Assembly (NCBI GenBank): GCA_904063045.1
Contig: CAJFCJ010000001.1
Location: forward strand, 1,736,001 to 1,800,000
DNA: 64,000 nt
Source of the DNA: Dimorphilus gyrociliatus
Taxonomy: Eukaryota > Animalia > Annelida
Direction of reading: 5' to 3'
In this document: piece after piece, positions 1 through 64,000 of the stretch
Layout of the letters: every line of letters starts with the position of its first letter
Numbering within the stretch: position 1 is the stretch's first letter
Program-made: the position numbers and the translations under genes
Notes under the pieces: generated by a model
What the model saw: only the letters and a program-made list of their open reading frames with translations
Told to the model about the DNA's origin: nothing
Databases searched by the model: none

Positions 1-228
1 ATTAAATTGTATACCAGTTTACAATATTGCGAAGGACAAACGGAAACTCAAAATCTACAATCATAGGTTTTTCCTCTTAATTTAAAGTTTAACAGAGACA
101 AATAAATATAACTTTAGTGATAAATTTTGATTTTATATCTATTTTTAACTTTTGTTTTAATATTTGTTAAAAACCCATAGTATGATCATTTGAATAAGGC
201 AGAAAACTCAATTTTCGCTCACAGATCC

Positions 229-534
229 ATGCCATTTTATCGAAGTCAAACGATTCGAAAATTACTTGATTCTACTCCTGGTCGAAATACTTTTGGTGTC
301 TATCGATTTCTTCCTTTCTTCTTTATCTTAGGAGCTGCGTTGGAGTTTTCTATGATAAATTGGAGAGTGGGAGACGTAAATTTTTGTAAGTCATTAACCT
401 TTGAGAACGTTCTCTTACATTATATTATTGTTACTTATGAAAATCATAACGTTTCTTCAGATAGCGTATATAAGAAGAGAAAAGTTCACGAACTAGCTTT
501 AAAGCAACTAAAAGAAGAAGGGAAAATTGAGTAA
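229..534 (+). CDS. SMIM4: SMIM4/UQCC5 (sloth1) mitochondrial complex III assembly microprotein; exons 229-385 and 461-534
   Basis: MPFYRSQTIRKLLDSTPGRNTFGVYRFLPFFFILGAALEFSMINWRVGDVNF-YSVYKKRK matches the SMIM4 signature (FGIYRFLPFFFVLG...FYDVYRRK). A 75-nt in-frame GT-AG intron (386-460) explains the insertion in the ORF-track translation. Confidence 0.9.
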   Translation: MPFYRSQTIRKLLDSTPGRNTFGVYRFLPFFFILGAALEFSMINWRVGDVNFCKSLTFENVLLHYIIVTYENHNVSSDSVYKKRKVHELALKQLKEEGKIE

Positions 535-535
535 A

Positions 536-706
536 ATGCCGGCTGGAGTCCGAATGAGTGTTTATGTAAAATTTCTTTGCGCCTCCTTATTAAGTATGTT
601 TGCTGGATCTCAGGCTGTTCATGTTCTATACAAACCATTAGATAATATAAATCAATTGGTTGAAGATGAGAAACTAAATATACTAAAAGGTATAGACGAA
701 AAATAG
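536..706 (+). CDS. UQCC6: BRAWNIN/UQCC6 (C12orf73, sloth2) microprotein, 56 aa
   Basis: Manual translation MPAGVRMSVYVKFLCASLLSMFAGSQAVHVLYKPLDNINQLVEDEKLNILKGIDEK* matches the BRAWNIN N-terminus (MPAGVPMSTYLKMFAASLLAMCAGAEVVHRYYRP). Below the ORF-track cutoff. Confidence 0.9.
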   Translation: MPAGVRMSVYVKFLCASLLSMFAGSQAVHVLYKPLDNINQLVEDEKLNILKGIDEK

Positions 707-916
707 AAAATATAAATTGAGAAAACTTCGAATTTGAATTCATTAGAATGTATTTGATAATTAAATATTTTGAATTGTTTCTACTGATTAAATAGAATAT
801 CTCGGAATTATTTAAATAATATACTAAAAATAGTCCATAACCCACCGTAAATAATCAACTTGTATAGTTGCAATTTAATTATAAGTTCTTAATAGTTAGT
901 GTTTTTCTTGACAATA

Positions 917-3900
917 TCAACGAAATTGTGATGTACTTATTCTTAAGCCAATAGTGTCTTTGCCTATTTCAGTTGCCTGAAAGAAAAAGTACTGTTTGAA
1001 AAATATGCTTTTTTTCCTAGACTAAATGTACCTTCGTTATTCTACAAACTTGACCCTTAAACTCTGGTAGATAACATGCACCACTGAGTGGACATTTAAC
1101 AACTGGTTTTCCCTTATAGATGGGAGTAAAGCTAGCTCCACAAATATCAAAAGGATTATGTTCGTCGTACTTCAAATCCAAATTATCCGATGGATTCTTT
1201 TCACATACCATCATAATTTTCCTTGCTTGAACAGCAACTTCTTGTTTTGGCCCAAGTTCAAGTAATCTATTCGATTTAAAAGCTCCTTAAATTTATGAAA
1301 GAAATTCGAATTGTTACAAACCTCCTTGCAAAACTTGCTGCTGTCTTCAGGTTTTTCAATTTAAATGACAAATTTAATGCCGTTCTAAGAGTTAGAATTA
1401 AATGAATAGGTTGCAATTTACAATGAGTAAAATACGCAGCCATTTCACAATTTCTCTTCTGATCTTCAACACTTGTCTTCGGTAAATCTTTCCTTGCTTG
1501 CTCCATAGTTAAACCAATTATATATTCCCTACAAATTTCGATTAATTGTTGGGCTTCAGCGATTTCCTGTTTGTTTTCCACTACTAGTAGAGGAACACTG
1601 AGGAGAATGGACCTAAATTTCTCAATTGCATCAGCGAACTTGCCACTTGTTGTCAATTGATAAGCTGCTTGAAGCCTGTGAATAAGCTCTGCAAGTCTTA
1701 ACCCAGTTGCTGGTAGACCTTGCTTTAAACCTGCTTCTTTCCAGTTCCTATGGGGAAATCCGAAGAGTGGTTCCAGAGAAGGTGTTGCCTGGAAACACGT
1801 CCTAGACCTTGCATAAGTGTAAAGGAATAATTTTTTGTACTCAGTGAAGTCGACAACACCTATTTGGTCATGTAGTAATCTAGCGGCTGTTTCAAAAGAA
1901 CCGGCCAAAATGTGATCCACAGGTAATTGGGAATTATTGCACCAAATCTGGTTCTGGCTGACACCTTTAGTTGGAGGGACAAAGTAAGCGTTCTGCCCAG
2001 AACCAGCAAGTGCATCAGCTTCAGATATTTCCAAGTCTGCAGGCAGTTCAATATCATCGTCGCCCGCGTCCCAACCATCACCTTCTTCAGGAGCTTGTGC
2101 GTCAACGAACTCGTCATCTCCTTCATCACCCTCAAGGACAAGCTCAGCTTCATTTCCCCAACCAGGCTCCCCGCCATCGTCAACAATGCCCAAACCAATT
2201 GGTGCTCCTCCGTCGTATCCAGCTTGTTTGGCGGCCATTGCTCCTTCAAAGAACCCTCTAGAAATAGTTAAGAGAGGCCAATTCGTTTCATGTTGAGCTA
2301 TTGGAGGTGCAGGCTGCAAAAGCTGAGCGTTTTCAACGAGGTCAGGTAATTTGGTTTCTGTCTTTTCGAAATATGACTTCAACTGCTCCTCTTGATCTTT
2401 TAGTCCATGGGTAGCTGCAGTTACGTAAGCTAACGCATGACGATCACACTCCATCAAAACCTTGAATCGTTCTTGAACATCTCCCAAGAGCAGAGCATTT
2501 TGAAATTGAGCACTTCGATCTTTACGGATTTCAGCTATTTTAGTCATTTTCCTCAGTTTTTCCAAGTTTCCAGTTATGAGATAAAGGAAACTCAACTTAT
2601 CAAAAGATTTTGTTCGTTGGTAAGCCATTTCCACGATATGATGATTTCCCTGTAACAAAGCGGCCTCACCTAACTTCCTCCAGCAATCAGGATCATCAAG
2701 TGCTCTAGCACTATTCATTGCAGTTTCTAGCTGCCCGCATTCTAGAGCTAGACTGAATTTCGTTTTTTCATCTTTAACAAAATGAAGAGCTACTTCAGGA
2801 TATCCTTTTTGCTGCAAGTAGGCTATAATAGACTGTCCCACCAATTTTGCATTTCTAACCATATGCAGAACTTCGTCGTACTTTCTATTAATTAGAGCTA
2901 ACTTGAATTTGTATTCAGTGCAGTCAACGTTTAAAACTCTCGGTTTGCATTCTCTATCTAAGCAATAAACATTGTTTCCCTTTACTCTTGTAATGTATAT
3001 GGGAAGATCAAGGGTCCTTATAATTCCACTATCACCATTAAAAAGAATGTATTTTATGTGATTTGATGTTGTATAAACAAGAACCCCATCTTCATCCCAC
3101 GCAGCTGATTTTATTCTAACATTCTCTGTAATGGAACATAACAGATCAAGCCTCTTGGAACAAAGCGTCACTGTATATTTTCCAAGAAGAGCTACATGCG
3201 ACATGTCAGCAGACCAAACCACATATCTCAATTTAGGTGATTTCACTTGACCTAACTGACGCTTCTGTTGAACATCAAACAAAATAGCATTTTCGCCACT
3301 TTTCAAAAGCAGGCATCCAGTTCCAGCAAAGAATATGTTATCACATTCGACTTGAACTTTTTTAGTAACTTCATTGTTCAAATTTTTCACTACAATCGCT
3401 TGAGACCTATCTATAGTAGCAAATCTGTTTCTTGCAACCCAAACGGCAGAATTGCCAGAACTACGCTTGCAGTCAGGTGCATCAGGATTTTGTGTGTTGC
3501 AGTCTTTCGGAATGCTATAGAGGTCATAAACGCTTTTATCACTGGATGAACCTTTCGTTGTGAGGAGTACAGCATTTTCAGCAGGATTATAAGACATACT
3601 AGATATAGGAGATTTTAAGCCCCCTCTTAGTTCCATAAGTGGTAAATCTTTACTCGTTGTAAAATCTAGCTTTCGTAAATATTTATCTTTGACATAGAAT
3701 AGAATGTTTTGATGAACGGAAAATGCCGGTCTTTCCCTTTCTAACTTAAATAAAACCATTCCTGCGTCATGACCAGCTGCAAATAAGTTTAGGGTAGGGT
3801 GAGCAGCTAGAACCCAAAATCGATCGTTTTCTCTCCTGAAAGATTGAATAGCAGTTCTTTTGGACATATCCCACACTCTAATAGTTTTATCTTCAGCATT

Positions 3901-5362
3901 CGACAAAATTAAATCCATCCTAGGATGAAAAAGCACACAAGATACATTGTTGAAATGTCCTCGACAAGTATCTACTTCCCAAGCTCTTGAATCATTCATT
4001 CTCCATAGTTTAATAGATCTATCATCAGCCCCTGAGACAATTAGTGGCAAAGTTGGATGAAAAGCCACCCAGTTAACTCCTCTGTCATGACCTTCTAGTA
4101 CATGCTTTACAACTGCATCAGTTACTCCAAACAAATTGGCTTGATCTTGTCTCCTACCGTAATCACTCATGATTCCCGGAGAAACGTTCTTCTTTCTAAT
4201 AGCAGAAGTATCCCATACTCGAATCGTCTGATCGAGAGAGCAAGAAACAATGAGATCCTCAGTTGGATGAAATGCAGCACACATTACGTAATGACTATGA
4301 CCTGTTATTACTGTAACACATGATCTATTTTGCCAATTCCAAATACGAATTGTTTGATCATCAGAACAACTTAGAATCCACGGATACTCGTGGTGAAAAG
4401 TCGTCGTGCGAATGTAGTCGAGATGACCAGTTAAGGTGAAGAGACATCTTTTTAGTTTGTAATTCCATATTTTTATCTTGTAATCGTCTCCTCCCGAAAC
4501 GAAAAGAGGCTGCTGATTATGAAAGCAAAGCCCTCTAACCGGACCTGCAGAGTATTTTAGGGATTAAAACTGCATCAACTTCTAATGACAAAATTTTACC
4601 ATCATGCTCATCATATTTATCAATAAGTGTTGCCATTCGATAATCCCAAAGTTGAATGACTCCATTGTGCAGAGAAGCCAAAATCCAAGGTCTTTTCGGG
4701 TGAAAACATAAACCTAAGGAAATAAATAATCAATGGAGTATTGGTTTATTGGCGAAAATATAGAAACGATAAGTATGTTACATATTAGTTGAGTAGCTAA
4801 TATTTTGTTAATTATCTGTACAATTATGAATATTTATATTCATATAAATGATTTTGTGGATTAAACAGTTCAGAAACATATGAAATGATGTGCAATATAT
4901 ACACGTCAACTGCTGGAAAAAAGTACTTACGTATATCAATCGACAAAAAAAACACATTTAGTTTTAACTAACTAGTTTACATCAATTATTGACATATTTA
5001 GTATTTCGTGCTTGTGTTTAGGTAATCAAATTATACACAATAGGGTCAAACGCCTAGAAAAGTTATTTTCACTATATAGCCAAAAATGATTCTATCATTA
5101 TCTTCAAAACTGTCACAAAATGTTGTTTGCTAACACCTTAAACGAACGTGTCAGTTTAGGATTCAAAACCCATATTGGCTGGCTTTTAGTATTTATCCTA
5201 TTGTTATGAATACCAAGCAAATTTGAGAGATAGAGAGTACTATTATATATATATATATATGTAATTTTATGACATTATATAAAATTTCGAATTACATGTA
5301 TATCAAGAAGTATGTAACAAACCTTTTACTCGAGCGCTTTTCGATTCAAATTTTGTCAACAT
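917..5362 (-). CDS. COPA: Coatomer subunit alpha
   Basis: Exon 1 [14 protein letters not shown] (5362-5323), exon 2 from 4713 ([12 protein letters not shown]), giant exon 4544-1322 with WD40 repeats and coatomer domains, and terminal exons ending [10 protein letters not shown] at 917. Confidence 0.97.
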
Positions 5363-5935
5363 TTTCTGGTGATCATAAATTCTCCAAAGCGGCAAGAATT
5401 ACCACGATGTTCCGGAAATTTGAAAGCGGAAATGATTTAGCAGAATGTAAAAGATTATTTTTCGATTGGATATTTCATTTCTATTAAAGATGACGTGAAG
5501 AGGATTTTTAACGCCATCTGGTTGCCAATAATTTTTAACGAATTACTACTAGGTGTAAAAAGCAAAAATAGATGCCGTATAATCCACTAAATACTTTTGT
5601 AGATTTTGCGATAAATGTGGTGTAAAATCAATGCTTTTACTTGATATTTAAACGACAACAAAGATAATTGATATTCAGACATTTATTTACATAGTTATAT
5701 AGTGCAGACTATATCAACTTGTGCTAGAAACCTTAGGGAGTCAGAACCTTCATCTGAACAATCAATACAGTCTTTAGATACGATAACAACAAAAAGCGAA
5801 AACTGGTATGAAAGTAAAATTAGCAGATGGATTTTATTGTTTATGAAAAACTCTTATTTGAGTAAAAGCCAATAGAAATAAGACAACGTATTGATTATTG
5901 AAAAAGGGTAGTTTTTTCAGATTTAGAGCAAAAAA

Positions 5936-7626
5936 TATGTTTTGTTCCCTATATTTTCGGAAATTTTCCAAGCGGAGGTTATCTTTGATACTCATGACTG
6001 TTATAGTGTGTTGTATTCTACTAAATATTTTCGTTATTTTTCAACGAAATACCAATATAATATCTATAAAAGAACGACTTTTTAAGAAACTACAACTTGA
6101 AAGAGCATTTGTGAAGCCTACAAATAGTTTACAGTTATCTTCCATTCATTATATGGATAATTCGTTTCATAATGGAACCTTTGATAAAGAAACATTATCT
6201 CTCCTTGAAGATTGGGGTGTCACAAGCTACAAAGTATGCGACAAGTTCACAATATATGGAAGTAAATTTGCAATACTCAAAGATATCTTTATCAGTCTAC
6301 AATATGGTGAAGGAAGGAATGGAGGTAAGTGTTGATTTATTCTAATTATGTTATAAACTTAGATGCGAAAATATTAAATAAAGGAGAGACAATTGAGGAG
6401 ACGCTTAATCAGAGTGAGGAAAGTGAGTATTGGATCTTGGAACCTGGGTTTTTCTCGTTCACTGATAATCATTGTAAAGCTAGATTAGATAATGTAGCTT
6501 TTGAGCCCGAAGAAAGTCACCTAAATGTATGGCTCAGAGGCTTTCCAGGCCCAAGCTATGAACCTCAGAAAGAAAATATCGAAACATTCTCTAGAACAAC
6601 ACTTGTGGTTCAACGCTTCGAATACGCAAATCTTTATCATACAATGACAGATTGGTACAATTGTTTTTTGGCCCTGGAATTCTTCAATATTAGTCAGAAA
6701 GATGTAGACATTTTACTTTTAGACGGTCATCCAATTGGTAATTTGGATGTAACTTGGAATATACTTTTTCCAAACGTGAAGAGAATTAGTGAGTTACCCA
6801 AAGTTAGTCAGTTCAAGAAGTTGATATGGGTTGCTGAAGGTTACCAAAGTCCTATGAATCAACATGATAATGACAAAATCCCCTTATTTCAGGCAAGTAT
6901 CAGAACCTGTTATAATTTTAAATTTCATAACATAAGTCTTTTTTTTAACTATATCTAAAGTTAACCGCAGTGTTTTTTTTACTAAATCAGTGATTTGCTA
7001 TTGGGAAGGGATTTATAAAGTGGGAGCGATGTTTTTTTTCTTAATGTACATTATTTTATAGATCAATAAAATAAATATTGTTTTTTTAGGAGTTTACAAA
7101 ATTTTTCAAATCAAGCTTTAAACTGCAAGATAGGAAAAGAAATTGCAAGAAATTTAAAATCACTTTTATTTGGAGAAGAGATTATCGAGCTCATCCAAGG
7201 AATCCATCAGGACATATCCAAAGAAAAATACGTAATGAAAAGGAACTTATTAGGGTATTAACGAAAAGAAAAAGTAAATTTCATATTGCTGGCTTTCAAC
7301 TAGATAAATTTGATATGAAAACTCAAATGAAAATTATTAGCGGAACCGATCTACTAATGGGAATGCATGGAGCTGGTTTAACACATGCAGTATCTCTGCC
7401 AAGATTAGGAGGTCTTATTGAATTTGTACCCAGTTACTTTGGCTCAACGGCTACACATTTTGCAGCCATTGCCAGATGGAACAATTTATATTACGACACA
7501 TGGGCAAACAACAACGAGGCATTGGAATATCCCGGATTTTATACTTATATACCTGTTGGTGTGGCTTCATCTATGATAAATAAAGCCTATAGGAAAATTT
7601 GTCCAAATTCTGAGAATTCTCAATGA
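5936..7626 (+). CDS. Glycosyltransferase family 61, type II membrane protein, resembling plant N-glycan beta-1,2-xylosyltransferase; 3 exons (to 6324; 6384-6892; 7090-7626)
   Basis: N-terminal TM helix; motifs GRNGGGETIEE, RFEYANLYHTMTDWY, LLDGH, RRDYRAHPR and GMHGAGLTH. The second intron is GC-AG. Confidence 0.85.
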
Positions 7627-7821
7627 TAAAAAACAGTTTTTTCTATTGCTTTATACAAATTTTTTTAATACCGCTTTGATTGTTGATCTTTTGCGAATCT
7701 GTTTCATAAAATTGCTGAGTTAACGCATAAACGCATCGAAAATATAAATCTAATCGATGAAAATATAAATATTATGTATACTATTTATGTATAATAACTA
7801 TTTGACTTGCATAGTATTTAT

Positions 7822-9490
7822 TTACTGGTCATTAGAGAATATTGGCAATGCATTAGAATTCCAGTTGGATTGCCATTTAGGGTAATTTTTTAGGTTTTCT
7901 CTAAATTTGTTCAGTTTATTACATTTGCTAGGAAACCCTTCTAAGATCATCTGTTTATGAAAAAATTTAATTAGAATGATCGAAGGAATTGCAGAGTATT
8001 CAAAGAATGAACCTTAATTTGTTTAGCAAGCTCTTGATCAGTATCGAAAAGTAATCCGTTCGTATTCTCATGCACAAGTTCACCGATACAGTCGTATTTG
8101 ACAGCTAAAACTGGAACTTCGCACCCAAACATATCTAGAACTTTCATGGGTAAATCAAGATTGCTTGATGACATGTGTAAGCATATTCCTAGATCAGCTG
8201 AACCTATTAAAATTGGATAATCCTCCGGTTCTAACCAAGGAAATGACCATTGAACATTTTTAAATGGAAATTCTTTAATCAACTTTTTATATTTCTCTTT
8301 TTCAGGACCTTTACCAGTAACAACGCAAAACGCTTTAGGAAGGTTGCAATCTTTGTCGTATTCTAAAAGCAGATAGCATTACATGTTTTTAATGATAATT
8401 TATAGTCGACTCTTTGAATATTACCTTTCATAGCGTCAAATAATAATGAAAAATCTTCATCTGGAGTCCAACTGGTACTGCTAACAATTAATACAGGCCT
8501 ATCAGATTTCAATTCCACAATTCCTTCCTCATTAATCTTTGTAAATTTACTTTCATCCTTTCCTTCACTTAGATCAGTATACTTTAAGAAGACTTTATGC
8601 CAATCTTCAAGATTTGCTTTTCCAAAATTATCGAATGGCTTATCATAAAGAACTGTTGATCTTTTAAGTAGAAAAAAATATAAAATGTAATAGAATTGAA
8701 TATATAGAAAAATAAAAAAAAATCAACTTTATTCCCCATTTGTCGTTTAGAAATGTTTGCATTGCTTTTGTAACACAAATATTTCCATCCGAATATCTTC
8801 CTAAGATTTCTTCGTATTTCTTAGAGAATCTTACGAGAGGATGACGTTTGGACATATTTAATGCCATTATACTATAACCAAAATTATGCCAATCGATTAT
8901 TAGCTTTGTATTTTGTAGTTTGCATACTATTAAGCAAATTACTAAAGATGGTATGCATGGCGGATTTTGCATAAGCAAATGGGATGCTTTTTGTGAATGT
9001 AAGAGTGTGATGAAAAGTGTAATTGATTGCCAAACGACTTTCATAATGTAAGTAACTAGCCTTGGGAATTCTGTAAATATCTTGTTAGAAACTGATTAAT
9101 TGTAAAATATTAATAATGATAGACATACTATTAAAGAATTTTGGAACTGATAATAGCTTCTTAACTTGAATATTTGAATTATCACGTATCAAAGGGTGAA
9201 CATTCGAGCCTAGTTTGTCAATAGAATTAATATCCACAAATGAATATTATATTGAAGAATAATTTCCTCGAACCTTTGTAGCCAATTAAATCAACAGAAA
9301 ATTCATTTCGTGAAAGAGATATAGCATGATATTGAGTTCTTGGACTTCTTCCAATATCCCCTAGTACAACAACTCCAATTCTTTTATTCCCGGGATTGAA
9401 CCGTTTGCCAAATATCCAACCAATTTCAATGAAGATAAGAAAAAAAACAAGCCACGCAACTGTTTCAAACCAAACTGTTTCATTTGACAT
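7822..9490 (-). CDS. ALG1: Chitobiosyldiphosphodolichol beta-mannosyltransferase
   Basis: VVVLGDIGRSPRTQYHA, IIDWHNFGYSIM and ADLGICLHMSSSNLDLPMKVLDMFGC motifs across several exons; last exon ends ALPIFSNDQ* at 7822. Confidence 0.95.
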
Positions 9491-10172
9491 ATTTAATCAA
9501 ACAATTCAGAGATGTCCTTCAAGTATAAGCAGTCGCAAAAAATTTAAAAGAACGTTATTCAATCATTACCAAAAACCAGATGCGGTTGAGCGATAATATG
9601 CAAATTAAACAGCAGATTGCTTACACGAACTCAGTATACTCAGTAAACTTTTGGAGTTTTTAAACATGTTTGTTTATTTTTTTAGCTGTTGCATATTCAT
9701 CAGTACATGAATAAATTTAATAAGAGCAAAATATTCATATTATACAAATAATAAATAAATGCATATATTTCATTAAATATTAATGCTGTTGGTAGATAAT
9801 GAAAAAACATAAGCAATTAGATATAATAATTTGGCATAAAATAATAATTTAGTACAGAAACAACTTATAGTTATTTTTCAAAGTTTTTACACCGCACATA
9901 AAAAAAAGACATGTTAAATATCAAGTAAAACATTTATATTTATCTCCAGTAGTATTCTTTATAACATCTCACAAAATTTTAAGAAAGTCATAAACATTAA
10001 ATTGACTAGTTTACAATATAGAACAAAAGGTGAAAACGAATAAAGCAAGCACCAGTAGTATTATTTTTCTTTCTTTTGTTGACAATTTTCATTTACAAAC
10101 AAGTTTTACATTGAATATATAAAACCCTTTGAACTGATTTTATAAGCACGATTTAAGAAATAATTATATGAA

Positions 10173-10745
10173 TCATAAAGTGGGTAGAATTTTTCTCAAG
10201 GTTTGTAACTGCTCGAATTCACTTATTTTTATTCTCTGCATTTCATTTATATCTTCTAAATCGTTAGCCTTTTTTCTTAATTCGCTACTTTTACGTTTCA
10301 AGTTCTCTAGGCGAGTACCCTCTCGAGCTATATTTTTGCATAATTGTGACTTTTCTTCCTCTAAATTCTTTACCCTTGAGTTTAAAGCATAATAAAACGT
10401 TGAGGATTTTGGTCGAGGCATACTAAATAGAGGGTTAGCTGTACTGCGCCGTGATCTTCTTGTTTTCATTTCAACAGCTTCAGCTGTGGGAACTAAATTC
10501 AAGGCTCTGAGCCAGTCAATCTTTGTACTCTCTTCTAGGGAGTTGAAATCATCTTTGGACATATAGATGCTATTTTGATCTCCATTGTGATTCCTACGAC
10601 TCTTTCTTATCTTCTTTGCTGATGATAGGTCAACGCTTGTACATTTTTCATCCAACATTATTTTTGTAAAATTAGTTGATGACGAGTCGTTTGGGTGTGT
10701 TGAGGTGAATATCCAGACAGGAGGAGAATGAGAACGAGGTACCAA
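10173..10745 (-). CDS. Uncharacterised coiled-coil protein with a PHF21A/B (BHC80)-like RRSTANP segment and no PHD finger; 5' end uncertain
   Basis: 190-aa ORF. KIDWLRALNLV...KTRRSRRSTANPLFS resembles the recalled PHF21 segment KLAFMVSLGLV...RKRRTTANPVYS. C-terminal heptad repeats; splice acceptor at about 10756. Confidence 0.5.
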   Translation of the reverse strand: MVPRSHSPPVWIFTSTHPNDSSSTNFTKIMLDEKCTSVDLSSAKKIRKSRRNHNGDQNSIYMSKDDFNSLEESTKIDWLRALNLVPTAEAVEMKTRRSRRSTANPLFSMPRPKSSTFYYALNSRVKNLEEEKSQLCKNIAREGTRLENLKRKSSELRKKANDLEDINEMQRIKISEFEQLQTLRKILPTL

Positions 10746-12063
10746 TGGAGATTTCCTAGGCTAATAAATTCAATTGTTAGACTTATCGTTGAATAATTTA
10801 ATCGATAAAACATAACGAATTATTGACAAAAGAAAGAGCATCGATCTATAACTATGTTTAAAAGTAAACTATAATCACAATTAGTGAACAATTATACCTA
10901 GTAATAGAATGTTCATTTTATATCGAATTCTAAGGTGAGAAGTTCAACGAAAAAAATTGTTGGAAATTTAAAAAATTAAAACCTAACTTTAATCTAAACG
11001 AAAGAAAAAATATAAATATTGCCTAACATTGTTTAAGGAGCTCCGTAATTTCATACTTTATGAGAAGATGCCTAGAGGGGAAACAACTACATTATCGCTC
11101 ATACTTCGCCCAATAACCAGAATAAGATTTTTATCATAAGAAATATATGCATGAAAGTTTTAAAAAGAATATTAAATGGACTTTACATATAAATTAAAGT
11201 ATATAGATTAATGATTTAGGGTGTTTAAGCAAAAATTTACTTACCATTCTATAAAGCTAAGAGAGATTCAGGAAATGATAGCTTTACTTAATTATTTTAT
11301 AAATTTGAGAGATATTTACATGGCTGCTCCAACAATTTTATTAAAGCTTATAAAATCATATTAATCCTCTTAGATCGACAATCGAATTGATTAATTTAAG
11401 TTTTCCGATAAAAAATTATGTGTTTACAATACATTAATAAAAAAAAGGTAAAATAAAAACTTAAACATTTTAATTTTGCTCTTCACTTTTTCAAGATTTT
11501 ATTTACTTAATAAATCAAAATCTACATAGATTTTGTTATTTATAGTATTTAATTAGAAAAACAATATATTTTTTATTCCCCAAAATAGCTAATATTTGAT
11601 AAAAGGTGGACAACTAAAAACTCATAATATTAATAATATTGTACATAACTTGAAAAGGTTTATTAATTTATCATAAACTTTGATATTTTCTATATTATAT
11701 ATAACGATAAACTTTTAAACCTACATTTGTTATGTTAAATCTTAAGTTAAATAGATTTGTCGATAATAAAATCTTCATATAGAAACATTGTTTATGAAGA
11801 TAGATTATACTTTTTTTTAAATAAACTATACTAACTCTTACTTTTAGGTATTTAAATTTCGAGTAAGTAGAACAAGCACTTGTAACTACTTTTTTAGTTA
11901 CCTCTTATTATTCTTTTTAGTCTATTATCGAAGGTAATAGAATATATTATATGTAGTGAGTTCTTAACTTAGTCGTAACAGCGTATTATAGTACGCCTAA
12001 ATTTGAGCTCTATCTTTTAACAACAGCGTATTTTAGTAGTACCCAGCATCGGTACGAGACAAT

Positions 12064-12740
12064 ATGGCGACCAGGCAAGACGAGGGAGAATTTTATTTAC
12101 GTTATTATACTGGACATAAGGGTAAATTTGGTCATGAGTTTCTGGAATTTGAATTTAGACCAGATGGTGAGTGTAAATTTTCTAGATAAATTTCGTAAAA
12201 AGCTAGTATTAGTAGTGTTTGAAATATAACAATGGAACGTAGTAGTAACGATAACCGGCTTTACAGGCAAGCTTCGATACGCGAATAATTCCAACTATAA
12301 GAATGATACAATGATCAGAAAGGAGGTAAGATCCGTTTACTTGAATAAAAATACTTCTACTATATGGTCTCTTTTTATTTTAATTTTAAAGGCTTACGTT
12401 GGAAAAGCCGTTATGAATGAGTTGCGTAGGATAGTTGAAGATTCTGACATCATGCAAGATGATGACAATCTGTGGCCTACCCCCGATCGAGTTGGTCGAC
12501 AGGTAAATTATACAACTTACAGCTTATATTTATCATAATGGAGTGTTTTTTAAAAAGGAATTAGAAATAGTTAATGGAAATGATCATATATCCTTCACAA
12601 CCTCAAAGATTGGATCCCTCTTGGATGTTACACAAAGTAAAGATGCTGAAGGTCTTCGTAATTTTTACTATCTTGTTCAGGATATTAAATGCTTAGTGTT
12701 TTCGCTCATAGGTTTACATTTTAAGATTAAGCCTATTTAA
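12064..12740 (+). CDS. MAGOH: Mago nashi, exon junction complex core protein; 4 exons
   Basis: [26 protein letters not shown]...[11 protein letters not shown] with canonical GT-AG introns. Confidence 0.97.
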
Positions 12741-13044
12741 ATTCTATTCATGCATTTAGTTGAGGTTTTTTTCTAACTTTCCGTACACAAAGTTTTCGAA
12801 CATTTAATGTGGGTTATGTTCTATTTTTTTTAGTTCATTTGATGTAATACTTAGAAAATAAAAGTCATCTTACAAACTCCTATAAACACAGTGTAGGTTA
12901 AAATCTATGATTTCGTAGTAAAATTGAGCCTCTATTACTAACTTGTACAATTCGCTATACTGTTTCTTAAGAAGTACTGTTGGATCTTCCTCTTCTAACC
13001 AACGCACATGTACAGGAGCGATAACTATTATAATAAACTTTCGA

Positions 13045-13299
13045 AATAGTTTTGGAAAATTCTTTTAAATTGTGTCTGCACTAAACAAAGGATACCCAAT
13101 TCCCTGTAACACGTGAGACGAAACAATGTCTCAGAGTGTTCTGAATTCTCTTTGTACAACCTGAAAGATCTAGTTTTGCCATAAAACCTCCGGGTAGTTC
13201 CAATAGAACCACTTCGCTCTGATATTTCGTCATTGGAAAATCTTCATCAATTCATGAAGAGTCATAACTAATTCATTTTTGAGAACATGGAAACGACAT
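13045..13299 (-). pseudogene. USB1: Decayed 5' fragment of USB1
   Basis: Codon-collinear with USB1 at 20712 (ATG TCG TTT CCA TGT TCT CAA AAA TGA vs ATG TCA TCT CTA TAC GCT CAA AAA AGA; LELPGGFMAKLD vs LELPDVFAANLD; GNWVSFV* vs GNWASFVY). In-frame stops at codons 9 and 16 and later. Confidence 0.85.
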
Positions 13300-13482
13300 A
13301 TCTATTCATTTTTAATCAAGAAAAGAAATCATAATGATGTTAATTTAAAAGAAAATCGTTTCTTAATTTCGTTATTTGTAAGCCATGTTTTACCGACCAT
13401 GAACCAGTCTAAAAAGTCAACAGGCAATGGAAACAGCGATTGTGGTAAAAACATAAAGCACTAAGAAGAAAGACTTAAAAAC

Positions 13483-14290
13483 ATGGCTGAGAGAAAAGTT
13501 CTAAATGTAAGTAGCATCTACTTGATAAAATTTGAAACGATTTACTTACATTCACAACTAATTGTAAATTTTCTTAGAAAAACTATCCTCCTGAGTTCGA
13601 TCCTTCGAAATTGCCCAGAGTAAGAAGAGAGCGAAATGCAGTCTTCGAAATCCGTATTATGGCACCCTTTAATATGAGGTTGATTATAATTTAAATAATA
13701 ACAATACCACTAATATTTCATGAGTTGAACAGGTGTAATAATTGCGGAGAATATATTTACAAGGGAAAGAAATTCAATTCCCGTAAAGAAGATGTACCTA
13801 ATGAACGCTATTTGGATTTATATATTTATCGGTTTTACATAAAATGTCCAAGATGTGTATCGGAAATTGCATTTAAGGTTAGTCTTCATACCATATCGAC
13901 AGAAAGATAGCAAACGATTATTGTTCACAGACAGATCCCGAAAATGCTGATTATAAGTTGGAAGCAGGAGCCACTAGAAATTTTGAAGCTCCTGAAACGG
14001 CTAAAAAGGAAGATGATGATAGGAACGCAGTGCAAGTCGTTGAAAACAGGACAAAAACTTCCCAAAAGGAAATAGAAGACTTAAACATCCTACTTTCAAA
14101 TATGGTAAAAAATAATAATCAAGTTAACTAATATACATTTAATGTTTTATAATTTTCTCAGGGAAATGAGGAATCCAAAAAGACAAATCTGCTTAGGAAT
14201 GAAAAAAATGCTTCTAACCTTATGAAGGGAGAAGATCTTAAAGTTCAAAAAACACACGATCAAACCGACACTGAAGAAGAAGGAAGATAG
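13483..14290 (+). CDS. YJU2/CCDC94 partial paralog with an internal in-frame deletion and a shortened C-terminus; reading frame intact over 5 exons
   Basis: MAERKVLN|KNYPPEFDP... with the CxxC...CxxC Zn module retained. Exon 4 is fused to the end of the parental exon 5; the last exon GNEESKK...EEEGR* is open. Confidence 0.8.
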
Positions 14291-14690
14291 TGAACATAAA
14301 ACAAATATAGATATATAGAAGTAAAGATTGAATCAGAAGGTCCTTATTTCTATCTTTAAACTCTTCAATTTCAGAGAAATATTTTATAATAGAAGGGTTA
14401 TGAAAGTGTCAGATAGAAAGCCAGCATTGCTTTTGTGCTTAATGCGAAACGTGCTTCAAGGGCAAAGTCGAAACTCAGTCTCACAATCCAGGTGTTCAAT
14501 GTTAAGAACGCTTAAAATAAACTCCAAGAACAGGTATATGGAAATTATCTTGAAGACCCTATAAGGTACAAAGCGACTCCCAATCAGCATTCGTTACGTT
14601 TAATTGTCCAGTGTAATCATGACAAATTCACTACATGCAAAATTTATTATGCTTTACTAGATTTGAAACTACAAAAAATTAAAATTAAAT

Positions 14691-19658
<4,968 letters not shown>

Positions 19659-19962
19659 AACTGAAGAGTTACCATAATCCACATCGATTACAACTCACAC
19701 TGAAGTGTTGCGCAAGAAAGAGACATCTCTGAGTGATATCTATATCTAGGCGACCATTTCCTGTTCCTTCCATTAGAGACGCCATCTATCGTGCTATTTA
19801 CACGATAGACCCCATATTAAAATTGATGAAGCATCAAATTGTGTTGTTCATTGGTGTTATCTTAACTTGAATTATCTCTTTTATTGATAACTTACAAAAA
19901 TTATAACAAGAAGAACAATAAACAAATAACAATATATCATAATCAATCATAATCTTTATGTA

Positions 19963-20712
19963 TTAAATATTTATCATAAAAGTTTTATTTCCTGTCGAAA
20001 AAAAAAGCTGATGTAATCTTTCGCGAATCAGAACCTCCTCAGAGTCGATTAGAGATTGTAAAGATTTTAATAATTTACTACTATTTACGTTTTCTTTTAG
20101 ATTACCCAGTGTCCAAGCAACGCTTACATGAAATTTTGGTTCTTCATAATATAATGGCAGTTGATACTCGGCTAATGTTTTATCAACTATATTCGTTGAT
20201 AATTGTAAAAATTCTTTATCATATTCCATCTCAAAAACAATAAAAGATCTTGTCTTCTCATCATTTACTAATATATCCAATTGTGAAGAAAAGCATTCTA
20301 CTGTTTCTATATCACGAAAGTTTTGTTCTAAATCATCACGAAATGATTCAATCAAATGATGTTGTAAAATAAAAGTTTTCGATAAGCTTAAATGAAAATC
20401 CTTAAATAATTTTAGATCAATATTTAATATTTGAGCCTCTGAAATGAACTTTTGAAAGAAGCCTTCTAAATGATCTAAATCAAATTTATAATAAACAAAA
20501 GATGCCCAATTCCCGGCAACGTGTGAAAAAGAACGAACACGTCCCTCATATTTGTTTGAGTGCTCCGTTGAATCATCTCTATCTAGGTTTGCAGCAAAAA
20601 CATCAGGTAGTTCCAATTTAGACACTTGTTTTGACTGTTTTACCGGTGGAATATCTTCATCACTCGATGAAGAATCATAATTAGTTCTTTTTTGAGCGTA
20701 TAGAGATGACAT
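19963..20712 (-). CDS. USB1: U6 snRNA phosphodiesterase 1 (2H family), single exon
   Basis: Two HxS motifs (FHLSLS, FHVSVAW) and the RVRSFSHVAGNWASFVY N-terminal motif. Confidence 0.93.
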   Translation of the reverse strand: MSSLYAQKRTNYDSSSSDEDIPPVKQSKQVSKLELPDVFAANLDRDDSTEHSNKYEGRVRSFSHVAGNWASFVYYKFDLDHLEGFFQKFISEAQILNIDLKLFKDFHLSLSKTFILQHHLIESFRDDLEQNFRDIETVECFSSQLDILVNDEKTRSFIVFEMEYDKEFLQLSTNIVDKTLAEYQLPLYYEEPKFHVSVAWTLGNLKENVNSSKLLKSLQSLIDSEEVLIRERLHQLFFSTGNKTFMINI

Positions 20713-20915
20713 ATCTATTTATTTACATATTTTTAGTAAGAAGGCAATTACCATGAAGTTATCTCAAAAGAAAAACGCACTCCTAATCGTTTCCTAATTT
20801 TGTGATCTGTAAACCATGCTTTATTGACCATGAACCAGTCTAAAAAGTCAACTGGTTATAGTAGCAGCGAAATCGTGGTACAAACGTAAAGCTGTGAGAA
20901 GAAAGGCTTAAAAAC

Positions 20916-22158
20916 ATGACTGAGAGAAAAGTTCTAAATGTAAGTAGCATCTACTTGATAAAATTTGAAACGATTTACTTAAATTCATAACTAATTGTAA
21001 ATTTTAATAGAAATACTATCCTCCTGACTTCGATCCTTCGAAATTGCCCAGAGTAAGAAGAGAGCGAAATGCAGTCTTCGAAATCCGTATTATGGCACCC
21101 TTTAATATGAGGTTGATTATAATTTAAATAATAACAATACCACTAATATTTCATGAGTTGAACAGGTGTAATAATTGCGGAGAATATATTTACAAGGGAA
21201 AGAAATTCAATTCCCGTAAAGAAGATGTACCTAATGAACGCTATTTGGATTTATATATTTATCGGTTTTACATAAAATGTCCAAGATGTGTATCGGAAAT
21301 TGCATTTAAGGTTAGTCTTCATACCATATCGACAGAAAGATAGCAAACGATTATTGTTCACAGACAGATCCCGAAAATGCTGATTATAAGTTGGAAGCAG
21401 GAGCTACTAGAAATTTTGAAGCTCTCAGAACAGCTGAAATTCTAGCCAAAAAGGAAGAAGAAAAAATGAAAGAAGAGGAAGATAATAATCCAATGAAAGT
21501 TCTTGAAAATAGAACAAAAGCTTCACAAAAAGAAATGGAAAATTTAGAGGTTCTGGAAGAAATTAAGCAACAAAATTCAAGACATGCGAAAATGGATCAC
21601 GAAGATATTATTAATCTTCATCAAGCATACGGAGAGCAGCTCAAAAAGCTACAAGACGAAGAAGATGAAAAATTAATTCAGTAAGTTATTCCAAATTGTT
21701 CTTTAAATATTAAACTAACTTAATTTCCTCTAGATCACTATTCAAGAAAAAAGAGCCAATTATTAAACGCTTAAGTGATAATGACGACCAAGAAGAGATA
21801 TCTATTTCAAAGAAATTAAAACTAGGAAACAGCCCCAGTGATGTTCTACTTTCAAATACAGTAAATAATAATAATTAAGTCCAATTAAGACACATTTGAT
21901 GATTTAAAATTTTCTCAGGAAATAAAGAAACCGGAAAAGGCAACTCTGCTAAGCAACCGAAAAAATATTTCCAGCTTTATCAAGAGAAAGGATCCCAAAG
22001 CGGAGAAAAAACCAGTGAAACTAACTGTGAAGAAGGAAGACGGTGAAGATAGTAAAAAAATAGATACTATAGAACTAAAGAATGAATCAAAAGCCCCTGT
22101 TCCTGGGTGCTTATCGCTGTTAAGCGGATATTGTAACACATCGTCTGATTCAGAATAA
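20916..22158 (+). CDS. YJU2: Splicing factor YJU2/CCDC94, full length; 6 exons
   Basis: MTERKVLN|[34 protein letters not shown], and the acidic C-terminus [15 protein letters not shown]. Confidence 0.95.
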
Positions 22159-22436
22159 CTGAATGTATAAAATGTATAAAAATATTGTTTTAATATCATT
22201 TCATATTAGAAGATTGCTTTTATTATCAAAGAAATATATTATTCCTGATGTCAATACTTGAATATTTCTCAAGTAATTCCCCAATCTTCCTATTTTAAAG
22301 AAAGGGAACACTCTTCAAGAAAGCAGCTCATGTCACAAAAATACAAAGAGTGAAATATTAATTATTCGTTCATTTAGGAAAAAATACAAGTGATATTGAC
22401 ATACATGATATTACTAATATATATTGTTCAAAGGTA

Positions 22437-22446
22437 CGCATGCGCA
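22437..22446. promoter_or_regulatory. NRF1-like palindrome CGCATGCGCA upstream of the truncated TOP1 copy
   Basis: Direct sequence match; the flanks are homologous to the same site at 25761. Confidence 0.6.
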
Positions 22447-22508
22447 GTTGCGAATATCTACAACTAATTTAGAGAGCAAGCATTGCTAAAGCTATTTAAT
22501 TCTCAGAA

Positions 22509-23246
22509 ATGGCTACAAAAACAGAAGACAAAGTTAGGTGGAATTTTCTAGAACATAATGGAGTCGTTTTTGCTCCAGACTATGAGCGAATTCCAGATGA
22601 TGTTAGATTTTCTTATAACGGAGAGATTATGAAGCTGTCTGAAGCTGCTGAGGAGATGGCAACTTTCTATGCCAAGATGTTGGGTCACGATTACGCCTCT
22701 AAGAAGATTTTCAATGACAACTTCTTTAGAGATTGGAGAAAAACAATGACAACAGAGGAACGTTTAAAAATAACTGATTTATCGAAATGCGATTTTAGAG
22801 AGATGCATGAATACTTTCTGAAAAAGACTGAAGAGCGAAAAGCAATGACCAAGGAAGAGAAGCAAGAAATTAAAAAGAAAAATGAAGAAATTATGAAAGA
22901 ATATGGTTTTTATACTATTGATGGACGTACTGAAAAAATTGGCAACTTTAAAATTGAACCGCCAGGATTATTCAGAGGTAGAGGTGACCATCCTAAACAG
23001 GGATGCCTAAAGAAACGTGTACAACCAGAAGATGTCATTATCAACTGTTCAAAAGACTCAAAAATTCCGGAAGCTCCCCCTGGACATAAATGGAAAGAGG
23101 TTCGACACGACAACACAGTTACCTGGTTAGCGTGTTGGACCGACAACATTCAAGGACATATTAAATACATGATGCAAAGTACCATCGATAATCAAAGCAC
23201 TTTTAACATTGAAAAACTGGAAATCAGTTCAGAAGACAAAAAATAA
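22509..23246 (+). CDS. Truncated TOP1 paralog encoding only the DNA-binding cap (core subdomains I-II), intronless, 245 aa
   Basis: Aligns to TOP1 from KWNFLEHKG to KYVML, then an unrelated 20-aa tail. None of the catalytic residues are present; the ORF is uninterrupted. Confidence 0.8.
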   Translation: MATKTEDKVRWNFLEHNGVVFAPDYERIPDDVRFSYNGEIMKLSEAAEEMATFYAKMLGHDYASKKIFNDNFFRDWRKTMTTEERLKITDLSKCDFREMHEYFLKKTEERKAMTKEEKQEIKKKNEEIMKEYGFYTIDGRTEKIGNFKIEPPGLFRGRGDHPKQGCLKKRVQPEDVIINCSKDSKIPEAPPGHKWKEVRHDNTVTWLACWTDNIQGHIKYMMQSTIDNQSTFNIEKLEISSEDKK

Positions 23247-23389
23247 TGCAGAAAGGGGGAGAAGAAGGAGAATCTATGTTCAATTATTTTATTGCTGTTT
23301 ATTCATTCCAGAAATATGAAAGCTATTTTATATATAACAAGTAATTTAATACTACATTTCTATACGATGTAAATAGGCTGTTCAATGAT

Positions 23390-24871
23390 TTATAGAATAG
23401 GTGTTGAATCGTTCCATTCGACTCTTGCATCTTTCCATTTGGTTCTAATACATAACTCCAAAGGTGGCACTAACTCTTCACCCTCTTTTTCTGGTGGAAC
23501 ATAATTTTTCTCGGTGGTGATAATAGTAAGCCGAATTTCGTTTAGTTGATTACTAAGACCATCATAATAGAACAAATCAAAGAATCTTTCAGCTTTCCAA
23601 TCATTCACTAGAGCTTTATTAGTGCTAAATAAAACGCTATAATGACTCTCGGAGCAGATCAACCATATAGGAGATTTCGGAGTTTTTAGATAACTTCCTA
23701 CTTCAACACTACGATAATGGTCAAAGAGTGAAAGCATTCCTATTATCTGTCTTTGATCAATTCCTTTCAAAATTAAATCATCTAAGCTTTTGTTATCGTT
23801 AAATGTATTTGAACAAGCTCTACCAGTGAGTAAAAGATTCACTAATTCTTGAGAGCAGTAATTATGAGATGCTATTAAACACTTATCTACTTCATCCATA
23901 TCTCTTTTTACCGTTCTTATTGATCTGGAAAGTATTACGCTGTAAATAATTAATAAAACTCCACCCTCTGCTATAAATGAGTCTATGTGCTGTTCTATGT
24001 AGCTTTCCAATTCGTTTATATTTTTGCAGGTGTGAATATTCAATTTTTCTGTAATACTATCGTGAGGAAGATTGACCGTCGATGGAATGTGAGGAGTTCT
24101 ACCTTTTATGCATACACTGCCCGTTCTTCCTTCACCAGCCGACCAGATCATATGCAAAATAGCTTTAATCAATGATTTCTTTATCAAAACAGGATTCCTT
24201 AGACGCTCTGAACGCATACTATCACCGCTCATTTCAGAGAAAAGTAAATAGTACAGTAACCAAGCTTGAATGGCAGCTAACGCACCACAAGGCCCACCCT
24301 TTCTTTGCACAATTCCATAAAGTAGTTTAGGCTCTTCATTAAAAGCTATATCTTGTTCAACCCACTCTGCCGACCAACAAACAGAACTACTCTTTAACAA
24401 TAGCCGACGAAGATCCCGAGCAGTTTGTACTTCAATAGGCTTTCCAACTATTTTTTGTATTGTTGGGCAAGGTTTAGTACACTGAACAAGGGGAGGAGCT
24501 AATGGCTCGATTTCGTCATTATCAAAATCTTCTAATTCAGTCTGAACAATAGGATTTGCTTGGAGATCATTTAAAGGTGTTTCTTTAGGTATAGAATCTG
24601 TCAGAAAAGTAGGAGAAACTGCAGAAGTAGGTGGGGACTGAGAATTCTCTTGCTTGATACACTTCCCTTTGGCAATACGTCGTTTATTGGGAAAAACAGT
24701 GGGAGCTGTGTCTGCGGGGGGTTTTGGTTTCCCTAATATACCACCATATTCGTTTCCATATTCCAAAGAGCCCTCTTCCGATGCATCGTCTAAAACCAAA
24801 TCGGTCGACTGGCTTTTCCTAAGTTGATCACGAATTTGACGAACATTGGATGCTAATTTAAAACAAAACAA
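23390..24871 (-). CDS. MINDY-family deubiquitinase (MINDY4/FAM188B-like); upstream exons not resolved
   Basis: GGPCGALAAIQA catalytic Cys motif, SESHYSVLF His motif, FDLFYYDGL, and LELCIRTKW at the C-terminus. Confidence 0.85.
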   Translation of the reverse strand: MFCFKLASNVRQIRDQLRKSQSTDLVLDDASEEGSLEYGNEYGGILGKPKPPADTAPTVFPNKRRIAKGKCIKQENSQSPPTSAVSPTFLTDSIPKETPLNDLQANPIVQTELEDFDNDEIEPLAPPLVQCTKPCPTIQKIVGKPIEVQTARDLRRLLLKSSSVCWSAEWVEQDIAFNEEPKLLYGIVQRKGGPCGALAAIQAWLLYYLLFSEMSGDSMRSERLRNPVLIKKSLIKAILHMIWSAGEGRTGSVCIKGRTPHIPSTVNLPHDSITEKLNIHTCKNINELESYIEQHIDSFIAEGGVLLIIYSVILSRSIRTVKRDMDEVDKCLIASHNYCSQELVNLLLTGRACSNTFNDNKSLDDLILKGIDQRQIIGMLSLFDHYRSVEVGSYLKTPKSPIWLICSESHYSVLFSTNKALVNDWKAERFFDLFYYDGLSNQLNEIRLTIITTEKNYVPPEKEGEELVPPLELCIRTKWKDARVEWNDSTPIL

Positions 24872-25760
24872 CGTACGTATTAGGTAGCATGATTAGATAG
24901 AAGCGAAACTTAACTTGTTTTTCCCTTGAACATGATTGAACTTAAATGAAGAGGAAAGGGGGAGTGAGGGAGGGATAGGAATACATTGAGTTAACATATC
25001 TTCCTTATTTAAGATAATATTACCAATTAAGATTGTTTTTTTTAGTATTATGTAATTTAGTACAATTTATGTTAGTAATTTTACAACCATTTAAGTCTAG
25101 TACGAAAAATCAAGTAACCTAAAATATTGCAACATTATTTAAAAAAATGGAAAAGACGTATTGAAACGTTTAAATATAAAAATCGAAGATTGGATTATAT
25201 TGAGTATTGAAGATAGTATGTCAAATTTTAATCCATTTTAAATATTACTATGTTCTCAATCATGATAATTATGTATACTTATCGAATGCGTTTGAGCTTT
25301 GTAAATTAATTTATCTACCTGCAAAAACCATTTGCTTTCCGCTATCCATTGCTTTATAGACTTCATTGAAGGTCAGGGACGTTGTTAAGATAAACAACTT
25401 TAATCTGATTTTCGGCTTGTACAAGCATGGCGAAAATTTTTTTACTATATTAAAAATTGCTAAGTAGGCAATGTTTTTTAAAGTAATAAAGTGTAATATA
25501 TTATAAGTCATTTTCTTTGTGAATTACAAAATATTACTTAATAAGACGTAACAAAGAAACAGGACAATGCTTAAACTTAGTATGAAATGTCGCTTTTTTT
25601 GTAGATATTGAAATGAAAGGTTGTATTGAAAAAATAATAAAATAGACTGCGCTGCTCTCGATAAATGGCATATACAAACACTTGTGTCAAAAAAAATAAA
25701 TTCAAGTTCCCGCCTTCAAAACTCTTGTGTCGCCATCTATGATTTCAATATAAAAGGGAA

Positions 25761-25770
25761 CGCATGCGCA
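25761..25770. promoter_or_regulatory. NRF1-like palindrome CGCATGCGCA in the MINDY4/TOP1 divergent promoter
   Basis: Direct sequence match 91 bp upstream of the TOP1 ATG. Confidence 0.6.
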
Positions 25771-25860
25771 GTTGGCCATATCTGGAACTTTGCCATCACA
25801 GCCGACGCCATAACGAAAATCATAAAGATCAGCACATTTCGAAATTAAGTTACCTAGATC

Positions 25861-28658
25861 ATGGAGACCAGCGACTTTTCTAACGGTGACGTAAGTATAC
25901 GATTTAGAGCTTTGCTTGAAAATTAATGCTATACCCTTAAATGGAATTAAAATGCCTTAATAACTAGTTAGTCGGCGGTTTTAGAGACCGCGTTGTCTAG
26001 AGCAAAATGGCTGAAAATTTCAGAGTCCCACGCCGCTCAAGCAAACTATGTTATTTTGGAATTTTAGTCATTTAATTTTATTTCTACTTCATTTTGGACA
26101 TATAATAAAACATATTTTGCATGTTTCAGATGTTGTTCGACACCAGACGAGGTGGTTTGTGTTTACTTATTAAATTGACACAAAATATTAATTACTTATA
26201 TGATTCCCTAATAAATGTGTGCATATAGATGATTATACAAGAACTAACGGGGAAAAACACGAAAAACATAAAAAAAAGGAGCATAAAAAGCACAAAAGCC
26301 ATAAGCACGACCGGGAAAAGGACAAAGACCGCAAAAGTTCGTCTGATAGACACAAGCACCGTCATTCCGATAAGGTAAAGCGTGAACATGAGGACGGACA
26401 CGAAATGAAGATAAAAGTTGAGACTGTAAGTCCTATGAAAACTCGAGAAGATGAGGATGATTATGACGATGTACCTTTGGTAAAACAATTTTATATAACA
26501 AAGTAACGATAATGACGTAATATTGTTTTTTTAGACTAAACGAATTAAGGTAAAAAAAGAGCACGGTGAAGAGAGTAAAATGTATGTAGTAATCATCATT
26601 ATATAAGTGAATAATTCAATAAACCGAATGAATATATTTGTACAGAAAAGAAAAGAAGGCGAAAAAGAGGAAAAATGAAGGAAATTCATTAGAGTCTCCA
26701 GTAAGCTTTATTATTACATTATGGTTTTTTTTTTAATTTTCTTCTTATTCTGGCAAAGGAGAGAAAAATCAAAAAAGAAGTCAAGACCAAAGATGGATCT
26801 CCAAAGAAAGGTAGAAAGAAAAAGGACGAAGAGGTAGAAAAATGGAAATGGTGGGAAGAGGATAGAAGAGAGGACGGTGTTAAATGGAATTTTCTCGAAC
26901 ATAAAGGCGTCGTTTTTGCTCCAGACTATGAGCGAATTCCAGATGATGTTAGATTTTCTTATAACGGAAAGATTATGAAGCTGTCTGAAACTGCCGAGGA
27001 GGTGGCAACTTTCTATGCCAAGATGTTGGATCACGACTATACCTCTAAGAAGATTTTCAATGACAACTTCTTTAGAGATTGGAGAAAAACAATGACAACA
27101 GAGGAACGTTTAAAAATAACTGATTTATCGAAATGCGATTTTAGAGAGATGCATGAATACTTTCTGAAAAAGACTGAAGAGCGAAAAGCAATGACCAAGG
27201 AAGAGAAGCAAGAAATTAAAAAGAAAAATGAAGAAATTATGAAAGAATATGGTTTTTGTAAAATTGATGGACATACCGAAAAAATTGGCAACTTTAAAAT
27301 TGAACCTCCCGCTTTGTTTAGAGGTAGAGGTGACCATCCTAAACAGGGCTGCCTAAAGAAACGTGTACAACCAGAAGATGTCATTATCAACTGTTCAAAA
27401 GACTCAAAAATTCCGGAAGCTCCCCCTGGACATAAATGGAAAGAGGTTCGACACGACAACACAGTTACCTGGTTAGCGAGTTGGACCGAAAATGTTCAGG
27501 GACAAACAAAATATGTAATGCTCAATGCCAGTTCGAAATTAAAAGGAGAAAAAGACTGGATGAAATACGAAACTGCTCGTCGACTTCATCAAAGGATAGA
27601 AAAAATTAGACAAGAATATCGAGACGATCTCAAGAACAAAGAAATGAGAATTCGTCAAAGAGCTGTTGCTATGTATTTTATAGATAAATTGGCATTGAGA
27701 GCTGGTAATGAGAAGGATGAAGAACAAGCTGACACAGTCGGTTGCTGCTCTTTGCGTGTTGAGCACATAACGCTTCACCCTAATAAGGACGGAAAGGAAT
27801 TTGTGGTTGAGTTCGATTTCCTTGGAAAAGATTGTATTCGTTATTATAATTGTGTTCCGGTTGAGAAGAAAGTTTTCAAGAATTTACAAATATTTATGGA
27901 AAATAAGCAAAAAGGCGATGATCTGTTCGATCGATTGAATACAGCGATTTTGAACAAACACTTGAACAGTCTTATGGATGGCCTCACTGCCAAAGTTTTT
28001 AGAACATACAATGCCTCAGTTACCTTGCAATCGCAACTGGATCAATTAACCGTTTCAGATGACAATATAACAAAAAAACTTCTATCTTTCAATCGGGCTA
28101 ACAGGGCTGTCGCTATTCTTTGTAACCATCAAAGATCCGTACCAAAAACATTCGAAAAATCAATGGAAAGACTTCAAGAGAAGATTGAGGCCAAAAAGGA
28201 GGCTATACGCGCTTGTAAGAAAGAAGTTAAAGATGCTAAAGCAGAATATAAACAAACTGGGTACATAATTTATTTGTAATTTTAAATACCCCTCGTAATT
28301 TTACCTTTAAATTTCATCAGATCTGATAAGGCTGGCACCGCTTATGAGAAGAAGAAGAAGCAGTTACAACGCCTTGAAGAGCAACTGGCAAAGCTTGAAA
28401 TGACTGCCACTGACAAAGATGAGGGTAAAGAAATTGCACTTGGAACTTCCAAGTTGAATTATTTGGATCCAAGAATATCAGTTGCTTGGTTGGTATTTTA
28501 TTGTAAAATAGAATTATCTTTATGCTAAATTTCATTTAAATTTTAAAATCTTCAGGTGCAAGAAATGGGAAGTACCAATTGAAAAGGTTTACAATAAAAC
28601 ACAAAGGGATAAATTTGCTTGGGCTATTGAAATGGCTGGAGAAGACTTCTCCTTTTAG
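25861..28658 (+). CDS. TOP1: DNA topoisomerase I (type IB), full length
   Basis: K/H-rich N-terminus, [24 protein letters not shown] and the catalytic SKLNYLDPR; last exon ends EDFSF* at 28658. Confidence 0.97.
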
Positions 28659-29103
28659 AGATTTTATTATCTTGTTTGTTTATGTACTATCGTTACATAT
28701 GGAATATAACTAACGTATACGTTAGACTTAGGAGATTATTCTTTTTCAAATATTTATAATCAATGAGCATGTGTGCGAGCACTCTTACCTATATATAAAT
28801 ATATATACGTATACAAATATGTATATATGTATGTATATATTGAACACCTACGAAATTTCACTTATTGTTATCATGTGAAGTTAATCAGTAATATCGATGT
28901 TGTTCATCTCTATAGTATGTGCTTTTACTTCTAATATTACGTTTGTGATGCAGAGGATTCTTTATTTAATATATGGTTATGGATACGTGTTTTTACAACT
29001 CTGAGTTATTCAGATTTCAAATCTTATCTATGCCGCCAAAATATCGAATACAAACCTAAATCATCTATGGCGTAACAGTGTCCACATTAACGATGATTGT
29101 ACA

Positions 29104-30177
29104 ATGTATTCCTTAGCTTTGCCTTCCAAACACGGCTATTCAATACAATTTTCACCCTATCTTCCCGACAGGATAGCATGTGCTGGATGCCAAAATTATG
29201 GGATTCTAGGTACAATGTGTTATTAACCACTAGAGAAACTCTGAATTTAACTAGGTCTTTTTAAACAGGTTCGGCAAATGTGTTTATTATAGATATTGCA
29301 GCGTCTAATTTAGTCATCAATAAAGTTTTTAACTGGAATAATGCTATATTTGATATCTGTTGGTCAGAATGTAACGAAAACCTTCTTATCGGTGCTGGTG
29401 GGGATGGATCATTATTAGTTTACGATGTAAAACAGAACACTGAAAATCCAGTAAGAGTTTTCAGAGAGCATGAAAAGGAAGTCTATTCGGTACATTGGAA
29501 CCAAACACGTCAACATCAAATGATTTTAACCGCATCATGGGATTTTAGTGTAAAAATGGTATTCACATATGTCATATCTTTTGACACTTAATGTAAAATA
29601 ATAATTGTTTATTTAGTGGGATGTTCTTAGTTCATCCGAATCTTCTATAGCCACTTTTCGACACTCTCAAGCAGTAATATATGACGCCCAGTGGTCCCCG
29701 TTTAACGCTCAACAATTCCTCTCTGTCACTGGTGCTGGTTCTGGTTTCATTTGGGATACGAGAAGCAATCAGGCACCAGCTGTTGCTTTAGCGAAACAAG
29801 AAACTGAAATTTTAAGCTGTGATTGGTGTAAATATGACGTAAATGTTGTAGTTACAGCTTCTACGGATGGAGTAATACGTGTATGGGATGTACGTTCCCC
29901 TAACCGATGTACTTGTGAACTCGTTGGTCATGAAATGGCTATTCGGCGAGTTAAATTTTCGCCCTTTTCACCTAACAAGATAATTTCTGCATCTTATGAT
30001 TTTACAGTAAAAACGTGGAACTTTCAACAGCAACCGTCTCCCTTAGAAACGTTTAAACATCATACCGAATTTGTTTATGGTCTAACTTGCAATTTACATA
30101 AACCAGGAATAGTCGCGGACTGTTCCTGGGACAGAACAATTAAAGTTTATCAATGTAATAGCATAATACAAAAATAA
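29104..30177 (+). CDS. PEX7: Peroxisomal PTS2 receptor
   Basis: [38 protein letters not shown], and WD40 repeats ending HHTEFVYGL...ADCSWD. Confidence 0.93.
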
Positions 30178-30183
30178 ATTTTA

Positions 30184-31424
30184 TTAATCCATTTTAAGAG
30201 GTTTTCGATTTTCTTTCAACTTTTGGTTATGCAAATTTTTTTCGTATACTTCTGACAATATTCTCTCGCTCTCCTCTTCATGAATAGAGTTTCTATACGT
30301 TTTCATTATATCATATTTCTCCCATGGTTCAGCTGTTTTTTCAGCTAACTTCTTTTCAACTTCTCTCAAATGTTCATCTAAGCCTTCTACTCCCTTCAAA
30401 TTTTGCCTGTGCCATTTTTGGTTCCATGGTCGTGGACCAATTTTTAACTGTTTAATGGAAATTAACATTTTATCAAAAATAATGTTAGACTTTTTTTAAA
30501 AATAAAAACTGACCACTATATCATTGACAGGGATAGGAGCTCCTGGTGGATGTTGAACAGGTTCCATATTAAAATTAAATGTCGAATATTTTGGATCGCA
30601 GTCTCGTAGGTAATATAATTCTTCGTCTAATCGTTTTTCTAGTTTTAAAACTTCAACTTTTTGAATGGTAGGATTATATAATTCGTATAAAATTTCCACT
30701 CCTATATTATCAACAACGTTCCTAAGAGTGAAACTTGTCCGAAGCCCATTACCATTTTTAGCAATGCAGATACCAACAAATCTATTGTACTTTCCTGGAG
30801 CATAAGGATCAGACACTGTAATAGCCAATATGCTTCCTAATATGAAAAAAAAACAGTTTAATCTTGGTACTAAGTGGATTGTTTTAATGTTCAGAAAATA
30901 CCTGGATAGAATTCTGGAATATTAAGGACAGCTCTCCTCCTTAACATATCTTTTCTCTCTAATTTTTCTGTAATTCGGTCTCGCTTTTTCCAATCAGCAT
31001 TCGGCAGAAAATCTGGATATTTTTTCCTATAGAAAAATTTGAGTTTTTGTTATAGATGGCATGAATTGTTAAAAAGAAAAACTTACTTGTAGTCCTTAGG
31101 TGCCTCAAAAGGGGGAAAGCTTTCCGTTTTCTCTCTGTCATGACTGAGCTCAGAGCGTCTATGTTTCTCTAAGGTTCCGTCGAAAAGAGTGTTTGAAAAC
31201 CTCTTTTGTACCCCGCAATAACCTACGTGCAATACAAGTTTTCAATATCGCTCACAATAAAAAGCATCTCAAGTAGCGACAGTGAACATTACATATTAAG
31301 ATATTCTTGTTATTAGTAAACAAACTAGTATTATACTTGCACAATAATATAAATTTTTTTAATGATACGTACATTCTAGATTTCGAATGTTGGAAGCGAT
31401 CAATGCTCTTCTAAATACCGACAT
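30184..31424 (-). CDS. MRPL19: Mitochondrial ribosomal protein L19
   Basis: Transit-like exon 1 MSVFRRALIASNIRNLE; ERKDMLRRRAVLNIPEFYPG; RFVGICI...FTLRNVVDNIGVEILYELYNP...RLDEELYYLRD. Confidence 0.92.
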
Positions 31425-31619
31425 AGTACATATCTGATAAAAGATACAGAATATTTCTCATTACCAGTTTGTACGAGAAAAAATTATAAGAGCATGCTCC
31501 TTTTTTAATCTCGAAAAATATCGTGAGACTTGGTTGTCAACGTAATCTGTTATTTTGAACCTCAAACAAATCCTGTACGAACCTTTTATAACATTTCCTA
31601 ACGTATTTTATAAACAAGA

Positions 31620-32238
<619 letters not shown>

Positions 32239-32568
32239 GGGGGATTGGAAGCAAATCAATTTGGATATAACCTAATATGAACATTTAATAGATGAAGAAT
32301 TATGTTTTTGTCGTATTTTAATTTCTTCCATTTTTTTCTTTAAAAAAAAAGAACATTGAATAAATTCATCATTATACTCACTTTTTTCATATATCATTGT
32401 AATGTCTTTTTTTATTGATGTAAGCCTATTAACACGTTAGTAGAATGTGACTTCGAAGCTATCTCTTTATTAGTTGCGCCCTCTATAGACGCATAGCAAC
32501 CGTCTTTATTGGAGCTTCGCTGTTTATAGTGATAGTCATTCGCAGTTTGTGACAATGTTAAAGGCTAT

Positions 32569-35364
32569 ATGGAAGTGCTAGAAGCCCCTAGGAATCGTTC
32601 AAATCCAACGAGATTGCCTCCTCTTAAATGCCATAGAGGGAGCAGGACCGCCATCAAAAGTGGCGGTTCAGTAACTTCTCAGTTACTAGATAAGTTGGAA
32701 GACTCTACAAAAGCGCGCGAAAAGCAGGTTTGTCATATATAACAATAATATTAATAATAACAATATGATTTCTCCTTTTCCTTTTCTTTCTATTCTTCTT
32801 TATTCAATTTTATTAAATATTACAATAAGATACATTCTTCTTTCAATAAAAAATATCATAAAAAGGCCTAATCATTACTAGAATACATAAAGGAGTGTTA
32901 AACTAATAAACTGTCATAATAGAATCTATTGAATAATCCAAAGGGTGCGATCCCTAGATATTTTCCTGACCCAAAAGAAAATAATTCGAATAAACGAGAA
33001 TAGGAGAAAGAGAAGAGAAATATAATAGAAAAAGGAAGATAAGTTTGTCTGTTGTATACGAGAGAGTATATTACATGTGTTTTTATTGTTTAATAAAACG
33101 TATGATAACGTTTAGATGAGCTAAAAAAAACTGCTGATAAGAACGTCATTTTTTATAAAATTTTAGCTTATATTGAGAATATTTTTGAGATGCAATTATT
33201 TAATCTATTTTTGCTATTATTCATGCTTTTATGATAGTAAGTTCAGTCACCTATTTATGAGATTTTTTTTATTACTTTTTCCTCCATTCATTCTCTTCCT
33301 CTCTCTCTCTCTTTCTTTCTCTTACCTCCTCTCCTCCCCTCTTCCACGTGAATAATAACAACCAGTATCCCCTGCCTCCTCTAACCCCTTCTTTTTCTTT
33401 CTCTCCCTTCCTCTTTCTATTTGTCTTTGTTACTCTCTCAATAACTTTATTAAAAAATAAAAGTGACGTTGTAAAAAATCGATAGTACTTTTTTCATTGG
33501 TTGTTTGTAAAGTTTGAACTATTATTGTTTGCCATATTTGATATATGGGAGCAGCCAGTTTTTGTTCAAGAACTTTACGTTGTTTTCTTATTCTTCTTTA
33601 ATTTATAAGTAATAAAACGCTTAAGAGTCTTTCTATAAATATGCATATATATATTAAACAAACAATCAAAGTCAGTCGAAACGTCACGTTCTCGTATCGA
33701 ACGACATTACTTCGATCGGTCCCTTATCTACGTAGTAAATAAACTTGAATATAAGGAAAATAAAGACATTATAAGATTGTTCAATTTTTGTTAGAGAAAT
33801 TAAGAAGGAATAACAAATGAATAACAATAAATATCAACAGAATAAAAGTGCCGAATATAGAAGAGATGATGAAGAAGTAGAAGCCTCGTTCAATCCTAAT
33901 CCATTACCGTTCAAAACTGAATCGTTCAAGTAAGCAATCATTTATTTTCAGACCTATATTGATTTAGGAGGAAAAAAGTCTAAAAAAAGCTCATTTACAA
34001 TCGATTAGATCTTCAACGGTTGTTAAACGGGTACCACTGATGAACCGAAATGAATACGCTCACTTCCTGTTTGCTCAGCCAGATCAAACTTATATGCCAA
34101 AAACTAGAGGCCTTTTCTTACGTACAGAGAGATATGAAGTAAGAAATATCGACTCTCCTTTAATCAACATCTTATTTATCGAAAAATCTTTAATGAATTG
34201 AATATTTCAGACTGAAGAAAAATGTAGCTTTCGCGAAACGAGTCCAACAAATCAAAGGGAGAGAATTCAAGCAGAAAGAGTCTACGGTGATCGAATGAAG
34301 GATTGGAGGAGAAGAAGAGAATTTATGACTCATCGAATACCTCATCATCTCCTATTAGGAGGGACAAAAGTTGCTATGAACGAGCGTATGGATATAACTG
34401 GAGAGATACGGCGCTTAAAACAAGTCACCTTACCAGATAGAGCAAAGGATTTATATGTCGGTCGAGGAATTAAATTACCACCGTAATATCTCACCGCTAT
34501 ATCGTATTCGTTTTATCAATACGTTTGTCTATAAATAACAGAACCCATGGAATAAATAAACCAAAAGTACTTCCCACACCCCCAAGCATGCTAAAGAAGG
34601 AAAAACGCGTTCACACACTTGTTCAACCTCCTCCAACTGCCTCTAACAAAACTGTATTTTCCGAAGTATTCCAGGTTAATCAAATTCATTAAATTAGCAT
34701 AAAATTCTCCAATATCTTATATAAATATATTTAATTATAGACGTATGCCGACCGTTTCGATCCAGAAAAAGTAGACATACTTTATTCTTCAATAAAAAAT
34801 GAAAGTGAAATAATTCAATTTCAACATTTCGAGCAATCGATCAAGTCAAATTTGACGAAATGTCAAATTGAATATCTCCAAAAATTCTTCCAAGAACTTA
34901 TATTTGCCAAAGAAGATAAAAATTCCGTTTTCTTTTTTTCCGCTCTTGCTGACTGCATTGCTGATTGGGCGGACGAAGATATAACTCAATCTTTTGATAA
35001 ATATCAATATGAAGACTTTGAACAAAATTTATATTCTCATGCAGTAAGAACAAGCCTATACTTATTTATCGATATATATATATATATGTGTGTGTTTTCC
35101 TGCAGCATTCATTCGTATCAATCGATCTCGAGAAAAAAGGGGTTGCCAACCTTGAGGCATTGATTAAGAATCTAAATTTAAAAGACTCTGATTGCAGACC
35201 TCTTCTTAATGTAAATACTTTCTTATTTTCTTTATAATTTTAAGATAACAGAGCTTGAAAATATTTAATAAACGATTTATTTTCAGAGATCAGAAAATGG
35301 CTCAGTTACATTAATAGAATGGTTTTCTTGCTTCCCGTTTTTAGATTTATTACAAAAAAAATAG
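32569..35364 (+). CDS. Uncharacterised 7-exon protein: basic/Pro-rich N-half, degenerate EF-hand-like helical C-half
   Basis: Phase-consistent exons built by hand: 32569-32728, about 33968-34140, 34211-34482, 34542-34674, 34741-35043, 35106-35210 and 35287-35364, all open. Promoter carries an RFX half-site (CATAGCAAC, 32492-32500). Confidence 0.65.
33276..33437. repeat. Polypyrimidine (CT-rich) low-complexity tract inside a long intron
   Basis: (CT)n and CTTT/CCT runs seen directly. Confidence 0.8.
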
Positions 35365-35650
35365 GAATCATGTTAAAAATACACACTGTATAATTATAAC
35401 GTACGTGTATTTTATACGAACTGTACAAAAAATCACAAACAGGTGTTGTTTTCAAATATTCATTCGGTTCGATAAAATAAATTTCAAAAGTAAGATACAT
35501 GCACAGTATGTCGTAGTTTATGATTAAAGAAACAAAATATTTAATACCTAATAGGAAAAAGCGACAAAAAGGTTCTGAATCTTTATCTTCGTTTGTATAT
35601 ATATATATATATATATATAAATAGGAGTGACAATGAAGCTTATTAACTTC

Positions 35651-38600
35651 TTAAGCAGATGCTATAATCTGATGCGAGTCAGAATTATTCTCCTGTTGAT
35701 GCGGTGGAGTAGCAGAAGTAGGTAAATTATGGGCCGGCTTTTGCTGACTACATGATTTTGCCACCGATTCAAATAATCTGAAAGAAGACACATTAGAATT
35801 AGAAAACTTAGTTTCACGAATAAATTCCAAATATTTATAATTACTTTTCAATTTCCGGAGCGCAATGAACAAATGAATGCTGCCAGAATTTAAAGCTGGG
35901 GTTCTTTATAAGTTCGATAAACGTTATTAACAATCCCCAAGGATGAGGCCTATTGACTATCAATCGTTCAAGGAGCACACGAGTAATCTGCTCTTGTATA
36001 GCTTCGGTATTTGCTTCAGCAAATAGATACAATAGAGCGCTCGAGAAGTAATGAGTATGCGAATTTGGGTAACGCAAATGATTGGCCATAGCATTGAGGA
36101 AAATGTATCGACCTTCCGTATCCAGAGCAACAGCTAAATTCTGAAAGATATCCATGTGAGCCGAGTGAGCAATAGCTGACATATTAGGGCTCAGATTTCG
36201 ACTGTATATATGATTGATGGCTTGTGATCCAACATACAGCACTAGTGCGTTCATCAAGCTGATATTGTAGCGTGTTCCAAGCTCAGGACAAGGTTGTTGC
36301 AAAGTGCTTCTCATTTCTGACAGGAAAGAAACTGGAGCTCGATTCAGCAGATAAGAGTCTAAATCTTTCTTAAAGGAGCTTGGTTGAATAGCTCCTGCAT
36401 AATTAATTTGGCACTTGGGCGCATGGTTAATTTCTTGGAGCATCTCAATTTTCAAATTTGGTGTAAAGGGATCCGGTAAACGCATATTTCGGGGAAATGC
36501 GGATAAAATAAGGTTTCTCATCTGAATGCAGTTTGGTGGAACAACATCACAAAATGCGTAATGGTAGTCACATAACAGTTCAGGAAAGTCGTGTAGCATG
36601 ATCAGTAATACTCTAAGTGCACCTCTATACAACAGCAAGGTTGATTTTTTGAGGTCAGCATTTCTTAGGAATGGAGCCATGTATCGAAACAGGTCAATGA
36701 GCAATTGAGCATACATTGGCCATCCTTGTTGATTTGGCGTTATTGCCAGCATTCTACCTATAAAGACACGGTGAGAAATCAGTTCTAACCAGGCAAATGC
36801 AAATCCAGGAGCTCGAGAAGGTCTCATTACGTGAAATACGTTAAAAAAAGCACAGAGAACTTGATAATTGATATTTTCTAAAATTCTTTCGGGGGAATTT
36901 AGTTCCATAAATAGCATTATGAAGATTCTATGATATGGTAATTGTTGAAAAGAAACATCACGTAATTCATGATCTTGCATCATAACGCCAGCGACAATAC
37001 CAAGAACCTTGTTAAGTAAATTAACTTTAGTAACCATATTTGCTTCATCCCCAGAATGTTTAACAAGTAAGGCTATGAGACGTACAAAGGCATCCAACCT
37101 TTGGAAACATTTAGTTTTCACACTGATTGGTAAGGGTTGATGTTGAGATCCGTGTTCAGACATCAATTTATATGTCATGTCAACACTCATTTCAGTGCAC
37201 AGACGGAAAAAACGAGTTATAAGATCATCCGTTTTAAGGATACCTTGCTGATGCATGTGCTGAACAAAGTTAGAAAATGCTTTGGTTGAATCTCTTCCAG
37301 CTGCTGGTTGGTGGTACATGTGAACCCATTCTCTTAACAAAGCATCAGCTTTTTCTCTCAGGCCTGGGGGATCATCAATTTCTCTTGCTTGCATAATACC
37401 CGAATGCATCATACTGTTTGGAGCTGTGCTTGAATTTCGTTCTATCATACTGCCTTCGTTTTGATATAGACGTATTTTTTCTACTAAAGCTCCTAAACCA
37501 TCAGTAAAAATGGGTGGCGTTGCTCCAACTTGTATAAGACGTTCTAAAGCCATATAAGTGTTAAATAGTTCAGATTCTGTCAAGAACGGGGTTGTTAATC
37601 CATGTTTCTCTTTTGGAAGGAGTAGATTTTCACAAAGAGTCATTGCTAATGGAAGCATATGCAAATGACCTTGATCATTAATCAAAAGACCTAGAGCTGT
37701 ATCATACTGTTGCATGTGAACGAGCTTTGCTTTTATTAATCTCTCCACAACCTCCACGCATCTTACGGTGTCATCACGCTTTTCTATGAGGCAACGAGTC
37801 ACTTGTTTAACCGTCCACTGTTGACTATGTGGATTTAAATCATATAGGGCTTGTAAAACCATCATGTGAATCTTTCTGAATTCCTCCAGTCTTGATAAAT
37901 CAACATTTTGAGCTTGTGTGCTATAACTCTCCAACAGCCCATCAACTGCCTGAGCAACGACACTACACGTAGCTGTATGACCATCACGATCTGCCATTGA
38001 CGCAGACACAAGTTTTTCTAACAATAGGTTTAAATGACTCTGTATATTAGGCTGCAAAATTACATTCATCAGTTGGTGAATTCCGGATTCCATCTTGGCA
38101 AGAAGACGCTTGAAGCCCGAGCATAATTCGTCTGTATTAATTCCCGAAAAGTTGGTTATCCTTAGCGGTGTGCTCTGCTGCATTTCAGATGAAACTGAAG
38201 GTGCTGATGGCATTCCAGTGGTGGAAAACCCTGGAATATATCTTCCGAATTCTTCGTATACGACGTTAAATTGAGAAGATCCTGTTTTGATTCTTATCTG
38301 TTCCGGCATCCTTTCGTGAAAATAGGCCAGCACATTCGTATCTTTGTGTAGACGACCCTCAGCTCTAGCTTGCTTTCGGATCTCATATTCTGAAGCTAAT
38401 CGTTTGTCAATTTCAACTAAAGCATCCTCAACTGCTGTTTTCTGGATGAAAGCTACACAAGCTTCAATAGCATCTTGACTTATCGTGTTGACTGCATATT
38501 CAATCATATCTTTCATTTGAGTTGTACTTATATATTGTGCACTAACAACAGGAAGCTTTTGAAGGACCGTGTTGATGGTTGTTTTCAGCTTATCCACTAA

Positions 38601-41600
38601 AGAGACTAAGAGGGGCTCTCTACAAGTTATTAGTGCCATTCCAGCTGTCATATTTCTGGTCATTTGCTGGGCAGCACTTCTCATTCTTGTTTCATCTCCC
38701 TCAAGAGCGAAGTCTTTTTTGATTATATGTTCTACTGTCATCAATGTAATTTTAATACTCCTTTCTACTCCAGGTTTGAGAAGTTCGTTAACTGCTGTTT
38801 GAATAAATGGTTTTATGACGTTTTTCACTTGTGGAAACTGAATTAGTAATGGTAAATTCTCATTAACGGTGATTAAGGGCATGACACCTGTATTCAGGTT
38901 AATGTCCATATATGAGAATTGTGGCGTACACGGCTGAGTAGTTTGAGTAACAACAGGTTGTTGAACTGGAGTGTGTACTTGTTGCATTGCCATCCCTGCA
39001 CTCACTGGGGTTTCTGGAGTAAGTGGTGGATGTTGAATCTGAGCGACAATTGCTGAGGCCATGTCCTTTGGAGGTGGTTGCAATTGGTGGACTTGAGGAG
39101 AAAGCTGGAATTCTAATTTAGCGTATCGCTCAGGATTTCTCAAGTAGCGTTTGGGTTTCAAATCACCTATGTCCACTCTAAGATTTTTACACAATACTTC
39201 GATCTCGAACTTCAAGTTAAGTTTCAAGTCCGGTTCGTGATGAAGTTCGGCGAGGGCATTAATCAACCCCATCGTCCACGGACAAGGAGGGGCAAATATT
39301 GAACTTTTTGCACAGGATTCTAATACTTTAGCGACGAAGGGAACAACATACAGCAATTCTTGGCTTCTTCGATGGTATGCCTCATAGAGTAAAGACTTCA
39401 AGTCAATATCCGAAGTTAAAATTGGTTTATTTTTACCAACTGATAGTAGACCTAGCCAGTGTCCAAGGTTCTTGAGAAGAGATCTATCTGAGAAGTTAGC
39501 TGCTCCTTTATCACTAGTTAAGAGTACTTTAATGTTCCTAAATGTTTCCTTTACAACCAAATCAAAGAAATTAGGCGCATTGTACTCTGATATTACTTTG
39601 TCATATAAGCTATGAAAATTCGGTTCTATAGAAGCCCTTTTCATCACAAGGTATTGTGCAACCCATGGCACATACTCTTCTGAAACGCACTCTCGTAATT
39701 CCTTCGATTTTTCTGACATATTTGCTTTTGACAGATTGTTAAATATAAAGCCAATTTTGTCTTGAACACTTTCAGGAGGAACTGTAAATTTATCTTGATT
39801 AGCAAGTAAAGTATCAATGTTGGTCGTGTTTGCTATTGACGGCTTTCCAACAACTTGTCCAGGAACAGGACGCTGAATTGTGACATGCTGTAAGCCAGGG
39901 GATGGTTGGACTGCTTGTGAAGTTGTTTGTGTCGGTGCTGCGGCAGCAGGTAAGGCTGGATGAGAGGCAACTGTTGACATTCGAGCGCTTGGTAAGATCG
40001 TTGATAGCGATGTTTCTAATGGCGCAGGGTTATGTGGTAACACAGAGCTAATAGCACCTGGTGTTGGTGGTGATTGCGATCTCATTCCACAGTCGATAAA
40101 TACCTTCAAGTTATCAGGAAGCGAAGAAAAATGCGGTAGTGCGGCTAAGTGATGACAGTATTGCGGATAGTCCTTTAGCCGAGTTTTGAATTTTTCTAGG
40201 GCTGTTATACCGAAATAATACATTTTTGCATTGTTTGGTTTTTTAAGAGCTTCGAGCACATAGCGTAAGGCCAATCCTAGGTTCATGTAAGTTACCAGTC
40301 CCTCCTTAATAATACCCCCAAATAATTGCGATGTTGTCTCAAGTTCTTTATCAGGATATTGATGAAAAAATCGATATTCGTCAAATAGGCTTCGAAGCAT
40401 ACATGAATAAACTGCTTTATCACGATGGTCACTCGAAACTTTAAATATCTTGAATTTATCTAATAAAGCTTGGACGCTTAAGACATCTTGGGGGGATTGG
40501 CTATACAACCTTTGAAAATAGGAATTGGCCTCTTCTTCCACGTCGTCTGAGTAAGGAGGATTAACGGGTAATTGTTGAGATGGTGTCGTTGTATTAGTGG
40601 TATTATGTTGAGGACCAGAAGTGGTGCCTTTAAGACCAACGACTGAAGTTACGGCAGAATCAAATGGCACGTGTTTCAAAACGTGAGAGCTAGGTTGCTG
40701 GAGAGATGGACTTATTAAATTGTTTTGAACAGGCGGCATCGCATGGGGCAACTTAGGCGAGGAGTGACCAGGTACTCCAGGAGAATACATTTTACTGAAG
40801 ACTCTATTAGCGTTTTGATAAATGGTTTCTACATTTTGCTTCGTTTCATTACTAATAGCATGCCTTTGTAAGCAAAATTCCTGCAGTATTTTGGTCATAT
40901 TCAAAACTTGCTCTACAGTCAATATTAGATTCTTCATTTTTGGTTCTTCATGAGGATTATGTAGCATTGGATATTTTTGTTTCAGAAAATTAACACACAT
41001 GTCTACCAATTGTCCCTCATGTTCAACTAATTTATCACTTAACCATTTCCCCATGTTGAGATACTCTCGGCGACTAGCTAAGCACGCTAAATCAATGACA
41101 AACATGGTTGGTTTAAGATTTAGCAGTACAGATAATGCTTTCAAATCTTGGGCTACATCTAATAGCCTTCCTAAAGTCTGATCTTGTTGTTCACCTCTGA
41201 TATAGTACTCCTGCATACTCATTATCAGCATTTCCTGAGCCTTTCCATTCACATTCCATGCATACTGTAAGATAGGTGTTGAGTTAGCATGATTGTTCAA
41301 AAAGTGTGGAAAGAGTTGTTTGATCAGATCGTGCTTCAATTTATTCCAGAATGGAACTTGCAACAGAGCCAAGATAAGAACTTCTGGACAATTTTGAGCC
41401 GGAAACTTAAAAAGCTCTTTGCTTTCTGGATAAAACTGTTCTGATATCCTTAGTAGAACTTCATGTATATCTAAGCATTTCCACACAGATACAATCTCCT
41501 CGTCTGGTTGAGTTTTCAATACATCCAATGCAACGCTTTTAACTGGATTGTCAAAGATTTTCAAGACCTTTGGGTATTTCACACATAAAGCAATTATTGA

Positions 41601-42939
41601 TAGCTGGCCTTCAGTATTTTCCCAAGGTCGAAAGAGCAGGTCAACAGGGAATGGAATACTCAAAGTAATCGCTTGAACAATTAGTTTGAGACCATCTACA
41701 GTAGAGACGTTGAAATAGGGATAATCTAGTTTGGCCACAACGTCTCGAAAGTTGATATGAGGAGATACTTCCTGGACAGTTCTTGCAAAGACAATTCCTT
41801 TCCAAGTATGAACTTCCGGTCCATCTGTGTAAGGACTTCCCCCAAGAGCATTCAAAGAAATACTATCGTCTGCTTTTAAGTTGCCCAGACTGTTGGCCAT
41901 CATTCCCAACACTCGAGCAACACTCTCAGCCGTTATGCTACGGCTATCAAATTGAGTTAAAGTTCTCTTGCATTCATCCACCGAAGATGTAAATACATAG
42001 CCAATCTCTCGTATGGCTTTTGCCAGAGTAGACTCTGTAAATGGTTCTGACATTTCTGTATGAGGCAAAGGTGCGTCAAGAGATATTTCTGAAGAATGAA
42101 TTGAATCAAGTAGAAAACTTGTGCGATTGTCTCCTATATTCTTTATGATAAACTCTTTCAGTACGTTAGAATCGTCCAGCAGTAAGACTTCTTGCAAGAT
42201 ACTGATATCAGCGTTTTTAATATCTTCTTCGGCTGTTTAACAATTTCATTATCTACGCAATTTTCACAATCCTTAGTTTACTCACCAGACACGCACTGGA
42301 TAAGGTTTGATAACTTTGCTTTTGCAAATGAAGAAGCGTTCTTCTTTGTTTCTGAATTAGACGAATGCAAAAGCGATAAGCTGAACGCGATCTCTTCAAT
42401 ACTATTCAGTTGTAGTTGCTTGGAGAGAGTCGTAAGCAGCTGCTGGGTGATAATTAATTCCTAAAAGAACAAATTTCCTAATAAATTGTATACCTTTTTA
42501 AAGTGATATACTCAACCTTATTACTAATTGGATTATCTAAAGCCGAGCAGAGAACAGAAGGCAAATTTGGTTTAACGAGTAGCGCGTGGATTTCTTGAAC
42601 TAACAGCTGAATCTGTCAGGAATAACTGATTACGAAATTGTACAGTTGTATTTCGAAACTCATTACCTGGTGGTTATCCTTACCACCATTCTTCGCGTCA
42701 AAAGACAAGTCAATATAAGCAAAGAGGCACCGAAACAAGTGAGTATAGGCTTCGTTACCGTGACTCGCTATTAGCTGGAAGGAAAAATCAGAATGATAAA
42801 TTTTAGATTTTAGGTTTTAGCTAGAGCTTGTACTCACATTATTAATCTCACTGACGCTATGCTTATAATTTTTTTTATTCAAATTCGCAACAGCGTAAGT
42901 GATTTGCGAAAGAGCGAACGACAGCGGGTCAAGATTCAT
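35651..42939 (-). CDS. CNOT1: CCR4-NOT complex subunit 1
   Basis: MNLDPLSFALSQITYAVANLNKKNY start; several small 5' exons; a 6388-bp exon 42232-35845 ending RPHPWGLLITFIELIKNP...CAPEIEK; last exon to 35651. Confidence 0.97.
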
Positions 42940-43689
42940 AATAATTCGTCCGCAACGTCGAAAGCTCCTATTGCTTCTGAAGCTTCCGTCAAACAGTTCA
43001 TAATACGACACGAATTTTGTAGTTGTACTTTCAGTAAATCATAATGAGGCGAAAACATGGAGAGTTGACTCGCTAAATCTATGGCGTCGAGAAAGTAGCA
43101 GCCATTTTGATTTCCGGTTAAAAGAGTGTATGTATGGTTTCAGTTCAAAAGCCAAAAGTCTCCCTATATATATTTAATTTTTTGTAAGGATTAGGATACC
43201 ATATTAAATTTTTCGTCAGATTTAAGTATTTTCTTTTGCAATTTTAAAACTTTAGTTTCTAAAATTATCACCATAGCTCAATTGTAATATTTTAAACAAA
43301 ACAGAAAGATATAATATCTTTTGAAGCTTTTAAAAATATATATTTGCAACAGCGACCTCTATTTCCCGCAATCCTTAAAAAGTTCTCTGTCTGAATTCCA
43401 CCTGTATCTTTGTTGCATGAACGCCATCTATCGATAATCACTAATTTCAGGTGTGTTGTTTAAATTCAGTTTTTGAGTATTATTTTTCATCGATCTAATG
43501 TAAATATAATTACATATAACAGCAAATGTGATTTACCAAAGGTGTAATAAGCCGAAATTGACCAAGTTCAGACTTTTTGACGCAGAACATTTCGATCAGG
43601 TAAAACCTAAAACTCTTCTTTATTTGGATCATACCTAATATATCATAAACAAAACTTTCAGCAATTTGTAATCGGCTCATTTCGCAAAG

Positions 43690-44754
43690 ATGTCGAATGC
43701 TTATATGGATACTGCTAAACAGAGAAAATTTTATCTTGCTTCTCTTAGACGAAATGAACCTCCATCCTTTCGACCACACATGATAATTTTGGTAGTTCTG
43801 GCAGGTGCAACGGTCTTTGTTGGCTTAGTGATAACTGTTATATCGTATTTTCCGGGATATAGTTCACCTTCTAAGGGTGGTGAGGCTTTAAAAATAGCCG
43901 GTCCAACAGTTTTGGGAGTGGGAGGTCTATTCTTAATTTTGTTGATTATAGAGAGTTGCTACAATATGTCAAAAGAAACGGAAAAAAATCAACAATATTT
44001 GAATGATCAAACAGTGGATAGACTGTAAGTTAAGATGAATATTTATCATTTGGTCTAACACGTGTTTTATTTCTCATTTTTCTTATCTGTCTTTCTCTCT
44101 AACTCTATTCCTATTAACAATCTTTATTTAGTGACCCTCTAACCCAAATGAGTCAACTAGAGACGGAGGAAGATCTTAAACAAATGTATTGTAACACTTA
44201 CTTTTCCTTTTCTATTATCTTTTCTTTTACGAAAGCATTATTTCAACTCTAATATTGATATAATTTCCAGGAGCATTGTTACTGGGCAAACAGTTGGCTC
44301 AGAACCAAAAGGAATACTGAAAAACAAAACGGGATCTCTTTCAAATTTTGAACAACCTGAAATGGCTTCTTTCCCCGCTCCTCCTCAGAATAATGACTTC
44401 GATGAAAGTCAGACGTCCTATAAGATCTACTCCGTAGAAACCCTACCAGAAGTTCCGGCAACCAAGGTACCAGAGCCCCAATATTCTAAACCCAAACGAA
44501 AAAAGGAAAAACTTCAAGCTGCTCCAGCTCAATATCATGAACCACAACAGAGTTTAGCTGGTATGGGAGCGGGAACTTTCGCTGGTGGAGTTATCGGAAT
44601 GTCAGCTAATTCTCCAATGACAAGTGATATGTCATACCACGAAACTTCCCAAGATAGGTATATGCCGCAATCAATCGAGGCTCAGAATGTTTATATCGAT
44701 CAACGTGGTCAACCGATGTCAGCGTCTCGTCCCAGCATTGAAACGGAAATATGA
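43690..44754 (+). CDS. Two-TM hairpin membrane protein with a disordered tail (TMEM200-like); 3 exons
   Basis: Two hydrophobic helices LVITVISYFPG...LKIAGPTVLGVGGLFLILL. Phase-2 introns join 43690-44022, a 54-nt middle exon and the 44362 ORF in frame. Confidence 0.6.
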
Positions 44755-44924
44755 ATAAAAACAGTCGGTTATTAAAGCAATGGACATTTTTTTTTAAGAT
44801 TTCATTTTATAAATTCTGTATCATATATCTTTTAGCTATCTATCAGTTGATTTTTTGTATAAAGATTCTTACGAAACAATACTGAATAAACATGAAATTA
44901 GTTTATATCTGAAGCATTATTTTG

Positions 44925-45885
44925 TTACTTTTTTTTCAAAACATCCAGAATAACGTCCGCCTTTTCTCTAAGCTTCTCCTTCATTTCTTCCTCTTTTTCA
45001 ATGAAAGTAATAGTTTCTTCTTTTATTTCTCTAACAGCAGATAAAATTTGACTTTCGGTTTTATCTACTTGTCTAAAAAAAAGAAACAATTAAAAAGTTT
45101 TTAAATATGAGTATATTGCAAACTTGAAGTATTGAAAGCATTCTGATTGATGAATTTTCTCAAAGGCCGAACTTAAAATATCTAAACAGAAATATGTCAA
45201 AAAAGTTAGCTTTATTTTAAATATAGTTAAGCCAACCGTTGAAATTCTTAAACGTATCTTGCTCAAGCGTTAGCACACTTCTAGGCTCAGACTCTATGAT
45301 GAAAAAACAGCCTTTGTTTGTCAATTTAAGCAAAAGATTTTATTTAAATACTCAGATCATTGATATTGAATTTAGTCACAATACTCGAAGTCTGATCTGT
45401 TCTTTTTCCCGCGTCAAAGTTTTGCTGATGATCTACAACAGAAATGAGATTTTTGCCCCATCAGAAAAGTTAATACCCACTATTTGGTCTTTTTCGAGGT
45501 GTCGGGGAAAATTCAGAAAAATCTACAAAGTTACTTGAACGCTTGTTCGAGTCCTGTTTTTCGGAAGTCATGGAAAGCCAATCTTCACCAAAATTTGAAG
45601 ATGATGAAAACTCAAACTTAAAAAAAAATAATAATAATATTTTATAGTGAAGCTGGCTAATTGAATGGTTACATTAAATCCTAAATTATTGGATTTAGAT
45701 GATTCTGAAGTAGGTTGAGTGAGGCCAAACTGAAATAAATGTTTATATAAATCTATAAAAAAAATTGTTAATGATGAGATTACGCCTAGTCCTGAACTTC
45801 TTGACTTTGATTGTTCAGTTTCATCTTCTTTATCATTTCTCTCTCTAGTTGCAGAAGGAATATTTGATCCAACGCTAAAGTTCAT
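44925..45885 (-). CDS. Uncharacterised 7-exon gene of about 230 aa, Ser-rich N-terminus and C-terminal coiled coil
   Basis: Manual splicing gives a continuous frame MNFSVGSNIPSA...|FGLTQP...|FEFSSS...|HQQNFD...|CFFIIES...|ILSSAFEK...|QVDKTESQ...VLKKK*. Confidence 0.6.
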
Positions 45886-46022
45886 ATTGGAGTATAAATT
45901 CTTCTTTGAAGTCTTTTGCTACTAGATTTCCAAGTTAAGAATTTTCTTTCTCAACAGAATAGAATAGAACAGAGCTTTCCGCCAGTCGCTTTTCGAACAT
46001 CAATCAGCGCCCTCTATTAAAT

Positions 46023-47683
46023 ATGGCGGTGTCCACAATCATAGGACGTGCCTGCCGGAGAAATGCTAATATTTTAGGTTCTATTAAACGTTGGTATTCA
46101 ATAGAGCCTCCTGAATCAATATCGGGTCCAAAGTTAGGACAACTGGGCGTACCTGATAATTTAGTGAAAAATCCTTTGAGCTTTACCGAAAAAATAGCAA
46201 GTATGGGCGATATTAGAGTAAAATAACAACATTTCAAGTTTTTAAACTTACAGATAGACAAATTGTCGATGAAGAAATTATTAAGGTTCATAACATTGGG
46301 TTTCCTTTTACCTCAAAAACGGCATCATATAAAAATCGTTTAAAGACATATAAAAAATATAGCTCAAAAACGGAGTTGAGTGAAGGTCAGTTCAATAGAT
46401 TCAAATAGTGACATAACTTGAAATAAAAGTAAATATTTAGATGACCGTATTGGAAGGACAAGCAAAGCTTGGCTTGAAGAGGAAGGACCTTTACATAAGT
46501 TAAGGATAGCAGAACATTTTGGAATATTCGAACACTTGTTCGAAGGAGCTTACTTTTATCCGATTGAAAAATTAGTTGTTGCTTATGACTACGATCATGA
46601 TTTCGTTAGTCCTGTTTATTATGGAAATAGAATATATCCGGCAGATGTATGTTTTCAGGTGTACAATACATTTGATGATATCATTTTTTTTATCTTTTTA
46701 GGCTCAGAAAGCCCCACTTGTACGATACGCTAGTGATAATAATACTAAATGGTCTTTAATCTTAACTAATCCAGATGGGAATTTAATTGACAATCAATCT
46801 GAATGTTTACATTGGTTCATGTAAGTTTAAATGAAATTCCTACAGCAAAATAAACAGTATTTCTTATTCGTGTAGAGGAAATATACCTGGAAACAATATT
46901 GAAAAAGGCGACTTTTTATGCAACTATTTGCCTCCATTTCCACCGCGGGGAACGGGATTGCATAGAATGGTATTTTTATTGTTTAAGCAATCAGGAGAAA
47001 TAAATTTCGAAGAAGAGAGACGAACAAACAGGTTGAACTTATTGAATATAGCCTAAACCCTATTGACTAAGTTGGATTTGCAGTGTAAACTTACAACAAA
47101 GAACATTCAAGGTAGCTGATTTGTTCAAGAAGCACTCTGCAGATCTAACACCAGCAGGACTCTCTTTTTTTCAAACCGAGTATGATGATAGCGTTCGCGA
47201 AACTTTTCATAAAACACTAGGTACATTATAAACAATCGTTTACTTAAATACCATAAAGGTATTGACATTTACATGCAAATTTTGCCAACAGATATGAAAG
47301 AACCGTCGTATGAGTATGATTTTGATCCATTTTATATTTCACCTATCAAGGAGTACCCTCATAAAGAACCTTTTGACAAGTAAATAACACTTAAAAACAA
47401 TTTAATTCTTTAGAGGATATCCTAAAAAAAATGATCGTTTTCCTTTACCTATTTAAACAGATATTACGATCGTTATCGTGACAAGAAAGACATTGGTGAA
47501 GAAGTATTAAAGTTAAAAATGAAAATGATGAGCCCTTTCAAACCTTATGAACCAGAATTCAAATATCCAGGTGCTCATGAGCATTATAAAACTCAATGGG
47601 GTAAGCATTATAAGCCAACTTGGTTAATGAGGAGAGAAATGATGATGAATAGACGATTGGCGCAGTACAAAAGTTTGCCGTAA
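46023..47683 (+). CDS. MRPL38: Mitochondrial ribosomal protein L38 (PEBP fold)
   Basis: Transit peptide; HFGIFEHLF; WSLILTNPDG...HWFI|GNIPG...YLPPFPPRGTGLHRMVFLLFKQ; FFQTEYDDSV. Confidence 0.92.
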
Positions 47684-47722
47684 ATGTTAATAGAAAAACT
47701 TTGTTTTCACTACTTTTCGGAT

Positions 47723-50700
47723 TTAAATACATAGTTTATCTAGCACTTGTTGCGCTATTGTCTCGGCTCTTGATCTTTCCGGTAAATTAAAAACTGAATC
47801 TGTTGAAGAAGCTAGTCTGTTAACTATATCTCTGTTTACATATTGTCCAATTCCAACAGTGATTATTTCGATCCCTCTAGACTTTGCCTCTGCACCTGCC
47901 TGCAAAGTTCTTCCAGTTTCGCGATTCGCTTCACCATCAGATAACAATATCACAGTGTTTGGAACACCATCTCGATCTCCCCTATCCCGAACGAAGACAT
48001 TTCTTACAACAGTGTCCAAAGCTTTTGCAATATTTGTTCCATCTTGAACTTCAAAAATATCGATAGCATTTAAGAGGTCTCTTCGATCGTTAGACGTATA
48101 CTTATCCAAGGGAAAGCGTATGTTTGTGTTTGATCCGTATGTCACATAACCTACCCTAGTTCGACCAAATTGAAAGTCTAGGCCATGAATTACTTCTTTC
48201 ATGAAAGACAATTGAGAATCGTATCCTACATCTTCCAAAGAACCTGAAATATCAACAACGAAAACGATGTCACGTTGTCTTTGACACTGCCTTTCACAAT
48301 TGCGTCCAGTATAGGGTTCATTGCAGTCACATCTATAACGGCCAATTTCATCTATACACTGTCCATTATTGTTACAAGGCGAGTTTAAGCAGTCGTTTAC
48401 TTTATTACAAAGAGCATCCCCAACAGAGGGTATCATCGTGCTTAATTCCTGATATTTTTGAACGTTAAATACATTGTTGGGATAAGGTTCACTAGCTAAT
48501 GCGTGTAGAGTAAGGTAATTTCTGTTATAAAAGGAATTGTAACATTAGAACGCCACAAAGAGATATCATTTAGACTAATTACCTCCCTTTTGTCAAGCCA
48601 ACGCCAACTGTTACAAGAATAATGTGAGTTCCCTCAATTCGGGCAGAGACTGCCTCAGGAATAGTATTAATCGTTTCGAGGTTAGGAACAGAATCAGTAA
48701 CTAATATACAGTGATTTGGAACCTTTAGTCTGTCTCCATTTCTCTCTTGAAATAATTCTGATCGCATTAATCTTATAGCAGCAGCAATATTGGTTTTACC
48801 ACCAATAAAAGGTAGTTTATTAGCTTGAAACATTATATCCTCTAATTGGGTTGCATCAGTTAAACCGAGTTGCATAACTGCTGTGTCACTAAAATAAATC
48901 AGACCAATCTTGATGTTATCACTTCTGTCTGTTTGTCTAACTATTTGTTTGACAAATTTGGTTAAATTTCCAAAACGTTCATGGGTTATAGAGCCACTTG
49001 AATCAATTAAAAATGCTATATCGGCCTTATTCGGGCATTTTCTTTCGCATCTTTCTCCAGTGAAACCTGGTTGACAGACGCATTGAAAACTGCTTAGAAG
49101 ATCTTTACAAGTTCCCCCATTCAAGCATGGACTTGAATCGCATTCATTTTTTTCTGAAATTCGAAAAATGTAATAAACTATTCTTAACGATAAATAATTT
49201 ACTCACTATTACAAGCTGATAATAAGATATTCGAAACTTGACCAGATAAAGAAGCATAGTCTGTTAAAACTTTAACGTTTTCATCAGTAGGATGACTCGC
49301 TATACCATACAATTCATCTTCTTCAACACTACCACCAATACCTATAGTTATTATGTGGATCCCTGCTTTTCGAGTTGCTGTTGCCTCTTCCCAAGTGTCA
49401 TCTCGATTATTGGATTTTCCATCGGTCAATAAAATGATAACATTCAATGCGTTATCCCTATCACCGTTCAAACGAGTGAACATTGTTTGTCTAGCGACTC
49501 GGAGGGCTTCAGCCGTATTTGTCGTTCCTCCTGTGAATCTCAATGATAGGGCTTCTAACATTCGCTTTGTATCTGAATAGTCTTTTAGATTGAAATGAAT
49601 ATCTGTACCAGTTGAAAATGTCAAAACGCCAACTCTTGATCTTCCCCCATTTATGTCTAACCCTTGAATCATATCTCTAACAAAATCTTCAATTGTTGGG
49701 AAATTTTCTTTTTGAATACTTCCTGATGCATCGATCAGAAAAGCGATATCCACAGAATGTAAGCATTGATCTTCACATGTTCTTCCTGTAAAACCAGATG
49801 CGCATTTACAGTAAAATGTCTGTAGACTATCAATACAAGTTCCTCCATTCTTACAGGGGTCTGGATCACACTCATTGACAACATCACATATTATAGCAAT
49901 TATACCATTGGAATAGGCAAATAATTCTGTATATGCTGGAACAAGCAAATGATTACGGGACCTCGGATAAGAGGCCATCATTTGTATTTCACTTTTTCTT
50001 ATCCATTTACCGATGCCTAACGCTATAATGTCAATGCTCTGAGCTCTAGTTTTGCGAGCTTCATCTATTGTTAACTGGGGTTCTCTAGATGCACCATCGG
50101 TAATTAAAAGAACAATATTTGCCGCGCTTTGCCTATTACCATTCTGTGAAGAGAACATTGTTTCTCTAACATATCTAAGGGCTAAATGGGTGTTTGTTCC
50201 CCCATAATCGTACTGAATATTAACAATTTCTCTTGTTATTTCCTGAATGTTGTCATATTTGTTTAGATGAAATACAACGTGAGGAGAGTCACTAAAGGTT
50301 AGTACGCCAATTCTTGCTTGTCCTGAATCAACGTCCAGCCTGGAGGCCAACTCCCTGACAAAATTCAATACCCGTTTAAAATCACGTAGCTCGATTGAAC
50401 CGGAGGTATCAATCATAAATATGACGTCTAATTGTTTATTTTTGCAGTCCGGGGGTGCTTCTTTACAGGTAACCTCTACAAGATTCTTTTCAATTGATTT
50501 TAATGTATCAAATTCTTTCAATTGAAAGTAGTGCGTGGAATCAGGATTGGAAGCAAGATTTCTCAATTCATCCTGATTGACCTCGGGACCGATACCTATA
50601 GCAAAAGTACGTAATCCCCTCTCATGAATCCTTTTAGCCTCAATTTCAGTGGCCGCTCTATCGCTCGATTCACCGTCAGTGACAACAATAACCAAATCAC

Positions 50701-51759
50701 GGACATTTAGGCGATTTCCTTTGTTGGTATCGTATATAGCGTCCCGATTACCAACGTATAATGCTCTCAGGGCACCAGCCGTATTCGTTAATTGTTCTAA
50801 ATATTCTATTTGATCAATAGCAGTAGTCAGGGACGTCTTTGTATAGTATTGGTTCAAATAGAATTCTTTTTTGACTTTAGTGCTGAATGATATAGCAGCA
50901 ACTCTTACACCATTCTGGGAAATATACATCTCCGAAACAACTCTCTTTGTAAAGTCCAAGAGTTTATCCCAATCCCAAATTGGTACAGAACCCGAAGAAT
51001 CAAGAACAAATGTGATATCGGCCTCACCGGCGCATGCAGGTATCTCTTGACAAAATCTCGTCATTAGCGATTTATATATACTATCCATGCCGTTCCATTG
51101 AACGTTAAACCAACTATTTTTCTCATAAGGATCACTGGCCAATCTCATAATAGCATCTTGGTTAAAGTTTGACCCTACTACTAAAGCCATAATAGTAATT
51201 TGTTTCCCTCTTGCATCAAGAGCATTGGCAGCAATATCGTCGCCGCCAATATTCATAGAAGTTGTTGTAATTAGAAAAATGACATCAGGAATCCCCTGAC
51301 GAGCCCCATTGTCTGAATTTATCAAGGCGTTTTTGGCCAGAGTGAATATATTATTAAATGATGCGCCCTGATTATTTCTGTAAGGTATGGAATTAATGGC
51401 GTTAACAGCAGCATTAACGTTGGTCCAGTCATCTAATTCAAAATCCCATTCACCGTTGTTGCTTGCACTTATTACGCCTACACGGGTTTTTGTGGTAGAT
51501 ATTTCCATTTCGCGTACAATACGTACCAGTTGGGCCTTGACACTAGAAAAGGCCGATGCAGATACGGAATTGGCATTTTCTATAATGAAAATTACATCCG
51601 CTTCACCTTCACATCCTATAAAAGTAACAGTTGTAATAATTTTATTGTTAATACAGAGGTGTTAAACTTTTTATTACCATCATAAACTTGTGAAGAGTTC
51701 TTTAACAGCAGGAAAGAAACTAATAACCGTAAAAATACTTCAATACAGCGAACCTTCAT
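47723..51759 (-). CDS. Secreted VWA/EGF extracellular matrix protein (VWA x3-EGF-VWA-EGF-VWA-EGF-VWA), matrilin/collagen VI-like without a collagen helix
   Basis: Signal exon MKVRCIEVFLRLLVSFLLLKNSS; five DxSGS MIDAS motifs plus one degenerate (ENANS); three Ca-EGF-like cysteine patterns. Confidence 0.9.
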
Positions 51760-52325
51760 TGTCTCAATCTGAAAATGGTTTAATTTTGTGTTTACTTAAA
51801 ATCTGGATAGAAAACCAGAGCACATTTTCCAATAGATCATTTATCAATATTGAAAATTGCAAAAGAGCCATTGGAGCATAAAAGATTACGAATAAAAACT
51901 TTAGACCCGCAGATTAAATTACTAAAGAAAAATTTTATAAATCTATTGTTATATAGAATTTATTAAAATAGGGAGCACGTACCTTTCTAAATCGATATCA
52001 AAATCTATCTGAAGTCCAGAATTCGATCTAAATAGCGGTTAATACGTAAGTAACCATAGTTATTAGATTTAAAAGTGTCGCCCTTACTACGAGGTCTGTC
52101 GTGAAGGAATTCTAAGCATGTGAAGCGAGAAAGTAACGAAGCAGGTAGGCGGGAAATATTGACCTGGCATAAAGCAACTTTTCTACTTCGCCCTATGTTC
52201 TCCTAGTTATATAGGCTAATTCAACGATTTTGATAGGCCTTAGTAAAGAATCGTTCAAGTCAAGTATTTACATAGTTATATTCAGAACAAATAATCAGAA
52301 CAACAAACCAAACGAATAAAGAAAC

Positions 52326-53117
52326 TTAATCAGAGTCACTAGAGTCACTTAATCGTAGGTCATTACCTGAAACAATATTTTAAATTTATTAAGGTCATTA
52401 TTAAGAATTAAAGTCAATAAATTACTCACAAAGACTAATACTGTTGGGTTGAAAAGAGCTAGCAGAATTTGAGTTCGCTTTTGGAGAAGTTTTTGAGTTC
52501 ATTCCACCTAACGAAAAGTAAAATACTCAAGTATAATAAGGGTTTTCTTAAATTAAAAATTTAAAAAACCTGTAAGGAAAGATGGAGGCGGTGAAGTCTC
52601 TGAATCACTTTCGTTATCACTGGACGATGATAAATCTAAAGTTGGTACTATTGCTAATTCAGATTTTTTCGCATGATCATTGCTGCTATTGCTGTGACTG
52701 CTTCGTTTTATTGATTGAGTTTCCATCCTAGTCTTTTTCAATTGAACATGACTACATAATCGTTCCAATTTATATTCTCCAGTATGGTGATCTATAATTA
52801 AAACGCATTCTTTATTCGTTGGACGTTTGTTTCCCTTATAGACGGTATATGGTTGATTTGATCCGACTGAATTAGGAACGGTCACTGATACGGAATTTTT
52901 TCCATCCACTTCAAATTTAGCCAATTGTGACATATCCACTGATGCAGGTTTAAAGTCATCTGTATGATTAGAAATACAGTTGAAATATGACGTAAATAAA
53001 AACAAGCAGAACAAACTGACATCGTATGGAATGAATCTTCTTATGGGAATTCTGATTAAACGTATCTCCCAAAACCAATTCGTGATCATCGTTGTCCAAT
53101 TTCAGATTTTCCGTCAT
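52326..53117 (-). CDS. EAF1: ELL-associated factor (EAF1/2)
   Basis: HSIRY|DFKPASVD...YKGNKRPTNKECVLIIDHHTGEYKLERL...VQLKKTR, and the C-terminus NDLRLSDSSDSD*. Confidence 0.9.
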
Positions 53118-54102
53118 TTTTCTACTTTAAAATCTTATTTAAATATGTAAAACACTAAAAAATACACTAAAATGTAGTACTTCTAATAGATCATGAATGT
53201 TTTACTTTTTCGACTTATTGGTAAGACTATGTACCAGACAGAAATAAACAGAAAAAACAAAATGGTGACCAAACTTTTAGAATCCGCTTTGATACTTGTA
53301 AAAGAGCTACCTTTTACAGAAAATGCATGATATATTCGAACAATTATCAAAAAATTATGATGAACAATTTTCTAAAAATATTCTATAATTTATTCTTCTC
53401 TTTGATATAAAAAAGAAAACTTAATCACTATATACTACAAAACTTCCCTATAATTTGCGTCTGTAAACATGTATTGGTTATAAAAAGTAAAAATTCAAAT
53501 AACTATTTATACTATTGTATTAATAAAGAATATTGGCATAATTAAAATTTAATAGACTAGCTTAAACATTGCAAAGAAGAATAGACCGCCTGGAATTCTA
53601 TTTGAAATAAATGGCCTTTTGTTTTGATTTAGCTTGCATAGATTTTCTTCCCTGTTTATTTTTTATCCATTAATCCTAATCATACTTATACTTTCTTATT
53701 TTAGCAAATGATCTAGGAAGCGTTATCAACGTGTTATTTCTTTTTTTAACAAAAAATACCAAAGTTAAGTTGAGATTGTTATGTGTATTAAAACGTTCTA
53801 TTTATAGGGTGAAATTCTTACGTAGAAATATTATTTTTATATTTGTTATTGTTAATATATTGAACACAAAATTTATTGGAATATTAAACCGAAAAGAGAT
53901 CTTAAATATCCTTTTCTAATAGTTTTTTTTATATTTTTTTGTATACAAATGACTTGTGACGTATTCTATTTTTTATTTAAAATGAATGTGCACTATATTT
54001 AAATCAAAAATATTCAGAACATTTATAACATCCAGTGAAGAATTTTTTCAGGCTACTTTAAATTGTTGACTTTCAAGGATATAATGATATTGTTATCATT
54101 AT

Positions 54103-55071
54103 TTATTTAATATCTACTCTTTTTTCAATATTCTTAATTATTTCAAAAAACCAGTTTGCAAACTCAGCAGTTTGATCATAATCTATAGATCCATCGTTTG
54201 TTAACCATAAGCCAGTCTTGTCTCGATTTTCCAATATGTGATTTGTTATTTTTTCAATTGCATCTAAATAGATATTATCACCCGTTATTCTGTAAAGTAT
54301 TGAAGCAGCCCATGAAACTTTATGACTGAAGTTTGACTTAAAAATCCCATGACAATTGATTGTATAATTATAGTAGCTTTTGCTTAAGTTAAGGTATTTT
54401 TTGTCTTTTGTTAAATCGTACAATTCGGCAAGGAAGGATATTGGGAAGCCTAGGAAAAAGTATAACTGATTATCATTCGTCTTCGAAATACAATAGAAAG
54501 GATTTTCTGGATTAGACTTTATTAGTTTTTGATGCTTATCCATTCTCAAATAAAAGTATTTGTCCTTTTCTTGCTGAATATTCCAGAAATGTTCTAGGCA
54601 GTTTGCTGCACGAATTGCTTCTTGTAAATCCCCTTTGATTAAATATGTATAGCCAATATTAGCTACAGTTAATAATTCAATACAATTATCAGAAGCTGAC
54701 ACGTCTTTCAATTCATAATTGTTAAAATTATTATGTATGTAATCAAAACTATTTGTCATATCAATTTTCAACTTTAGGCCACTTCTCATAATCCAACAGT
54801 TCATATAAGAATAGTATTCTATATAGGTTGGATTTTCCGTTTTGCAATTTTCGGCCTTTTTAAAATCTCCTGTATTCATTAAAAAATTTTTCATAATGAA
54901 TTGTTGAACTTCGTTCGCCTTTTCTTCACTATCCCCAGCCAAAAGCATGGAGGGAACCTTGAAATATATTGCAATGTCATCATTATGATTTAGACCAGTT
55001 TCTTTGCTAAAATTTGTTTCAAACCATTCTCTGACGTTTAAGGCTGCTGAACGGAGGTTGTTTAAATTCAT
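54103..55071 (-). CDS. Intronless 322-aa putative (alpha/alpha)6-barrel (six-hairpin glycosidase-like) protein of bacterial appearance
   Basis: Repeated LY..T.D..YL helical-hairpin motifs (FLAELYDLTKDKKYL; ILYRITGDNIYL), G.W...DQTAE end, no signal peptide, no introns. Confidence 0.7.
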   Translation of the reverse strand: MNLNNLRSAALNVREWFETNFSKETGLNHNDDIAIYFKVPSMLLAGDSEEKANEVQQFIMKNFLMNTGDFKKAENCKTENPTYIEYYSYMNCWIMRSGLKLKIDMTNSFDYIHNNFNNYELKDVSASDNCIELLTVANIGYTYLIKGDLQEAIRAANCLEHFWNIQQEKDKYFYLRMDKHQKLIKSNPENPFYCISKTNDNQLYFFLGFPISFLAELYDLTKDKKYLNLSKSYYNYTINCHGIFKSNFSHKVSWAASILYRITGDNIYLDAIEKITNHILENRDKTGLWLTNDGSIDYDQTAEFANWFFEIIKNIEKRVDIK

Positions 55072-55308
55072 AATTAGTGAAATTAACCTTGAATTTCTCG
55101 TTAATATATTTGGTCCTTTCTTATAAACGATCTCACTAGAGACACCTTGTGTTAAGAAAATAGAAGTCAGATAAAACTTTAGATACTTTTGGTAGTATTC
55201 AAAAGGAAGTTATTACGTCATCATTTTATAAATAAAGAGAAGTTTATTGATACTGACTAAACCTTCATGAACGAAAATTAGACATTAATATTATTGTCAA
55301 CAGAATAT

Positions 55309-55748
55309 TTAATCGACTTTTAATTTCCAAGCCTGGTAATCTTCTAGTTTCATGTTTTTTTCTCCTCCAATTTCTAGCGATTTATAAAACACTAACGAAA
55401 AAAGTATACATACAGTAAATATATTTATTTATATCATGTTTTATCGTTGATATTAATGATTATTTAAACTTTTTGATACTTACTATCAAGAAGCCAAGGA
55501 AAGTTTTGGTGTACTTTTAGGCGATTATCTGAAAATATTTGTTAAGGTATATTATTTTGCTGCTCTTTAATTATTTTATATAGCTAATATTTTACTGTAT
55601 ATGTTTATAAGTTGATCTGGTTACCTCTAGATTGTCCAAGATATCTCCAGGTAAACCATCCAGCTCCTATAAACCCTATTTCGACTGCTATAAAAGTTTT
55701 AATTAAAAAGCGTGCCTTAGAAATGGTTTTAGGATTCTTTTGTAACAT
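55309..55748 (-). CDS. CEBPZOS: CEBPZOS-like mitochondrial microprotein, 83 aa; exons 55748-55625, 55528-55484, 55391-55309
   Basis: MLQKNPKTISKARFLIKTFIAVEIGFIGAGWFTWRYLGQSRDNRLKVHQNFPWLLDMFYKSLEIGGEKNMKLEDYQAWKLKVD* matches the recalled CEBPZOS pattern (VAELVGVFGAY...YPFILEVYYKS...ELDQKTW). Absent from the ORF track. Confidence 0.8.
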
Positions 55749-56488
55749 TTCTATAGAATAATTTATTTCCTATAATTATTACAGATGTTTAAATATTCAT
55801 AAAAAGTTGAAGTTGTAGCCAATACAAGTATTATTTAACAATTTTTTGTCGCTTTTCAGAAAAGACACAATCATGTGTGTCAGTTGTTCTTGCTAAAAAG
55901 TGGGCATGACAAGTACTTTAAAAGCTTTTGCCAAATTTAAAGATATACTTGATCCCTTCATAAATTCTCAAAGTAACATGCAATATACAATATATATATT
56001 AATAGGAATTTTTATTGCACGTGAACGCCATATTATTATGAACATGTGGCTAAATTTGAATAGCTTTTTGCATTGATTGTCTAAAAGATTACTAGTTGTC
56101 AAATGGGCATTTAAATATAAATAACTATATCACATTATTGATATGTTATTTGACAGTACTTGACCCTTAAGGATGGTATTTAAAATGAGATCTACAATCA
56201 GTAATATTCTTATTCCATCTCTTTAGTCCAGCTTTTGTGTTGAGTACAATTCTACTCATTTTCAGATATTATTTGTCTAGGAATAAGAGTAGAACGAAAT
56301 TTTGAATCTAATAGGTAACAAACGAGAAGTTAATGTTTTGTCTACGTATCTTTAGGCCTTAAAGTGACAAATTCTAAAATTCTCTACACTGTAGACGACA
56401 GTAGGGCCATCTATTATCTTTTCTAAATGTCATCTTAGTACCCTGTTACTCTGAATGCAAACAAGAATATATTCAAGCCATTTCCGGT

Positions 56489-59300
56489 ATGAAATATATA
56501 ACGAATCTATTACCTTTTTTTGCAATAATAAAGATAACTCTTGGATATTTTGATCTCGAAGATCTACAAAATTCAAAATATAACATAGATTTCGTGAAAA
56601 CTCCTGTCGTTCTGCCAGATGTATGATTTTAGTTTTTCGTTTACTCTTAAAGTTTAAACTTATGAATAAATTTGCAGGAAATCCCTGAAAATGCTGTTAC
56701 AGTAGTAACAAAATTAGGTCAAAAATTCCATTGCATTTACTCCGATCGTGCAGAAGAAGTTGAAAAAGAGAAGGAAGAAGAAATTTCTGCTCTACGAATA
56801 GGCGTTAAAGATTTGTTGAAACCATTAGAAAGCGGACCATGTTTATTTCAGGTTTATACTTTTCTACTGATTGATTTGACCTTTTTTAGAGACATTTTAT
56901 TTGTTATAGACAAAAGATTGGTGGTCTTACGAGTTCTGCTTTGGAAAATACATTAGGCAATATCACATGGAAGGTAAATTAATGATCTTTTGAAACAAAG
57001 AAATAAACAGCTGCTTAACATTGATAACAAAATTATTTTTACTTATTTTTCCTTTCTCTTGCACTTTTAGACAATAAAATTTCCGGAAAGATAATATACT
57101 TAGGATATTATGAATCAGAGTATAACTGGGACAATGAAACGGATAATGAATCAGTAAGGCTCTCTAATATAATATTAACCAGATTGTCATATTTGAATGC
57201 CTTGTTTAGAAAAGTCGTCTTAATAGATATCATAGTCAATATTATACAAATGGTTCAAGTTGCGATGTCACTGGTAAACAGAGAAGAACGGAAGTGAGAG
57301 TATGTTGAAATTGTTATCACAGCAATGATTTCTTATTATGTTGATATATATATATATATATATATACATTGACACAGTTTATATGTGATCACGAAAGCGG
57401 TGATAGGATAGACGATGTGTATGAGCCAGAAACTTGTGTTTACGTATTGACAATACACACAATGAAAATCTGCCATCATCCATATCTAAAAGTAAATATA
57501 TACTGTAAATATATACTGTATATGACGTATTTTAAATGAATAAAATTCATTTAGCCACCAACAAAAAAGAAGGCTACAGTCATCCAATGCAAGCCAGTAG
57601 TCACTCAAGAGCAGTTCAATATTTATGAAGAAGAAAGAAAAGAATGGGAAAGAGATCAGGCAGAAAAGTTGAAAGCCAATGAATTAAAATTAAAAGGTAT
57701 AAGAACAATTTTTGAATATTGTAATATTTTAGCTATTTTTTAACTTATCTTTGATCTTATTTCTAGAAGCTCAGAAAGAGTTGAAAGAAAAGGAAAAAGA
57801 GAAAGAAATAGAAAAAGACGAAAAGCAATTAAATAGTGATAGTAAAACGTCAGAGCAAATAGATAACATCAAAAATAGTAAATTTTCAAAACTACAATCT
57901 GATATAATCAAAGGGGTTAAAGAAATCAATAAAGCAAATCTTAATAATAAAAGTGGGTAAAAACATATTCGTATAACATGGCTTATATTTTTTTTCATTT
58001 TATTGAAAAAGGAGATATTAAAGAATACATTAAAACATTTACAAATATGAAGAAAACGAGAGGTGATACAAGGTTCAAGAAACAACGTAGACAAAAGGGA
58101 GAGGAAAAGTACAAAGACGACTATGATGATGAGGATGACGAAAGTAAAGAGGAAAAGAATAAAAGTAAAATGAAAGAAACTGATTTAACTAAAGACGAAG
58201 AATCAAAGTAAGATAGAAAAATTTTTTCTCATTTTATTAGAATTCTATACAGACAAAATTATTTTAGAAAAGGAGTATTAACCTCTGAAGAAGATAAAGA
58301 AAATGTTGATGAATTCTCAAAAGGATTAAAAAATTTAGGATTAAATGATAGGCAGGAAACAAACTTAGCAAACTCAAAATCAAAAATAAAAGAAGCTGTT
58401 GAAGAACAATTTGAAGATATTCTCAGTGAGGTCAGTTGTATTTTACAATTCTTAAATATGCTCTAAATATATTTGCATTCTCTTTTTAGGCGCAAGAAGA
58501 ACTAGAAAAGGAGGGTGTAGATGTAAAATTAGATAAAAAAGAGACTGCTAGACATTTATCTCAAACTCTTACCAATCTCTTAAATGTATTAGATGAGAAA
58601 AATAATGGTAAGTTTGATAGATAGCTCTAATATGTTAATACTTTAGAATTTTATACTATAAACTCTGTTTTCATCAGATAAAGATAAAAAAAAAACAAAA
58701 GATGATGCAACAGAATCAGAATCTGTTGACGAGAAAGTCGAAGCAACGGATGAAGATTTATCAAATATAAATGAACCGCAGAAAAATGATGCTGAAGGAG
58801 ACAAAGGATCAGCCTCTTCAAGAATACAGGAAGACTTTCAAGAAAAAATGCAAAATCATTTAAAAAAGGCAGGAATAAACACGGACGGTTGGCAAATTTT
58901 TATTTCCTCTTAATTCTTAGTAAAGGGAACTTTCATTTTATAAACAATTTGTTTTAGGTCGTAAAATAACTGTTAAAATAATCTCGTCTAAAACTGGAGA
59001 GGAAATTAAAATAGGTAATGATGAAGCTCTCAGTAAAATGATCATTGCTATATGGGTAAGGTTTATTTTCTTATATTCATTGAAACACATATTTTTTTCT
59101 TCAATCGTTCACAATTTATTTAATAGTCATTTTATTAATTATTTTAGAGCGGTGATGAAGAAGAAATAAAAGAACAACAAAGAGAAAAGAGATTTCAGTT
59201 GTCATATAATAGTAACTGGAAAAGGAAAAGTAAGTTATTCACTCCTCCGGATGATTCTGGAGAAGTCTTAAAAGAAAAGGGTGAAGATGAGGAAACATAA
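56489..59300 (+). CDS. OS9: OS-9 ER lectin (MRH domain), multi-exon
   Basis: Signal peptide, FDLEDLQNSKYNI, CLFQ|TKDWWSYEFCFGKYIRQYH, YHSQYYTNGSSCDVTG, VYEPETCVY, long acidic tail. Confidence 0.9.
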
Positions 59301-59726
59301 ACCAAGTTCAGATACACTCTTAATTTAATTGTTAAAGCGAAAAACTGTTGAATATTTAAAAAAATACTGTTTAATTTTCAAAGTTCACCCTAAATTGATA
59401 ATATTTAAATGTCGAATAAATTTCTAAAACTGAAAATTATTTCACATCACAGTCATAAACTACTTAATAGACGTTGATATCCAAAATTTATGGATCTTTC
59501 ATTAGAATTTTCAAGTTAATTAATGAAATGCGTTATTGTCGTTTCACTATAATTTATATCGTGATGTGAAAAAATGAAAATAAAATATTCGATGTATGAA
59601 ATTAAAAATGGCACTATAGCAACAAATAATAAAAGAAAAAATTTTTGTTACATAAGAGCCGAACCAATAATCATATAAAATGAATATCAATAATCAGCAA
59701 ACTTAACGACTCAGTGTCTTGATAGC

Positions 59727-59732
<6 letters not shown>

Positions 59733-59781
<49 letters not shown>

Positions 59782-59802
59782 TATATAAGCTATATATATA
59801 TA
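59733..59802. repeat. Interrupted (TA)n microsatellite between the OS9 and PRKCSH 3' ends
   Basis: About 70 bp of TA dinucleotides seen directly. Confidence 0.95.
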
Positions 59803-59840
59803 AATGTAATTTTTTTTAAATATCTTTCGTTAAAGTTGTA

Positions 59841-60819
59841 TTACAATTCGTCGTGCTCTGGATCTGTTTTGTTTAAATCAGAGAATGTTTTGCCGCAAGC
59901 TGCTGGTGATTTGAATTGAAATTCGTATTCACATCTAGATGGTTCTGAAGCCGAAATTATTTGATTCTCGGTTCCGCAAGACACTTTAACCTTTTTAAGA
60001 GAAGTTTTACTTATGAGAATTTTGTAAATTCTTTAAATAAACAAGAATAACTTACAACAACGGAACGATCTGGCCCGTTCCAGCAGTTTTGACCCTTCTC
60101 GTATTTCATTGATGAGTAAAGATTATCAGATGGTCCATTCCATAATCCCCAATATCTGATTTCAGTAAAAATTCCATGCAATAAATATTTATTTAAAATT
60201 AAACAGAGTCAGATATATATACCCTAATGTAGTTTCCACTCCTCCATCCTTAGGCCTTTGTGAAGCTCTATCAAATGGGCAAAGCTTATAAGTATATTCT
60301 CTATCAGTGTATTCAATACAGCCGCCTTCCTTGACTTTTTGAAATTCATTGTTAGGTCCATAATCAATTTTGAGATCGGCTTCGATATCACTAAAAAAAA
60401 GACATGTTTATATAGAAAATAACATATTGTTTTAATATTCCTGAAGAAATCCTTACGAAATATCTTTTTTAATATCTTTGATTTTCTGATCAATTTCGTT
60501 GAAACTAGATCTGGCCTGTTCGGCGGCTTCAATTAAGGCTTTGGTTTCGTCGTCATATTCAGGCATTTCATCTTCTGATTCAGTCGGGTTATCTTTGTTT
60601 TCATTGTCAGTTGGGGCTTGATGTGATTCTGGATTATCATTTTCATCATCTGTCTCTTCCTCCTCTTCTTCATCCTGAGGAATGGGTGGTGTGTCTTCAT
60701 CATCCCCTTTCTTTTGCTCAGGTGGCTTGGCTGCGGTATAAATTTCTCTAATTGAAGGCCAAACTTTCTCCATAAACAGAACTTCGTCAATTGTTTCATT
60801 ATCTTCTAAATATTCCTGT

Positions 60820-60853
<34 letters not shown>

Positions 60854-62054
60854 TGTAAAGAGTAATTTTCTGTCAGAACAAACTTAAATATTTAATATCA
60901 CCTTGGCCTCTTCTGACGCTACTTCTCCATTTCTATCTATATCAAACTCTATATGCTTTTGCATCTCTTCGATGGAGACACTTGAGTAATAAAGTTAGAA
61001 TTTTTATAAAAACCAGACTGTGTAAAAGAAATACTAACAGTCCATTGCCGTCACTGTCCAGCTCATGGAAAGCAGTTATGCCCTTTAAGTGAACTTGTTC
61101 GGCATTCTTCTTTTCTTTTTCTTCCTTCCACGCCTGAAAATAAATTCTAATTTTTGAATAATCTCAGTGAAATGTAAGATACTTTACAGCTTCATGCTTT
61201 GCTTTAGCCGCCTTTTCGGGAATTTCTTTTTCCTCTTTTATTCGATTTATTTCATCCCATTGTTTTTGTAGCTCCTCGATATCATTTCCTAATTTTGTTA
61301 ATTGGTCTTCCTGGTTTTTCTTAAACGTTTGGCCCTCACTGCAGTAAGTTTCATAAATTTTATGTCCCTCTTCAAGCAAAATTCGTTCCTTTTCCTTTTC
61401 CTCTCTCAGTTTCGTTCCTCTTGCGCTAAATAAAAACGCAATATAATGTAAAAATAAACAAATTGCATCCCCAACTTACAAACAATCATCTTGACAATTT
61501 GCATTCGAAGCATACTCGTCACTTCCATCACAACAATCTGATGATTAGAATAGAGTTAAATATTTTAGTTTCTTATATTTTAAACATACCACAAATTCCA
61601 TCGTTTACTCTTGACGATACGAGTTTCGTTGGGACAAACCCTTTATTTTCACAAAAGAAGATGCCATTGGAGCATGCTGATGTACCCGGTTCATCACTAC
61701 CATCAGGGCAATCACAATAATCATCATTAATCTTGTCTCTTTCTATAGAAATGGGCGAAGGAACTGCTCTTGAGCCATCCCAAGAAAAACAAGTAAATAA
61801 CCCAGAATCAGTATACAAACTGGCGGCTGTTAAAAGAAACGACATTAAAGAACTAATCGATTATGGCCTCTATTGATACGTCAGCTGTCAATTAACGGCA
61901 ATAAGAAGGTATTACCTGCTGGCATTACGCCTCTCGGAAGATTCGCTGCCGTATATGGTAATTGGATTAGCAAGATTAAAGCAAAGGCCACAATATTACA
62001 TAATTTAAGAGAACTTTTAAGAAAGTTAGTCGAAAACCGAATGGGCGCAGACAT
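59841..62054 (-). CDS. PRKCSH: Glucosidase II beta subunit
   Basis: Signal peptide, [26 protein letters not shown]-hand and acidic stretch, MRH domain (EYTYKLCPF...[15 protein letters not shown]), C-terminal HDEL*. Confidence 0.95.
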
Positions 62055-62190
62055 TTTGGCAGAAAATGATTGGCTGAAAATTGGTTATGACTAAACTCCG
62101 AATAGTCTGATCAATCAAACATTTTATTAAAAACTTTCTTTAATTTGCTATGCATATTCATTTCATGAAAAATTAAATGTAAGAATAAGG

Positions 62191-63528
62191 CTAGGTCAAT
62201 TTAGAAGGTTCGTCGAAACTTTTAGCAATTACTAGCCTTTGTATTTCACTTGTTCCATCGTAGATTTCAGTAACTCTATTGTCACGATATAGTCTTTCAA
62301 CTTTATTTTCAGCCAGATAACCCTCGTTACCTAAGATTTGCATAGCTTGATGAGCACAGAAAGTACCTGTTTCTGAACCCATTACTTTAGCCATTGCACA
62401 ATATTTAGTTGCTTCTGGATGATTTTCATCCAAGAGTTTGGCAGCAGTGTAAATCATTAGTCGTGCGGCCTGAGCTCTACACTCCATTTCTGCAAGTTTA
62501 AGTGAACTAGTTGTACAGTCTGCGGTAGTAATTGGATGAATTTTGTTTCTTCTTAAATATTTAAGAGCTAAGTCTATAGAGTGTCGTGAAGTCCCTAATC
62601 CAATTGAAGCCGCTCCCAATCTAGCTGAATTAAGAGAGGTCATAGCAATTTTGAAACCATCTCCGGGTTTCCCAATGATATTTTCAGCAGGAATTCGAGC
62701 ATTTTCAAAAGTTATTTGACAAGTAGGACTTGCTCTCATTCCAAGTTTATCTTCTAATCTATGAACCGTAGCGTTTTCTAAAGGTTTTGGGACTATAAAA
62801 GAGTTAATTCCCTGAAAAATTAACGAAATTAATACATATAATTGTAATATAAATTGAAAAGATGAGACCTTATGTTGTTTACTTCTATCAGTAGTAGCAA
62901 TAAGGATCATTCCGCCTGGTAAATTCCCGTTGGTGATCCACATTTTACTACCGTTCAGAATCCAATTATCTCCTTCTAATTTTGCAGTTGTTTTTAAACC
63001 TCCAGCATCACTGCCATTCTCTGGTTCACTTAGAGAGAATGAACCAACATATTTTCCGGATAAATGGGGCTTAATATATTTAAGAATTTGTTTTTCACTA
63101 CCAAAAGTGACTAAGGTACCCGTATAGAGGGAGGTATGTCCAGAAACTGATGTTGCTGTTGCTCCACATCCATAGGCAATCTCTTCGGTGAGTAAAGTAC
63201 TGCCTATGTTTCCTAGGCCTGAAAATAAGCAATTTCAAACTATTGATAAAGGCGATAATCTAGATTTGTTCAAAATACCTAAACCACCATACTTCTTGGG
63301 GACTTTGACGTCTAATAGGCCCTCCTTTCCTAGGATTTCGAAGTGTCCTTCGGAAAATTTTCCCTCCTTGTCAGCCTTATCAGCTAAAGGAGCTATTTTC
63401 TTTGCAACAACTTCTCGAGCTTTTTCTCTAAACTCTATCAATGGCTTAGAAAGTAGAAACGAGTCCGTTGAATAATGTTTCCTGTGCTTTATTGCAGCTT
63501 TGCAGAATTTTGAAATGTGACCAGACAT
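62191..63528 (-). CDS. Mitochondrial acyl-CoA dehydrogenase, SCAD-like but divergent; 3 exons
   Basis: Transit peptide, FSLSEPENGSDAGG, GSKMWITNG, KLGMRASPT, TEIYDGTSEIQR. A 57-nt in-frame intron lies within the 62191 ORF. Confidence 0.9.
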
Positions 63529-63856
63529 TTTTTAACTAAGTTCTAAGGAGCAGCAGAAAATACTGTTTTATTGTCATATAGGCTATCTTATCTGAAGCAA
63601 TTTGCTTTGAACTTTGACAAGAGATATACAATTTGTCATTTATTTTAATGCACTTATCTCTAACAAATAATAGAACTTATAGAGGCATAGTAAACAGCCT
63701 TATACTTGTTCTTAATGCAACATACACTTAAAGCTTGTTCCAAATCAAATGTCACATGACCAAATGACACGTGATTCACTAGCAGAAGACAGAGAAAGGC
63801 TAGTTTTCTCTTTATGGAATTCTTCTATCAATTTTTGACTTTATTTGTTATTCGAA

Positions 63857-64000
63857 ATGGATATTGAAGAGTCAAAAATATTTCATAAAATTTTAACAGC
63901 CTTTACTTCATATCGCCCATATGCGAAATCCATGACAGATACATGGAAAAACTGCATAAAAGATCCAGAAACTTTGTCTCTCAATTACCAATCTATAGAT
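63857..64000 (+). CDS. 5' end of a gene running off the window, possibly carnosine N-methyltransferase-like
   Basis: Open frame MDIEESKIFHKILTAFTSYRPYAKSM..., resembling the recalled CARNMT1 segment EHFWKIINAFRYY; only 48 codons visible. Confidence 0.35.
   Translation, partial: MDIEESKIFHKILTAFTSYRPYAKSMTDTWKNCIKDPETLSLNYQSID

Follow-up and report, generated by a model that had tools for sequence, protein, structure and literature searches.

A 26-kDa fragment of yeast Top1 (PDB 1OIS) and a human cap fragment called "topo31," credited to Lue et al. in 1995 and to Yang and Champoux in 2002, were reportedly made in vitro. These laboratory fragments, whether proteolytic or recombinant, comprise core subdomains I and II only, do not contain catalytic residues, and are known to fold alone. 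In kinetoplastids, topoisomerase I (TOP1) consists of two subunits split at the linker; the large subunit retains the cap along with most catalytic residues, and activity depends on both pieces. Human TOP1P1 and TOP1P2, finally, are processed pseudogenes, i.e., mRNA retrocopies.

The window, a 64,000-nucleotide stretch of the genome of the annelid Dimorphilus gyrociliatus, contains an open reading frame (ORF) that is restricted to the TOP1 cap and is located 4.3 kb upstream of a complete TOP1 gene. Its extent is that of 1OIS and topo31, but rather than being a laboratory product, it is encoded separately in the genome, has a start codon of its own, and ends in a new tail of 20 residues. Similarly, it resembles TOP1P1 and TOP1P2 in being noncatalytic, TOP1-derived sequence outside the functional gene and differs from them in its promoter DNA, its lack of a poly(A) tract, its proximity to the parent, and its open frame. 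As in kinetoplastids, TOP1 sequence is encoded in separate pieces, although D. gyrociliatus still has an entire TOP1 gene, to which the additional piece is redundant. With partial, truncated segmental duplicates subject to gene conversion, such as human STAT5A/B or TLR1/6 with their conversion tracts, the locus shares a nearby paralogous block, mosaic identity including identical tracts, a start or stop recruited from the flanks, and an origin in one lineage. Unlike other partial duplicates, however, this one has the essential TOP1 gene as its parent, and the duplicated block happens to be a single structural module, joined to a promoter fragment that lies 1.07 kb farther upstream in the parent. 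We consider the cap copy to be a young, lineage-specific partial TOP1 duplicate that is weakly constrained or unconstrained and possibly transcribed (probability, roughly 0.65).

The cap ORF, its parent gene, and the duplication junctions

A Pfam search with the 245-residue product returned a single domain, Topoisom_I_N (PF02919), at residues 9 to 222, matching positions 1 to 212 of the 213-position profile (E = 8e-97). No Pfam match in the cap ORF was obtained to PF01028, the catalytic core with the Arg-Lys-Arg-His residues, and the C-terminal domain with the active-site tyrosine was not found, the ORF ending 20 codons past the junction in a tail without TOP1 homology. Since that homology ends at KYMM (the KY[I/V]M motif), at approximately human residue 428, and the five catalytic residues lie beyond residue 433, all five are missing; so are the lysine-rich N-terminal exons of TOP1 (25861 to 26850). 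In a comparison with structure databases, the cap ORF matched human TOP1 (E = 1e-99); residues 1 to 220 of 1OIS, the 223-residue yeast Top1 fragment, aligned with ORF residues 7 to 222 (E = 4e-69), and the kinetoplastid two-subunit enzyme (PDB 2B9S) was also among the matches. These alignments support the view that the predicted protein almost exactly equals the independently folding cap fragment, i.e., core subdomains I and II. An AlphaFold2 model based on a shallow 14-sequence alignment had a mean pLDDT of 73.7, with values above 90 in the helical subdomain II and below 40 for residues 221 to 245; the C-terminal tail includes QSTIDNQSTFNIEK. A preliminary description of the locus had reported an uninterrupted, cap-only ORF of 245 amino acids that corresponds to core subdomains I and II and lacks both the catalytic motifs and the lysine-rich N-terminal exons, and the complete Topoisom_I_N domain, found with no other domain beside it, together with the comparisons above, bears this out on each point.

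TABLE 1 Features of the cap copy, its parent gene, and their surroundings (positions in the window)
Feature	Position	Strand	Remarks
Full-length YJU2 gene	20872..22157	+	Directly upstream of the cap ORF; sits in an interval that is empty in the relative
Fragment (~70 nt) derived from the TOP1 promoter	22397..22465	+	Contains NRF1-type site ACGCATGCGCAGTTG at 22436 to 22450; matches parent promoter
Leader and first three codons of the cap ORF	22466..22517	+	No recognizable TOP1 homology; ATG at 22509
Cap-only ORF	22509..23246	+	245 amino acids; ATG start, TAA stop; Topoisom_I_N only
Duplicated block in the cap ORF	~22518..23190	+	In frame and ungapped relative to parent 26864 to 27536
Tract identical to parent, 216 nt	22696..22911	+	Read as gene conversion; ~12 differences expected at mean rate
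Tract identical to parent, 129 nt	23004..23132	+	Read as gene conversion; ~7 differences expected at mean rate
New C-terminal tail (QSTIDN...EDKK) and stop	23175..23246	+	Read from a shifted frame or from sequence foreign to TOP1; disorder predicted
Parental TOP1 promoter segment	25754..25789	+	Same NRF1-type site; sequence match
Full-length parental TOP1 gene	25861..28658	+	Multiexon with several short introns; large exon at ~26759 to 28260; boundaries read by eye
Parental source block	26864..27536	+	Wholly within the TOP1 large exon

Both the cap and the greater part of the catalytic core are encoded in the large exon of the parent gene. Throughout the duplicated block, the offset between copy and parent is constant at 4,346 nucleotides, and identity amounts to 94.4% between positions 22536 and 23174, with 36 differences. 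When the complete 77.9-Mb assembly was searched in all six frames, cap-like sequence was located at only two places, the cap ORF and the parent gene. At the 5' junction, in-frame similarity is traceable to approximately position 22518 (TEDKVRW, compared to REDGVKW in the parent). Only one of the nine bases at 22509 to 22517 matches the parent at the same offset, the junction homology here being weak and suggestive, and the ATG, 9 nucleotides outside the junction, therefore derives from non-TOP1 sequence. At the 3' junction, identity falls sharply past position 23170; the introduction of a 2-nucleotide gap at approximately 23186 suggests further similarity, with some 20 matches in 29 positions, up to approximately 23200, and this junction possibly carries a frameshifting deletion of 2 nucleotides. 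Beyond that point, nothing resembling TOP1 sequence from farther downstream was found, so that the last ~20 residues and the stop codon represent out-of-frame or foreign sequence. While the new, in-frame ATG was correctly placed in the preliminary description right at the start of the core, just outside the 5' junction, the "domain-precise" ends claimed there are simply the junctions of the duplication, the one on the 3' side possibly frameshifted.

Separately, the parental gene has an alanine codon at 27311 to 27313 in place of the glycine of the PPGLFRGRG lip (approximately human G359). Twelve other animals and the relative discussed below all have the glycine, which the truncated copy retains as well.

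The syntenic locus in a relative and the TOP1-derived promoter piece

Searching with the parental large exon alone, rather than with the spliced TOP1 protein, we found the closest available relative in Logan contigs of SRR23372228 and neighboring runs, in the form of a 494-amino-acid TOP1 ORF with 87% identity. Gene order in the relative's 53.7-kb contig (L011) is the same as in the window through HVSL (USB1-like), MINDY3, TOP1, a WD40 gene, and CNOT1. In L011, HVSL ends at position 2378 and MINDY is found at 2787, leaving a gap of 408 nucleotides; the equivalent interval in the window (20712 to 23390) spans 2,677 nucleotides and holds a full-length YJU2 gene and the cap ORF. Neither the cap block nor YJU2 had a match in the 408-nucleotide gap or elsewhere in L011 outside TOP1. 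The paralogous block thus lies near its parent in D. gyrociliatus and is missing at the syntenic site of the outgroup. A search of 5.8 billion proteins, in the range of 135 to 429 amino acids, also yielded no ortholog, the best nonself match being 72% identical to the cap ORF. Given that nothing was found in the relative's locus and no database protein exceeded 72% identity, the cap ORF is specific to the D. gyrociliatus lineage. The preliminary description had proposed a search for proteins with Topoisom_I_N only; all three that we sampled from the database (P0009, P0027, and P0041) turned out to be the exons that precede the catalytic exons of an ordinary, complete TOP1 gene, and no precedent for a cap-only TOP1 gene was found in the protein collection searched.

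The extra DNA in the HVSL-MINDY3 interval consists wholly of copies from within 8 kb, namely, YJU2, the promoter piece, and the cap block. Judged by sequence, such a make-up is the pattern that local multitemplate rearrangement would be expected to leave.

The best local alignment between the upstream flank of the copy and the 5' region of TOP1 pairs positions 22430 to 22465 with 25754 to 25789, with identity at 29 of 36 positions; upstream of this 36-mer, weaker similarity, requiring a 10-nucleotide gap, extends to approximately 22397. Its core, CGCATGCGCA, which we take to resemble an NRF1-type site, occurs at 516 sites genome-wide, compared to 15 for the reversed control (a 34-fold difference for the 10-mer core), with window sites at 22437 and 25761, and probably serves this genome as one of its main core-promoter motifs. 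Since the core is thus a genome-wide, promoter-type motif, the argument for homology rests on its flanks, and these share no bases between the two TOP1 sites and six other instances of the motif. In addition, there are only three exact occurrences of the 15-mer ACGCATGCGCAGTTG in 77.9 Mb, two of them being the sites of the copy and the parent, and of seven positions at which the parent promoter differs from that of the relative, the copy has the parental state at five and the relative's at one. We therefore rejected a chance match of a common motif as the whole explanation, and the homology to the TOP1 promoter asserted in the preliminary description holds. Because the copy shares derived states specific to the parent, the promoter piece was copied after the species split. 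The sources of promoter piece and block lie 1.07 kb apart in the parent, and their copies lie ~50 nucleotides apart.

As a side observation, the palindromic, NRF1-like core CGCATGCGCA often appears as ACGCATGCGCAG. The conserved TOP1 5' untranslated region, common to the parent and the relative, is missing in the cap copy. Together with the first codons, this region (25783 to 25875, compared to approximately 5085 to 5185 in L011) is ~93% identical between the two species, the corresponding value for the coding block being 79%, which suggests that the TOP1 leader might be a conserved regulatory sequence.

Several features of the copy are those of a gene. The promoter element is located 73 nucleotides before the ATG, which stands in a good Kozak context (cagaaATGG), and there is no other ATG between the promoter motif and the start codon. 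Despite ~21 substitutions on the branch of the copy, its 245 codons are free of stops and frameshifts; by rough estimates, the chances of this are 0.25 for the absence of a stop and 0.15 to 0.3 for the absence of a frameshift. However, there is an ascertainment effect in that the ORF was flagged for being intact, and among many partial duplicates, some are intact by chance. Because NCBI, UniRef, and nr all contain the exact 245-amino-acid sequence, the cap ORF is an annotated gene model. According to the D. gyrociliatus genome paper, gene models were built on transcriptome data combined with ab initio prediction, and operons and trans-splicing are absent (PMC7854359); a topoisomerase entry was not found in its supplementary tables. 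On the basis of the promoter element and the annotated model, the cap copy may well be transcribed.

Direct reading of the plus strand between the cap stop codon and the convergent MINDY gene revealed no AATAAA or ATTAAA. On the minus strand, two AATAAA poly(A) signals of MINDY3 are found at 23270 to 23320, ~50 to 70 nucleotides from the cap stop codon, and any cap transcript would for that reason overlap the 3' end of MINDY3 in antisense.

Substitution pattern and gene conversion

The substitutions in the block were polarized with the TOP1 sequence of the relative, leaving two ambiguous sites. With 515.3 nonsynonymous and 120.7 synonymous sites as denominators, the copy branch (16 nonsynonymous and 5 synonymous changes) has an omega of ~0.75 and the parent branch (3 and 10, respectively) an omega of ~0.07. 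The two branches differ (one-sided Fisher's exact test, hand calculation, P of ~0.003), whereas the copy's 16 nonsynonymous changes out of 21 do not depart from the neutral expectation of 0.81 (hand calculation, P of ~0.37). The rough confidence interval of the copy's omega is wide (~0.26 to 2.7), a span that includes moderate purifying selection. The pairwise dN/dS between copy and parent, 0.22, averages both branches.

In the alignment of 14 animal sequences, the derived state lies with the copy in approximately 12 changes (DGH to DGR, TEN to TDN, and LDH to LGH among them) and with the parent in one, PPG to PPA. Three of the copy-specific changes (DGH to DGR, TEN to TDN, and DG-K to DK-K) fall in columns that are at least 90% conserved across animals; the copy has lost none of the residues that are invariant in the alignment, the FRGRG-HPK lip and KY among them. 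The copy probably evolves at a rate close to neutral, with little or no constraint at the protein level. A dN/dS analysis had been proposed in the preliminary description as a check and, run over the block, gave a value for the copy that is indistinguishable from neutrality, next to the tenfold-lower one of the parent. The role put forward there, that of a maintained DNA-binding or decoy module or a dominant-negative regulator, is unsupported and moderately disfavored by the neutral-like ratio of 16 to 5, the altered conserved columns, and the lack of an ortholog.

Between positions 22536 and 23174, the differences between copy and parent are not scattered evenly but cluster in three islands (22537 to 22695, 22912 to 23003, and 23133 onward, to 23174), which show 8 to 35% divergence and are separated by the two identical tracts listed in Table 1. 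Synonymous divergence in the islands rises from 0.21 to 0.51 and 1.4 toward the 3' edge. This mosaic of identity points to gene conversion between the two copies, 4.3 kb apart, of which it would be the signature. The neighboring gene, YJU2 (Saf4_Yju2), is present as a whole-gene duplicate pair (13354 to 14400 and 20785 to 22157) with a tract of ~390 nucleotides that contains one mismatch and spans two introns, flanked by sequence of 75 to 85% identity; the copy at ~13 kb has internal deletions of ~30 and ~290 nucleotides and a different 3' end. Since this near-identical tract includes introns, conversion appears to be active at the locus. Gene conversion provides a nonselective way to hold the cap frame open, so that the open frame might be explained without selection. 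The same mosaic in YJU2 also bears on the earlier proposal that the locus "generates single-domain derivatives," as a better reading of both cases is that sequences were duplicated locally and then underwent decay and gene conversion.

Origin and standing of the cap copy

To account for the young partial duplicate, we propose that a promoter piece and a 673-nucleotide stretch of the TOP1 large exon were placed in the intergenic gap between HVSL and MINDY3, together with or next to the YJU2 gene copy. This might have occurred through one duplication followed by a deletion of ~1 kb or, alternatively, through a replication switch involving multiple templates. The flanking sequence would by chance have supplied an in-frame ATG 9 nucleotides before the junction and a stop codon 20 codons after the other. 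From then on, the copy would have been under little or no constraint at the protein level, and recurrent conversion with the parent, at a distance of 4.3 kb, would have rehomogenized its center and helped to hold the frame open. At present, we infer, it is most likely a young proto-gene or a decaying fragment without a selected function. The preliminary description had proposed duplication plus deletion at the DNA level, as opposed to retrocopying; the DNA-level origin stands, given the promoter fragment, but the ~1-kb deletion is one of two possible routes.

Three other origins were considered and rejected. A retrocopy is contradicted by the presence of promoter DNA, the lack of an A-tract after the ORF, and the local position of the copy; exons 1 to 4 are missing, and the block lies within one parental exon, so that intron removal is uninformative. 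Transposon capture, of the Helitron or Pack-MULE type, does not agree with the finding that the 2.7-kb insert and its spacers match only the two local paralogues genome-wide. Finally, for the cap ORF to be an exon of TOP1 or YJU2, whether alternative or mutually exclusive, no in-phase donor-acceptor pair could be read, and an in-frame stop lies 4 codons before the ATG.

A pairwise omega of 0.22, i.e., below the ~0.5 to be expected with full neutrality of one copy, would fit a functional, selected cap-only paralogue, a 28-kDa, noncatalytic protein folded like the cap that might bind DNA or compete with the cap or the partner proteins of TOP1 as a decoy or as a dominant-negative modulator, but the copy's own omega is ten times that of the parent and not different from 1. 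Likewise, the retention of every invariant residue has to be set against replacements at conserved positions, and the intact ORF with its complete Topoisom_I_N domain against an open frame that conversion can explain. The promoter-derived element, the good start context, the annotated gene model, and the equivalence to 1OIS, a standalone fragment that has been crystallized, also speak for such a paralogue; the lack of a canonical poly(A) signal and the absence from the relative and the databases searched speak against it, and altogether we consider it unlikely. Distinctly unlikely, in our view, is a newly born, expressed cap-only TOP1 (a "natural topo31") that does not cut but binds DNA or TOP1 partners and modulates topoisomerase I or the sensitivity to camptothecin-type compounds, in which case the relaxed constraint would reflect the loss of its interfaces to the catalytic half.

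The steep climb in identity from the edges to the center, the mere 81% identity of the promoter piece, and the same pattern in the YJU2 pair could also be read as signs of an old duplicate that has persisted solely as a conversion partner of TOP1, with the diverged edges (20 to 35%) giving its true age and the ORF being an epiphenomenon of recurrent copying from its functional parent; such a partner may occasionally donate variants back to the parent. We regard this as very unlikely, since the promoter shares parent-derived states and the copy is missing in the relative, so that it is not older than the split, and since the divergence of the edges is partly inflated by the junction and the possible frameshift; moreover, the reading largely overlaps with the young partial duplicate preferred here. 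An assembly artifact, whether a chimeric join or a misplaced read pile, is hardly credible for a sequence with 36 fixed differences, unique flanks on both sides, and a truncated structure that is located inside a 3.6-Mb contig and whose ORF was modeled in an independent public annotation.

The cap copy cautions against inferring function from an "intact and domain-precise" ORF alone. Given both expression and selection, it would rank as the first gene in nature for the topoisomerase I clamp module on its own, a ready-made system in which to ask whether a free cap disturbs the enzyme. As matters stand, its main value is as a clean and datable case of the way in which partial duplication, a recruited start and stop, and gene conversion can yield and preserve an ORF the size of a domain, derived from an essential gene, where the animal genome is very compact.
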